49,751 bases of DNA from Patescibacteria group bacterium (lineage in GTDB: Bacteria; Patescibacteriota; Minisyncoccia; Ryanbacterales; GWA2-47-10b). The position numbers and the translations under genes were made by a program. The notes under the pieces are model-generated. The model searched no databases, was not told the DNA's origin, and saw only the letters and a list, made by a program, of their open reading frames with translations. Below, piece by piece: positions 1 through 49,751 of this stretch (positions are counted from its first letter, which is position 1; every line of letters starts with the position of its first letter). The stretch is from contig JBBTQY010000006.1 of the NCBI GenBank assembly GCA_038065475.1, forward strand, positions 1-49,751, in the 5' to 3' direction.

Positions 1-64
1 GAGCGAATGCGAAGAGGGGAAGGAGAAGGAGGGCGAGGGTGAGGAAGAGTTTATTTTTTTCCAT
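1..64 (-). CDS. 5' part of a secreted or membrane protein (runs off the window edge)
   Basis: Read by hand: ATG at 64 gives MEKNKLFLTLALLLLPLFAFA, a signal-peptide-like N-terminus. It overlaps the stop of the upstream solute-binding protein gene. Confidence 0.6.
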   Translation of the reverse strand, partial: MEKNKLFLTLALLLLPLFAFA

Positions 65-1343
65 CGATCAGGCGTTGACGTTTTGTCCGAGCCTCAGTAA
101 CTGCCTCTGAAGGTAAGAGCTGTCCGTTTGCAATACTCTCGATCATCTCGGAGATGATCAAAGAGTTTTCTTTTGGATACTGTTCAAAAGATGTTTTAGC
201 ATTGAGTACTGATTTTTTAAGGATCTCTGGCAGTGAATCTACCGCGATAAGATCGCGGCGTGCAGCCACCACAACACCTCGCGAGATTATTTTTTGGAGT
301 TCAGGTTGGCTGATAAAAAAGCGCGCTAGGCTCCATGCAGCGTCTTGTTCCGCAGCTCCTTTGGGTACGGTGATGGCGCGTACATCAGCTACGTAGGCAA
401 GTTTGCCGCCCTGTGTCTGAGGCGCTGGCGCGATATCAAACGCGCGGTGAGGGTTTTTGTCTTCCAACTCTTTTTTGTAGGAATAGTGATCGAGCATCAT
501 GCCAAGCTTACCTTCGATAAAAAGTTCTCGCGGTTCGGCAAGTACTCCATGCCATGTGTAGGCTGCGGTACCCGGTTTACCATAGTCAGTATAAAAACGA
601 AGAATGCTCAAAATCGTTTGGTCTTTTTCTTTGCCTTGAGAAAACAGTGCATCTTCGAGCGAAGTTCCTTGCTGCAAAAAGAGAAGCGAGAGTATTTCTT
701 TGTGTAGAGGTATGTTGCGCCCGCGGCCCAACGCGGCACCCGATTGGAGTACGGCCCCCCCTGCACCAAGTTCTTTTATTTTGTTCGATGCGTCAAGAAA
801 ATCGTGCCAAGTAGCGGGTGGGACCGCGATAAGCGCTTGATTAAAAAGATCTTTATTCCAAAAGAGCACGAGCGGATCGATCCAAAGGGGGAGACCCCAT
901 ACAATTTTTTCTTCGGGTTGGTTGCCTACCCGACGGCGCTCGATGAGTGACATGGTTGCAAGGTCAGCAAATGCCGCCTCAACTTCTTCGGGGCGTACGA
1001 TTGATGCTTGGGGAGGGGCTATCTTGTCACGGTTTTTGGCGATCCAGTCGGTTGAGGTGATGATTGCCTGCGGGCTACGACCTGCGGCTATTGCTTCTAA
1101 AAGATCTCGGTCAAAGGTTCGCGGGTCTTTTTCAACGTAGAGTACTTTTTTTTGAAATTTTGACTCGTAGTCTTTTATTGTTTCTTCAAAGAGTGCGGGG
1201 TCGTCAACGCCCCACAAAACAACTTCTTTAATATTGCCAAAACTTGGTGGGGGCGTTTCTCCTGAGTTGGAAAAAACAATAAGTGACGCAATAACGACAA
1301 TGACCGAGATGATGATAGCAACGACTTGGACTTTATTTTTCAT
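51..1343 (-). CDS. Extracellular solute-binding protein (ABC family 1, sugar-type)
   Basis: N-terminal TM anchor, followed by WG, LPLWIDPLVLFWNKDLF, PPATW and FIEGKLGM motifs typical of family 1 SBPs. Confidence 0.85.
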   Translation of the reverse strand: MKNKVQVVAIIISVIVVIASLIVFSNSGETPPPSFGNIKEVVLWGVDDPALFEETIKDYESKFQKKVLYVEKDPRTFDRDLLEAIAAGRSPQAIITSTDWIAKNRDKIAPPQASIVRPEEVEAAFADLATMSLIERRRVGNQPEEKIVWGLPLWIDPLVLFWNKDLFNQALIAVPPATWHDFLDASNKIKELGAGGAVLQSGAALGRGRNIPLHKEILSLLFLQQGTSLEDALFSQGKEKDQTILSILRFYTDYGKPGTAAYTWHGVLAEPRELFIEGKLGMMLDHYSYKKELEDKNPHRAFDIAPAPQTQGGKLAYVADVRAITVPKGAAEQDAAWSLARFFISQPELQKIISRGVVVAARRDLIAVDSLPEILKKSVLNAKTSFEQYPKENSLIISEMIESIANGQLLPSEAVTEARTKRQRLIDGKK

Positions 1344-1879
1344 GATTTTTTGGCGATAAGGCCATGATGATGTTCGCCGAGTGTAAATTCGCGTAGTGAG
1401 GTAAACCCGGTAGCGCGTACGATATCAAAAAGTTTTGCTTTGGGGATGCGCGTCTCGCGCCGAGGCCCCACCGTGTGCGCCGTTTCCGGATGCCACTCTA
1501 CTATCACTAGTGTACCGTGATCTTTAAGTACACGAAATGCCTCACGCAGTATGGTTTCTTTGTCAGGCGCTTGGAAGAGAATATTTGCTGCAATAACCCA
1601 ATCAGCCATAGCATCTTTTAGCTTGCTACCGCCGATTTTTTCAAGATTGCCGCGTAAGGTCTCGATATGGTGAAGATGTTTTTTTCGGGCTTCAGCTCGG
1701 AGAACTTCGAGCGGACCTTCTTGGACATCGATAGCGTAGAGTTTGCCGTTATCAGGAGATAGTTTTTGTGCGAGAGGAATAGCAAGAAGTCCTGCGCCCG
1801 CGCCGAAATCAACGACCGTTTGCGGGCCGTAGATATCGAGGTGGTCAACGAGTTCCCCAAGACCTCTAAAGTTTTGCAT
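1340..1879 (-). CDS. Class I SAM-dependent methyltransferase
   Basis: VVDFGAGAG motif I, YAIDVQ, and RVLKDHG post-motif. Confidence 0.85.
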   Translation of the reverse strand: MQNFRGLGELVDHLDIYGPQTVVDFGAGAGLLAIPLAQKLSPDNGKLYAIDVQEGPLEVLRAEARKKHLHHIETLRGNLEKIGGSKLKDAMADWVIAANILFQAPDKETILREAFRVLKDHGTLVIVEWHPETAHTVGPRRETRIPKAKLFDIVRATGFTSLREFTLGEHHHGLIAKKS

Positions 1880-1882
1880 TAA

Positions 1883-4348
1883 TTAAAGAAGAGCTACTGA
1901 GCGCAGTTTGTCACCTGCCTCAAGTTTCATAATGCGCACGCCTTGCGCGGCGCGCCTGAGTGATGGCATTTCTGTCAGATGAGAACGCAATGCTTTGCCT
2001 TTTTCAGATATCGCGATAAATTCTTCAGCGCTGGCTTCTGGGAGCCGCGCAGCGATGAGAGGACCCGTCTTGTCAGTTACATTGATCGCTTTGATGCCCG
2101 CCCCTCCACGTGCCTGAGTTTTAAATTCGCTCACTTTGGTTTTTTTACCAAAGCCGTTGGCGCTTGCAACCAACACCTCAAGATCTTTGCCATCGCGCGA
2201 TATGATTTCACATCCTACAATTTCATCGCCCGATTTCAGACGCATACCACGGATGCCTTGCGCCTGTCTTCCCATGACGCGTGTCTTTGCCTCTGCAAAG
2301 CGTATCGCCAAACCTTTTTTACTCAACAACATGATGTCATCATTTTTCTCGACGATGCGTACCCATCCGAGCACATCACCTTTCTTTAGCTTCATAGCGA
2401 GAATACCCGAGCGGCGTACGTCGACAAAATCGTCAAAATTCGTTTTCTTTATCATACCTTGTTTGGTGGTCATCACCAATGAAGACGTGAGGCTTCCTTT
2501 TCGCTTTTTGGGGATAGCAAGGATTGAGGTGACTTCTTCACCGGGGGAGAGTGAGAGAAAATTGACTGCGGGCTTGCCTTTTGATGTGCGCGAAGCCTCG
2601 GGGATATCATACGCTTTGATCTCGTAGGTTTTGCCGGAGCTGGTAAAAAAGAGAATTGAGTCATGGGTACCCGCTGCCACAAATTGCGAGACGACGTCTT
2701 CTTCTTTCCATTCGCCGCCTACAATACCTTTGCCACCACGTTTTTGCGCGCGAAATTCTTGTGGGCGTACGCGCTTGAGATATCCTGCCTGCGTCATGAC
2801 GACGACCTGCTCTTCTTCAGGTATGAGATCTTCGATATTGAGCGTACCCACCGGGCCATCGATGACTTTGGTTTTACGTTTGTCACCGTATTTTGTTTTT
2901 ATCTCAATAAGCTCGTCTTTGATGACTTTGCGGATGCGTTTTGGGTCTTCTAAAATTGCCTTAAGCTCTTTTATGAGTGCCTTGGTTTGGGCAAGTTCAT
3001 CTTCAATTTTTTGGCGTTCGAGCGCCGCTAAAGCCTGCAAGCGCATTTCCAAGATCGCGGTTGTTTGGCGATCGGAAAACTTGAATTTTTGCATCAAGTT
3101 TTTATGCGCGTCATCACGACTTTTTGATTTTTTGATCGTGGAGATAATCTGATCGATATGATCGAGTGCTTTTTTAAGACCATCTAAGATATGCGCGCGT
3201 TCTTCGGCGATGCGCAGATCATGGCGTGTTCGGCGCTCGACTACTTCAAGACGGGCTTTAATAAACTCTTCGAGATAGGTTTTGAGTGAGAGTATTTGCG
3301 GTTGGATCCCGCCAATGAGAGCGAGCATGTTGAAGTGGAAAGTCTTTTCAAGATCAGTATGTTTATAGAGTGTGTTGAGCACCTTCTGCGGATAGGCATC
3401 ATTTTTCAAATCAATAACTACTGACAATCCGTCTTTGTCGGATTCATCGCGAATATCTCGGATGCCTTCGATTTTTTTATCGCGTACGAGGTCAGCGATT
3501 TTTTCTACGAGTTCGGCTTTGTTGACCTGAAAGGGGAGCGATGAGATCGCAATGCTGTATCCTTTGCCGCGTTCGACAATATCGCCCTCGCCGCGCATGA
3601 CGACGCCACCTCTGCCGGTAGCATAGGCTTGGTGAATATCTGTTTTATTGAAAATCATGCCACCGGTAGGAAAGTCAGGGCCTTTGACATGAGTCAAAAG
3701 ATCTTCCACGGTTGATTTTGGATTATCGATAAGCATGAGTGATGCATCGATAAGCTCGGTAAGATTGTGGGTAGGGATGCTGGTCGCCATACCGACGGCG
3801 ATACCAAATGAGCCATTGAGCAAAAGGTTTGGTACGCGTGAGGGCAATACCGTAGGCTCTTCGCGCGAGCCATCATAGTTGGGTACAAAATCTACTGTTT
3901 CTTTATCGATATCGCTCAAAAGTTCGTCGGCGATATGAGACATCTTTGCCTCGGTATAACGCATGGCAGCAGGCGAGTCACCATCAACCGATCCAAAGTT
4001 ACCCTGACCGGTGATGAGCATGTAGCGCATGCTAAAGTATTGCGCCATACGCACCATGGCGTCGTATACCGCAGTATCACCGTGCGGGTGATATTTACCG
4101 AGCACTTCACCGACCACGGTTGCAGACTTGCGATATTTGGCGGTCGAGCGAAGCCCCATCTCTTTCATGGCATAAAGAATGCGACGGTGTACTGGCTTGA
4201 GACCATCTCGGACATCGGGTAGTGCGCGTGCGACGATAACGGACATCGCATAGTCGATATATGCCTCACGCATTTCGCGCGTGATGTCTTGGGGGTTTAC
4301 GGTATAGTTTATTTTCTTTGGCTCTTCGGCCTGTTCTTTACGCTTCAT
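1883..4348 (-). CDS. gyrA: DNA gyrase subunit A
   Basis: [28 protein letters not shown] catalytic Tyr, GyrA box QKRGGKG, and C-terminal pinwheel repeats. Confidence 0.98.
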
Positions 4349-4357
4349 ATTTTTTAT

Positions 4358-4582
4358 TTATTTTGAAAAGTTTGGTTTTTGCTCTTTTATTTTTTTCCAT
4401 ACCGATCCGAAACTATCAGCGAGTGAGGGCGAGGCAGCATCTTCGCGCAATTCGTATTTGAGTTGTGCTACCCAAATGCCGATGATAGCACTCATGATAA
4501 CGCCAACGGATACGATTAGGATTGCACGGCGCGTGCCAGGTGTTGATCGCTGGATACGCTCAATGGTATCAATGAAAGCCAT
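4358..4582 (-). CDS. Small single-TM hypothetical protein
   Basis: Fills the gap between the MBL gene and gyrA on the same strand. Start taken as ATG at 4582 (MAFIDT), followed by one hydrophobic helix. Confidence 0.6.
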   Translation of the reverse strand: MAFIDTIERIQRSTPGTRRAILIVSVGVIMSAIIGIWVAQLKYELREDAASPSLADSFGSVWKKIKEQKPNFSK

Positions 4583-4583
4583 G

Positions 4584-5162
4584 CTATGCGCGTTCAAGTA
4601 TAATAATACGCTGACCGTCTTGAGGGAGGCCCTTCTTCTTTATCGTTAGTTTGTCCATTTTCTCCGGCTTTTCCCCGAGCTCTTTGATAAACGCATCGAA
4701 GGCGCTTTTTTTCATATCTTCTCCCATGAGGGGAACAATAATGCGCGGATCGATATTTGCCACGATTTTTTGGAGTGCTGAGGATGAACCTGACGGTACA
4801 AGATAGAGAATATCAACGGTACCTGCAAAATCAATGATAGTATCGGCGACATCAACGTCTGAAAGATTGCCCAAAAAGAGTGATCTTATACCTTCCCACT
4901 CAACAAGGAAAGGAGTCACACCAGGAGTTCCAAATCCTACAAACGAGATATCACCCGCTTCGTATTCGCCTGGAAAGGCAAAAATACGTGGGTCTCCAGC
5001 TATGGAAATATCCTTTTTTGCCTCAGGATCAGTAAAAAATACCACCCGTGCCTCGAAGCGAGGGGCGGGAAATTCAGCTCCTTTGCCGAATGGATCGGCA
5101 ACGATTACCGCGTCTCCCGACTGAAGCTTGAGGCAGGAGAGTCCATAGTAGCTTATAACCAT
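4584..5162 (-). CDS. MBL-fold metallo-hydrolase-like protein
   Basis: MVISYYGLSCLKL..DPF, PGEYE and IDPRIIVP motifs. Start reassigned to ATG at 5162. Confidence 0.75.
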   Translation of the reverse strand: MVISYYGLSCLKLQSGDAVIVADPFGKGAEFPAPRFEARVVFFTDPEAKKDISIAGDPRIFAFPGEYEAGDISFVGFGTPGVTPFLVEWEGIRSLFLGNLSDVDVADTIIDFAGTVDILYLVPSGSSSALQKIVANIDPRIIVPLMGEDMKKSAFDAFIKELGEKPEKMDKLTIKKKGLPQDGQRIIILERA

Positions 5163-5196
5163 AAAAGTAACCCCAGTATAGCCCAAAGGCCTTCTC

Positions 5197-5225
5197 TTGC
5201 AAAGATTTTCGGTTTTCCGTATACT
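5197..5225 (+). promoter_or_regulatory. Sigma70-type promoter of rpsA
   Basis: TTGCAA-17 nt-TATACT, ending 7 nt before the ATG at 5233. Confidence 0.6.
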
Positions 5226-5232
5226 GCTTTGC

Positions 5233-6348
5233 ATGACTCAAGATATCCAGAGCACGGACGGCATCGCCTCCGACAAGGGGGCATTCTCACGTATAAGCTC
5301 CGAATGGCGTATCCCACGCGTGGGAGACGTTGTTGAAGGTACGATTTTGCGCGCCCAGGGCTCGGTTATCTTTATCGACCTCGGTTTTGGCACCGGTATC
5401 ATCTACGGCCGCGAATTTCAGGAGGGCCGTGACATGCTCCGCAACAAAAAAGAGGGCGATATCGTTGTCTCGAAGATCGTTGATTTCGAAAACGAGCAAG
5501 GTTACATCGAGCTTTCTGTAAAAGAAGCCGGCCGTGAGAAGTTTTGGAAAGAAGCTACAGCATGTATCTCTGAGAAGCGCCTTTTGACGCTCAAAGCGCT
5601 TGAGGCAAATCGTGGAGGTTTGGTTTTTGAGTGGAGTGGTACCAAGGGCTTCTTGCCACTCTCGCAACTTTCACAAAAACACTATCCGCGCGTTGAAGGT
5701 GGTGACAAGACAAAAATATTCGAAGAGCTCCAAAAGCTTGTCGGTGAGGAGTTTCAGCTTCATTTGATCACTGCTGACCCACGCGAAGAAAAACTTATTT
5801 TTTCTGAGAAAGCACTCGAGCCCGATGAGATGAAAGAGCGTCTTACCAACTACCAAGTAGGTACTGAATATGAAGGTGAGGTTTCTGGTATCGTTGAGTT
5901 TGGCGTATTCGTAAAACTCGAAGAAGGTCTTGAGGGTCTTGTGCATATTTCTGAGATTGACTGGTCACTCGTAGAAAACCCCAGTGATCTTTATAAGGTG
6001 GGCGACAAGGTAAAGGTAAAAATCATCGGCGTTGATGCTGACAAAGTGTCACTTTCGATCAAGGCACTTAAACCTGATCCGTGGAAAGAACTCAAGCTTG
6101 AGAAGGGTGATATTGTTGAAGGTATCGTCACCAAGCTCAACAAGTACGGTGCATTTGTAAAACTTCCCAAGCACGGCGGTATCTCTGGTCTTTCACATGT
6201 ATCTGAATTTGAATCAGCGCAGAAAATGCGCGACATGGTAGAGGTTGGCAAAGCCTATCCGTTTCAGATCGTGGTGTACCAACCAGAAAGCCACAAACTC
6301 TCACTCGCGTTTCTTGGTAAAGACGGCGCTGAGAAAAAAACAGAATAA
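5233..6348 (+). CDS. rpsA: 30S ribosomal protein S1 (four S1 domains)
   Basis: Repeated S1 motifs (FGVFVKL, GLVHISEIDW, YGAFV, GLSHVSE). Start taken as ATG at 5233. Confidence 0.92.
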   Translation: MTQDIQSTDGIASDKGAFSRISSEWRIPRVGDVVEGTILRAQGSVIFIDLGFGTGIIYGREFQEGRDMLRNKKEGDIVVSKIVDFENEQGYIELSVKEAGREKFWKEATACISEKRLLTLKALEANRGGLVFEWSGTKGFLPLSQLSQKHYPRVEGGDKTKIFEELQKLVGEEFQLHLITADPREEKLIFSEKALEPDEMKERLTNYQVGTEYEGEVSGIVEFGVFVKLEEGLEGLVHISEIDWSLVENPSDLYKVGDKVKVKIIGVDADKVSLSIKALKPDPWKELKLEKGDIVEGIVTKLNKYGAFVKLPKHGGISGLSHVSEFESAQKMRDMVEVGKAYPFQIVVYQPESHKLSLAFLGKDGAEKKTE

Positions 6349-6359
6349 AATAAGACATC

Positions 6360-6395
6360 AAAACAAAAAATCCCCGTACGGGGATTTTTTGTTTT
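6360..6395. terminator. Bidirectional intrinsic terminator
   Basis: AAAACAAAAAATCCCC-GTAC-GGGGATTTTTTGTTTT lies between convergent genes. Confidence 0.85.
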
Positions 6396-6610
6396 TACCA
6401 GCGATTGCCACCCGCACGCGTTGTTTGTGTCAGTAGCGCGATGCCGCCGCCAAGCCCTCCGATGATGCCCGCGATTGCCAGATACAAAAAGATTGGATGA
6501 ATCGCTTGCTCTTGGGCAATCTGAATCGCATAGACGGATACTCCAAAAATAGCAAAACAGATAAGCGCCATGATGATGTAAAAAGCCTTATAAAATATCT
6601 TCGATATCAT
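6395..6610 (-). CDS. Small two-TM membrane protein
   Basis: Two hydrophobic segments. Likely start is MISKIF at 6610. Confidence 0.55.
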   Translation of the reverse strand: MISKIFYKAFYIIMALICFAIFGVSVYAIQIAQEQAIHPIFLYLAIAGIIGGLGGGIALLTQTTRAGGNRW

Positions 6611-6650
6611 AAGATTATTGTACTGCCGCACTGTCTTTTCCTGCAAAGCA

Positions 6651-8585
6651 TTATTCATGCGCGCGAAGTTTTTCAACCGCTTCAGCTAAAAATTGTGAGT
6701 AGAGGTTAAGACCTACGCGGGCGGCAACACCTGATTGCTCGCGACCCAAGATATTGCCCGCACCTCGCATCTCCAAATCTTTCTCGGCGATGACCGCGCC
6801 AGCACCCAAAAATTGCGTATCTTGCAGTACATCGAGGCGGCGTTCGGCCTTGGGTGTCAGATGCGCGGGATTATAGAAAAAATAAGCGTAGGACTGTAGG
6901 GTACCGCGCCCAATACGCCCTCGTAACTGGTGAAGGTCGGCGAGGCCGTACATGACGGCGTCTGTCACAATGAGTGTATTGACGGTATGCAGATCAATAC
7001 CGTTTTCAATGATAGTGGTAGATACGAGTATTTCGATATCACCGCGGCGAAAATTTTCCATAGTTTCTACGAGTTCTTTCTCACTCATGCGGCCATGGAG
7101 ATACCCAACTTTTGATTTGGGTACGAGTTTGCGGATGAGCTCGAGTGTTTTAGGTATGCGGTGTATGCGTGATTCGACGACGTATACTTGCCCTTTGCGT
7201 TTCAATTCAAGCTCAAGCGCTTTGGCCATTAGTTCAGGTTGATAGGGGAGCATTAAAGTTTCTGGCGCTATTTTGCCCACAGGGCCTTCATCGAGCGCGG
7301 TCATCGCGCGTACGCGCGCGAGTGAGAGTGAGAGCGTGCGTGGGAGTGGGGTTGCCGAGAGTGTCAGTACATCAACCTCCGCTTTGAGTTCTTTGAGTTT
7401 TTCTTTGGCACCTACACCAAAGCGTTGCTCTTCATCAACTATTAAAAGTCCTAAGTTTTTAAACGCGATATCTTTGGAAAGAATACGATGCGTGCCGATA
7501 GCGATATCAACTGATCCATCACGAATGCCGGCAAGTGCTTTTTTGATGGTGCTCGCATCTTCAAGGCGTGAGAGGCGAGCCACTTTAATGGGAAGACCCG
7601 CAAGTCGTTTGCGCCAGATCTCATAGTGTTGTGCGGCAAGTATTGTGGTGGGTGCGAGTATCGCCACTTGTCTGCTATTTGCCGCGACGCGAACACTCGC
7701 GCGCAGTGCCAATTCAGTTTTGCCAAAGCCAACATCGCCAATGATGATGCGATCCATCGGCATTTTTGATGATAAGTCTTGCCAAATGCGAGCGAGCGCT
7801 TTTTTCTGTGCTGACGTTTCTTCATACGGAAATGACGCTTCTAACTTTTCTTCGATCTCCGGTGATGGCTGGTAGGGTGTGCGCTGGGCGATATTACGCA
7901 TGGCGTGTACTGCCAAAAGTTTTTTGGCGAATGCGATAGCGTCATCTTTTGTTTGGCGAATGGTTTTTTTCCAGATAGGTGTGCCAAGCCGTGAGACTTT
8001 GGGTGCACGAAATCCTATATAGGGGGCAATGCGCGAGGCTTCGGTGATGGGCACCATCAGGGTGTCAGCATCGCCACCACGCGGGCCACGATATTCGATA
8101 TGAAAATATTTTTTGTCACCTTCAGCGATAATGCCACGCCAAATGCCGATGCCATGATGCTCGTGTACGATGAAATCGCCACTGCGCAAGTATTCGAGAA
8201 GACTCCTGTCTTTTATTTTTCGTTCAAGTGATTCACCACGCGCGTCAGCGGGTAGTTTGCGGATATCATCGATTTGATTGCCAAAAAAATCGATATGCCA
8301 GATGCCGTCGGTGCCGATAGGTGAAAGGATGAGTGCACCACCCCTGATAGTAAACTCACCTCGGCGCTCGGGCCATGAGTTGATCTCATAGCCGAGCTCT
8401 ATTAAACGTTCGGTGAGTGTACGAAGACCTTTGTGCCACGCGTGCGTGATGACAAGCGAATTGTGCTCCCAAAAAGTATTGAGATGTCGGCCTTTTTCAA
8501 TAGTGCGGCGATTACGCCGAAACCATGCCTCATCTTTTTCGGCAAATTCAGGAATGCGAGAGGCGATGAAAAGCTCGCTAGGCAT
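6651..8585 (-). CDS. mfd: Transcription-repair coupling factor Mfd, short form
   Basis: UvrB-like segment (RGEFTIRGG..FFGNQI), CarD/RID (VHEHHGIG), GDVGFGKTE, DEEQRFGV, SATPLPRTL, QLRGRIGR and the TRG motif DLEMRGAGNILGREQSG. Confidence 0.9.
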   Translation of the reverse strand: MPSELFIASRIPEFAEKDEAWFRRNRRTIEKGRHLNTFWEHNSLVITHAWHKGLRTLTERLIELGYEINSWPERRGEFTIRGGALILSPIGTDGIWHIDFFGNQIDDIRKLPADARGESLERKIKDRSLLEYLRSGDFIVHEHHGIGIWRGIIAEGDKKYFHIEYRGPRGGDADTLMVPITEASRIAPYIGFRAPKVSRLGTPIWKKTIRQTKDDAIAFAKKLLAVHAMRNIAQRTPYQPSPEIEEKLEASFPYEETSAQKKALARIWQDLSSKMPMDRIIIGDVGFGKTELALRASVRVAANSRQVAILAPTTILAAQHYEIWRKRLAGLPIKVARLSRLEDASTIKKALAGIRDGSVDIAIGTHRILSKDIAFKNLGLLIVDEEQRFGVGAKEKLKELKAEVDVLTLSATPLPRTLSLSLARVRAMTALDEGPVGKIAPETLMLPYQPELMAKALELELKRKGQVYVVESRIHRIPKTLELIRKLVPKSKVGYLHGRMSEKELVETMENFRRGDIEILVSTTIIENGIDLHTVNTLIVTDAVMYGLADLHQLRGRIGRGTLQSYAYFFYNPAHLTPKAERRLDVLQDTQFLGAGAVIAEKDLEMRGAGNILGREQSGVAARVGLNLYSQFLAEAVEKLRAHE

Positions 8586-8604
8586 GACGGTCAGATGGCG
8601 ATAT

Positions 8605-9144
8605 TTAAATAAGTACCGAAATAGTCGTGATCTGCAGATCTGTGGCCGCGAGCTCTACCACGCGTTTTTCTACTTTTTTCAAAATAAGTTTTTCCGCGGA
8701 TGCCCATTTTTTGAGTACCAGTTGCATGGCGTCGACACGCTTTTTCTTTTGTACGCCCACGCGAATGCGCCAAAAGTCGCGTGATTTTACCGCACGCATG
8801 ACCGAATCAACGCCACGATGACCCGCCGATCGCTTGCCAAATGACACCTTGACCGAGCCGAGGACGATGTCAGTATCGTCATGGATGACAATAAGATCTT
8901 TTGGCTTTACGCCGGCTTCTGTCAGCGCTTTGCCCGATTTGTTCATAAAGGTATTAGGCAATACGATGATGGTTTTTTCACCCTCAATCTCACCTTTGGC
9001 CACAAGTCCTGCATATTTGGCGTTTTCTTCAAATGACTCAAAGCCGTATTTTTTGGCGATGGCTGCGGCAAATTCACGCCCCACGTTGTGGCGCGTGCCG
9101 TCGTACTCTTTGCCCGGGTTGCCGAGCCCTACGATGACTTTCAT
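8605..9144 (-). CDS. pth: Peptidyl-tRNA hydrolase
   Basis: IVGLGNPGKEY..TRHNVG, TFMNKSG, HDD and SAGHRG motifs. Confidence 0.97.
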   Translation of the reverse strand: MKVIVGLGNPGKEYDGTRHNVGREFAAAIAKKYGFESFEENAKYAGLVAKGEIEGEKTIIVLPNTFMNKSGKALTEAGVKPKDLIVIHDDTDIVLGSVKVSFGKRSAGHRGVDSVMRAVKSRDFWRIRVGVQKKKRVDAMQLVLKKWASAEKLILKKVEKRVVELAATDLQITTISVLI

Positions 9145-9226
9145 GTTGAGAGTCTACCATAGAAGGCCCTATTTGCCAGAAGAGATTTTTTAATGTATAC
9201 TAGCAGCACTTTTGTTGTCCCTTAAT

Positions 9227-9775
9227 ATGTCTCCAGAAGAAAAAGTACGTACATTGGGAAGTGAAGCGCGGGAGATTGTCCGTGTGCTTTTGATATCGCT
9301 TGCGGTAGTTATTCCGGTACGGATTTTCATCGCCCAGCCTTTTATCGTGCGCGGCGCCTCTATGGAGCCCACGTATCATGATGGTGAGTATTTGATCGTC
9401 GATGAGATTTCACTTCGTTTTCAGGAGCTCGCGCGTGGCGAGGTTGTCATCTTTCGCTACCCAATAGATCCAAAGAATTTTTTCATCAAGCGCATCATCG
9501 GCCTTCCCCAAGAGACTATTGTGATCCGCGATGGGCACGTATATCTCTCGAAGCCGGAGGGGGATCTTGAGCTGATAGATGATTCGTATCTTAGCCCTGA
9601 AGTACTCACGCTGCCCGATAAAGTAGTCACTCTCGGGCCCGATGAATATTTTGTCCTTGGTGATAATCGCCCTGATAGTTCGGATTCGCGTATTTGGGGG
9701 CCTCTCGAAGAACAATACATAGTAGGCAGAACGTTTTTGCGTCTCTGGCCGCCGCAGAGATTTACCTTTCTGTAG
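9227..9775 (+). CDS. lepB: Signal peptidase I
   Basis: GASMEPT, FIKRIIGLP and GDNRPDSSDSR motifs. Start taken as ATG at 9227. Confidence 0.95.
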   Translation: MSPEEKVRTLGSEAREIVRVLLISLAVVIPVRIFIAQPFIVRGASMEPTYHDGEYLIVDEISLRFQELARGEVVIFRYPIDPKNFFIKRIIGLPQETIVIRDGHVYLSKPEGDLELIDDSYLSPEVLTLPDKVVTLGPDEYFVLGDNRPDSSDSRIWGPLEEQYIVGRTFLRLWPPQRFTFL

Positions 9776-9790
9776 AAAAAAAATAATATT

Positions 9791-11092
9791 ATGCCAAAAC
9801 CAATAAAAAAAGAACTGGTCTCGAGCGTCAAAGGGATGCATGACCTCGTAGGCGATGATTACGCCTATGTTGAGCGCATCATCAAAGAAGTAAAGCGCGT
9901 TGGCGACTACTACGGATTTGCCCCTATCGCTACACCTCATCTCGAAAAGACTGAGCTTTTTGAGCGTCCGCTCGGCGCCGAGTCCGATGTGGTTGAAAAA
10001 CAAATGTACAGTTTGCGTACCAAGGGAGGTGATCGCCTCACACTTCGCCCTGAGGGTACCGCACCCATCATGCGTGCGTATTTTGAACACGGTATGGGCA
10101 GCATGCCGCAACCGGTCAAAGTTTTTTATGGCGGTTCATTTTTTCGCCATGAAAATCCTCAAGCAGGCCGTTTTCGCGAATTTCATCAGGCAGGGGTCGA
10201 GGTGATTGGAGACGATGATGCGATCAATGACGCGCTCGTCATCCGTATTCTTGTCTCAGCTCTTCAAACTCTTGGTCTCAAAGAGATCATGGTCAACGTC
10301 AATACGATTGGTGACAAGACGTGCCGACCCGCATTTCGTAAAGAGCTCATTAACTATTACCGTAAGCACCAAGAGCGTTTGTGTAAAGATTGCAAGCGCC
10401 GCATCAAAGAAAATCCTTTACGCCTCCTCGATTGCAAAGAAGAAGTTTGTGTTGAGATTTCAAAACATGCCCCGCAAATGGTTGACTATGTCTGCGAGTT
10501 TTGCAAAAAACATTTTGCTGAAGTCCTCGAGTATCTCGATGAGTCGGGTATTCCATATTTTCTCGACAGCCACCTTGTACGCGGGTTCGATTATTATGGC
10601 CGCACCGTTTTTGAGATCTTCCCTACTGATTTGGGTGAAGGAGTAGTACCGCAAGCAATCGGTGGCGGGGGACGTTACGATGACCTTGCCGAACTCATGG
10701 GGGCGCGCAAAACCCCCGCGGTGGGGGGAGCGCTCGGGGTTGAGCGGGTTGCAGATATTCTCAAGAAAAAAGGAATCAAAGCACGACCCGAGACGCATCC
10801 AAAAATATTCCTCATCCAATTGGGGCCAGCAGCAAAGAAGAAAAGTCTTGTGCTCCTCGAAGAGATGCGAAAGATTGGAGTGCCGGTGATGCAGACGCTT
10901 GCCAAAGATAGTCTGCGGGCACAGCTCGCCATTGTCTCGAAGCTTCAGATACCCATTGCGCTGATCGTAGGTCAAAAAGAAGCACTCGATGGCACGGTCG
11001 CACTTCGCAATATGGAGACAGGAGTTCAAGAGACCCTTCCCACAGAGAAATTTATTGGTACAATAAAGGCACGATTGAAGGAATTTTCCTAA
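9791..11092 (+). CDS. hisS: Histidine--tRNA ligase
   Basis: LRPEGTA, FRHENPQAGRFREFHQ, LVRGFDYY and GGGRYD motifs. Confidence 0.97.
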   Translation: MPKPIKKELVSSVKGMHDLVGDDYAYVERIIKEVKRVGDYYGFAPIATPHLEKTELFERPLGAESDVVEKQMYSLRTKGGDRLTLRPEGTAPIMRAYFEHGMGSMPQPVKVFYGGSFFRHENPQAGRFREFHQAGVEVIGDDDAINDALVIRILVSALQTLGLKEIMVNVNTIGDKTCRPAFRKELINYYRKHQERLCKDCKRRIKENPLRLLDCKEEVCVEISKHAPQMVDYVCEFCKKHFAEVLEYLDESGIPYFLDSHLVRGFDYYGRTVFEIFPTDLGEGVVPQAIGGGGRYDDLAELMGARKTPAVGGALGVERVADILKKKGIKARPETHPKIFLIQLGPAAKKKSLVLLEEMRKIGVPVMQTLAKDSLRAQLAIVSKLQIPIALIVGQKEALDGTVALRNMETGVQETLPTEKFIGTIKARLKEFS

Positions 11093-11112
11093 ATCACTAC
11101 TAGAAAATAATT

Positions 11113-11328
11113 ATGGTTACAGTAATCAAACGCGAAAAAGAAACAACAGGTTCACTCTTGCGACGTTTTAGCAAGAAGGTTCAACAGTCGAAAATTTTGC
11201 TCAAAGCCCGCTCACTCAATGTGCGGACCCGTGCAAAGTCAAAGACTAAAAAGAAAAAAGATGCTCTTCGCCGTGTTATCAAACGCAAAGAATACGACCG
11301 CCTTCGCAAGTTAGGTAAGGATGTATAA
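11113..11328 (+). CDS. rpsU: 30S ribosomal protein bS21
   Basis: 71-aa basic protein with LLRRFSKKV, located directly upstream of yqeY in the classic synteny. Confidence 0.8.
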   Translation: MVTVIKREKETTGSLLRRFSKKVQQSKILLKARSLNVRTRAKSKTKKKKDALRRVIKRKEYDRLRKLGKDV

Positions 11329-11334
11329 ACACTG

Positions 11335-11802
11335 ATGGAACTGATCGAGAAACTGCGAGCAGATCTCAAGAGTGCCATGCAGGCAGGTGACCAGAAGCGC
11401 ACCGGTACTTTGCGCATGCTTTTTTCTGCTATCAAGAATAAAGAGATCGAAGAACGTAAAAAAGATATTGGTCTTGGTGACCAAGACGTGATTGCAGTGG
11501 TACAGCGTGAGGCAAAAAAACGCAAAGATGCTATAGCTGAGTATGAGAAGGCTGGACGACCAGAGCTCGCCGAATCAGAAAAAGAAGAGCTTGCGATACT
11601 TGCAGTCTACCTGCCTGAAGAATTGCCTGACGAAGAAATCATCCGCATCATCCAAGACGGTATCCGTCAGCTCGGGACTCCCTCAGAAAAAGATACAGGT
11701 GCTCTTATGAAAATCATTATGCCGTCACTTAAAGGACGTGCTTCCGGCGATCGTATTACCAAACTTGCCAAGGACGCTCTCGCAGAGCAGGCGGCACAGT
11801 AA
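11335..11802 (+). CDS. yqeY: GatB/YqeY domain protein
   Basis: DLKSAM, AIKNKEIE, KKRKDAI, AGRPELAE and YLPEEL motifs. Confidence 0.92.
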   Translation: MELIEKLRADLKSAMQAGDQKRTGTLRMLFSAIKNKEIEERKKDIGLGDQDVIAVVQREAKKRKDAIAEYEKAGRPELAESEKEELAILAVYLPEELPDEEIIRIIQDGIRQLGTPSEKDTGALMKIIMPSLKGRASGDRITKLAKDALAEQAAQ

Positions 11803-11811
11803 TACTCACTC

Positions 11812-13038
11812 GTGGCGCGACCTCATTACTTCATCGGACTTGATGTAGGATCAGCAAGCGTTCGTTTTGTGGCACTCGGGAGAAATGAATCGGGTGTTCT
11901 TTCGGTTGCTGGCGTTTCCGAGCAGGCTATCGATGGTATGCGCAAGGGTGCCGTTGCGTCTCCTGATCTTGTTGCGCGCGGTATTACCAAAGCAGCTCTT
12001 GAATTAAAAAAACAATACGGTATTGAGGCAAATCACGCAGTAGTTTCACTCGGTGAGCCGCGCATTGTGGGCGTCGCATCAAAGGGAGCGGTATCAATCT
12101 CACGCGCAGATGGTGAGGTGACACGTGAAGATGTCGCGCGCGTGCTCGAAAATGCCGAGGGCGCACTTCCGCGTCTTGGCAATCGCGAGATACTCCATCA
12201 GTTTCCACTTTTTTATAATGTTGATCATGATACGCGTCTTCGCGAGGCAATAGGTCTTGTGGGCGCGAAACTTGAGGTAGAAGCACTTTTTGTAGCCGCA
12301 TTCTCAGCGCATATGAGAAATCTCTATCGTGCGCTTGAGCTCGCAGGTATTGTTGTCGACGACATGCTTGCCGCGCCTTACGCTGCGTCATTTCATGCGC
12401 TTTCGCGCAAACAAAAAGAGGTTGGGTGTGTACTTATCAATATTGGCGCACAAACCTCCGGCGTCGCCGTTTTTGAAGAGGGGATGTTGGTCTCGCTTGA
12501 GATGATTCCAGTAGGGTCTGGGCATATTACCTATGATATTGGCCTCGGGTTCCAGATTGATACGGCATCTGCCGAGCGCGTGAAGCGCAACCTCGCTTCT
12601 TTCCTTGAGCAGGGTAAAAAAGAAATCCGCCTTTCAGACTTCCCCAAAAACTTTGAGGACAGTTTCTCGCAGCGCAAGCTCAAAGAGATCGTATCGGCGC
12701 GCCTCGGTGATATTTTTGAACTTGTCGCAAAACACCTCAAGCGTATTGATCGCGCGGAACTCTTGCCCGGCGGCGTTATTCTTGCGGGTGGTGGATCAAA
12801 GCTTTACGATATTGGGCAAATTGCCCGTGACGAGCTTCGTTTGCCGATAGAGATGGCGCAGGGTGCACCAGGGCTTGGCGAGCGCAAAGAACTTGTCTCG
12901 GGTCCTGAGTGGGTGACAGCCGCAGGTCTCGCACGTTTTGCTGCTGATCAGCACAGTCCTGCCGGCCGCATGTCCGAGCTTTTCTCGTCATCATTTTCCC
13001 AGCGCGTCAAAAAAATTCTTCGTTCGCTGATTCCATAA
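11812..13038 (+). CDS. ftsA: Cell division protein FtsA
   Basis: GLDVGS, INIGAQTS, AERVK and LPGGVILAGGGSKL motifs. Lies upstream of ftsZ. Confidence 0.93.
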   Translation: MARPHYFIGLDVGSASVRFVALGRNESGVLSVAGVSEQAIDGMRKGAVASPDLVARGITKAALELKKQYGIEANHAVVSLGEPRIVGVASKGAVSISRADGEVTREDVARVLENAEGALPRLGNREILHQFPLFYNVDHDTRLREAIGLVGAKLEVEALFVAAFSAHMRNLYRALELAGIVVDDMLAAPYAASFHALSRKQKEVGCVLINIGAQTSGVAVFEEGMLVSLEMIPVGSGHITYDIGLGFQIDTASAERVKRNLASFLEQGKKEIRLSDFPKNFEDSFSQRKLKEIVSARLGDIFELVAKHLKRIDRAELLPGGVILAGGGSKLYDIGQIARDELRLPIEMAQGAPGLGERKELVSGPEWVTAAGLARFAADQHSPAGRMSELFSSSFSQRVKKILRSLIP

Positions 13039-13137
13039 ACAACAATATTTGACGAGGTTGTAAACCCTGTGGTCTAGAGGGCATGCACGGGCGATTTTTC
13101 CTTGACGCGTGTTCTTTAGCAACGCTAGAGTATGGCC

Positions 13138-14250
13138 ATGCCACGCATAAATCCTGAAGCTGAAACATTCGCACGCATCAAAGTTTTTGGTATGGGCGGC
13201 TCCGGCGGCAATGCTATCGATCACATGATTCGCGCAAAAGTACCGGGCGTTGATTTTGTCGCTATCAATACTGATGCGCAGGATTTGCATCACTCACTCG
13301 CACCACGAAAAATTCACATCGGTAAATCTGCTACGCGCGGTTTGGGTGCAGGCATGGATCCATCACTCGGGCGACAAGCAGCCGAAGAAAATAAAAATGA
13401 AATCACTGAACTCGTACGCGGCGTTGATATGGTTTTTATCGCAGGAGGTTTCGGTGGGGGAACATGTACAGGGGCAGCACCTGTTGTGGCCGAGATCGCG
13501 CGCAACGAGGGCGCACTGACCGTTGCAGTCGTGACGCGGCCGTTTGCATTTGAAGGGTCAGAACGCAATCGCATCGCTGATGAAGGTTTGCAAAGACTTC
13601 GCGAAGCCGTTGATGCGATGATTGTAATACCTAACGATAGAATTTTGAGCATGATCGAGAAAAAAACTTCGTTCCTCGATGCATTTTCAAAGTGTGATGA
13701 AGTGTTGCGTCAAGCAGTCCAAGGTATTTCTGATTTGATAACACTCCCGGGTATCATCAACGTCGATTTTTCTGACATTCGTGCCATCATGAAGAACGCA
13801 GGCTCTGCGCTTATGGGTATTGGTAAGGCGACAGGGGATGATCGAGCTATTCAAGCAGCGAAACAAGCGATCAATTCACCCCTTCTCGATCTTTCTATTG
13901 AGGGTGCACACGGAGTTTTATTCTCAGTTGCGGGCGGTGATGACTTAACAATGTGGGAAGTGAACGAAGCGGCAAAAATTATTACGGAAAGCATCGCGAA
14001 AGATGCAAAAGTTATTTTCGGTGCCGTCAAAGACGATCGTTTGCGCAAAGGTGAACTCAAAATCACCGTCGTTGCCACTGGTTTTGGTGATGGATATGCG
14101 CCCGTTCTTCCAAAAAGTCCAAATTTGTTCTCAGCACTTCCAAGAAAAGAGGAGGTGCTAGCTCCGCGACCAATCAAACCGACGACAGAAGAGGAATCAT
14201 CTGATGAATGGGATGCGATACCCGCATTTCTACGCCGAACAAAAAAATAA
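13138..14250 (+). CDS. ftsZ: Cell division protein FtsZ
   Basis: GGSGGNA, NTDAQDL, tubulin-signature variant GGFGGGTCTGAAP, INVDFSD and C-terminal IPAFLRR. Alternative start at 13132. Confidence 0.98.
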   Translation: MPRINPEAETFARIKVFGMGGSGGNAIDHMIRAKVPGVDFVAINTDAQDLHHSLAPRKIHIGKSATRGLGAGMDPSLGRQAAEENKNEITELVRGVDMVFIAGGFGGGTCTGAAPVVAEIARNEGALTVAVVTRPFAFEGSERNRIADEGLQRLREAVDAMIVIPNDRILSMIEKKTSFLDAFSKCDEVLRQAVQGISDLITLPGIINVDFSDIRAIMKNAGSALMGIGKATGDDRAIQAAKQAINSPLLDLSIEGAHGVLFSVAGGDDLTMWEVNEAAKIITESIAKDAKVIFGAVKDDRLRKGELKITVVATGFGDGYAPVLPKSPNLFSALPRKEEVLAPRPIKPTTEEESSDEWDAIPAFLRRTKK

Positions 14251-14265
14251 ACACAAAAAAATCAT

Positions 14266-14302
14266 AAAAAAGCGTCCGCGCACCTTGCCGGACGCTTTTT
14301 TT
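14266..14302 (+). terminator. Intrinsic terminator after ftsZ
   Basis: AAAAAAGCGTCCG / CGGACGCTTTTTT stem with a T tract. Confidence 0.8.
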
Positions 14303-14438
14303 GTGTTCAAAAAATGAGCACCCACAACAATACCATAACTGGGTCGCACAATTTCGAAAAAAAGTTGAGTTATCCACTTCCACCCGAACGTTTCGGAGGC
14401 ATACACTACGTATACGTTATCAAAAGAAATTAATTTGT

Positions 14439-17189
14439 ATGTCCACCACCCCATCAGCAACTCCAAAGGCAACCGAAAAAAAACAATCAACAGTCAAAGG
14501 CCGCACATTGGGTATCGAGCGGTTTTTTTCTCACGCAAATGTTCATCCTTATGATGAAATTACATGGGAAAAGCGCCGCGCGCTCATTAGTGACTCCAAA
14601 GGCAATGTTATTTTCGAGCAAAACGATGTCGAAGTCCCTGCGTTTTGGTCGCAAACGGCAACTGATATCGTAGCTGAGAAATATTTCTCCGGACACATTG
14701 GTAAAAAGGGTCGCGAATCATCGGTACGTCAGCTTATCAACCGCGTGGCGGACACTTTGTTGCAGTGGGGCGCCCAGCATTCCTACTTTAAAGATAAAGA
14801 AGAAGAGCAAATCTTTAACGAAGAGCTCAAAGCGATATTGGTCAACCAATATGCGGCGTTCAATTCACCCGTATGGTTCAATCTTGGTGTGGAGGAGAAG
14901 CCACAGTGCTCCGCGTGCTTTATTCTTTCAGTTCAAGACAACAAAGAATCGATCGCTGAGTGGTACAAAAACGAAATGTTTATCTTTTCGGGTGGTTCAG
15001 GCGCCGGTCTCGATGTTTCATCTCTTCGCTCATCGCGTGAGTTTATCCGCAATCGCGGAAAGTCATCAGGCCCTGTTTCATTTATGAAAGGAGCAGATGC
15101 AATCGCAGGCACAATCAAGTCCGGTGGTAAGACGAGACGCGCGGCAAAGATGGTTGTCATGAAAGTTGATCATCCAGATATTCGCGAGTTCATCACTTGC
15201 AAATGGAAAGAAGAGGAAAAAGCAAAAGCATTGATTGCGATGGGATATAGCGATGCAATCGATGGCGATGTGTACAACAATATCTTTTTTCAGAACGCAA
15301 ACAACTCGGTGCGTGTGACTGATGATTTTATGCAGCGCGTTGCTGAAGACGGCGAGTGGGATCTCAAAGCGGTAACCACTGGTGATACGGTTGAGACAAC
15401 ACGTGCACGTGATTTGATGCAGCTCATTGCGGAGGCAGCATGGCACTGTGCAGATCCTGGCATTCAATATGATACGACAATCAACCGTTGGCATACTGCG
15501 TCGGTGACTGGGCGTATCAATGCATCGAACCCATGTTCGGAATACATGCATCTCGATGATTCGGCGTGTAATCTTGCCTCTCTTAATCTCATGAAGTTTA
15601 CCCGCGAGGATGGTTCATTTGATGTCACGGCATTCCGTGCCGCAGTGCGCACGATGACGACAGCCATGGATATTATTGTCGCGGGATCAGCCTACCCTAC
15701 AGAAAAAATTACTAAAAATGCAAAAGATTTCCGCGAGCTCGGTCTTGGATACGCAAATCTCGGCGCTATGCTCATGTACAAAGGGTTACCCTACGATTCA
15801 TATGAAGGACGCGCATGGGCAGGGGCTATCACAGCACTCATGACAGGGGAGGCATATCTTGCTTCTACCTATGTAGCAGAGCGTGTAGGGCCGTTTGCAG
15901 GCTATCAGACCAACAAAAAGCCTATGCAGAAGGTACTTCGCATGCACCGCAATGAAGTAGACCATATTGATGCGAGCTACGTGCAAAAGGACCTTTTGGA
16001 CGCTGCCTATGAGGCCTGGGACAAAGCGGTTGAGCGTACTGAAAAGCATGGTATTCGCAATTCGCAAGCTTCCGTTTTGGCGCCTACCGGCACTATTGCC
16101 TTTATGATGGATTGCGATACTACCGGTGTTGAACCTGACTTCTCTCTCATTAAATATAAGAAGATGGTAGGCGGAGGTTTTCTCAAGATTGTTAATCGCA
16201 CACTCCCACATGCTCTTTCGAATCTCGGTTATAGCGCCGAAGAAGTAAGCGAGATCGTCCACTATATAGAAGAAAACGACCGTATTGAAGGCGCACCTCA
16301 CATCAAAGATGAGCACTTGGCGGTATTTGATTGCGCGACCAATGCACCGGGCGGTATTCGCTCGATTCATTATATGGGCCATATTCGTATGATGGCGGCC
16401 GCACAACCATTTATCTCGGGCGCGATTTCTAAGACAGTAAATCTTCCGTCGTCAGCGACTGTAGAAGATATCATGAGTGTCTATATCGATAGCTGGAAAC
16501 TTGGCTTGAAGGCAGTCGCCGTTTACCGTGATGGATCAAAAGGCGCACAACCTCTCAACACGGGCCGCACCAAAGGATCCAATGAAGACCAGGTAGCTAC
16601 AGAGCGCCTCACGCGTCGCCCGTTGCCAGCTGATGTCATCTCGTATCGTCACAAGTTTTCAGTCATGGGTCACGAAGGATATTTGCACTACGGACTCTAT
16701 CCAGACGGTACGCTTGGCGAAGTATTTATCCGCATGGCAAAAGAAGGCAGTACTATTTCCGGTCTTCTCGATTCGATTGGTGTACTTATGTCAGTATCAC
16801 TCCAATATGGTGTGCCGGTAGAGACAATCGTACGCAAATTTGTTCACGCGCGGTTTGAGCCAGCTGGTTTTACTGAAAATCCCGATGTACCCGTTGCTAA
16901 ATCAATTCTTGATTATCTTGCCAAATTCCTCGCACTCAAATTCTTGAGCACTGACGATCAGCACAGCTTGGGTATTTATGCCGAATCGATGACACCTGCC
17001 GCAGAACAGACGACTGATTCTTCGCACACCGAGGTGACTGTACAAAATACCGAAATCGTACGAGTAGAAAAGATGACTGTTTCCTCCTACCTTGATGCTC
17101 CTGCATGCCGTTGTGGCGCAATTATGGTGCGCACTGGTTCCTGTTACACTTGTAGGTCATGCGGAGCGAATGTAGGTTCCTGTGGATGA
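14439..17189 (+). CDS. nrdJ: Vitamin B12-dependent (class II) ribonucleotide reductase with C-terminal TSCPD-like domain and Zn ribbon
   Basis: FNSPVWFN, QCSACFI, SGGKTRRAAKM, ASNPCSE, ACNLASLNL, APTGTI and AISKTVN motifs, plus a C-terminal Cys cluster. Start reassigned to ATG at 14439. Confidence 0.95.
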   Translation: MSTTPSATPKATEKKQSTVKGRTLGIERFFSHANVHPYDEITWEKRRALISDSKGNVIFEQNDVEVPAFWSQTATDIVAEKYFSGHIGKKGRESSVRQLINRVADTLLQWGAQHSYFKDKEEEQIFNEELKAILVNQYAAFNSPVWFNLGVEEKPQCSACFILSVQDNKESIAEWYKNEMFIFSGGSGAGLDVSSLRSSREFIRNRGKSSGPVSFMKGADAIAGTIKSGGKTRRAAKMVVMKVDHPDIREFITCKWKEEEKAKALIAMGYSDAIDGDVYNNIFFQNANNSVRVTDDFMQRVAEDGEWDLKAVTTGDTVETTRARDLMQLIAEAAWHCADPGIQYDTTINRWHTASVTGRINASNPCSEYMHLDDSACNLASLNLMKFTREDGSFDVTAFRAAVRTMTTAMDIIVAGSAYPTEKITKNAKDFRELGLGYANLGAMLMYKGLPYDSYEGRAWAGAITALMTGEAYLASTYVAERVGPFAGYQTNKKPMQKVLRMHRNEVDHIDASYVQKDLLDAAYEAWDKAVERTEKHGIRNSQASVLAPTGTIAFMMDCDTTGVEPDFSLIKYKKMVGGGFLKIVNRTLPHALSNLGYSAEEVSEIVHYIEENDRIEGAPHIKDEHLAVFDCATNAPGGIRSIHYMGHIRMMAAAQPFISGAISKTVNLPSSATVEDIMSVYIDSWKLGLKAVAVYRDGSKGAQPLNTGRTKGSNEDQVATERLTRRPLPADVISYRHKFSVMGHEGYLHYGLYPDGTLGEVFIRMAKEGSTISGLLDSIGVLMSVSLQYGVPVETIVRKFVHARFEPAGFTENPDVPVAKSILDYLAKFLALKFLSTDDQHSLGIYAESMTPAAEQTTDSSHTEVTVQNTEIVRVEKMTVSSYLDAPACRCGAIMVRTGSCYTCRSCGANVGSCG

Positions 17190-17220
17190 TAGAAAGTATT
17201 TTTCAATTTTGAGATAAGGG

Positions 17221-17256
17221 CACAAAACCCCCACGCTTCGGCGAGGGGGTTTTGTG
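17221..17256 (+). terminator. Intrinsic terminator after nrdJ
   Basis: CACAAAACCCCC...GGGGGTTTTGTG stem. Confidence 0.75.
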
Positions 17257-17266
17257 TTCTACAAGC

Positions 17267-17360
17267 AAGAAACAAAATATTATTTTTTATGTGCCCAAGC
17301 TCTTTCTTCTAAACTCGAGATTTCTCAGGCAGAAACATAAAAAACAATATTTTATTTCTT
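17267..17360. repeat. 26-bp imperfect inverted repeat
   Basis: 17267-17292 AAGAAACAAAATATTATTTTTTATGT versus the reverse complement of 17335-17360, AAGAAATAAAATATTGTTTTTTATGT: 24/26 match. Confidence 0.8.
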
Positions 17361-17385
17361 TTATGCAAACTGTTACAAATAGATT

Positions 17386-17907
17386 ATGTTTTATATTTTC
17401 ACGGGTGATGGCAAAGGAAAGACCACAGCTGCCTTAGGGCAGGCACTGCGCGCAGTGGGTGATGGTAAGCGTGTGTTGATGGTTCAATTTATCAAAGGCC
17501 CATGGCCGTCAGGTGAAGATGAGGCATATAAAAGACTTGCTCCAGATTTTGAACTACGAAAACGCGGCAAGGGTTTTGTGGGGATTTTAAATGATACACT
17601 CCCACGCGAAGCACATGAAGAGGCTGCTCGAGAAGCGCTCGCAGAACTTGCGCATGAGACAGAGTCGGGCGCGTGGCATATTGTGATTGCTGACGAGATC
17701 AATAATGCGCTTGATCTCAACTTGATTGCAGATGATGATGCAATGCGTCTTCTCGATACTGCACGTGAGAAAAAAATTGACCTGATATTTACTGGTAGGG
17801 GAGCGAAAAAAATATTCATCGATCAGGCAGATTTAGTATCAGAAGTGCAAGACGTAAAGCACCCATTTTATGAAGGCAAAAAAGCACGACGTGGAATAGA
17901 ATATTGA
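17386..17907 (+). CDS. btuR: Cob(I)alamin adenosyltransferase (CobA/BtuR/CobO family)
   Basis: TGDGKGKTTAALG, VQFIKG, ADEI, TGRGA and KHPF..G..ARRGIEY motifs. Confidence 0.92.
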   Translation: MFYIFTGDGKGKTTAALGQALRAVGDGKRVLMVQFIKGPWPSGEDEAYKRLAPDFELRKRGKGFVGILNDTLPREAHEEAAREALAELAHETESGAWHIVIADEINNALDLNLIADDDAMRLLDTAREKKIDLIFTGRGAKKIFIDQADLVSEVQDVKHPFYEGKKARRGIEY

Positions 17908-17943
17908 GCTTGATTTTTTCTGAAAATCTGCTACAATGCGAAA

Positions 17944-18366
17944 TAGATACGTTGAGTAATCGCCCCGCTGAAGCGGGGAGGAAAGTCCGGGCACCATTTC
18001 AAAGATTTTTTCTTTGATAAAGTGGCAATGGCTAACGGCCATCCATCCAAGAATTTTTTCTTGGTACGAGATAGTGCCACAGAGACCATACCGCCGATCG
18101 TCATTTCAAAAACCCTAAAGGTTTTTGAGTTGAAGGCCGTCTCGCACAACGAGACGAGCTTCGCCCCGAAAGGGGCGAGAGGTAAGGGTGAAAAGAGTGG
18201 TGTAAGAGACCACAGCGTGCGTAGGCAACTGCGCGCGGAGGAAAACACTTGCCCGGTGCAACTCCCGTACTATGTGAAAGCATTTTGTGGAGGCTCGAGC
18301 TTTGTGGGTAACCCAAAGCCCAGATAGATGATTACATAAAACAGAACCCGGCTTACGGACGTATCT
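17944..18366 (+). ncRNA. rnpB: RNase P RNA
   Basis: Conserved GAGGAAAGTCCGGGC, AGTGCCACAGA and ACAGAACCCGGCTTA. P1 is AGATACGT/ACGTATCT. A TACAAT -10 box lies upstream and a terminator downstream. Confidence 0.95.
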
Positions 18367-18367
18367 C

Positions 18368-18403
18368 AAAACAAAAAATCCCCGCAAGGGGATTTTTTGT
18401 TTT
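18368..18403. terminator. Bidirectional intrinsic terminator
   Basis: AAAACAAAAAATCCCC-GCAA-GGGGATTTTTTGTTTT lies between rnpB and the convergent MerR-like gene. Confidence 0.85.
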
Positions 18404-18625
18404 CTACTCTTCCTCGAGACTTACGCGGAGTTTGCGAGATTTGCGTGGGCTTGTCTCGATGTTTTTCATGAGTTCATCGAGATCATCTTTTTTGTACACG
18501 CGATAATTATTCATAGGATGGCGATAGGCGATAAGCTTGCCGTTCTTGTCCCAGTTGCGCAGTGTGAGCGCGCTCACACCCAAAACTGCGGCGGCTTGTT
18601 TTATAGTGTAGTAGCGTTGCTCCAT
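18404..18625 (-). CDS. MerR-family helix-turn-helix protein (stand-alone DNA-binding domain)
   Basis: YTIKQAAAVLGVSALTLRNWDKNGKL..RHPMNNYRVY. Confidence 0.85.
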   Translation of the reverse strand: MEQRYYTIKQAAAVLGVSALTLRNWDKNGKLIAYRHPMNNYRVYKKDDLDELMKNIETSPRKSRKLRVSLEEE

Positions 18626-18745
18626 GGTTGAATAAGCTTGATGAAGGTTTTAATAGATCTTGATACTTTTCTTTTGATGTGTTGTTGCAGGTTTCCTCTG
18701 TCCACAGCTTGCTTATCGTATTCTGTTGCGACTAGTATAGGTCAT

Positions 18746-21172
18746 ATGAACAGCAAATCAATGGATATCTACGAAAGCGATATCGTATCGGATGATATTG
18801 ATGTCAGCAGCGATGGTCTTGATGGGGAGGAGTCGATCCTATCAAAGATAGGAAGATGGGTATTTTACGCCTTTCTCCTCTTATTTCCTCTTTGGTTCTT
18901 GCCAGGCACGATTAGTCCCATCGAGATCAATAAATCGTTTCTCGCAGGCATAACACTCTCAACTTCCCTCATGCTTCTTATAGGAGGTATGTTGCAAGAG
19001 GGTGTCATCCGGTTTCCGCGTGCACGATTTTTCTGGGCTGCAATCGCCTTTATAGCGGTATGGACAGTGGCGGCATTATTTTCCTCAAGTCCCATTCAAT
19101 CCCTTTGGGGGGTTGGGAGTGAGTCACTTGGCTGGATACAGATTGTTGTCGCTACCATTGCGCTTTTTGTCTCGCCACTCGCACTTCGTGATATCCGCCA
19201 CGTGCATCGTGCACTTCTTTTGTTTGCTGTTGCTGTCGTTGTGCAAACACTCTTTTTCTTTGTTCAGAGTGTCGGAGGAATAGATGTATTTTCGTGGGAG
19301 TTTGCTCAAGCTCGTTCTTTTAATCTCTTTGGTTCTTGGAACGCCCTCTCTACTTTCTTTGGTTTGAGTGTAGCGCTCTTTCTACCATTTGTTGGTCTGC
19401 GCTTTTGGGCGTCATATGCGGCTCTCGGTTGTGCTGTGCTCGGTATGTTTTTTGCTAATTTCCCCACCACGTGGGTTGTCTTGGGTATTGTCGCGCTATT
19501 TTTTGTAGCGCTCTCGCTTTCTCATCGCGAACAGAAAACGCCGCTTTTCGGGCTCGCTCTCGTGCTTCTCATTCTCTCTGTTCTTTTTGTTTTACTGACC
19601 GGCACGCTCGCAAGCTTGTTTGAAGGCGCTGACAATTTCGGTAAGACTCAAGAAGTAATTCCTGCATTTAGCAATACGGTTGAGATTACTAAAAAGGGTC
19701 TTGCGGAATCGCCCATTCTCGGCACCGGGCCAAATACGTTTGGTTTTCTGTGGGACAAGTTTAAAGATCCGGCAGTGAACACGACAATATTTTGGCAGAC
19801 GCGGTTCACTTCGGGCTTTAGTACGTTTCTCCAACTTGTTCTTGAAGGAGGCATCTTGGGTACTATCGCATTCGCCGTGCTTATCGGATTGTTTCTTGCC
19901 AATGGCGTGCATGCACTCTCGCGCATGACGGGACCCGAGAGCGTTTATGTTCGCGGAACGTTTGCGGCATCTCTGTATCTTGTGTTGATGTGGTTTTTAT
20001 ACCCGCTCTCCGGCGCCCTGGTTCTCCTCACTTTTGTTTTTCTCGGGCTGTTCTACGCAGCCCTCAGAGATGTAGGAGTTATCTCCGCTGGTAGCATCAG
20101 CCTTTTTGAGACAAAAGAGCGTGGCTTCATCTTCTCGCTCATTCTTATCTTTGCGTTGGTCTCGAGTGTCGCGGGTATTTATTTCCAGACGGTACGATAT
20201 CTCGGCTCTGTAGCATTTGCGCGAGGTGTTGATGTTTTCAATCGCGAGGGAGCTGTCAATACGGCCATGAATAACATACGAAACGCCATCGAGCTTGATC
20301 GCTACCAAGATCGTTACTATCGAACAGCAGCTCAGCTCCAATATGTAAAAATGACGCGTATTCTCAATCAAGAAAGTGCCGAGCGAGAAAAACAGTTCGA
20401 AGAATTCCGCATCGCTTATAATGCTGGTCGCACAGCAGCTGAGCTTGCTCGTGACTATGGCAAGAAAGACGCACTTAATTATCGTATGTTGGGGCAAATC
20501 TATGAGCTCGCGATTCCATTTGAAGAAAGTACTTCAAAGGCTGCCATAGAAAACTATGAGACAGCTATCAGCCTGAGTCCTAATGATCCGTCGATACATG
20601 TAGATTTGGCACGCACCTATTTGGCGCTTTCCGACATCACTATTTTGCGTGGCGGGGGATCTTCTTCTCGTAAAATTGCTGGCGAGTACCAAGATAAAGC
20701 GATTGGTTATTTAAGTGACGCAACCAATCTCAAGCAAGATTATGCGCAGGCACATTTTACGCTCTCGCGCCTGTATCTTGACAGAGGCCAGCTCGACGAA
20801 GCGATAGGGCGCGGTGAGGCGGCTGTCATACTCGCGCCGGACAATGTCGGCGCACTTTTCCAGCTCGGATTCCTCTATTACCAAAAAGAGAATTTTGATG
20901 CGGCCGAGCGAATACTCGGTGAGGTTGTACGCCTCTCACCAAATTATTCAAACGCTCGCTATTTCTTGGGGCTTATTTATGATCGCAAAGGCAATACAAT
21001 AGAAGCTCTCAAAGAATTTGAGTCAATTGCCGCGCTCAATCCTGATAATGCAGAGGTAGGGCGTATCATCGAGGCGCTTCGCACAGGTAAAAAAGCGGCA
21101 GACGTATTGGGCGAGCCGCCGCCAGAAAAACGAAAAGAGGCTCCACTTCCGGAGGAAGAACAGATAAGATAG
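18746..21172 (+). CDS. Polytopic membrane protein, O-antigen-ligase-like, with C-terminal TPRs
   Basis: Many TM helices, a PILGTGPNTF loop, and TPR motifs (YAQAHFTL, YSNARYFLGLIY). Start taken as ATG at 18746. Confidence 0.75.
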   Translation: MNSKSMDIYESDIVSDDIDVSSDGLDGEESILSKIGRWVFYAFLLLFPLWFLPGTISPIEINKSFLAGITLSTSLMLLIGGMLQEGVIRFPRARFFWAAIAFIAVWTVAALFSSSPIQSLWGVGSESLGWIQIVVATIALFVSPLALRDIRHVHRALLLFAVAVVVQTLFFFVQSVGGIDVFSWEFAQARSFNLFGSWNALSTFFGLSVALFLPFVGLRFWASYAALGCAVLGMFFANFPTTWVVLGIVALFFVALSLSHREQKTPLFGLALVLLILSVLFVLLTGTLASLFEGADNFGKTQEVIPAFSNTVEITKKGLAESPILGTGPNTFGFLWDKFKDPAVNTTIFWQTRFTSGFSTFLQLVLEGGILGTIAFAVLIGLFLANGVHALSRMTGPESVYVRGTFAASLYLVLMWFLYPLSGALVLLTFVFLGLFYAALRDVGVISAGSISLFETKERGFIFSLILIFALVSSVAGIYFQTVRYLGSVAFARGVDVFNREGAVNTAMNNIRNAIELDRYQDRYYRTAAQLQYVKMTRILNQESAEREKQFEEFRIAYNAGRTAAELARDYGKKDALNYRMLGQIYELAIPFEESTSKAAIENYETAISLSPNDPSIHVDLARTYLALSDITILRGGGSSSRKIAGEYQDKAIGYLSDATNLKQDYAQAHFTLSRLYLDRGQLDEAIGRGEAAVILAPDNVGALFQLGFLYYQKENFDAAERILGEVVRLSPNYSNARYFLGLIYDRKGNTIEALKEFESIAALNPDNAEVGRIIEALRTGKKAADVLGEPPPEKRKEAPLPEEEQIR

Positions 21173-21176
21173 AGGA

Positions 21177-22859
21177 GTGACACCTTCACGTTTTTTCAAA
21201 ATGGAGGCAACAGGAGTGCATCAAACGGCACTCCTGCTTGCTTTGACGAGTATTTTCAATGGTATTTTGGGATTATTGCGTGATCGGTTTTTGGCAGCCG
21301 AGTTTGGCGCTTCTCGCGCGCTCGATGTATATTATGCGGCATTTCGCATCCCCGATATATTATTTTCTCTCTCACTTTTTTTTATTGCATCGACCGCCTT
21401 TATCCCGCTCTTTATTGCGCGCCAAGAGGAGTCACCAAAAAAAGCACAGGAATTTTTTGATTCACTTGCGACAATTTTTACCAGCCTGATACTCCTTGTA
21501 ATTTTGGCGATGTATTTTTTACTCCCGAAGATTTTACCGTTTACGGTACCAGGTTTTTCTGCGTCTGAGGTCGCCTCAACTGTTCTCTTGGCGCGTGTCA
21601 TGTTGCTTTCCCCACTCTTTTTGGGTCTCTCAAGTTTGGTTTCAGGAGTCGTGCAATCTTCAAAGCGATTTTTTGCGTATGCTGTTGCGCCTATCTTTTA
21701 TAATCTCGGTATTATTCTCGGCGTACTTGTTTTCTTGCCGCAGTGGGGGCCGGCAGGGCTCGCGTGGGGTGTCGTGCTCGGTGCTTTTTTGCATCTTTTA
21801 GTTCAAATGCCCACGTTATTTCTTATCCATGCTTTCCCACGTCCTCGCATCAAGCTTTCTACGCATCCGTTTGATATTATTTCGTACTCGTTTCCTCGCG
21901 CATTCGCACTCTCACTGAGTCAGTTTTCGTATCTTATTTTGACGGCAATTGCTTCAACCTTAAGCGCTGGCGCTATTGCGATCCTTAATCTTTCTAATAA
22001 TCTTTTTACTTTGCCACTAACTATCATCGGGCTTTCATATAGTATCGCTGCGTTTCCAACTATGGCAGAGCTCGCACTCAAGGACGAAAAAGATCTTTTT
22101 TTTAGGCAATTTACCAATGCTTTGCGGCACATACTTTTTTGGACAGTGCCGATTATGATGCTGTTTATTGTATTTCGTGCGCATATCGTACGTCTCATTC
22201 TTGGTACGGGAGCTTTCGCATGGGTTGATACCCATCTTACGATTGCTAGTCTTTTTCTCTTTTCATTTGCTATTGTGACGCAGAGTGTTGTTACTCTTGC
22301 GGTACGCGCGTATTATGCTCTTGGTAAAATACGCGAGCCTATCGTTTACAATATTATTGCATTTCTCGTAACAATGGCAGTCGCATTTTTTGGAGTCTTT
22401 GTTATGAAAGAAAGTATACTGATGCGAAAGCTTTTTGCGTGGGTGCTTCATATTCGCATTGAAGATATTCCTACTGCCAGTACGGAATTTTTAGCTTTGC
22501 CTCTCGCGTATACTGTCGGATCGCTCGTCAATGCTGTTTTACTTTTGCGCAGCATCTTCCGGCTTGATGGCAAAACAACACGTCGAGCTCTAGGTCTTTC
22601 GGTGCGACGCATCGTCGGTGTAGCGCTTGCAATGGCACTTGCAGGCTACGTAACTCTTTCTTTTTTTGCTGACACGTTTCCTCTTGAGACTACGCTTGCC
22701 GTTTTTGCACACGCCACACTCGCAGGGGTTGTTTCTCTGGCGATTGGCGTTGTACTTTGTGAACGCATGGAGTTATCTGAATACGCTGAAATCAAAAAAG
22801 CTCTTTTAGGGCGCTTTTCTCGTCGTGAGGTCCTGCAGCCTGAGACTGAGCATCTGTAG
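21177..22859 (+). CDS. murJ: Lipid II flippase MurJ/MviN
   Basis: LGLLRDR..A..FGA..LDVYYAAFRIPD, APIFYNLGII and RAYYAL motifs. Confidence 0.9.
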   Translation: MTPSRFFKMEATGVHQTALLLALTSIFNGILGLLRDRFLAAEFGASRALDVYYAAFRIPDILFSLSLFFIASTAFIPLFIARQEESPKKAQEFFDSLATIFTSLILLVILAMYFLLPKILPFTVPGFSASEVASTVLLARVMLLSPLFLGLSSLVSGVVQSSKRFFAYAVAPIFYNLGIILGVLVFLPQWGPAGLAWGVVLGAFLHLLVQMPTLFLIHAFPRPRIKLSTHPFDIISYSFPRAFALSLSQFSYLILTAIASTLSAGAIAILNLSNNLFTLPLTIIGLSYSIAAFPTMAELALKDEKDLFFRQFTNALRHILFWTVPIMMLFIVFRAHIVRLILGTGAFAWVDTHLTIASLFLFSFAIVTQSVVTLAVRAYYALGKIREPIVYNIIAFLVTMAVAFFGVFVMKESILMRKLFAWVLHIRIEDIPTASTEFLALPLAYTVGSLVNAVLLLRSIFRLDGKTTRRALGLSVRRIVGVALAMALAGYVTLSFFADTFPLETTLAVFAHATLAGVVSLAIGVVLCERMELSEYAEIKKALLGRFSRREVLQPETEHL

Positions 22860-22920
22860 TATTTTAGTTTATCAACAAGGAGGTGTTGCAGAGAGACGCT
22901 TTATCTTCGACTCTTAAGGT

Positions 22921-24210
22921 ATGAGTATATATATGAAAGACTCCAGAATAAGGTTCGTCTCGATCCTCGTCATAGTATTGTCGGCTTTGTCGATTCCATC
23001 GTTTGTGTTGGGGCAGACAGCTATTGTGTGCCCAACTCCTTCAATAACGAATGATCTGAAAAAAGGGGATGGCGATACGATTGTTACGAGAAATCCAAAA
23101 ATCATCAGAACACGCGGGCAAGTCACCGCATTGCAGGATTTTCTTTGGCAATACAAAGGAAGATATGGTTGGCGCATTGATCGTATCAGAGACAAAAACG
23201 ATTTTGTAACTGGTTACTTTGGTGATGCTACCTTTGCCACTGTCAAAAATTTTCAAGATAAATATGTAGTAGGAGCGAAGGGGACTATTAATTATGGGCG
23301 AATAAATATTGATACGCGTACCGCTATACTTGGTCAATGTGGTTTTCCACAAACGCCGCCACCGCCACCTCCGCCCCCGCCAGCACCGAATCCTCCTCCA
23401 CCTCCACCAGCAACACAAAGTGGGCATACCAACGAAGAAATAGCGCTGCTTGTTTTGGCGAATGAAGCGCGTTCCAATCCTGCAGCTTTTGGATATACAA
23501 ACCCTATTGTCCCACCACTCAGATGGAGTGACGAGCTTGCGCGTGCCGCGCGGGCTCATAGTGTTGATATGGCAGAGAACAATTGCTATCAACATAATTC
23601 ATGTAACGGACAGACATGGTGGAAACGTATTCAAGCATATTATCCTGGTTGGACTGCACTCGCAGAAAATATTATTACTGTCGGAGGAATCCCCGAGTAT
23701 ATGCATCGTGATTGGATGAATAGTGCGGGGCATCGTGCGCATATTCTTTCGGGCGGTCTCGTTGACTTTGGAGCGGGCATCGCATTGGGTGAAAGTAATT
23801 TTGGCCTCATTGAATACGGTACAGAAGATTTTGGTACGCGCTCATTGCCTGCACTGACTTCGTATCCTACGCTGCCTGGCGGTACGATCCTTCCGAGGCT
23901 TGGAGGAACTCAATCGCGTGTTTTGATGGTAAATTACTATCATTACAACGGCGGCACGCCACAGGTAAAGGCTCTTGTAGGTACCTCATGCGTGAATTTA
24001 ACTCTGAAGACTGGCAATGCAGCGCACGGCACCTATTCGGTAAATCGTGCGTTTACGGGCAACGGGTGTACGCCGGTTGTTTTCGAAGCAACGCGTTCTG
24101 ATGGCCAAAAGGTTCGTTATCCGGCAACGGGTGCGATTTTGGTAGGCACTGGTGACGCGGGTGCATCATGTGCATACACGACGACAGTAACGCCGACAAT
24201 CAATTGTTGA
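22921..24210 (+). CDS. Secreted CAP (SCP) domain protein with PG-binding-like N-domain and poly-Pro linker
   Basis: Signal peptide; LQDFL..TGYFG..T..VKNFQ (PG-binding-like); PPPP linker; LARAARAHSVDM, AENI and WMNSAGHRAHIL (CAP). Confidence 0.8.
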   Translation: MSIYMKDSRIRFVSILVIVLSALSIPSFVLGQTAIVCPTPSITNDLKKGDGDTIVTRNPKIIRTRGQVTALQDFLWQYKGRYGWRIDRIRDKNDFVTGYFGDATFATVKNFQDKYVVGAKGTINYGRINIDTRTAILGQCGFPQTPPPPPPPPPAPNPPPPPPATQSGHTNEEIALLVLANEARSNPAAFGYTNPIVPPLRWSDELARAARAHSVDMAENNCYQHNSCNGQTWWKRIQAYYPGWTALAENIITVGGIPEYMHRDWMNSAGHRAHILSGGLVDFGAGIALGESNFGLIEYGTEDFGTRSLPALTSYPTLPGGTILPRLGGTQSRVLMVNYYHYNGGTPQVKALVGTSCVNLTLKTGNAAHGTYSVNRAFTGNGCTPVVFEATRSDGQKVRYPATGAILVGTGDAGASCAYTTTVTPTINC

Positions 24211-24264
24211 GCGCATTGAATCAAGAGTAGATTTTCAGCGCTGAATATACTATGATGCCCTCAC

Positions 24265-26043
24265 ATGGACCTCGGGCACATACGTAATTTTTCGATTATC
24301 GCACACATCGATCACGGCAAGTCAACTCTTGCCGATCGTTTTTTGGAGTACACGGGTACGGTAGAGAAACGCAAGATGAAAGAGCAAGTGCTCGATTCGA
24401 TGGATCTTGAGCGTGAGCGGGGAATCACGATCAAAATGCAGCCGGTACGGATGGAGACGAGTGGCTATGTGGTTAATCTTATCGATACGCCCGGCCATGT
24501 TGATTTTTCATATGAAGTATCGCGTGCGCTATTGTGTTGCGAGGGCGCGCTCTTGTTGGTAGATGCAACTCAGGGTATTGAGGCACAAACCCTTTCACAT
24601 TTTTTTGTAGCAAAAAAACTGGGTCTCACTTTTGTGCCGGTGGTCAACAAGATTGATCTGCCACATGCAAACCCACAGGCGGTTATCGCAGAGCTTTGTG
24701 AGCTTGGTGGGTTTCAACCAGAAGAAGTCTTTAAGGTATCCGCTAAAGACGGTGTTGGTGTACCCGAACTTATAAGGGGGCTTATCGAGCATGTACCACC
24801 GCCGCAAAGCAAAGAAAAATATTTACGCGCACTCGTGTTCGATTCTTTTTTTGAAAGTCACAAGGGCATTATTGCATCAGTTCGTGTGATGGACGGAGAA
24901 TTAAAAACAGGCGATTCGCTGTATCTTTTCGCACGCGGCAAACAATTTGTAGCGAAAGAAGTTGGATATTTTACGCCAACCATGAAAGCAAAAGATAAGC
25001 TGGTAGCGGGCGAGGTAGGGTACGTGGTGACTGGCATTAAAGAACCCGGCGAGGTGCGTGTGGGCGATACGATTATCGAAATGAAGCAAAAAGTATTGGG
25101 CGCAGAAGCCTTGCCTGGATACTTGGAACCAAGACCAGTGGTATGGGCTACTTTTTTCCCAACCGACCAAGGAGACTTTTTCGCACTTGGCGACGCGCTC
25201 TCAAAGCTTAAGCTCAATGATTCGTCGCTTGCGTTTGAAGAAAAATCGAGCATGGTGCTCGGGCGTGGGTACGAGTGCGGATTTTTGGGTACTTTGCATC
25301 TTGAAGTGACAGCTGAGCGATTGCGTAGAGAATTTAATCTTGATTTTGTGGTGACACATCCATCAGTGACGTATCGCGTCTGGAAGAGTGATAAACAGGA
25401 GCAAGTTTCCAATGCAGCGCTTTTTCCCAAACGCCATGAGCGCGACAAGGTAGAAGAGCTTTGGATGAAACTTGAGATCATCACGCCTCCGGATTATCTG
25501 CAGGACGTGGTGCGTACGGTAGAGGCATTCGAAGGATTGGTGGGTGATATGAAGGTTGGCACAACCCGCCGCCTCACACTCGATGCGCGTTTACCGCTAC
25601 GCCAGATGATCAGTGGGTTTTTTGATTCACTCAAGTCAGCTACCAAAGGATATGCTTCATTTCATTATGAAGAAGATAGTTGGCGGCCGGCAGATCTTGT
25701 GCGTATTGATATTGTTGTTTCGGGTGATCGGGTAGAAGCTCTTTCGCGTGTAGTGCGTACTGATGCGGGCGAGCGCGAGGCGCGGCGCATTGTCGATAAG
25801 GTCAAAGCAGCCCTTCCCCAAGAGCTCTTTGTTGTCAAAGTGCAGGGTGAGATTGAGGGGCGCATTGTGGCGTCAGCATCGATCAGTGCGATGCGCAAAG
25901 ATGTCACGGGGTATTTGTACGGCGGCGATCGCAGCCGTAAAATGAAGCTCTGGAAAAAGCAGAAAGAAGGCAAAAAACGCCTTCAAGCAGAAGGACGTGT
26001 GGCAATCGAGCCCGAGACGTACCTCAAGCTTCTCAAGATGTAG
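24265..26043 (+). CDS. lepA: Elongation factor 4
   Basis: IRNFSIIAHIDHGKSTLADR, DTPGHVDF, CGFLGTLHLE and YGGDRSRKMKL motifs. Confidence 0.97.
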   Translation: MDLGHIRNFSIIAHIDHGKSTLADRFLEYTGTVEKRKMKEQVLDSMDLERERGITIKMQPVRMETSGYVVNLIDTPGHVDFSYEVSRALLCCEGALLLVDATQGIEAQTLSHFFVAKKLGLTFVPVVNKIDLPHANPQAVIAELCELGGFQPEEVFKVSAKDGVGVPELIRGLIEHVPPPQSKEKYLRALVFDSFFESHKGIIASVRVMDGELKTGDSLYLFARGKQFVAKEVGYFTPTMKAKDKLVAGEVGYVVTGIKEPGEVRVGDTIIEMKQKVLGAEALPGYLEPRPVVWATFFPTDQGDFFALGDALSKLKLNDSSLAFEEKSSMVLGRGYECGFLGTLHLEVTAERLRREFNLDFVVTHPSVTYRVWKSDKQEQVSNAALFPKRHERDKVEELWMKLEIITPPDYLQDVVRTVEAFEGLVGDMKVGTTRRLTLDARLPLRQMISGFFDSLKSATKGYASFHYEEDSWRPADLVRIDIVVSGDRVEALSRVVRTDAGEREARRIVDKVKAALPQELFVVKVQGEIEGRIVASASISAMRKDVTGYLYGGDRSRKMKLWKKQKEGKKRLQAEGRVAIEPETYLKLLKM

Positions 26044-26047
26044 ATAT

Positions 26048-26158
26048 CTAGAAAAGTACGTCAGGGGGCACCAAAAAGAGGAGCATACTTGCCGCAACAA
26101 ACAGAGCGACTACTGTCCAGATGGTTTTTACAATCTTTTGTTTTCGCTTTCTTTGCAT
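26048..26158 (-). CDS. 36-aa single-TM microprotein (not in the ORF track)
   Basis: Translated by hand as MQRKRKQKIVKTIWTVVALFVAASMLLFLVPPDVLF. It fills the intergenic gap and has TATAAT 8 nt upstream. Confidence 0.6.
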   Translation of the reverse strand: MQRKRKQKIVKTIWTVVALFVAASMLLFLVPPDVLF

Positions 26159-26188
26159 TACACGATATTATACAAAGGTATGCGCCGT

Positions 26189-26566
26189 ATGCAAGGAAGA
26201 AAAAGAAATCAGACATCATGGCTTTGGCGAGCGGGGTTGGTGCTGGCACTTATATTCGCTGTTCTTTCCATAACACGCACCGTATTTGTTTTTTTTCAGG
26301 CGCGCACTGCTTTTCGAGAAACAACTGCGGTAGACGAGTCGATTGCCGGGCGCAAGCAGGAGATTACAGAGCTCGAAGAGCGTATAGCCAAGCTTAAGTC
26401 GGGTGAAGGCCTTGAGATGGAGGCAAGAGGTCGCCTTAATTTACAAAAACCGGACGAGCACGTGGTTGTTATTGTAGAGGATGATAAGGGGCAGGCGACT
26501 ACAACCGATAATACTCGCAGATCGTGGTGGAAGAATATGCTTGGGTGGGTTGGAGTTGCTTGGTGA
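26189..26566 (+). CDS. Septum formation initiator (FtsB/DivIC-like)
   Basis: Basic N-terminus, TM helix, coiled coil, and EARGRLNLQKPDEHVVVI motif. Start at 26180 or 26189. Confidence 0.75.
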   Translation: MQGRKRNQTSWLWRAGLVLALIFAVLSITRTVFVFFQARTAFRETTAVDESIAGRKQEITELEERIAKLKSGEGLEMEARGRLNLQKPDEHVVVIVEDDKGQATTTDNTRRSWWKNMLGWVGVAW

Positions 26567-26598
26567 CTTCACTTTTGGCAGAGTAGAGGGTATCATAC

Positions 26599-26672
26599 GC
26601 GGGCATAGTTTAGTGGCAAAATGATTGCTTCCCAAGCAATAGATGGGAGTTCGATTCTCCCTGCCCGCACCA
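26599..26672 (+). tRNA. tRNA-Gly(CCC)
   Basis: Acceptor stem GCGGGCA/TGCCCGC, anticodon arm ATTGC-TTCCCAA-GCAAT, T-loop TTCGATT, and encoded CCA. Confidence 0.95.
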
Positions 26673-26745
26673 GCCACCTTAGCTCAGTCGGTAGAGCAGT
26701 GCTTTCGTAAAGCAAAGGTCCCCGGTTCGAATCCGGGAGGTGGCT
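26673..26745 (+). tRNA. tRNA-Thr(CGT)
   Basis: Acceptor stem GCCACCT/AGGTGGC, anticodon loop TTCGTAA, T arm CCCGG-TTCGAAT-CCGGG. CCA is not encoded. Confidence 0.93.
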
Positions 26746-26849
26746 CAAAGTAATTTTATATTAAAAGCCAATTCCGGATTCGAACGGAATGCCGGGGGCA
26801 TTCCGCGGGATTTGCGTGGGGGAAATCGAATCCGGGAGGTGGCTCAAAG
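26727..26849 (+). repeat. 24-bp direct repeat of the tRNA-Thr 3' end (att-like)
   Basis: TCGAATCCGGGAGGTGGCTCAAAG occurs at both 26727-26750 and 26826-26849. Confidence 0.9.
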
Positions 26850-26850
26850 A

Positions 26851-28428
26851 TTATTTCTTGATAGAGAAAACAATAGCATTTGTATCTGCATATACACGTT
26901 CGTAGCGCATATCTCTCGAAAGATATGCAAACATGGTTGGGTTGCGTGCTTGCTCGACAAGGATATAAGAAGCATTAAAATCTTTGGTAAGCACATCATA
27001 CGTATCGACAAGCTGTGATTCTCGACATGGATAGAGTCCGCAGGTTTTTTCGGTCGTCGCATTGATTGAAAGATAGTGAAATTTCCAATAGAGTTCGGGG
27101 TTATAGGCGAATTGAAATATGGGATCCATACCGCCTATGTAGTAATTTTTTTGATTGTGGAAAAAAAGTTCAGCAAATTCGTCCCAATGTAGGTGAAAAA
27201 CAATATCACCCTCGCGTGAGTTTTCTTGCAGCCACAAGCTTGCTTTTGCCAATGCGTTGGGGTCGTGTGCTACGTACTGCGTATTGAGACTGTGCCGCCA
27301 AAGCGCAAAGGGCACCATAAAGATGAACATCATACACACAAGTACCGCGCCAGTTCTACGATATTTTTTCTCTGTAGTAAGTTTGCTATAGGCGCTTGCA
27401 ATGACAATCGTGCCAAAAGCGATCCATGGTACAAAAAATCTTATTGCTACGGTAATGGTGAAGAGGAAAAAGAGCAAAGAGAGTACGGCGCTTGTGCCAA
27501 TTAGACCCATTTCCGTCTTATGTTTTTCTTGATGTTTGCGATCAGGAAAGTCGGATATGGTGCGCACCGTAGCCCACACACTCCCTGTCCACAGTATTAA
27601 AAATAAAAACGAAGTGCGAAAAAGATCCGCAATGCTCATTGGGGAAAGTTCGATGCCGAAGACAAGAGGGGTATTGCGTAATTTTTCTATAAAGAGCTGT
27701 ACTATTTGTATGTAGGCGAGTGTGAGTCCCGCACCAAACTCAGGGCGCAATAATATCCCGACAATAATACCCGTAAGACTTGCTGCAACGGTGAGCCATG
27801 AAATGCTGATATTTGTATCTTTTGTGCGCCATACACGCAAGCGCATCGCATACTGAGTACAAAGGTAAGCTCCAACGATAAGGGGGCCAAACCAGAAATA
27901 ACTGAGATGAAAAAAAGTGATAGCAAGACCTGCAAGCAGCGCGAGTATCGTTTGGCGCCGCACAAGTCCTGAGAGGAGTACAAGACCGCCTACAAGCGAG
28001 AGAATATGCGGGCGTACCATCAAAAAATAAAAGAGCACATTGGGTACAATAAAAAAGAGTACAAAAGGCCAAAGATAGGGCAGACGCACCCGGTGGCGTT
28101 CGAGTAAGAAGCCAAAAATAATGAGAAGGAGTGATGTTAGAAAAATGCCACTAAGCTCAAGTCCCGAGAGGAGGTTTTGTGTGTATGTAAAAGGTACAAG
28201 AAGGAGGTGAAATCCATACCAGAGGTCGGCGTTATATGTGCTGATGGCGGAGAAATGCATCCAGGGAAATGAATGTGCGCCAAAACCCTGTGTGCCGTAG
28301 AGCCATGCATGGCGTATATGGTAAAGGCTGTCAGCATCCGGTATTCGCGGTGTAAGAGCCACATGAAAGATAGTGGTAAGGAGCACAATACCAATCATAA
28401 AAGCGATTCGTTGTAGCCATGTTTTCAT
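26851..28428 (-). CDS. Polytopic membrane protein, probable GT-C fold glycosyltransferase
   Basis: First loop PDADSLYHIRHA, more than 10 TM helices, RPH, and a soluble C-terminal domain (WDEFAELFFHN, GGMDP). Start taken as ATG at 28428. Confidence 0.65.
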   Translation of the reverse strand: MKTWLQRIAFMIGIVLLTTIFHVALTPRIPDADSLYHIRHAWLYGTQGFGAHSFPWMHFSAISTYNADLWYGFHLLLVPFTYTQNLLSGLELSGIFLTSLLLIIFGFLLERHRVRLPYLWPFVLFFIVPNVLFYFLMVRPHILSLVGGLVLLSGLVRRQTILALLAGLAITFFHLSYFWFGPLIVGAYLCTQYAMRLRVWRTKDTNISISWLTVAASLTGIIVGILLRPEFGAGLTLAYIQIVQLFIEKLRNTPLVFGIELSPMSIADLFRTSFLFLILWTGSVWATVRTISDFPDRKHQEKHKTEMGLIGTSAVLSLLFFLFTITVAIRFFVPWIAFGTIVIASAYSKLTTEKKYRRTGAVLVCMMFIFMVPFALWRHSLNTQYVAHDPNALAKASLWLQENSREGDIVFHLHWDEFAELFFHNQKNYYIGGMDPIFQFAYNPELYWKFHYLSINATTEKTCGLYPCRESQLVDTYDVLTKDFNASYILVEQARNPTMFAYLSRDMRYERVYADTNAIVFSIKK

Positions 28429-28473
28429 GCGAGCAGTATAGCGTGGGGGCAGTTTTCGTGCTATGGTGAGCGC

Positions 28474-29545
28474 GTGAGTGATGTAGCAAAACGCATAGAT
28501 GCATTGCACGCCAAGGTCCGCGAAACGGCGGACCGCCTTTGACCTGCGCGCGAAAAGAGAAGAGCTACTCCGACTCGAAGCCGAATCTCAACACGAAAAG
28601 TTTTGGGAGGATCGCGATCGCGCCCGCGAGGTAGGCGAGCAAATAAGTGTACTCAAAGGTGAAGTTACTGATTGGGAAGACCTATTGGGCGATATCGGTG
28701 CGCTCGCAGAACTCTCGGAGATGGCGGGTGAAGAAAAAGATTTCTCGACCGACGTCGCAGAACTTGAGCGTCGTTTCGGCAAAGCTCAGCGTGCAGCTCT
28801 TCTTTCTGGGCCTTATGATAAAGCGGGTGCTATTCTTTCTATCGTCGCGGGTGCCGGAGGTGATGATGCCGAAGACTGGGCGCGGATTATGTTTCGTATG
28901 TATACGCGGTTTGCAGAAGGAAAGGGTTGGGCGGTCACGGTGCTTCATTTACATAAAAATGAACACGATGGCATCAAAAATGCGACTTTTCGCGTTGAAG
29001 GATCGTTTGCGTACGGACTTTTAAAGGGCGAGATGGGTGTACACCGGCTCGTGCGCATTTCACCTTTTTCTTCGAAAAAATTGCGGCATACAAGTTTTGC
29101 CTACTTAGAGGTTTTGCCGGTACTACCTAAGACTGCTGATGTTGAGATTCGTGAAGATGATCTTGATATCTCATTTGCACGCTCATCGGGTCCTGGTGGG
29201 CAAAATGTAAACAAACGCTCGACTGCGGTACGCATCGTGCACAAGCCCTCGGGCATACAGGTACATGTGGATTCCGAACGAGGGCAGGCAGCAAACCGTG
29301 ACATCGCCCTCTCGATTTTGCGCGCAAAATTGTATACAATACGGGAAGAGTCGCGCCGCAAAGAAATCGACGGACTCAAGGGTGAAATTCCAACAAAGAT
29401 TGAATGGGGGAGTCAAATTCGCTCCTATGTGGTACATCCCTATCAGATGGTTAAAGATCATCGCACGGGCGCCGAATCTTCGCAGGTAGATGCTGTTTTG
29501 GATGGCGATCTCGATTTGTTTATAGAACATGATTTACTTCGATAA
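28474..29545 (+). CDS. prfB: Peptide chain release factor 2, with programmed +1 frameshift
   Basis: GTG at 28474 gives MSDVAKRIDALHAKVRETADRL, then CTT-TGA-C at 28537-28543. The +1 frame continues DLRAKREE and carries the SPF and GGQ motifs. Confidence 0.93.
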
Positions 29546-30209
29546 CGTATCAAAAATCTACGGCGGCAACTCGATAGCTATCGAGGGTGTTTCATTTACG
29601 GTAGAACCCCAAGAATTTGTCTCGGTGGTGGGGCAGTCAGGATCTGGCAAATCAACCCTCATCAAATTGCTTTTAGCAGAAGAGCGCCCATCGGCCGGTT
29701 CGATATATTTTCAATCACTTGATGTTCATAATCTTTCACGCTCAGAGATTCCTTTTGTACGTAGAAAAATTGGCACCGTGTTTCAAGATTTTCGCCTGCT
29801 CCCGCAAAAGACTGCATATGAAAACGTAGCGTTTGCATTGGAAGCTTCAGGTAGAGAGGATGATGAGATTGCAGCTGACGTGCCTCACGTACTTGACCTC
29901 GTGGGTCTTTCTGACAAGATGGATTTTTTCCCGCACGAGCTCTCTGGCGGTCAGCAGCAGCGTGTGGCTATCGCGCGCGCACTCGTTAACCGCCCCGAGG
30001 TGGTGATCGCTGACGAACCAACTGGCAATCTTGACCCGCTCAATACGTGGGAGATTATCCGGCTTTTGGGCAAAATCAATGAGCTTGGCACTACTGTTAT
30101 TTTGGCAACTCACGACAAAGATATTATTGATACCATCGGCAAGCGTGTGATTACGCTTGAAGATGGTAAGATTGTCCGCGATGAGAAGCGCGGGCGTTAT
30201 ATACTCTAG
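29529..30209 (+). CDS. ftsE: Cell division ATP-binding protein FtsE
   Basis: GQSGSGKST, VFQDFRLL, LSGGQQQRVAIARA and ADEPTGNLDP motifs. Lies upstream of ftsX. Confidence 0.93.
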   Translation: MIYFDNVSKIYGGNSIAIEGVSFTVEPQEFVSVVGQSGSGKSTLIKLLLAEERPSAGSIYFQSLDVHNLSRSEIPFVRRKIGTVFQDFRLLPQKTAYENVAFALEASGREDDEIAADVPHVLDLVGLSDKMDFFPHELSGGQQQRVAIARALVNRPEVVIADEPTGNLDPLNTWEIIRLLGKINELGTTVILATHDKDIIDTIGKRVITLEDGKIVRDEKRGRYIL

Positions 30210-30211
30210 CT

Positions 30212-31120
30212 ATGGTAGGCACCAGTTTCAAACGAGTCATACGCAACGCATTTATAAACTTTTGGCGCAATGGCTGGGTGTCAGTCGCGACTATTTTGGT
30301 GATGGTACTCGCAATCCTCATGGCAGGATCGCTCATCATGTTCCAAGTATTGCTCAATGCTACTCTTGCCGAAGTTGAGCAGAAAGTAGATGTGAGTACG
30401 TATTTTAAACAAGATGCACCGGAAGACGAGATTTTTCGCATCCGCGGGCTCTTACAAGCGCTTCCTGAGGTGCGCGAGATAACGTATATCTCGCAAGACG
30501 AGGCACTCGCAATTTTTAAAGAACGTCATAAAGATAACGCACTGATATCAAGTGCACTCGATGAGTTGGGAGAAAATCCTTTGGGGGCGGTGCTGCGTAT
30601 TCGTGCATCTGAGCAGCAAAACTATGAGTCAATCGTGCGATTTTTAGAAAACGGGGGTTTTGATTCTCTCGACAAGGTTGACTATCGTCAAAACGAAGCG
30701 CTCTTTCGTCGTCTCGAAGCGGTTCTTTCCCTTTCGCGTCGTGTGGGTTTTGGGGTGACGGCGGTACTCGGGTTTGTGGCGTTTTTGGTAGCATTCAATA
30801 CTATTCGTCTTGCGATCTATACTTCACGCGAAGAGATTAGCATTATGCGTCTTGTTGGCGCCTCCACCTGGTATGTACGCGGACCCTTTTTGGTAGAGGG
30901 TGCGGTGCATGGATTTTTCGCATCGATCATATCAATGTTGATTTTTTGGCCCGTGACATTGTGGATGGGCCCGCGCGCGCGCGAGTTTTTCGGCGGGCTC
31001 GATCTCTTTTCATTCTATACGCAAAACCTGTTTCTCTTTTTCTTTGCGCTCTTTCTTGTGGGTATCACCATCGGCGTATTCTCGAGCTTTGTTGCCACGC
31101 GTAGGTATTTGAAGATTTAA
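30212..31120 (+). CDS. ftsX: Cell division permease FtsX
   Basis: NFWRNGW, NPL and NTIRLAIY..REEI.IMRLVGA..YVRGPFLVEG motifs. Confidence 0.93.
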   Translation: MVGTSFKRVIRNAFINFWRNGWVSVATILVMVLAILMAGSLIMFQVLLNATLAEVEQKVDVSTYFKQDAPEDEIFRIRGLLQALPEVREITYISQDEALAIFKERHKDNALISSALDELGENPLGAVLRIRASEQQNYESIVRFLENGGFDSLDKVDYRQNEALFRRLEAVLSLSRRVGFGVTAVLGFVAFLVAFNTIRLAIYTSREEISIMRLVGASTWYVRGPFLVEGAVHGFFASIISMLIFWPVTLWMGPRAREFFGGLDLFSFYTQNLFLFFFALFLVGITIGVFSSFVATRRYLKI

Positions 31121-31154
31121 ATCCACCCTTTGTCATTATTATAAAAAATCAACC

Positions 31155-32537
31155 GTGTTGAAGATAACAAAAATGGGTTATATGGTGGCCGTCGCCATGC
31201 TCGTGCCGCATGTGGTGCAGGCATATACATTCACGCGGTCCCTGCAGAAGGGTTCATCGGGCGCTGAAGTAGTGGAGTTGCAAAAAATACTCAAGACAGA
31301 CTCATCGATCTATCCAGAAGGTATCGTCTCAGGTTATTTTGGTACGCTTACGGAAAAGGCCGTACAACGATTCCAGGCAAAATATGGAATCGTGAATAAA
31401 GGAGATCCCGTGAGTACTGGCTATGGATTCATTGGGAAGCGAACGCGAGCAAAGCTCAATGAAGTTTTTGGATCTGGCAAAGCAGCTCCAGTTGTCGGCA
31501 ATATTCCTCCTAGTACGATTACCGCTCCGGTTTTAGCTAATCCTTCTGCAGCACCAAACAAAAAATTAGATATTCAGATAACGTATCCAGATCGCCATAC
31601 TACGTTGTATGTTGGTCGTACCCAGTCCATTGAGTGGAATGTGGGTGAGTCTGTTACGGATATCGCGGATGTGAAAATTTTAATCAAAGGGAGTACAGAA
31701 TCGATTACTATAGCTGAAAAAGTGCCATTAAAAAACAACAACACTAGAGTAGGTTTTTATAACTGGACTATACCTTCTTTATCAAAGCTGCCATTTTCAT
31801 CGAACGGGGAGTATACGGTGGTTATACAAATGAATAATTCTGTAGCGTATAGTGATGCATTCAAAATTATAAACCCAGTCGCAGTTGTGTTTCAAAAACC
31901 TCCGGAAGGAGGTGAGGTATTTGTTGCGGGTTCGGTAGCATGGGCAATTTCTTGGAATGTTCCCGCCGGTATTGATGACGCCACTCGTGCAACTGTGTAT
32001 TTAAAGGGAGGCTCCAGCCTTTATCCAATTGCTAAAGATATTTTATTAAAACAACGACAAGTAACTTTAGAATTTCCTCAAGATATGAGCCATTATCCGA
32101 AAGCGGGACTCAATGGATACTCAATCGTCTTGTCATTTGATAATCAAACGGTAGAAGGCCCACATTTTAGTATCATCGCCCCAAGTAATACATCTCGATC
32201 TTCAAGCATGAGTATCAATGGTCTGAGGGACGGGGGTCTAGTGTGTGGGCTCTATCCGGTTTACGCATCCTTTGATGCAAAAATGGATCTTGAGAGTAAG
32301 ACAGCAAGGCTATTTTTTATCAATGAAGTAAGCAAGGAAGAAATATTTGTTAAAAATATAGACTTGTCAAATGTTGGGGCGCCAGGATGGGGTGGTTCCG
32401 GGAATATCCCTGGGGTCAAATTGAATCCGGGGATATACCGAGTAAAAATATCGAGGGAAATAGGTGGGCAGACTGAGACGGTAATCAGCAATGCACCCTT
32501 CGCTATTTTCCCTGGAGGCTCTTATTACTGCAGATAG
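31155..32537 (+). CDS. Secreted peptidoglycan-binding domain protein with Ig-like/beta-rich repeats
   Basis: Signal peptide; FTRSLQKGSSGAEVVELQKIL..GYFGTLTEKAVQRFQ (PG_binding_1); then two or three beta-sandwich-like units. Confidence 0.75.
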   Translation: MLKITKMGYMVAVAMLVPHVVQAYTFTRSLQKGSSGAEVVELQKILKTDSSIYPEGIVSGYFGTLTEKAVQRFQAKYGIVNKGDPVSTGYGFIGKRTRAKLNEVFGSGKAAPVVGNIPPSTITAPVLANPSAAPNKKLDIQITYPDRHTTLYVGRTQSIEWNVGESVTDIADVKILIKGSTESITIAEKVPLKNNNTRVGFYNWTIPSLSKLPFSSNGEYTVVIQMNNSVAYSDAFKIINPVAVVFQKPPEGGEVFVAGSVAWAISWNVPAGIDDATRATVYLKGGSSLYPIAKDILLKQRQVTLEFPQDMSHYPKAGLNGYSIVLSFDNQTVEGPHFSIIAPSNTSRSSSMSINGLRDGGLVCGLYPVYASFDAKMDLESKTARLFFINEVSKEEIFVKNIDLSNVGAPGWGGSGNIPGVKLNPGIYRVKISREIGGQTETVISNAPFAIFPGGSYYCR

Positions 32538-32583
32538 AGGGTAATATTATAAAAAACACCCACGCCGATTGTCTTGGGTGGGG

Positions 32584-32817
32584 TTAGAATGGTGTGCATC
32601 GGCATGAACAAGACCAGTCATGACCCTTGGTGCCGTTGCGGCATCTATGCAGATCAAGATCTGCATCTCCACATCCACCGCAGATGATAGGAGTGGGTTT
32701 TGCTGGTGGTGGCTGAGGTGTGTGATGCCGTGGCATCGGCGCTGGCTCGGGATAGCTTCTTGCTTCACGCGAGTATTGCCAAGCTGCTTCCCCGAAGCTT
32801 GGTTCTCCGTAACACAT
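32584..32817 (-). CDS. 77-aa Pro-rich, Cys/His-rich small protein
   Basis: ATG at 32817 is preceded by GGAGG and TATACT. C-terminus reads CGGC..HRC..H..CSCRC. Confidence 0.55.
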   Translation of the reverse strand: MCYGEPSFGEAAWQYSREARSYPEPAPMPRHHTPQPPPAKPTPIICGGCGDADLDLHRCRNGTKGHDWSCSCRCTPF

Positions 32818-32972
32818 GATCGGTACCTCCAAGAGCAGTATAATAAGGAGCGACAAAAAAATAAAGATGTGATATAAAGATCGGACTGAAGGGTGTACAT
32901 TTTTTGTGTCAGTCGCCATGATATGTCGGTATTTCATGCCGAGGGCGACTGCGGAAAGTGCCCCCGGCACTT

Positions 32973-33043
32973 TCCGGGTTCGTCTAATGGCAGGACACAT
33001 GCCTCTGGAGCATGGAATTGGGGTTCGAGTCCCTGACCCGGAA
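32973..33043 (+). tRNA. tRNA-Gln(CTG)
   Basis: Acceptor stem TCCGGGT/ACCCGGA, anticodon arm CATGC-CTCTGGA-GCATG, T-loop TTCGAGT. CCA is not encoded. Confidence 0.92.
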
Positions 33044-33080
33044 CAAGAGAAGAATATTATTTACTAATAAAAATAATCAT

Positions 33081-33218
33081 ATGGCAAAACGAGCAGCTGG
33101 GCTTAAAGCTCACAAAAAATCAAACCACTCGCACAAGACCAAAAAGCGCCTTGAGATCAAGCGTCAGACGCTCTCAAAGCTCAAGGGTAAAAAGCGAACG
33201 AAAAAGTATAGAAAGTAA
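33081..33218 (+). CDS. 45-aa highly basic small protein
   Basis: MAKRAAGLKAHKKSNHSHKTKKRLEIKRQTLSKLKGKKRTKKYRK, with an A-rich leader and its own terminator. Confidence 0.65.
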   Translation: MAKRAAGLKAHKKSNHSHKTKKRLEIKRQTLSKLKGKKRTKKYRK

Positions 33219-33223
33219 AAATC

Positions 33224-33255
33224 AAAACCGAGAAACCTTGCGTTTCTCGGTTTTT
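33224..33255 (+). terminator. Intrinsic terminator
   Basis: AAAACCGAGAAAC-CTTGC-GTTTCTCGGTTTTT. Confidence 0.75.
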
Positions 33256-33276
33256 GGTTGTTGACTGGGGGCACTT

Positions 33277-34545
33277 ATGCAAAATGGTGAACAGATAATT
33301 TTCCCCATTGATTCTTTTGGTTTTGATGGGGCAGGGGTTGGACGCGCACATGGCAAGATCGTGCGTGTTTTTGGCGCATTGCCGGGCGAGATGGTTGAGG
33401 TAGAAATCATAGGACGTAAAAAAGGCGAGCGTATTGGGCGGCTTTTGCGTGTCACAAAACTCTCGCCGTACCGACAAGCGCCACAAGAAGATCATTACCT
33501 TTCATGCTCGGCGTGGCAGGTAATTCGCTACGATCAAGAACTTTTTTGGAAGAAAAAAATGGCGCAAGATCTTTTTGCGAGTGTGGGTATCGAATTGCCC
33601 GAGCTGACGATAGTTACGGATGACGTGACAGTAGGGTATCGCAACAAGATGGAGTTCACACTCGCAGAGGTTGAGGGCAAGATCTCGAGCGCATTTCACG
33701 CGCGCCATACGCGTAAGCTTTTGCCGTTATCAGGTTGCGTACTTGCTCAAAAAGAAATAAACGACGCGCTCGAGCATATCGTAAGTTTCCTTAATGCACA
33801 TGAGGTGCCACCGAGTGCCGTCAAATCACTTATTTTACGCGCGAATCGAGCAGGCAAAATACTCGCAGGGCTTTTTGCACAAGATAGAGCGGTTGCGTTG
33901 CCACCAATTAAAGAATTGCTCAGCGGGGCCATAAAAGGCATTTCGGTCTTTTATTCGCCGCCGGAGGCTCCCGCATCGCGTCCCGAAGGGCTTTTGGCAA
34001 GTGTGGGGGAGGAGAAAATATACGAGGAGATCTTGGGCAAGCGTTTTCCCATGACTATTTTGAGCTATTTTCAGATCAATCCGCCGGTATTTGAGATGGC
34101 ACTCTCGCGTATGCGCGAGTTTATAAATGAGGGCGATGATGTGCTCGACTTTTTCTCAGGCGTCGGTGCCATTGGCCTTTCGCTCGCCGATAAAATAAAA
34201 ACACTCACGGCAGTCGAGCTTGATGATGCGTCATTCACGCTCTTGCAGGAGGGGATTGGTAGCGCACATGCAGTACATGTGTCAGATCGTAAAGCTCGCG
34301 AACTTATTGATAGTAAACACGTACTGATTATGGATCCGCCACGCGCAGGCACACACCCAAAGGTAATACGGCGTATTTTAGAAGTGTTGCCCCCAAAAAT
34401 TATTTATCTTTCATGCAATCCGGTAACCCAGGCGCATGACCTTTCTCTTCTTAAAGAAAAATACCAAATCAAACACGCAGAGCTCTTTAATTTTTTCCCT
34501 CGCACACCACACATCGAGTCATTTTTTGTGCTTGAGCGCGTTTAG
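33277..34545 (+). CDS. RNA (uracil-5)-methyltransferase, RlmD/TrmA family with TRAM domain
   Basis: GALPGE, YRNKMEF, YFQIN, DFFSGVG, DPPRAG, YLSCNP and FPRTPHIE motifs. Confidence 0.9.
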   Translation: MQNGEQIIFPIDSFGFDGAGVGRAHGKIVRVFGALPGEMVEVEIIGRKKGERIGRLLRVTKLSPYRQAPQEDHYLSCSAWQVIRYDQELFWKKKMAQDLFASVGIELPELTIVTDDVTVGYRNKMEFTLAEVEGKISSAFHARHTRKLLPLSGCVLAQKEINDALEHIVSFLNAHEVPPSAVKSLILRANRAGKILAGLFAQDRAVALPPIKELLSGAIKGISVFYSPPEAPASRPEGLLASVGEEKIYEEILGKRFPMTILSYFQINPPVFEMALSRMREFINEGDDVLDFFSGVGAIGLSLADKIKTLTAVELDDASFTLLQEGIGSAHAVHVSDRKARELIDSKHVLIMDPPRAGTHPKVIRRILEVLPPKIIYLSCNPVTQAHDLSLLKEKYQIKHAELFNFFPRTPHIESFFVLERV

Positions 34546-34922
34546 TGTGGGTGAATTTTATCGTGCAAGATTCTCTCAAGATAGGTGCCGATTGAGAAAA
34601 GTTCTTGAGTGAGAAATCTTGTTAGCATAGCAAGGGCGCCAAATGCCATCCACAAGACAAAGAAGTATGCGGGATTTGCCAGTATATCCGGCAAAGGCAA
34701 TCGTAGAGGGATGTTTATATCTCCCCATGGGTTGAATGCCAGAAGAAAAAAGAAGCTCAACCAAAAGGTACTACAGAGTCGACAGGTAAGTGCGCTACCT
34801 ACAAAATATATTTTTTTGACGGTTGCCTTTGCGCGTGGTGAATCGTGTAGAAAAGTACTCCAAAGGGCACCTATGCCGGAAACGGCAAGGAGTGAGACGA
34901 GAATATTGATGAAAGTATCCAT
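34542..34922 (-). CDS. Small membrane protein with a CxxC motif (DUF1360-like)
   Basis: Three hydrophobic segments and an LTCRLCSTFW motif. Confidence 0.6.
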   Translation of the reverse strand: MDTFINILVSLLAVSGIGALWSTFLHDSPRAKATVKKIYFVGSALTCRLCSTFWLSFFFLLAFNPWGDINIPLRLPLPDILANPAYFFVLWMAFGALAMLTRFLTQELFSIGTYLERILHDKIHPH

Positions 34923-34927
34923 AAGTT

Positions 34928-34968
34928 ATAAAAATGCCGGCGCGAGCGCGTTCGCTCGCGCCGGTGTT
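34928..34968 (-). terminator. Intrinsic terminator after the Cys-rich gene
   Basis: On the minus strand, CCGGCGCGAGCG-AACG-CGCTCGCGCCGG is followed by CATTTTT. Confidence 0.8.
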
Positions 34969-34981
34969 GGTGTGCAGCCGC

Positions 34982-35266
34982 TTACTGCGGCCCAATGAGG
35001 TCGAGGAGGGGGTTCTCTGCGCTTGTCATGAAGGCGAGGCCTTCGGGCGTGAGTGCGTGAAAGTCCTGCTGCTCGCGGAGCAGGCCTACGGCACCGTCAT
35101 CGAGTCGCACGAGCTCACCACCGAAGCGGCAGCCGTAGTCCTCCTCGTTCAGGATCACGTCGCGTACGCCTTGTGCTGTGGGCTCGGGCGCAAGAGCAAA
35201 GACACATCCCGTGCAGCCGCAGGGGCACCCGGCGCATCCCGTCGGCCCATTTTTGCGGATCTCCAT
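34982..35266 (-). CDS. 94-aa protein with an N-terminal CxxCxCxCxxC cluster
   Basis: AGAGGA SD upstream, its own promoter and terminator, and GC-rich third codon positions on this strand. Confidence 0.7.
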   Translation of the reverse strand: MEIRKNGPTGCAGCPCGCTGCVFALAPEPTAQGVRDVILNEEDYGCRFGGELVRLDDGAVGLLREQQDFHALTPEGLAFMTSAENPLLDLIGPQ

Positions 35267-35368
35267 ACCGAATCCTCTTTTCTTTGGGGCGTGGCCGAGG
35301 CATTACCGCGCAGCTAAAGAACAAATATTCTTGCCTCGCGCAAACCGGTAGCTTGAGCCAAGCAACAA

Positions 35369-35394
35369 TATAAATGCAAAAATATTGCATTTAT
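35369..35394. promoter_or_regulatory. Palindromic operator, putative Fur/Zur-family box
   Basis: TATAAATGCAA-AATA-TTGCATTTATA is a perfect 11-4-11 inverted repeat upstream of the divergent Fur-family gene. A weaker copy lies at about 35425-35445. Confidence 0.65.
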
Positions 35395-35461
35395 AGTATA
35401 GTGGCACGGCTCCCACGTCAAGTTATTTGCAAGTAATTCGCATTTGTGATACGATGAGCAC

Positions 35462-35896
35462 ATGAATAAAAAAGTAGCCATATCGGATTTTAAAGGCATG
35501 TTGCGCAAGGGAGGACTTAAAGCTACCAAGCCCCGCATGGCGGTATTGCATCTTCTTGCGCGCTCAAAGCGTCCTGAAAGTCCACGGGCAATCGTGGAGG
35601 CTGTGCCTGATATCGATCAGGCGACGGTGTATCGTATGCTTAAAATGCTCGAAGATGCGCGTATTGTACGCCGTGTTGATTTCGGCCATACCCATGCCCA
35701 CTATGAGATTTTGCGAGATGACGATCATCATCATTTGATTTGTATTTCATGTGGCCGTTCGGAAGATATCCATAAATGTAACGCAGATGAGATGGCGAGC
35801 GCAGTATTGCGTGGCTCGAAACAGTTTGCTCGCATTGAACGCCATTCGCTTGAGTTTTATGGCCTTTGCAATGCCTGTAGCAAAAAGGCGGTATAG
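35462..35896 (+). CDS. Fur-family transcriptional regulator (Zur-like)
   Basis: GLKATKPR, DQATVYRML, HHHLICISCG and LEFYGLCNAC motifs. Confidence 0.93.
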   Translation: MNKKVAISDFKGMLRKGGLKATKPRMAVLHLLARSKRPESPRAIVEAVPDIDQATVYRMLKMLEDARIVRRVDFGHTHAHYEILRDDDHHHLICISCGRSEDIHKCNADEMASAVLRGSKQFARIERHSLEFYGLCNACSKKAV

Positions 35897-35903
35897 TAAA
35901 AGC

Positions 35904-36983
35904 ATGATATTTCGCTCTATCTACGTGGTCGCGTCTGTTTTTTTGCTTATCGCATCACCTATACATGCTCAAGAACTCCAAGAGCATGTAGCTGGTATTT
36001 GGAGTGCGCGTGTCGTCAGCGTGCAAGATGAGCGAAGCGAACAGCTTCCTGGGACGGAAGTATCTATAACAGTACAAGATTTGCGGGTCAAGTTACTCGA
36101 AGGGCCGCGCGCAGGTGAGGTGATCGCCTTGATAAATGATTATGTGGTGCTTGAAGCGGGAGACCGTCTTTTTGTTTCGTATCTGGTGGGTACTGACGGC
36201 CGTGAAATATTTGATATCCAGGAACCCGACCGGACACGCGGGATGATCTTTTTGCTCGGAGTGTTTGTTATTGTCGTTGTTCTTTTTGGCGGATGGGAGG
36301 GGATACGGTCGCTTGCGGGGCTTGCAGCTACGCTGGGGATTTTGGTATTTCTTCTTTTCCCCCATCTTGCGCGAGGGGAAGCAGTCATCTGGTGGGCGAG
36401 TTTGTATGCATTTATAGCGAGTACCGTAGCGCTCTTGATTACGCACGGTATCAATAAAAAAACGGCAGCAGCACTTTTTGGTATTGCTGGCGCCATCCTG
36501 ATCACAGTCTTACTTGCTGCGTGGGGCGTAGAGTTTCTTAATCTGACGGGATTTTATGCCGATGAGAGTTTATATCTTAACTTTGATACCCAAGGGAAAA
36601 TTAATTTTGCCCATTTGCTTCTCGCCGCGATTATTATTGGCACTCTTGGTGTGCTTGACGATATCACCTCGACGCAGGCGTCTACGGTTACTGAACTTGC
36701 CAGCGCAAATCCGAGTCTCTCGAGTCGCACTCTTTATAAAAAGGCGATGGTGGTGGGCCGTGCCCATGTTTCAGCGCTGGTAAATACATTGGCACTTGCC
36801 TATGCGGGAACAGCATTGCCATTTTTACTATTGATGTATATCTCACCGTCGTCACCGCTTCTCTTGTTAAACAAGGAGCTCTTTGCAACCGAGGTACTTC
36901 GTGTTGTGGCTAGCAGTATCGGCCTCATTTTTGCGGTTCCTTTTTCAACACTCGCTGCTGTTTTTCTTGCAAAACAGAGATAA
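35904..36983 (+). CDS. YibE/F family membrane protein
   Basis: IIIGTLGVLDDIT..Q and VNTLALAYAG motifs. Start taken as ATG at 35904. Confidence 0.88.
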   Translation: MIFRSIYVVASVFLLIASPIHAQELQEHVAGIWSARVVSVQDERSEQLPGTEVSITVQDLRVKLLEGPRAGEVIALINDYVVLEAGDRLFVSYLVGTDGREIFDIQEPDRTRGMIFLLGVFVIVVVLFGGWEGIRSLAGLAATLGILVFLLFPHLARGEAVIWWASLYAFIASTVALLITHGINKKTAAALFGIAGAILITVLLAAWGVEFLNLTGFYADESLYLNFDTQGKINFAHLLLAAIIIGTLGVLDDITSTQASTVTELASANPSLSSRTLYKKAMVVGRAHVSALVNTLALAYAGTALPFLLLMYISPSSPLLLLNKELFATEVLRVVASSIGLIFAVPFSTLAAVFLAKQR

Positions 36984-37028
36984 GAAAAAGGGTTGCGTTT
37001 TCATACTCGGTCTCTATAATGGGCCCAT

Positions 37029-37769
37029 ATGGATACAAATGAATCTTCACCGTCGCAGGGTTCCGGCAAGTCTCAGAGTCTTTCCGTACCATTCGCGATT
37101 GTAGCTGCAGGAGCGCTTGTCGCTTTTGCCATCTACAGCCAAGGCCCGGCTGCCCCCGCGCCCGCTGGTGACAACAACCCTGGGGCAGCAGCAGTAGGCG
37201 GTGCTTTTGCAGCAAAGGAAGTAAACGGCGACGATCATCTTCGTGGCAACCCAGATGCTGCGGTAAAAATTGTCGAATATTCTGATCTTGAGTGCCCGTT
37301 TTGTAAGACCTTCCACAAGACCATGCTGCAGGTCATGGATGAATATGGCAATGATGGCAGGGTAGCATGGGTATATCGCCATTTACCTCTCGATCAAATC
37401 CACCCCAAGGCACGCAAGGAAGCTGAGGCATCTGAGTGTGCAGCAAAACTTGGCGGCAATGACGCCTTCTGGCAATATATCGACAAGATTTTTGAGATCA
37501 CGCCCGCAAACAATGGCCTTGATCATGCGCTTCTCCCGCAAATTGCACAGGACTTAGGTCTTGATCGCGCGGCATTTGAAGCTTGTCTCTCTGGCGGTGA
37601 GTTTGCACAAAAAATATCTGACCAGATGCAGGATGCGGCAGCAGCAGGTGCCCAGGGCACGCCTTATAGCGTAATTATCACCAAAGACGGAAAGACGATC
37701 CCGATAAATGGTGCTCTTCCATACCCATCAGTCAAAGCAATGATTGATCAGGCGTTGGCCACAGAATAG
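37029..37769 (+). CDS. DsbA-family thiol-disulfide oxidoreductase (membrane anchored)
   Basis: EYSDLECPFCK, YRHLPL and the GTP cis-Pro loop. Confidence 0.92.
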   Translation: MDTNESSPSQGSGKSQSLSVPFAIVAAGALVAFAIYSQGPAAPAPAGDNNPGAAAVGGAFAAKEVNGDDHLRGNPDAAVKIVEYSDLECPFCKTFHKTMLQVMDEYGNDGRVAWVYRHLPLDQIHPKARKEAEASECAAKLGGNDAFWQYIDKIFEITPANNGLDHALLPQIAQDLGLDRAAFEACLSGGEFAQKISDQMQDAAAAGAQGTPYSVIITKDGKTIPINGALPYPSVKAMIDQALATE

Positions 37770-37792
37770 GCGAAGAAAAATAAAGAAGCTCG

Positions 37793-37824
37793 CAACCCCT
37801 CCTTGACCGGAGGGGTTGTTTGTT
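37793..37824 (+). terminator. Intrinsic terminator after the DsbA gene
   Basis: CAACCCCTCC-TTGACC-GGAGGGGTTG followed by TTTGTT. Its loop could double as the -35 box of the next gene. Confidence 0.65.
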
Positions 37825-37838
37825 CATAGTATGGCCGC

Positions 37839-38468
37839 ATGGATACCAAGCCTCTCGAGCGCCTGACCGCTGCCCTCTATCGGGTGACTGACCGCATGGC
37901 TGATGAAGAGCCTCTCAAATGGGCTTTACGCCGCACCTCACTCGACCTCTCACAGGCGGCGCTCAAAAATCCTGAATTGCTATCAATACCCGAAGAAGAG
38001 GCACGATCAAAGATGATGGCAACTCTCTTTGCCGAGCTCATCAGACTCTTGGAGCTTGCGGCGTCTATATCATATATTTCCCGTATCAATTTTGAGGTTT
38101 TAATACGCGAGTATCGTCATATCGAATCTAGCATCTTTCGAGGTGGGGAGATGACGCTTATCGAACCAGAAAAAAAACAAGAAGAAGTTCAGGAAAAACC
38201 AAAAGAAGAGGTTGTTGCAAAAGAAAAAAAATATACACAAACGTCTTCACATAGAGAAATGGTTCAACCTTCCGACCGTCAAAAAAAGATTTTGGAGCAT
38301 TTGGTCGCCGTAGAGCGGGGGATAAGCATTGGCGATCTCGTTGCTTATTTTGATGGCAAAATAAGCGATAAAACGATACAGCGAGATTTGATTGAATTGG
38401 TATCGTCCGGATCTATTCGTATTGAGGGTGAGCGCAGATGGCGCAGATACTTCGCTGAAAATCGATAG
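37839..38468 (+). CDS. Helical-bundle plus C-terminal winged-HTH (DeoR-like) DNA-binding protein
   Basis: N-terminal LYRVTD..EPLKW.LR helices and C-terminal RQKKILE..ISDKTIQRDL.ELV..G.I..EGERRWRRY. Confidence 0.75.
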   Translation: MDTKPLERLTAALYRVTDRMADEEPLKWALRRTSLDLSQAALKNPELLSIPEEEARSKMMATLFAELIRLLELAASISYISRINFEVLIREYRHIESSIFRGGEMTLIEPEKKQEEVQEKPKEEVVAKEKKYTQTSSHREMVQPSDRQKKILEHLVAVERGISIGDLVAYFDGKISDKTIQRDLIELVSSGSIRIEGERRWRRYFAENR

Positions 38469-38600
38469 TCTCAAAATCGTTTGTTTATAACGTGTTTCTA
38501 TTGGACATAAAATTTATGTCCTTTATGTCCTATAGAAATCCTTTATTTTTCGTAACAAAAAAGTGACACCATTCGTTAGAACTTTTTAGGCTCATTTTTC

Positions 38601-38629
38601 TTGACATTAGTGGTCTAAAAACCTATACT
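38601..38629 (+). promoter_or_regulatory. Near-consensus sigma70 promoter
   Basis: TTGACA-17 nt-TATACT. Confidence 0.8.
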
Positions 38630-38635
38630 CTTTTC

Positions 38636-39131
38636 ATAGGTTGAGACTCTCAATTTGCGTCAATTTTGCGTTTATCCACAACGCTTCCAATTGAATGAGC
38701 TCTCGAGCCTAACGTATACTAATGCTAGTGATGTTCTTGGCTGACTGAGTCATTTTGAGAGGGGCCATTTTTTGGCTTCTTTAAGGCGTTTAGGGGTTTT
38801 TCTCTGAAACTTGCTCGAGTATCCTTTGGCAATCTTCAGGGTGAAACGACAGATTTTACTGATTGAAAGGCCTTTGAAAACTTCATAACTAATTGTTCGG
38901 AAGATTCCGAAATTCAACATTCTTAACTTGCTATTAAAAATCAGCAAAGCTTGGGCAATGCTTTGTTGATCCCGGCTCCGCCTCTGTGTCTTTCTAGACA
39001 TAGAGGCGGGGCTGGGTAGTCAAAGGGCCCTATTACAAAAAAGTACTGACAACGGAAGCTCGAAATCGTGTTCCTTTGGTCGAGGAACTTAGCGAATTCG
39101 GGCATTATATTATCAAAAAGAAAGAAACCAC
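38636..39131 (+). ncRNA. Long structured 5' leader or ncRNA candidate
   Basis: No credible ORF. It holds at least six hairpins with G-U pairs that form on the + strand, and lies directly after a strong promoter. Confidence 0.55.
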
Positions 39132-42100
39132 ATGAGTAATTTCAAAAAAACAGGGAGGAAAGCCCTCTCAGTTTTAGTGAGTGTGGCGACTGTAACGTGG
39201 TTGGTTGGTGCTCCTCTTGCTGCTTCAGCGGCATTGACCCAATCGCAGATCGATAACATTATCGGTCTTCTCCAATCGTTTGGTGCAGATAGCGCCACGG
39301 TTAACAACGTTCGCACGTCACTCTCAGGCGGTACACCTACGGGTGGCACCGGCACAGGTACTGGCACAGTAGGCAGCTGCGGTTTTACCCGCGACTTGAC
39401 CTTGAATGTGACAGGTGAAGACGTCCGCTGCTTGCAGCAATATCTCAACGGCGCCGGATTCATGGTTTCGTCAACAGGTGCAGGTTCACCTGGTAGCGAA
39501 TCAACCTTTTTCGGATCGAAGTCACAGGCAGCAGTAGCCAAATGGCAGGCTGCAAATGGCATCACGCCATCAGCTGGATACTTCGGTGCAAAGTCACGCG
39601 CAGCTTATAACTCAATGGCAGGTGGCACCACGCCTCCTCCAGGCACAACTCCTCCTCCGGTAGTACCGGGAGGTTCAGGACTTTCAGTCTTTAAGACTTC
39701 AAGTCAGCCAGTAAATGGTCTTGCTCCTGCAAACGCAGCACGCTTGCCATTTACCAATGTAAGCTTTACTGCTTCATCTGACGGTGATGTAGTAGTAAAT
39801 TCAATCACCGCTCAGCTCAACGGTCCTACAGATACCGATCCTTTCGCTGGTATCGTAGTCGTTGATGAAAACGGTGTTCAGCTTGGCGATGCAAAGACTT
39901 TCAATTCAGCACGACAAGTTGTCCTTACCGCACCTTTCACGGTTAAGGCAGGACAGACTCGCTGGATGACCATCGCTGCAAACATGGATTCAACTTTGTC
40001 TGACGACGCAGGAAACGTAGCGAGCATTGCAGTTGTTGGTGTAAACACATCAGCAGTTGTAAATGGCAGCTACCCAATCGAGGGGGCGATTCACACGTTG
40101 AACTCAAACCTTACCCTTGGCTCAGTTTCAATGAGCCGCGGATCAGTAGATCCAGGCGCTGCACAGACGAAAGAAGTTGGAACCACGGGTTACAATTTCT
40201 CATCGATCAAAATCACTGGCGGCACTGAAGACGTTCGCGTCAAGTCAATCCGCTGGTACCAATCAGAATCAGCAGCATCAGGTGACCTTGCCAATCTCAA
40301 GACTGTGGTTGACGATGTATCATATGACGCTACGTTGAGCGCAGACGGCAAATACTACGTGACGGTATTCCCATCAGGTGGTATTTCTATCCCAGAAGGT
40401 ACCGCAAAGGATGTAACCATTCGTGGTGATATCGTTGGCGGTGCAGCTCGCAAGGTTGACTTTGACATTGCGAAGCGCTCAGACATTCACGTTGTAGAAT
40501 GGATTTCAGGCGCAGAACGCTACGGCATTCTCCCTCCATTCGCAGGCAGTGCAGCTACCGCTGACACTTCAAACTTCAACAACGCAGATGACAACTACTA
40601 CGAAGCTTCTGTTGTAACAATCAACGCAGGCCTCGTAACAGTAAGTAACTGGACTTCAGGCGTTCCTGCAGCAAACATTGCAGAAAACACCCTCAATCAG
40701 CCTATTGCTGGTATCGCTGTTGATGTAAAGGGTGAGGCAGTATCAGTTCAGCAGATGAAGTTTGACATCGATATCAACGAAAGTTCAGGTACCGATGCAA
40801 CTATCGCTGATCTTACAAACCTCACGCTCGTTGATGGCACCGGCAAGGTTCTTGCAGGTCCAAAGGATGGCAGCGGTTCTGGTGATTCAGGTTCAATTAC
40901 CTTCACCGACACCATCACCTTCCAGCCAGGTATTACCAATGTAAAGCTTATTGGTAAGCTTGGTACTGACTTCGACACCAACGACACGATTCAGGCTTCA
41001 ACCACTCCGGGCAGCACAAGCTACTGGATCACGGTAAAGGGCCAGAATTCAAACAACACGATTACCCCAACGCCGGCTTCAGCGATCACTGGTTCACTCC
41101 AGACCGTAAAGTCAGGTTCACTCACCGTGAGTGTTTCATCACTCCCGACTGCGCGCACCATCGTTCCGGGTAACCAAGTTGAGCTTTCTCGCTATGTATT
41201 TGACGCAGGTCAATCAGGTGAGGATCTTCGCATGAGCACGATTCCGCTCTTCTTTAACACGAGTGGTACTCGTACTGATGTACAGAACTGTCAGCTTTAC
41301 AACGGCACGACTTCTGTAAACGCAAGCAACAAGCTTAACCCAGGTACTTCTGACACTGCTTCATCGACTTCACTTACCTTCGATGGCACGGGCCTTATCC
41401 TTGCAAAGGGTTCGGTCACAACACTCTCACTCAAGTGTGATGTTCGTACTGGTGCATCAGGTACTCTTATGTGGGGTATCGATGACGGCCAGAACTCAGC
41501 GTACACAGGTGTAAGCGGTAAGGACAGCGGTCAGACGATCACCGAAACTTTCGTTGATGCAAGTGGTCAACACCACATAGTATCAACTGGAGGTTCATAC
41601 ACGGTGACCGCAGACAGCTCAACCCTCTATAAGGTGGTACAGGCCGGCGCAACCGATATTCCGGTTGGTGCATGGCAAGTTGAAGCAAGCAATGTTGAGA
41701 ACATCACATTGGTTCGCATGAACTTCGCACTCGGCGGTGTTGCTTCAAATACACCAGCAAGCTTGCAGAGCCAGAAGATTACTCTCTGGGACGGTTCAAC
41801 CCAACTCGGTGAGGCAATCTTCCAGAACTCAGGTCCATTTGCTGACTATGCAACATCATCTTCACACGTAGGAAACGCCAATGGTCTTAACCTCACGGTT
41901 CCTCGCGGTGAATTCAGGACGGTGACTGCAAAGGCAAGCTTTAGCGCTATTGACGCTAACGCAGCTAGCACTATGATCGGTGGCTTCCTCATCGTTAACT
42001 ACGATGGTGACAGCAATGGTACCAGCGATGGTAACTATGCAGTTGGCGCTGACTCAGGAACTAATATCACGGGTGCGTCTGCAGACCAGACAACCAATGG

Positions 42101-42746
42101 TGTTCGTGTCTTCCGCTCAGTACCTACTATCACTGATGTAACTCCAGCAGGCGTTAAGCTCGTACAAGACGCTGACTTGATGCAAATCAAGATCGCTGCC
42201 GGCTCAGGCCGCGCAATCGGTGTTCGCGCACTTTCGTTCAACGTAGCAACGGTTGGTGCAACTGTGACCGGATTCCAAGTATACGGTCCTTCAGGAGCAC
42301 TTAACTCAACTGCCCAGAACGCAGGTATCGCTGGTGGCAACGGAGATTACCTCCGCATCACCTTCGATGACACGGCAACTGACCGCATCATCCCAGCTGG
42401 CGGCTATAAGATCTATAGCATCCGCGCTAACTCGGTGACCGGTTTGACCTCTGCAAACCAGGAAAGCATCAGCTTTACCTTGCGCGCAGACTCAGCTTAC
42501 CCAGGTCTCCAGAATTTGGTGGCCCAGGTTTATGACCTTGAAGGTAGCCAGTCAACTGGTGGTGACGTTTCATCGGTCGCCGCTTCAACGACTGACAACT
42601 TCCTCTGGACGTCGTTTAGCACCACGACACCTCCGTCAATCGGCACAGCCGCTATGAACGAGCTTGCCGACTGGACGAACGGTTACGGTGTACCCGGCTT
42701 CCCATCAGTAGGTCAGAACTTCCAGCCACGCTCATTCACTGACTAA
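39132..42746 (+). CDS. Large secreted surface protein (S-layer-like) with a peptidoglycan-binding domain
   Basis: Signal peptide ending AASA; PG-binding motif FTRDL..GEDVRCLQQYLN..FG..SQAAVAKWQ; a long Thr/Ser/Gly-rich beta region; strongly biased codon use. Confidence 0.8.
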   Translation: MSNFKKTGRKALSVLVSVATVTWLVGAPLAASAALTQSQIDNIIGLLQSFGADSATVNNVRTSLSGGTPTGGTGTGTGTVGSCGFTRDLTLNVTGEDVRCLQQYLNGAGFMVSSTGAGSPGSESTFFGSKSQAAVAKWQAANGITPSAGYFGAKSRAAYNSMAGGTTPPPGTTPPPVVPGGSGLSVFKTSSQPVNGLAPANAARLPFTNVSFTASSDGDVVVNSITAQLNGPTDTDPFAGIVVVDENGVQLGDAKTFNSARQVVLTAPFTVKAGQTRWMTIAANMDSTLSDDAGNVASIAVVGVNTSAVVNGSYPIEGAIHTLNSNLTLGSVSMSRGSVDPGAAQTKEVGTTGYNFSSIKITGGTEDVRVKSIRWYQSESAASGDLANLKTVVDDVSYDATLSADGKYYVTVFPSGGISIPEGTAKDVTIRGDIVGGAARKVDFDIAKRSDIHVVEWISGAERYGILPPFAGSAATADTSNFNNADDNYYEASVVTINAGLVTVSNWTSGVPAANIAENTLNQPIAGIAVDVKGEAVSVQQMKFDIDINESSGTDATIADLTNLTLVDGTGKVLAGPKDGSGSGDSGSITFTDTITFQPGITNVKLIGKLGTDFDTNDTIQASTTPGSTSYWITVKGQNSNNTITPTPASAITGSLQTVKSGSLTVSVSSLPTARTIVPGNQVELSRYVFDAGQSGEDLRMSTIPLFFNTSGTRTDVQNCQLYNGTTSVNASNKLNPGTSDTASSTSLTFDGTGLILAKGSVTTLSLKCDVRTGASGTLMWGIDDGQNSAYTGVSGKDSGQTITETFVDASGQHHIVSTGGSYTVTADSSTLYKVVQAGATDIPVGAWQVEASNVENITLVRMNFALGGVASNTPASLQSQKITLWDGSTQLGEAIFQNSGPFADYATSSSHVGNANGLNLTVPRGEFRTVTAKASFSAIDANAASTMIGGFLIVNYDGDSNGTSDGNYAVGADSGTNITGASADQTTNGVRVFRSVPTITDVTPAGVKLVQDADLMQIKIAAGSGRAIGVRALSFNVATVGATVTGFQVYGPSGALNSTAQNAGIAGGNGDYLRITFDDTATDRIIPAGGYKIYSIRANSVTGLTSANQESISFTLRADSAYPGLQNLVAQVYDLEGSQSTGGDVSSVAASTTDNFLWTSFSTTTPPSIGTAAMNELADWTNGYGVPGFPSVGQNFQPRSFTD

Positions 42747-42787
42747 TTGAGTCACTTGTGCCTCGCAGCTTCGCTGCTAGGGACTCG

Positions 42788-42822
42788 CAAAACCACCCCC
42801 GAAAGGGGGTGGTTTTGTTTTG
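42788..42822 (+). terminator. Intrinsic terminator
   Basis: CAAAACCACCCCC-GAAA-GGGGGTGGTTTTG followed by a T tract. Confidence 0.88.
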
Positions 42823-42856
42823 TGTTGAATTTTTCCTTCTGAATCGTTAGAATGAT

Positions 42857-43525
42857 ATGACTATGCAACTTCGCAACAAAATACTACCGATCACCCTAGC
42901 TGTCGTTATCTTCGGCGGTGCTGGTTGGTATTTGTACCGTGATATCAAGAAACTCCCAGAAAATAACATACCGCAAGAAAACTCCCTACAAGGTAATCAA
43001 AACGCTACAACAACAGACGATAATCCTACGATAACTATTTTACCCCCCAACCCTGCACCTTCGGAGCTCGATCGCCCGCTCGTGTTTAAAAATAGCAACT
43101 TATCAGATGCTCAAAAGCAGACAATTGAAGATAAGATCAAAGAGCTTATAGCAGATTTACGTAAAAACCCAGGACATTATGAGGCGTGGCTTGATCTTGG
43201 TTTGAATCGCAAGGATGCCGGTGATTATGAGGGTGCGCGTGACGCATGGGAGCGCGCGGTACTTGTTGATCCGAGTCGTTCGGTTGCTTATGGTAACCTC
43301 GGTGTCGTATACGGATTTTATTTGGGCAATCAACCTCTCGCAGAAAAAAACTTTAACGAAGCGATAAACATCGATCCGCAATTCTTGTATTTATACGGGC
43401 AGTTCTCAGACTTCTATAAAAATATTGTAAAAGATATTGCAAAAGCAAAAGAAGTTCTCCGAAGGGCGCAGGATGCAAATCCTAAAGACCGGGCGGAAAT
43501 TCAGAAAATCATCGATAGTTTTTAA
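42857..43525 (+). CDS. Membrane-anchored TPR protein
   Basis: N-terminal TM helix and TPR motifs (AWLDLG..AGDYEGA..AWERA, AYGNLG). Confidence 0.8.
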   Translation: MTMQLRNKILPITLAVVIFGGAGWYLYRDIKKLPENNIPQENSLQGNQNATTTDDNPTITILPPNPAPSELDRPLVFKNSNLSDAQKQTIEDKIKELIADLRKNPGHYEAWLDLGLNRKDAGDYEGARDAWERAVLVDPSRSVAYGNLGVVYGFYLGNQPLAEKNFNEAINIDPQFLYLYGQFSDFYKNIVKDIAKAKEVLRRAQDANPKDRAEIQKIIDSF

Positions 43526-43536
43526 TTTGTGTTTCT

Positions 43537-44241
43537 ATGAGCCGTGTGGTCATAGTGACCCCGACCTACAATGAGCGTAAGAATATTGGCCCGCTCATCG
43601 AGGCGATTTTCAAGCTCGGTATTCCCGAGCTTTCGCTTGTGGTAGCTGACGACAACTCTCCTGATGGTACTGCTGATGTCGCCGAAGTTTTTGCGGGGCG
43701 TTATCCTGTACGCGTCATACGACGTACGGGCGAAAAAGGTTTGGGCCGAGCATACATTGAAGCGTTTAGAGATGTGATGAGTCGTGAAAACCCCGATTAT
43801 ATTATTCAGATGGATGCCGATCTTTCTCATGATCCCGCAGCGATTCCGCTGTTGCTTCATGCTGCCGAAAGTGCCGATGTTGTTATCGGTTCACGCTACA
43901 TAGGGGGAGGACAAATTGAAAACTGGGAGCTATCGCGAAGACTCGTAAGTCGCTTCGGAAATTTTTATGCACGCATGGTACTTTGGCTTCCGTATCGCGA
44001 TCTTACCGGAGGATTTCGCTGTTTCCAAAGAAAGGTGATTGATGCGGTACCCTTTGAGAAAGTGGGCTCGGTTGGTTATAATTTTATGATAGAGACGCTT
44101 TGGCACATTCATCGAGGCAGGTTTTTTGTAGTAGAGGTGCCGATCATATTTCGTGAGCGCAAAGAAGGAGTCTCAAAGTTTAATATTGGTATTATGATCG
44201 AGTGTTTTTGGCGGGTACTTAAGCTACGTTTTCGGGGATGA
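43537..44241 (+). CDS. Polyprenol-phosphate mannose synthase-like GT2
   Basis: PTYNERKNI, DDNSPDGT, QMDADLSHDP, GSRY and DLTGGFR motifs. Confidence 0.9.
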   Translation: MSRVVIVTPTYNERKNIGPLIEAIFKLGIPELSLVVADDNSPDGTADVAEVFAGRYPVRVIRRTGEKGLGRAYIEAFRDVMSRENPDYIIQMDADLSHDPAAIPLLLHAAESADVVIGSRYIGGGQIENWELSRRLVSRFGNFYARMVLWLPYRDLTGGFRCFQRKVIDAVPFEKVGSVGYNFMIETLWHIHRGRFFVVEVPIIFRERKEGVSKFNIGIMIECFWRVLKLRFRG

Positions 44242-45764
44242 GGAAAGTATTTTTTCTTGTACTCTTTTTATCGATTCCAGGGAGAGTTTTTGCATCCGAT
44301 GTTCATATCACCGAGGTTCTTTTTAATCCCGCAGGTTCTGATACGGGCGCTGAGTATGTTGTGATTAAAAATATTGGCGCGGACACCAAAGAACTTACGG
44401 GGTGGCAGCTGTATCCTGACGGTATCGGATATTTTACGTTTCCTTCATTTTCGCTCGATGCTGGTGCGTCGGTGAAGATATTTTTGCGGCAGTCCGGGAA
44501 TAATTCAGCGACAGCACTGTATCATCAAACGCCTGCAGCTAACATGGGCAACACATCAGGATCGGTCGCACTTTTTTCGAGCACCCAGCATGATGCCTCA
44601 ACTCTCATTGATTTTATGCAATACGGGAGAGCTGGCGAGACGTGGGAGACAAACGCAGATGAGGCAGGACTTTGGATAAAGGGCGAGTTTATCTCAATAC
44701 ATGCAGATGAGGAAGGCATGATACTGCGTCGTTCGGGCGATACACACATGACGTCTGCTTGGCAGGGTAGCATAGAGACGGCTAATGAGACGGATTCATC
44801 AGGTACTCAAGAAGATAGCTTATCGAGCGATGACGTAAAAGAAAATACAGGCGCTGGCGGCAAGATATCTTCGGGGCCAGTGTTTACTCCTAAGATTCGT
44901 GCATTTGCAGGATCAGACCGTGTGAGTATTGCGGGTGCCGAAGTTGTTTTTTCGGGGCGAGCTCTCGACGATGAGGACGCCTTGATTGAGAGCCAACTTG
45001 TGCGATATATGTGGAACTTTGGTGATGGCACTTTTGCTGAAGGTAAAAACGTTGTTCATGCATATTTATATCCGGGCACCTACACAGCAACGCTTATTAT
45101 CGTTCAGGGGGAAGATATGATGCAAGATGAATGTCTTGTGCGTGTTGGCGACAATACGGTACGTATCAATGAGGTGCTGCCTGGCCCACAGGGTTGGATT
45201 GAGCTTGCAAATATTTCCACACTTTCCGTTGATATTAGTAAGTGGTATCTGCAGGATGCTAGCGGTTCCTCATTTCTTTTGCCTGTGGGCACGCGTATTG
45301 CAGGAGGTGGCTTTGTAGTTCTTGCCAATGACACAACAAAAGTTGCACAAAATAGTTCAAGTGTATTTCCAATTACTCTTCGTTATCAGAATGCTAAAGA
45401 GGCCGATAGCTTTATGTATAGTGGCGCGGTGTCCGCAGGACTATCGGCCGCGCGTAGTGAGGGCGAGATTGTTTTGGGGCAAAAAACTCCTGGCTTACAG
45501 AATAGTATAAGAAAAGAGAAGACGGTTCTTGTCGCAGCTAGTAAGCCAGAAGCGGTTGTTGCAAACCCCCCGGTATTAGCCCAAGAAACGACCACTCCTG
45601 CCGTTTTGCATGAGGAACGCGAAATAGATCAGCAGGCATCGGTGTTTAATACTGTAGCCGCAGGGCCCGCAGGAGAGATGAAGTGGCTTTTAGCAAGTAT
45701 TCTCGCGGGGCTCTTTGTTGGTTTGTCTGCGTTGTTTATCCGCGCTCGTAGACTCCAGCAGTAA
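44238..45764 (+). CDS. Surface protein: lamin-tail domain - PKD - lamin-tail domain, with C-terminal TM anchor
   Basis: ITEVLFNPAGSD..EYV, WNFGDG..HAY..PGTY and INEV..WIEL.N motifs, then a terminal hydrophobic helix plus RARR. Confidence 0.8.
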   Translation: MRKVFFLVLFLSIPGRVFASDVHITEVLFNPAGSDTGAEYVVIKNIGADTKELTGWQLYPDGIGYFTFPSFSLDAGASVKIFLRQSGNNSATALYHQTPAANMGNTSGSVALFSSTQHDASTLIDFMQYGRAGETWETNADEAGLWIKGEFISIHADEEGMILRRSGDTHMTSAWQGSIETANETDSSGTQEDSLSSDDVKENTGAGGKISSGPVFTPKIRAFAGSDRVSIAGAEVVFSGRALDDEDALIESQLVRYMWNFGDGTFAEGKNVVHAYLYPGTYTATLIIVQGEDMMQDECLVRVGDNTVRINEVLPGPQGWIELANISTLSVDISKWYLQDASGSSFLLPVGTRIAGGGFVVLANDTTKVAQNSSSVFPITLRYQNAKEADSFMYSGAVSAGLSAARSEGEIVLGQKTPGLQNSIRKEKTVLVAASKPEAVVANPPVLAQETTTPAVLHEEREIDQQASVFNTVAAGPAGEMKWLLASILAGLFVGLSALFIRARRLQQ

Positions 45765-46899
45765 GCGCTACCATCGATTGGATGGAAAAATCACGGATGA
45801 CTTTTTTGCGTGCTTCCTCACCAAAGCGTTTGCGTGCCTCTGAGTCGCGAAGAAGGTGGGAGACGGCATTGATGATCTCTTCAGGCGAGCCGGGGTTAAC
45901 CAAAATACCGGTTTTGAGGTTTTCGACAATTTCTGGGTTGCCTCCGACGCGTGTGGTGATGATGGGGAGTTCCGCGAGTGATGCCTCAAGAAGTGTGTAG
46001 GCAAAGCCTTCTTTTATAGATGGTAGTACAAAAATATCGAGAGCTTTCAGATAAGTAAAGGCCTCGGGAAGGTAGTCGATGAGAAAGACATTTTTAGCGA
46101 TGTGACGGCGCACAATTTCATTTTCGAGAAATTGTTTTTCTTCCCCCCACCCAATAAGAAGAAAGACTGCATGGGGATCTACTTTGGTAATATGTGTCGC
46201 TGCCTCTAAAAGATAGACGAGGCCCTTGTTTTTCGTGTATTCAGCGATAGTTCCTACGACAAATGATGGATTTGTCTGCAGGCCAGCTTTTGCAATCAAA
46301 ATGTCACGCGCCTTTTGCCGTTCAAGAAAAATATGTTTTTTTGCATCAACGCCGTTATGTATAGGCACCATTTTGTGTGCTGGGGCGATGTGTTCATATA
46401 CGCCTATCGAGTGATCAAAATCTGAGACGCAGATAATTTTATCTTGAAAAAGGGCTCCAATTTTTACAAAGAGTTTTAGCAACTTTCGTTGCCACCTTGA
46501 GCGTTCTTCCATAAAGGGCCAACCGTGGGTGCTCGACACGATAGTGTTTATGCCTGCGATGCGTGCCGCAAGCGCTCCCATGGCACTTGCCTTTGAGCTA
46601 TTGAGATGGATAACGTCGGGTTTCAGGCGATGGAAAAGCGCTACAAGTCGAAAGAATGCAATGATGTCTTTGAGTGGATTGACGTTGCGTTCGAGATCGC
46701 CAATCTCGTAAAAGGGGATGCCGCGTTCCATGGCTTTGGTGCGCAATGGTCCGGTACCTCCCGCAGCCAGCATGATATCAAAGCGATCTCTCGGAAGATA
46801 ATCTACAAGATCGATAATATATTTCTGAGCACCTCCCCATACGGATTTTGTTGAGACGAGGAGTAGACGCTTTTTCTCTTTATTGTCTATATGAGCCAT
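45736..46899 (-). CDS. Glycosyltransferase family 4
   Basis: GGAQKY, HLNSSKA, HNGVD and FVLPSIKEGF..LLEA motifs. Confidence 0.92.
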   Translation of the reverse strand: MAHIDNKEKKRLLLVSTKSVWGGAQKYIIDLVDYLPRDRFDIMLAAGGTGPLRTKAMERGIPFYEIGDLERNVNPLKDIIAFFRLVALFHRLKPDVIHLNSSKASAMGALAARIAGINTIVSSTHGWPFMEERSRWQRKLLKLFVKIGALFQDKIICVSDFDHSIGVYEHIAPAHKMVPIHNGVDAKKHIFLERQKARDILIAKAGLQTNPSFVVGTIAEYTKNKGLVYLLEAATHITKVDPHAVFLLIGWGEEKQFLENEIVRRHIAKNVFLIDYLPEAFTYLKALDIFVLPSIKEGFAYTLLEASLAELPIITTRVGGNPEIVENLKTGILVNPGSPEEIINAVSHLLRDSEARKRFGEEARKKVIRDFSIQSMVALTAGVYERG

Positions 46900-46920
46900 T
46901 TATTTTATAATAAGCCAACA

Positions 46921-48072
46921 ATGTTAGACAGGCAATCGCCATTGATTATCGTTTGTACGACAGCATATTTACCGTACATCGGAGGGGCAGAACTTGCTAT
47001 CTACGAGATCGCCAAGCGCAGTACTGATCTGCGTTTTTTAATTGTTACTTCGCGCCTTTCTCGCCATGTGCCGCGTCATGAGCTTGCGGGCAATATTGAG
47101 GTGCGGCGTGTTGGGCTCGGTCTATCGTTTGATAAATGGCTTCTGCCGTTTTTAGGCGGGTTCGTCGCTTTGCGACGTGCACGTCGTGAGAAGAAGGTTC
47201 TGCTGTGGGGGATGATGGTATCTCAGGGCACGCTTGCCGCTCTTTTTGTGAAATCGCTCCTACCGCGCATTCCGTTTGTACTCACACTTCAAGAAGGCGA
47301 TGCGCCAGAGTATTTACAAAAAGGGAGGGGCGGACTCATTTGGTTCTTTTGGAAGCAAGCACTCAAGCATGCTGATAAGGTGACCGCTATCAGCAAATAT
47401 TTACAGGGTCTTGCATCTGAGGCGGGTAAGGGGGACGTTCATCTTGTACCAAATGGGGTTGATGTAGATTTTTTTAGTAAACGCGATGAAGCGGCGATTC
47501 AAAAGATTCGCGAAAAGTATCATATTGATAAAAACGATATAGTAGTGCTTTCGGTCTCGCGCCTGGTTGTCAAAAATGGCCTTGCGGATCTTATTCGTGC
47601 GTTTGTTATTTTTCTACGCACTCACCCGGGCGCAAAATTGTTGCTGGTGGGTGATGGAGGGGAGCGCTCAAGACTTGAAATTCTTGCAAAAAACGAGGGC
47701 GTTGCCGATCGCGTTATATTTGTAGGAGCAATAGCACCGCGAGATATTGTGCCGTATTTTCATGTGGCGCATGTTTTCGCGCGTCCATCGCTCTCTGAGG
47801 GGCTCGGTATCTCATTTCTTGAAGCGATGGCCGCGGGCGTGCCGGTGGTAGCAACAGGGGTCGGTGGCATTGTCGATTTTGTTACCGATGAAAAGACCGC
47901 AGTTGTTGTAAAAATGGGCGACGCTCAAAGTATCGCGGAAGGTCTTTCGCGCGCTGCAGATGATAATGAATTGAGGGCGAGGATCATTCCTAATGCACGT
48001 ACGATGGTAAAAAGTTTTTATTCATGGGAGACTATCGCGTTGCAGATGCGAGAGATCTTTACGTTGAAATAA
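46921..48072 (+). CDS. Glycosyltransferase family 4
   Basis: YLPYIGGAE, PNGVD, SRLVVKNG and RPSLSEGLGISFLEAMA motifs. Start taken as ATG at 46921. Confidence 0.92.
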   Translation: MLDRQSPLIIVCTTAYLPYIGGAELAIYEIAKRSTDLRFLIVTSRLSRHVPRHELAGNIEVRRVGLGLSFDKWLLPFLGGFVALRRARREKKVLLWGMMVSQGTLAALFVKSLLPRIPFVLTLQEGDAPEYLQKGRGGLIWFFWKQALKHADKVTAISKYLQGLASEAGKGDVHLVPNGVDVDFFSKRDEAAIQKIREKYHIDKNDIVVLSVSRLVVKNGLADLIRAFVIFLRTHPGAKLLLVGDGGERSRLEILAKNEGVADRVIFVGAIAPRDIVPYFHVAHVFARPSLSEGLGISFLEAMAAGVPVVATGVGGIVDFVTDEKTAVVVKMGDAQSIAEGLSRAADDNELRARIIPNARTMVKSFYSWETIALQMREIFTLK

Positions 48073-48100
48073 AAGGTATTATGAGGCATACTGAAAGCCT

Positions 48101-49751
48101 ATGAAGCAAACGGAATATTATCTTTTGTGGCTTATTCGCATAGGTCTCGGTGCGCTTCTTTTGACGCCGTTTATTGTGACGGGCACTATGTATTTTCCGT
48201 TTGTTACAGGTAAAAATTTTTTCTTCCGCATTATTACAGAAATTATTTTTGCTGCCTGGGCCGCCTTAGCAGTACTCCATCCCGATTACCGTCCGCGCCG
48301 GAGCCCCATGCTACTTGCGCTTATCGCCTTTACGGGCGCTATAACACTCGCCACGATTTTTGGCGTTGACCCGTACCACAGTTTTTGGTCAAATCTCGAG
48401 CGCATGGAGGGCCTTTTGACACACTTACATCTGCTCGCACTTTTCCTTGTTGTAGGCCACACGGTCCGGAGCAAAAAAGAATGGACGTATGTCGCTCACG
48501 GATTTGCAGGAGTGGGCCTTATCGTATCACTGCATGCGATTCTTCAATTTACGGGGATATTAGATATTGTCGGAGTGTATCGGCCGTACGCTACTTTTGG
48601 GAATTCGATTTATCTCGCTGGGTATCTTATCTTCTCAATTTTCCTGTCGTCGTTGTTGTTTGCTCAGACTCGCATTTCTCTGTCACGATGGATATACGGT
48701 ATCGCTATAGTCTTGCAAGGATTCGCCTTTTTTGTTGCGGCAAGCAGGGGAGCTTTTATAGGTTTTGTTGTCGGAGCAATAGCTTCACTCGTTGCGCTTT
48801 CTCTTGTATATAAAAATCGCACCTATCGACTAGCTACCAGCGGTGCATTTGCTCTTTGCGTATTAGTTGCTGTGTTGATTTTTATCTTCCCGTCGTCAGC
48901 TATCGTGCAGCGTGTGGAGCTTTTTTCTCGACTTTCTTCGGTTTCGATAGATAGTTTGGACAGTGATCCTCGTATTATTGTCTGGAAGATGGCTATCGAT
49001 AGCTTCAAGGATCGGCCACTTTTGGGATGGGGTCCAGAAAACTTTATTGTACCCTTCGGTAAGTTTTATAATCCTGCGCTTTATGGCAACGAGCCATGGT
49101 TTGACCGAACTCACAATATGTTTTTAGAATGGCTTGTCGCGGGCGGTATCGTGGGCTTTGCTGCATATATTACACTTTTTGTTATCGCCTGTTGGATGAT
49201 CCGGAGGCTTGTTTCGTCTAAGCGTCTTGTCCCAATGGAAGGTATTCTATTGACGGGCATGTTTGTCGCGTATGCGATACAAAATGCTTTTGTGTTTGAT
49301 AATATTGTTTCCTATCTGGCTATCATGTTCTTCTACGCATTTCTCCATGCACAGTATAATCATGAGAATGTTCGTACAGAGAGTGTCAGACAGCAGCATT
49401 CAAATATTGTTATCATTATTTCTCTTACGGCGGCTTCCGCTCTCGTGCTTGTCTATAGTATTAATATGCGGCCCATATTAGCTGCTCAGAGTATGAATAC
49501 TGCCATGCAGGCTCTAACCATTCACCAGCCAGTAGAGCAGGTTATAGCTGCGTTTGATAAGGTTATTGATTATCGTTCTTTTGTTACGACTGAGTCGCGT
49601 GAACAAATGTCTGAGGCAGCGATTCGCATCATTACTGCAGGTGACAACCCGAGCACACAGGCGCTCACTTTTTTGCAAAAAGCTATTGTTGAGCTTAAGG
49701 CAGAGCAAGCAGACCATTCTCAAAATCCAAGATACCCGCTCTTTCTTGGTA
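48101..49751 (+). CDS. O-antigen ligase family membrane protein (3' end beyond the window; absent from the ORF track)
   Basis: Translated by hand as MKQTEYYLLWLIRIG..YFPFVTGKNFFFR. Later segments read ERMEG, ATFGNSIYLA, RPLLGWGPENF and WFDRTHNMFLEWL. Confidence 0.85.
   Translation, partial: MKQTEYYLLWLIRIGLGALLLTPFIVTGTMYFPFVTGKNFFFRIITEIIFAAWAALAVLHPDYRPRRSPMLLALIAFTGAITLATIFGVDPYHSFWSNLERMEGLLTHLHLLALFLVVGHTVRSKKEWTYVAHGFAGVGLIVSLHAILQFTGILDIVGVYRPYATFGNSIYLAGYLIFSIFLSSLLFAQTRISLSRWIYGIAIVLQGFAFFVAASRGAFIGFVVGAIASLVALSLVYKNRTYRLATSGAFALCVLVAVLIFIFPSSAIVQRVELFSRLSSVSIDSLDSDPRIIVWKMAIDSFKDRPLLGWGPENFIVPFGKFYNPALYGNEPWFDRTHNMFLEWLVAGGIVGFAAYITLFVIACWMIRRLVSSKRLVPMEGILLTGMFVAYAIQNAFVFDNIVSYLAIMFFYAFLHAQYNHENVRTESVRQQHSNIVIIISLTAASALVLVYSINMRPILAAQSMNTAMQALTIHQPVEQVIAAFDKVIDYRSFVTTESREQMSEAAIRIITAGDNPSTQALTFLQKAIVELKAEQADHSQNPRYPLFLG

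Follow-up and report, generated by a model that had tools for sequence, protein, structure and literature searches.

A structured leader with an rRNA-operon-type boxA block upstream of an S-layer-like gene in a Parcubacteria-type bacterium

The action of boxA and Nus factors is textbook knowledge for rRNA synthesis, where the operon leader combines a boxB hairpin, boxA and boxC with NusB, NusE, NusA and NusG (together with SuhB and S4). On protein-coding genes, documented cases of boxA and Nus factor use are, to our knowledge, rare and mostly repressive. The mRNAs for S-layer proteins of Firmicutes and others have long stabilising 5′ UTRs of about 100–200 nt, often with more than one promoter, and we know of no boxA reported in the Firmicutes UTRs. 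In E. coli, a DnaA box is located between the two promoters of dnaA. In gamma-proteobacteria, boxA has been documented upstream of non-rRNA genes, for example suhB and a ParE-like toxin gene (PMC5725501).

The leader described here is similar, but not equivalent, to each of these systems. In its predicted form it resembles the rRNA operon leader in having tandem strong promoters, a long untranslated and folded course and, after a hairpin, an unpaired boxA of the kind found in the rrn leaders of the same organisms, and genes for NusB and RNase III are present in this genome. Unlike the rRNA operon leader, it precedes a protein-coding gene and ends in a ribosome-binding region, lacks a leader–trailer helix around that gene and an identified boxC, and has no sequence or model similarity to the rRNA leader outside boxA. 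As in Firmicutes S-layer mRNAs, where multiple promoters are common, a long structured UTR lies before a surface-lattice gene that would be very highly expressed, but here the UTR spans 400–500 nt and carries an rrn-type boxA. The parallel with DnaA-regulated promoters lies in an exact TTATCCACA between two tandem promoters, a word that is enriched outside ORFs, whereas the target here is a surface-protein gene, DnaA binding is putative and an HTH protein is an alternative binder. With the gamma-proteobacterial examples it has in common a boxA outside rRNA operons, within the 5′ UTR of an mRNA. In PMC5725501, those sites are positioned within ~50 nt of the start codon and act mainly by translational repression and Rho termination, whereas here the block is ~250 nt upstream, inside a structured leader of 400–500 nt, and Rho was not found.

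Genomic setting and the surface-protein gene

The window, that is, the whole 49,751-nt stretch of DNA analysed, comprises positions 1–49,751 of contig JBBTQY010000006.1 from an uncultured Patescibacteria group bacterium (GCA_038065475.1, referred to as G000). An ORF-free gap (38469–39131) separates a DeoR-HTH ORF from a 1204-aa ORF and is the 7th longest of the 480 ORF-free gaps of the genome, for which the median is 55 nt, in agreement with the original prediction of an unusually long gap before the ATG. The upstream ORF (37839–38468, + strand) encodes 209 aa with a C-terminal DeoR-like HTH (Pfam HTH_DeoR, E 4.9e-06) and, on sequence grounds, is a conserved neighbour of the leader; an HTH gene with the C-terminus ..GExRWRxY was recognised by eye upstream of the leader in 16 loci of the order, and a regular expression for this signature matches 20 of 40 class loci. 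Gene order is constant in all 16 order loci that have an orthologue of the surface gene. The leader itself has been retained by 17 genomes of the order, and 40 further genomes of the class have it in outline.

The downstream ORF (39132–42746, + strand) encodes a 1204-aa secreted, wall-binding surface protein, the translation of which begins with a signal peptide, followed by PG_binding_1 (Pfam E 1.5e-07) and then a long Thr/Ser/Gly-rich region. Orthologues (E ≤ 1e-15) are found in 133 of 251 class genomes. The signal peptide, the PG_binding_1 domain, the length of ~1200 aa and the class-wide orthologues are the traits seen in this putatively S-layer-like protein. An S-layer protein has been predicted for Paceibacterales (10.1101/2024.05.28.596244). 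The ENC of the gene is the 4th lowest among 336 ORFs of at least 300 aa, a rank that makes high expression plausible.

Fold and covariation of the leader

The + strand of 38630–39140 folds with −171.5 kcal/mol (z −6.71), far better than shuffled sequences, none of which was as good (0/100), while the − strand yields −139.4 kcal/mol (z −4.32). The original prediction had G-U pairs forming on the + strand, and the three in the 21-bp helix described below are indeed confined to that strand. Among three congeners only, alifold finds 19 of 140 pairs with compensatory changes. Across 10 leaders from three families, 22 of the 44 pairs of hairpins H1 and H3 are compensatory, a value that 0 of 500 shuffles reach, with alignments that were fitted to the model and sequences that are mutually related.

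Hairpin H1 (38756–38784, + strand; GGGGCCA-loop-UGGCUUC) emerges from both the MFE fold and covariation, with 7 of 12 pairs compensatory and 93.5% of cells paired in the 10 leaders of three families. In the three congeners, the stem originally proposed at this site (38755–67/38773–84) is paired in 100% of cells and includes one compensatory pair. The long hairpin H3 (38796–38847, + strand) ends ~21 nt before boxA and was identified by covariation; its position is that of a boxB-type hairpin. In the same leaders, 13 of its 22 pairs are compensatory and 94.2% of cells are paired, compared with 36–54% when the 3′ partners are slid. When leaders are folded singly, most of them have a strong hairpin ahead of boxA. 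Downstream of the boxA block, a small hairpin, UUCGGAAGAUUCCGAA (38896–38911, + strand), is present in the MFE fold and persists in all three congeners, where one of its pairs is compensatory.

Two adjoining helices occupy 38940–39016 (+ strand), one of 11 bp (38940–50/38960–70) and one of 21 bp (38971–91/38996–39016), both of which are part of the MFE fold. Within the three congeners, the former is paired in 90.9% of cells with one compensatory pair and the latter in 100% with two. A helix of at least 16 bp at the 21-bp site is restricted, among 13 folded leaders, to G000, G001, G004, G006 and G015, and is seen also in G002; judged by these comparisons, the 21-bp helix is an optional, lineage-variable module. 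It is a possible substrate of RNase III, the gene for which was found in the genome, and would be cleaved there. Towards the 3′ end of the leader lies a two-tier hairpin (39058–39103, + strand; model R2, covariation) with a UGGUC apical loop (39077–39081). Over nine leaders, 12 of its 18 pairs are compensatory and 90.1% of cells are paired, compared with 38–56% when slid, and of the 17 order leaders, folded one sequence at a time, 15 have a GGUCG word in the loop of a hairpin. The three congeners alone retain 96.7–100% of cells paired and four compensatory pairs, as expected from the final hairpin of the original prediction.

Two further pairings that had been proposed fare less well. The stem 38637–49/38697–711 is paired in 76.9% of cells, is broken in at least one congener at 7 of 13 pairs and has no compensatory pair; it was rejected, and we note that it overlaps the apparent second promoter. 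The long-range pairing 38869–77/39020–29, the 5′ arm of which is the boxA block, is kept within the genus (95.8%) but exhibits no covariation. The leader then ends in an A/U-rich start region that is unpaired in the MFE fold (39104–39131, + strand) and contains a weak Shine-Dalgarno sequence (GAAAGAAA), where relatives have a ATTAATAATTATTAGGAGAA-type stretch. A start without a Shine-Dalgarno sequence, regarded earlier as a feature of the leader, is peculiar to G000 and G001; in the majority of relatives the ATG is preceded by AGGAG or AGGAAA.

No Rfam family reached its gathering score in a search of the whole window, including riboswitches, T-box, OLE, GOLLD, ROOL, raiA and EAR, and a permissive search of 38400–39250 returned only miRNA-like hairpins (best E 0.0077, 28.5 bits versus a gathering score of 84). 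ARAGORN predicted no tRNA or tmRNA gene in 38000–39600, and sense ORFs in the leader all fall short of 30 aa. An antisense ORF of 83 aa (38750–39001) was also considered but is absent from the closest relative, in which antisense ORFs reach at most 22 aa. Model R1 has seven matches at E ≤ 0.1 in the 40 class loci, three of them below 0.01; it was built from three close sequences and is too narrow at class level. With the Rfam null and the covariation, the claim of a conserved, structured, cis-acting RNA outside Rfam in front of the surface gene is borne out.

The boxA-like block and proposed antitermination

A boxA-like block of 14 nt, GGCCTTTGAAAACT (38869–38882, + strand), scores 13.08 with a matrix constructed from the rrn boxA sites of other genomes (10–11 rrn leaders of the order, with the own genome left out), for which random 500-nt windows served as the null. 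All 11 of the 16S leaders recovered in the order have a G[AG]AC[GA]TTGAAAA-type block 90–330 nt before 16S, that of G000 being GAACATTGAAAATT. Upstream of the surface gene, 15 of the 17 order leaders have a homologous block that scores at or above the 99th percentile of this null, as do 21 of the 40 class loci, and all matches in the order lie at the homologous place after H3; two order leaders (G005, 10.3; G007, 4.35) and 19 class loci are below this threshold. Most relatives have here a copy, exact or almost exact, of the rrn boxA of the same genome. For example, the surface-gene and rrn leaders read GAACTTTGAAAATT and GAACGTTGAAAATT, respectively, in G002, and GAACGTTGAAAATT and GAACATTGAAAATC in G013. 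Although the leader diverges elsewhere, this block is also one of its best conserved. In G000, the block (GGCC..) deviates from the rrn boxA (GAAC..) and is a moderate match (13.1). Scores of 12 or more occur at eight sites in the 103 kb of ORF-free G000 DNA (both strands), equivalent to ~4% per 500 nt, and the case for boxA therefore rests on conservation across relatives rather than on the G000 site alone. The presence of an rrn-type boxA modifies the original view of an undescribed RNA of no recognisable type: it does not belong to an Rfam family, but the boxA points to a known kind of mechanism.

Beyond boxA, the rrn and surface-gene leaders have nothing in common by local alignment (score 19, equalled by 166 of 300 shuffles), and models R1 and R2 give only E 0.26–0.9 on the rrn loci. 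No boxC was identified in the surface-gene leader, and a contiguous-helix scan for a leader–trailer helix yielded at most 13 bp, G-U pairs included, with 41 of 200 shuffles as good. Such a helix characterises rRNA operons and is not part of how boxA works. NusB is encoded (PF01029, E 3.7e-37, C11:21011-21400). Rho_RNA_bind was not found in the genome, which is 98.9% complete, and the classic anti-Rho rationale may therefore not apply.

We consider the best explanation, with a probability of about 0.55, to be that 38498–39131 forms the cassette from which a Parcubacteria-type CPR bacterium expresses its major surface (S-layer-like) protein gene, and that the transcript of this highly expressed gene begins with an antitermination leader of the rrn type, working through Nus factors. 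The boxA signal shared with the rRNA operon suggests transcription in the manner of rRNA genes, resistant to termination. The leader would fold co-transcriptionally into H1 and H3, the hairpins supported by covariation, and present after H3 a boxA block that, at the sequence level, is like that of the organism's own 16S leader. NusB and S10 would then bind boxA and act together with NusG and NusA to switch RNA polymerase to the state in which it reads rRNA operons, resistant to pausing and termination. The 3.6-kb ORF and the long untranslated stretch ahead of it could then be transcribed completely and fast. Further downstream, the long helix, as a possible RNase III site, together with the UGGUC-loop hairpin and the A/U-rich region, would determine how stable the mature mRNA is and how well it is translated. 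A search of titles and abstracts for boxA or antitermination in connection with CPR, Patescibacteria, S-layer or surface-protein leaders found no such account.

The same features could instead belong to a plain stabilising and translation-enhancing 5′ UTR of the Firmicutes S-layer type, in which the hairpins shield the mRNA from RNases, the A/U-rich end recruits ribosomes and the boxA-like block is a single-stranded site for an RNase, S1 or another protein. The S-layer analogy, drawn already in the original prediction, is reasonable, and the conserved hairpins, the A/U-rich and unpaired start region, the strong codon bias of the surface gene and the failure to find Rho are all consistent with it, as is the moderate rrn-boxA match of the G000 block, such scores turning up every 13 kb or so along ORF-free strand. 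It leaves unexplained, however, why the block is nearly identical to the rrn boxA of the same genome in most relatives and why it is so well conserved amid a divergent leader, and we regard it as an unlikely reading, albeit one that deserves consideration.

We attach considerably less weight to the idea that boxA works here by repression or feedback, in the manner of E. coli suhB, so that Nus factors bound to the leader, instead of promoting elongation, would lower expression or tie it to the free pool of NusB and S10 as a growth-rate signal. The boxA match itself is compatible with such a role, and Nus factors bound to the boxA of suhB repress translation and promote Rho-dependent termination (PMC5725501). 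However, the block is ~250 nt from the start codon, whereas suhB-type sites are close (the search published in PMC5725501 covered up to 50 bp), Rho was not found and the surface gene looks highly expressed, which together make repression improbable.

Predicted promoters and upstream DNA signals

The first ~120 nt of the region are better read, from their sequence, as DNA signals, namely tandem promoters with an exact TTATCCACA between them. This aspect had been overlooked in the original prediction. Upstream of the first promoter, 38498–38535 (no strand assigned) contains inverted and direct repeats, (T)GGACAT / ATGTCC(T), which are operator-like in sequence and form a candidate operator. The repeat stretch is conserved in the three congeners; by eye, related repeats occur in other genera, with ATGTCGTTTA repeats in their place in family f2. 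Within the stretch, 38503–38521 has a weak terminator-like hairpin score, for the HTH gene.

Promoter P1 (38601–38629, + strand) is the TTGACA-17-TATACT element reported originally and matches the consensus at 11 of 12 positions, with a predicted start near 38636. It is invariant in the three congeners. Of the 45 leaders that bear the TTATCCACA box, 29 have a P1-like site no more than 110 nt ahead of it. Promoter P2 (38691–38720, + strand; TTGAAT-18-TATACT) has 9 of 12 matches and a predicted start near 38727. A P2-like −35 element follows TTATCCACA by 7–21 nt in 26 of the 45 box-bearing leaders under a strict score, and by eye P2 is also present in two f2 genomes that have neither P1 nor the TTATCCACA box; P2 is the more widely retained of the two. 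The operator-like repeat would be followed by two tandem sigma-70-type promoters, P1 and P2, producing leaders of about 495 nt and about 405 nt, respectively, from the predicted starts.

The exact TTATCCACA word between the promoters (38672–38680, + strand), ~10 nt upstream of the P2 −35 element, is a candidate DnaA box by sequence match. It is identical to the DnaA-box consensus, which we take to be the 9-mer TTATNCACA, and it is located near a predicted promoter and conserved in relatives: 15 of the 17 order leaders carry the exact word, as do 30 of the 40 class loci. The G000 genome contains 12 copies, nine of them outside ORFs of at least 100 aa, and the word is enriched outside ORFs and upstream of genes. 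A DnaA gene was found in the genome, and the surroundings of dnaA contain no DnaA-box cluster of the kind that would calibrate a local consensus. We suggest that TTATCCACA is probably a protein-binding site, for which DnaA is the obvious candidate and the conserved HTH protein encoded next to the leader an alternative one.

Transcription from P1 or P2 could also produce an independent structured ncRNA, with the surface gene having its own promoter near the ATG. The region is long, strongly folded and outside Rfam, and in G001 a TTAGTC-18-TATACT-like site was noticed by eye near the 3′ hairpin. That site is not kept in G000, where the spacing is 24. In addition, 38630–39131 contains no terminator-like site, the core is single-copy in the genome and in the loci examined it never occurs away from the orthologous gene. 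The absence of a terminator before the ATG, the single-copy core and the fixed gene order speak for a leader and against the large separate ncRNA that had been entertained, a reading that we consider very improbable. We think just as little of regulation at the DNA level only, by transcription-factor sites and promoter architecture with RNA folds of no function, for although the 5′ part looks like DNA signals (repeats, P1, TTATCCACA and P2), compensatory changes hold three helices intact despite sequence divergence and the G-U pairs are found on the + strand only.

Returning to the antitermination leader, a wider version, which we put forward tentatively and at less than even odds, is that rRNA antitermination is used across a whole class of ultra-small CPR bacteria (Parcubacteria/Paceibacteria) on the S-layer-like gene through a family of 400–500-nt leaders, combined with DnaA gating through the invariant TTATCCACA. 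If true, envelope production would be wired to ribosome synthesis and replication status in cells with very few regulators and, here, no detectable Rho, and bacteria with reduced genomes would have extended to an abundant structural protein the way in which they transcribe rRNA. The leader would constitute a new structured-RNA family for Rfam and, with its strong promoters, an expression handle in CPR co-cultures, and control of the CPR envelope would become assayable through NusB–S10 binding, DnaA binding and RNase III cleavage. At the other end of the unit, an intrinsic terminator, read from the sequence, is located 3′ of the surface gene (42789–42822, + strand), where CCACCCCC-GAAA-GGGGGTGG is followed by a T-run.

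The leader and its RNA structure

The 663 nt between the ORF for a 209-aa protein with a DeoR-type HTH (37839-38468) and the 1204-aa surface-protein ORF (39132-42746, + strand) form the seventh longest of 480 ORF-free gaps in a compact genome (0.86 Mb, 18 contigs; median gap 55 nt), and the predicted promoter, TTGACA-17-TATACT, is found at 38601-38629 (P1) with 11 of 12 matches. The + strand of 38630-39140 folds at -171.5 kcal/mol (z -6.71), which is equalled by none of 100 dinucleotide shuffles, the - strand at -139.4 kcal/mol (z -4.32), and the 21-bp helix can make its three G-U pairs on the + strand only. As the original prediction of a structured leader or ncRNA had supposed, the region corresponds to no known Rfam family: a search of the whole window at gathering score returns only a class A RNase P RNA (165 bits) and three tRNA genes, all outside the leader (17944-18371, 26599-26745 and 32973-33043), and a permissive search of 38400-39250 gives only miRNA-type hairpin matches far under their thresholds. 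ARAGORN finds neither tRNA nor tmRNA in the leader region, and a sense ORF of at least 30 aa is absent. An 83-aa antisense ORF was rejected as a gene, as it is not kept in the closest relative.

The leader stretch is present in one copy in the genome, and a DNA search of 61 related genomes recovers it in two congeners, with 83% and 75% identity. Relatives of the N-terminal 173 aa of the surface protein are found in 21 of 22 genomes of the order, and 16 loci (this genome included) combine a full N-terminal match with upstream DNA; in all 16, an HTH gene is followed by a leader of ~300-600 nt. With the leader of one congener, G002, taken from the DNA search, the order set comprises 17 leaders in four families. 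In the wider class, the protein is detected at E <= 1e-15 in 133 of 251 sampled genomes, mostly as ORFs of ~1200 aa, from which 40 upstream regions were selected by full N-terminal match, long ORF and spread over families.

Within the three-sequence alignment of the congeners, alifold yields 140 pairs, of which 19 show compensatory changes, and most of the predicted stems hold: 38755-67/38773-84 (100% of cells paired, one compensatory pair), 38940-50/38960-70 (90.9%, one), the 21-bp helix (100%, two) and the 3' hairpin with its UGGUC loop at 39058-39103 (96.7-100%, four). The stem proposed at 38637-49/38697-711 fails, with 76.9% paired, no compensatory pair and 7 of its 13 pairs disrupted in one congener or more. 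The long-range pairing 38869-77/39020-29 is kept in the genus at 95.8% paired but likewise has no compensatory pair and is not supported. A covariance model of the leader core (R1, 38752-38892), built on the three congeners and run with filters off, matches the homologous place in 10 leaders from three families (E 1.7e-40 to 9.6e-06). In the resulting alignment 92.4% of cells are paired, versus 36-54% when the 3' partners are slid by 1-3 columns, and compensatory change occurs in 22 of 44 pairs, versus 11.7 ± 1.9 in shuffles, none of 500 reaching 22. These pairs include 7 of 12 in hairpin H1 (38756-38784) and 13 of 22 in hairpin H3 (38796-38847); the closing helix is weak, at 1 of 7 pairs, and would engage the 5' edge of the boxA block. 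The model of the 3' hairpin (R2, 39054-39105) matches 9 leaders, with 12 of 18 pairs compensatory and 90.1% of cells paired, versus 38-56% when slid. Both alignments are model-fitted and the sequences are related, so that these covariation figures exaggerate how independent the evidence is; even so, the slid controls speak for genuine helices. The structure of the leader is conserved in relatives, with H1, H3 and the 3' hairpin covarying across 9-10 leaders. In addition, independent single-sequence folds place a GGUCG word in a hairpin loop in 15 of the 17 order leaders, the two leaders of family f2 being different. The long helix is an optional module: among 13 leaders folded, a helix of at least 16 bp occurs at this place in G000 (the genome studied here), G001, G004, G006 and G015, and it is also present in G002, its 3' strand (GGGGCUGGG / GGGGCUGAAG / GGAGCUGGA) changing in step with the 5' strand.

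A boxA-type block shared with rRNA leaders

After H3, every leader carries a GAAC[N]TTGAAAA-type block, which in G000 reads GGCCTTTGAAAACT (38869-38882). In this genome the end of contig C11 holds the start of the 16S rRNA gene, and ~190 nt upstream of it lies GAACATTGAAAATT, preceded by a promoter of consensus sequence and by a strong hairpin; all 11 of the 16S leaders retrieved from the order have a boxA-type block 90-330 nt before 16S. With a 14-nt matrix made from the rRNA operon (rrn) sites of other genomes, the top match genome-wide in G000 is its own rrn site. Scored with matrices that leave the own genome out, the best site reaches the 99th percentile of random 500-nt windows (12.17) in 15 of the 17 leaders of surface-protein genes, each time at the homologous position; the two below it are G005 (10.29) and G007 (4.35). 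This threshold is also reached in 21 of the 40 class regions, several others being near misses of the type ..CCTTGACAAT.., and wherever a class region carries both the boxA site and the 5' element TTATCCACA, the former lies 100-170 nt downstream of the latter. The G000 leader site scores 13.08, and ORF-free DNA of this genome holds 8 sites of at least 12 in 103 kb of strand, or ~4% per 500 nt, so that this site alone would not convince; the argument is carried by conservation.

Alignment and the models R1 and R2 reveal no likeness between rrn and surface-gene leaders beyond the boxA block, and a leader-trailer helix around the surface-protein gene was tested for and not found. We note that 16S leaders (L036-L038 and G000 C11:28080-28100) carry a (C)CGTCGAA / CCGGTCGAAC word 3' of boxA, similar to the GGUCGA in the loop of the 3' hairpin of surface-gene leaders; R2 does not match the rrn leaders with this word (E 0.75-0.9). 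The likeness of the two words could reflect either a further signal common to both leaders or chance. Two more intergenic boxA-like blocks, GCACTTTGAAAACT and GTTCTTTGACAATT, are located at C5:63211 and C10:107019 of G000, the latter ~25 nt ahead of a gene for a protein with a signal peptide-like N-terminus.

DNA signals in the 5' part

The 5' part of the leader region resembles a set of DNA signals. At 38672-38680, 42 nt after the -10 element of P1, lies an exact TTATCCACA, a candidate DnaA site that equals the DnaA-box consensus, and a second promoter-like site, P2 (TTGAAT-18-TATACT, 38691-38720), begins 10 nt after it. The box is carried by 15 of the 17 leaders in the order and by 30 of the 40 class regions; among these 45 leaders, 29 have a P1-like site upstream of it and 26 a P2-like site 7-21 nt after it at a strict score of 9/12 or better, with weaker P2 sites seen by eye in further leaders. 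Two f2 genomes that lack both P1 and the box retain P2 (by eye). G000 encodes DnaA and has 12 copies of the box, 9 of which lie in no ORF of at least 100 aa; ORFs of at least 120 aa cover 89.5% of the genome, yet most copies are non-ORF. Most copies are found upstream of genes and read in the sense direction, and in several cases a -10-like hexamer follows ~27-34 nt further on. A calibrating cluster of boxes near dnaA was not found. The copies include C10:37727, C17:7254, C8:50343, C9:25536, C10:74091, C8:63042 and C3:1716, and the genes downstream, their N-terminal residues read by eye, include prepilin-like (MKKQMKKGFTLIEL..), MraZ-like and S20-like ones as well as two large ORFs (824 and 1088 aa).

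Between the HTH gene and P1, inverted and direct repeats (T)GGACAT/ATGTCC(GAT) span 38498-38535. They are conserved in the family, at corresponding places in loci L002-L004 and L009-L011, and in family f2 ATGTCGTTTA repeats replace them at the same place. The repeats are likely operators, perhaps bound by the neighbouring HTH protein, and they look like they change along with this adjacent regulator.

Predicted function of the leader

The leader cassette is a real, conserved feature, comprising three covarying + strand helices and a block equal to the boxA of the lineage's rrn, a Nus-factor RNA signal. This suggests that the leader works like an rrn leader, a function that we infer from sequence. 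Transcription would start from P1 and/or P2, with a protein at TTATCCACA, DnaA being a candidate, tuning P2 and/or blocking P1. On emerging behind H3, boxA would be bound by NusB-S10, which together with NusG and NusA would render RNA polymerase resistant to pausing and termination across the untranslated leader of 0.4-0.5 kb and the 3.6-kb ORF. RNase III would possibly cleave the long helix, and the UGGUC hairpin and A/U-rich stretch would determine mRNA stability and translation. The nusB and RNase III genes are adjacent (C11:21011-22290), with the rrn promoter and leader ~6 kb downstream at the contig end (C11:27880-28270); C11 breaks off 50 nt into the 16S gene, which is otherwise unassembled. 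A search for the Rho RNA-binding domain (PF07497) detected it in control genomes but not in this 98.9%-complete genome. The benefit without Rho would lie in elongation speed and resistance to intrinsic terminators and pauses, perhaps also in coupling the surface gene to the free NusB/S10 pool. The surface-protein gene has strong codon bias (ENC rank 4 of 336) and, as read from the sequence, an intrinsic terminator at its 3' side.

S-layer mRNAs of some Firmicutes have long UTRs, and a less likely rival explanation is that the leader is a plain stabilising UTR; the boxA block at its homologous place is the feature shared with rrn leaders. Another, improbable one is suhB-like repression: in gamma-proteobacteria, boxA on non-rRNA transcripts, near start codons, is mostly repressive (PMC5725501). 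A separate ncRNA is improbable, as no terminator-like site precedes the surface-gene ATG. Equally improbable is conservation through a function of the DNA only, which would leave the + strand helices to be accounted for. S-layer proteins are predicted in Paceibacterales, according to one preprint (10.1101/2024.05.28.596244). Judged by title and abstract, no paper returned by full-text literature searches treats boxA leaders of CPR bacteria or of S-layer genes. Within the surface-protein ORF, codons 8-16 (39153-39169) contain a terminator-like hairpin and T-run (GGGAGGAAAGCCCTCTC AGTTTT), the sequence of which is kept in relatives but also codes for a conserved TGRKALSV motif.
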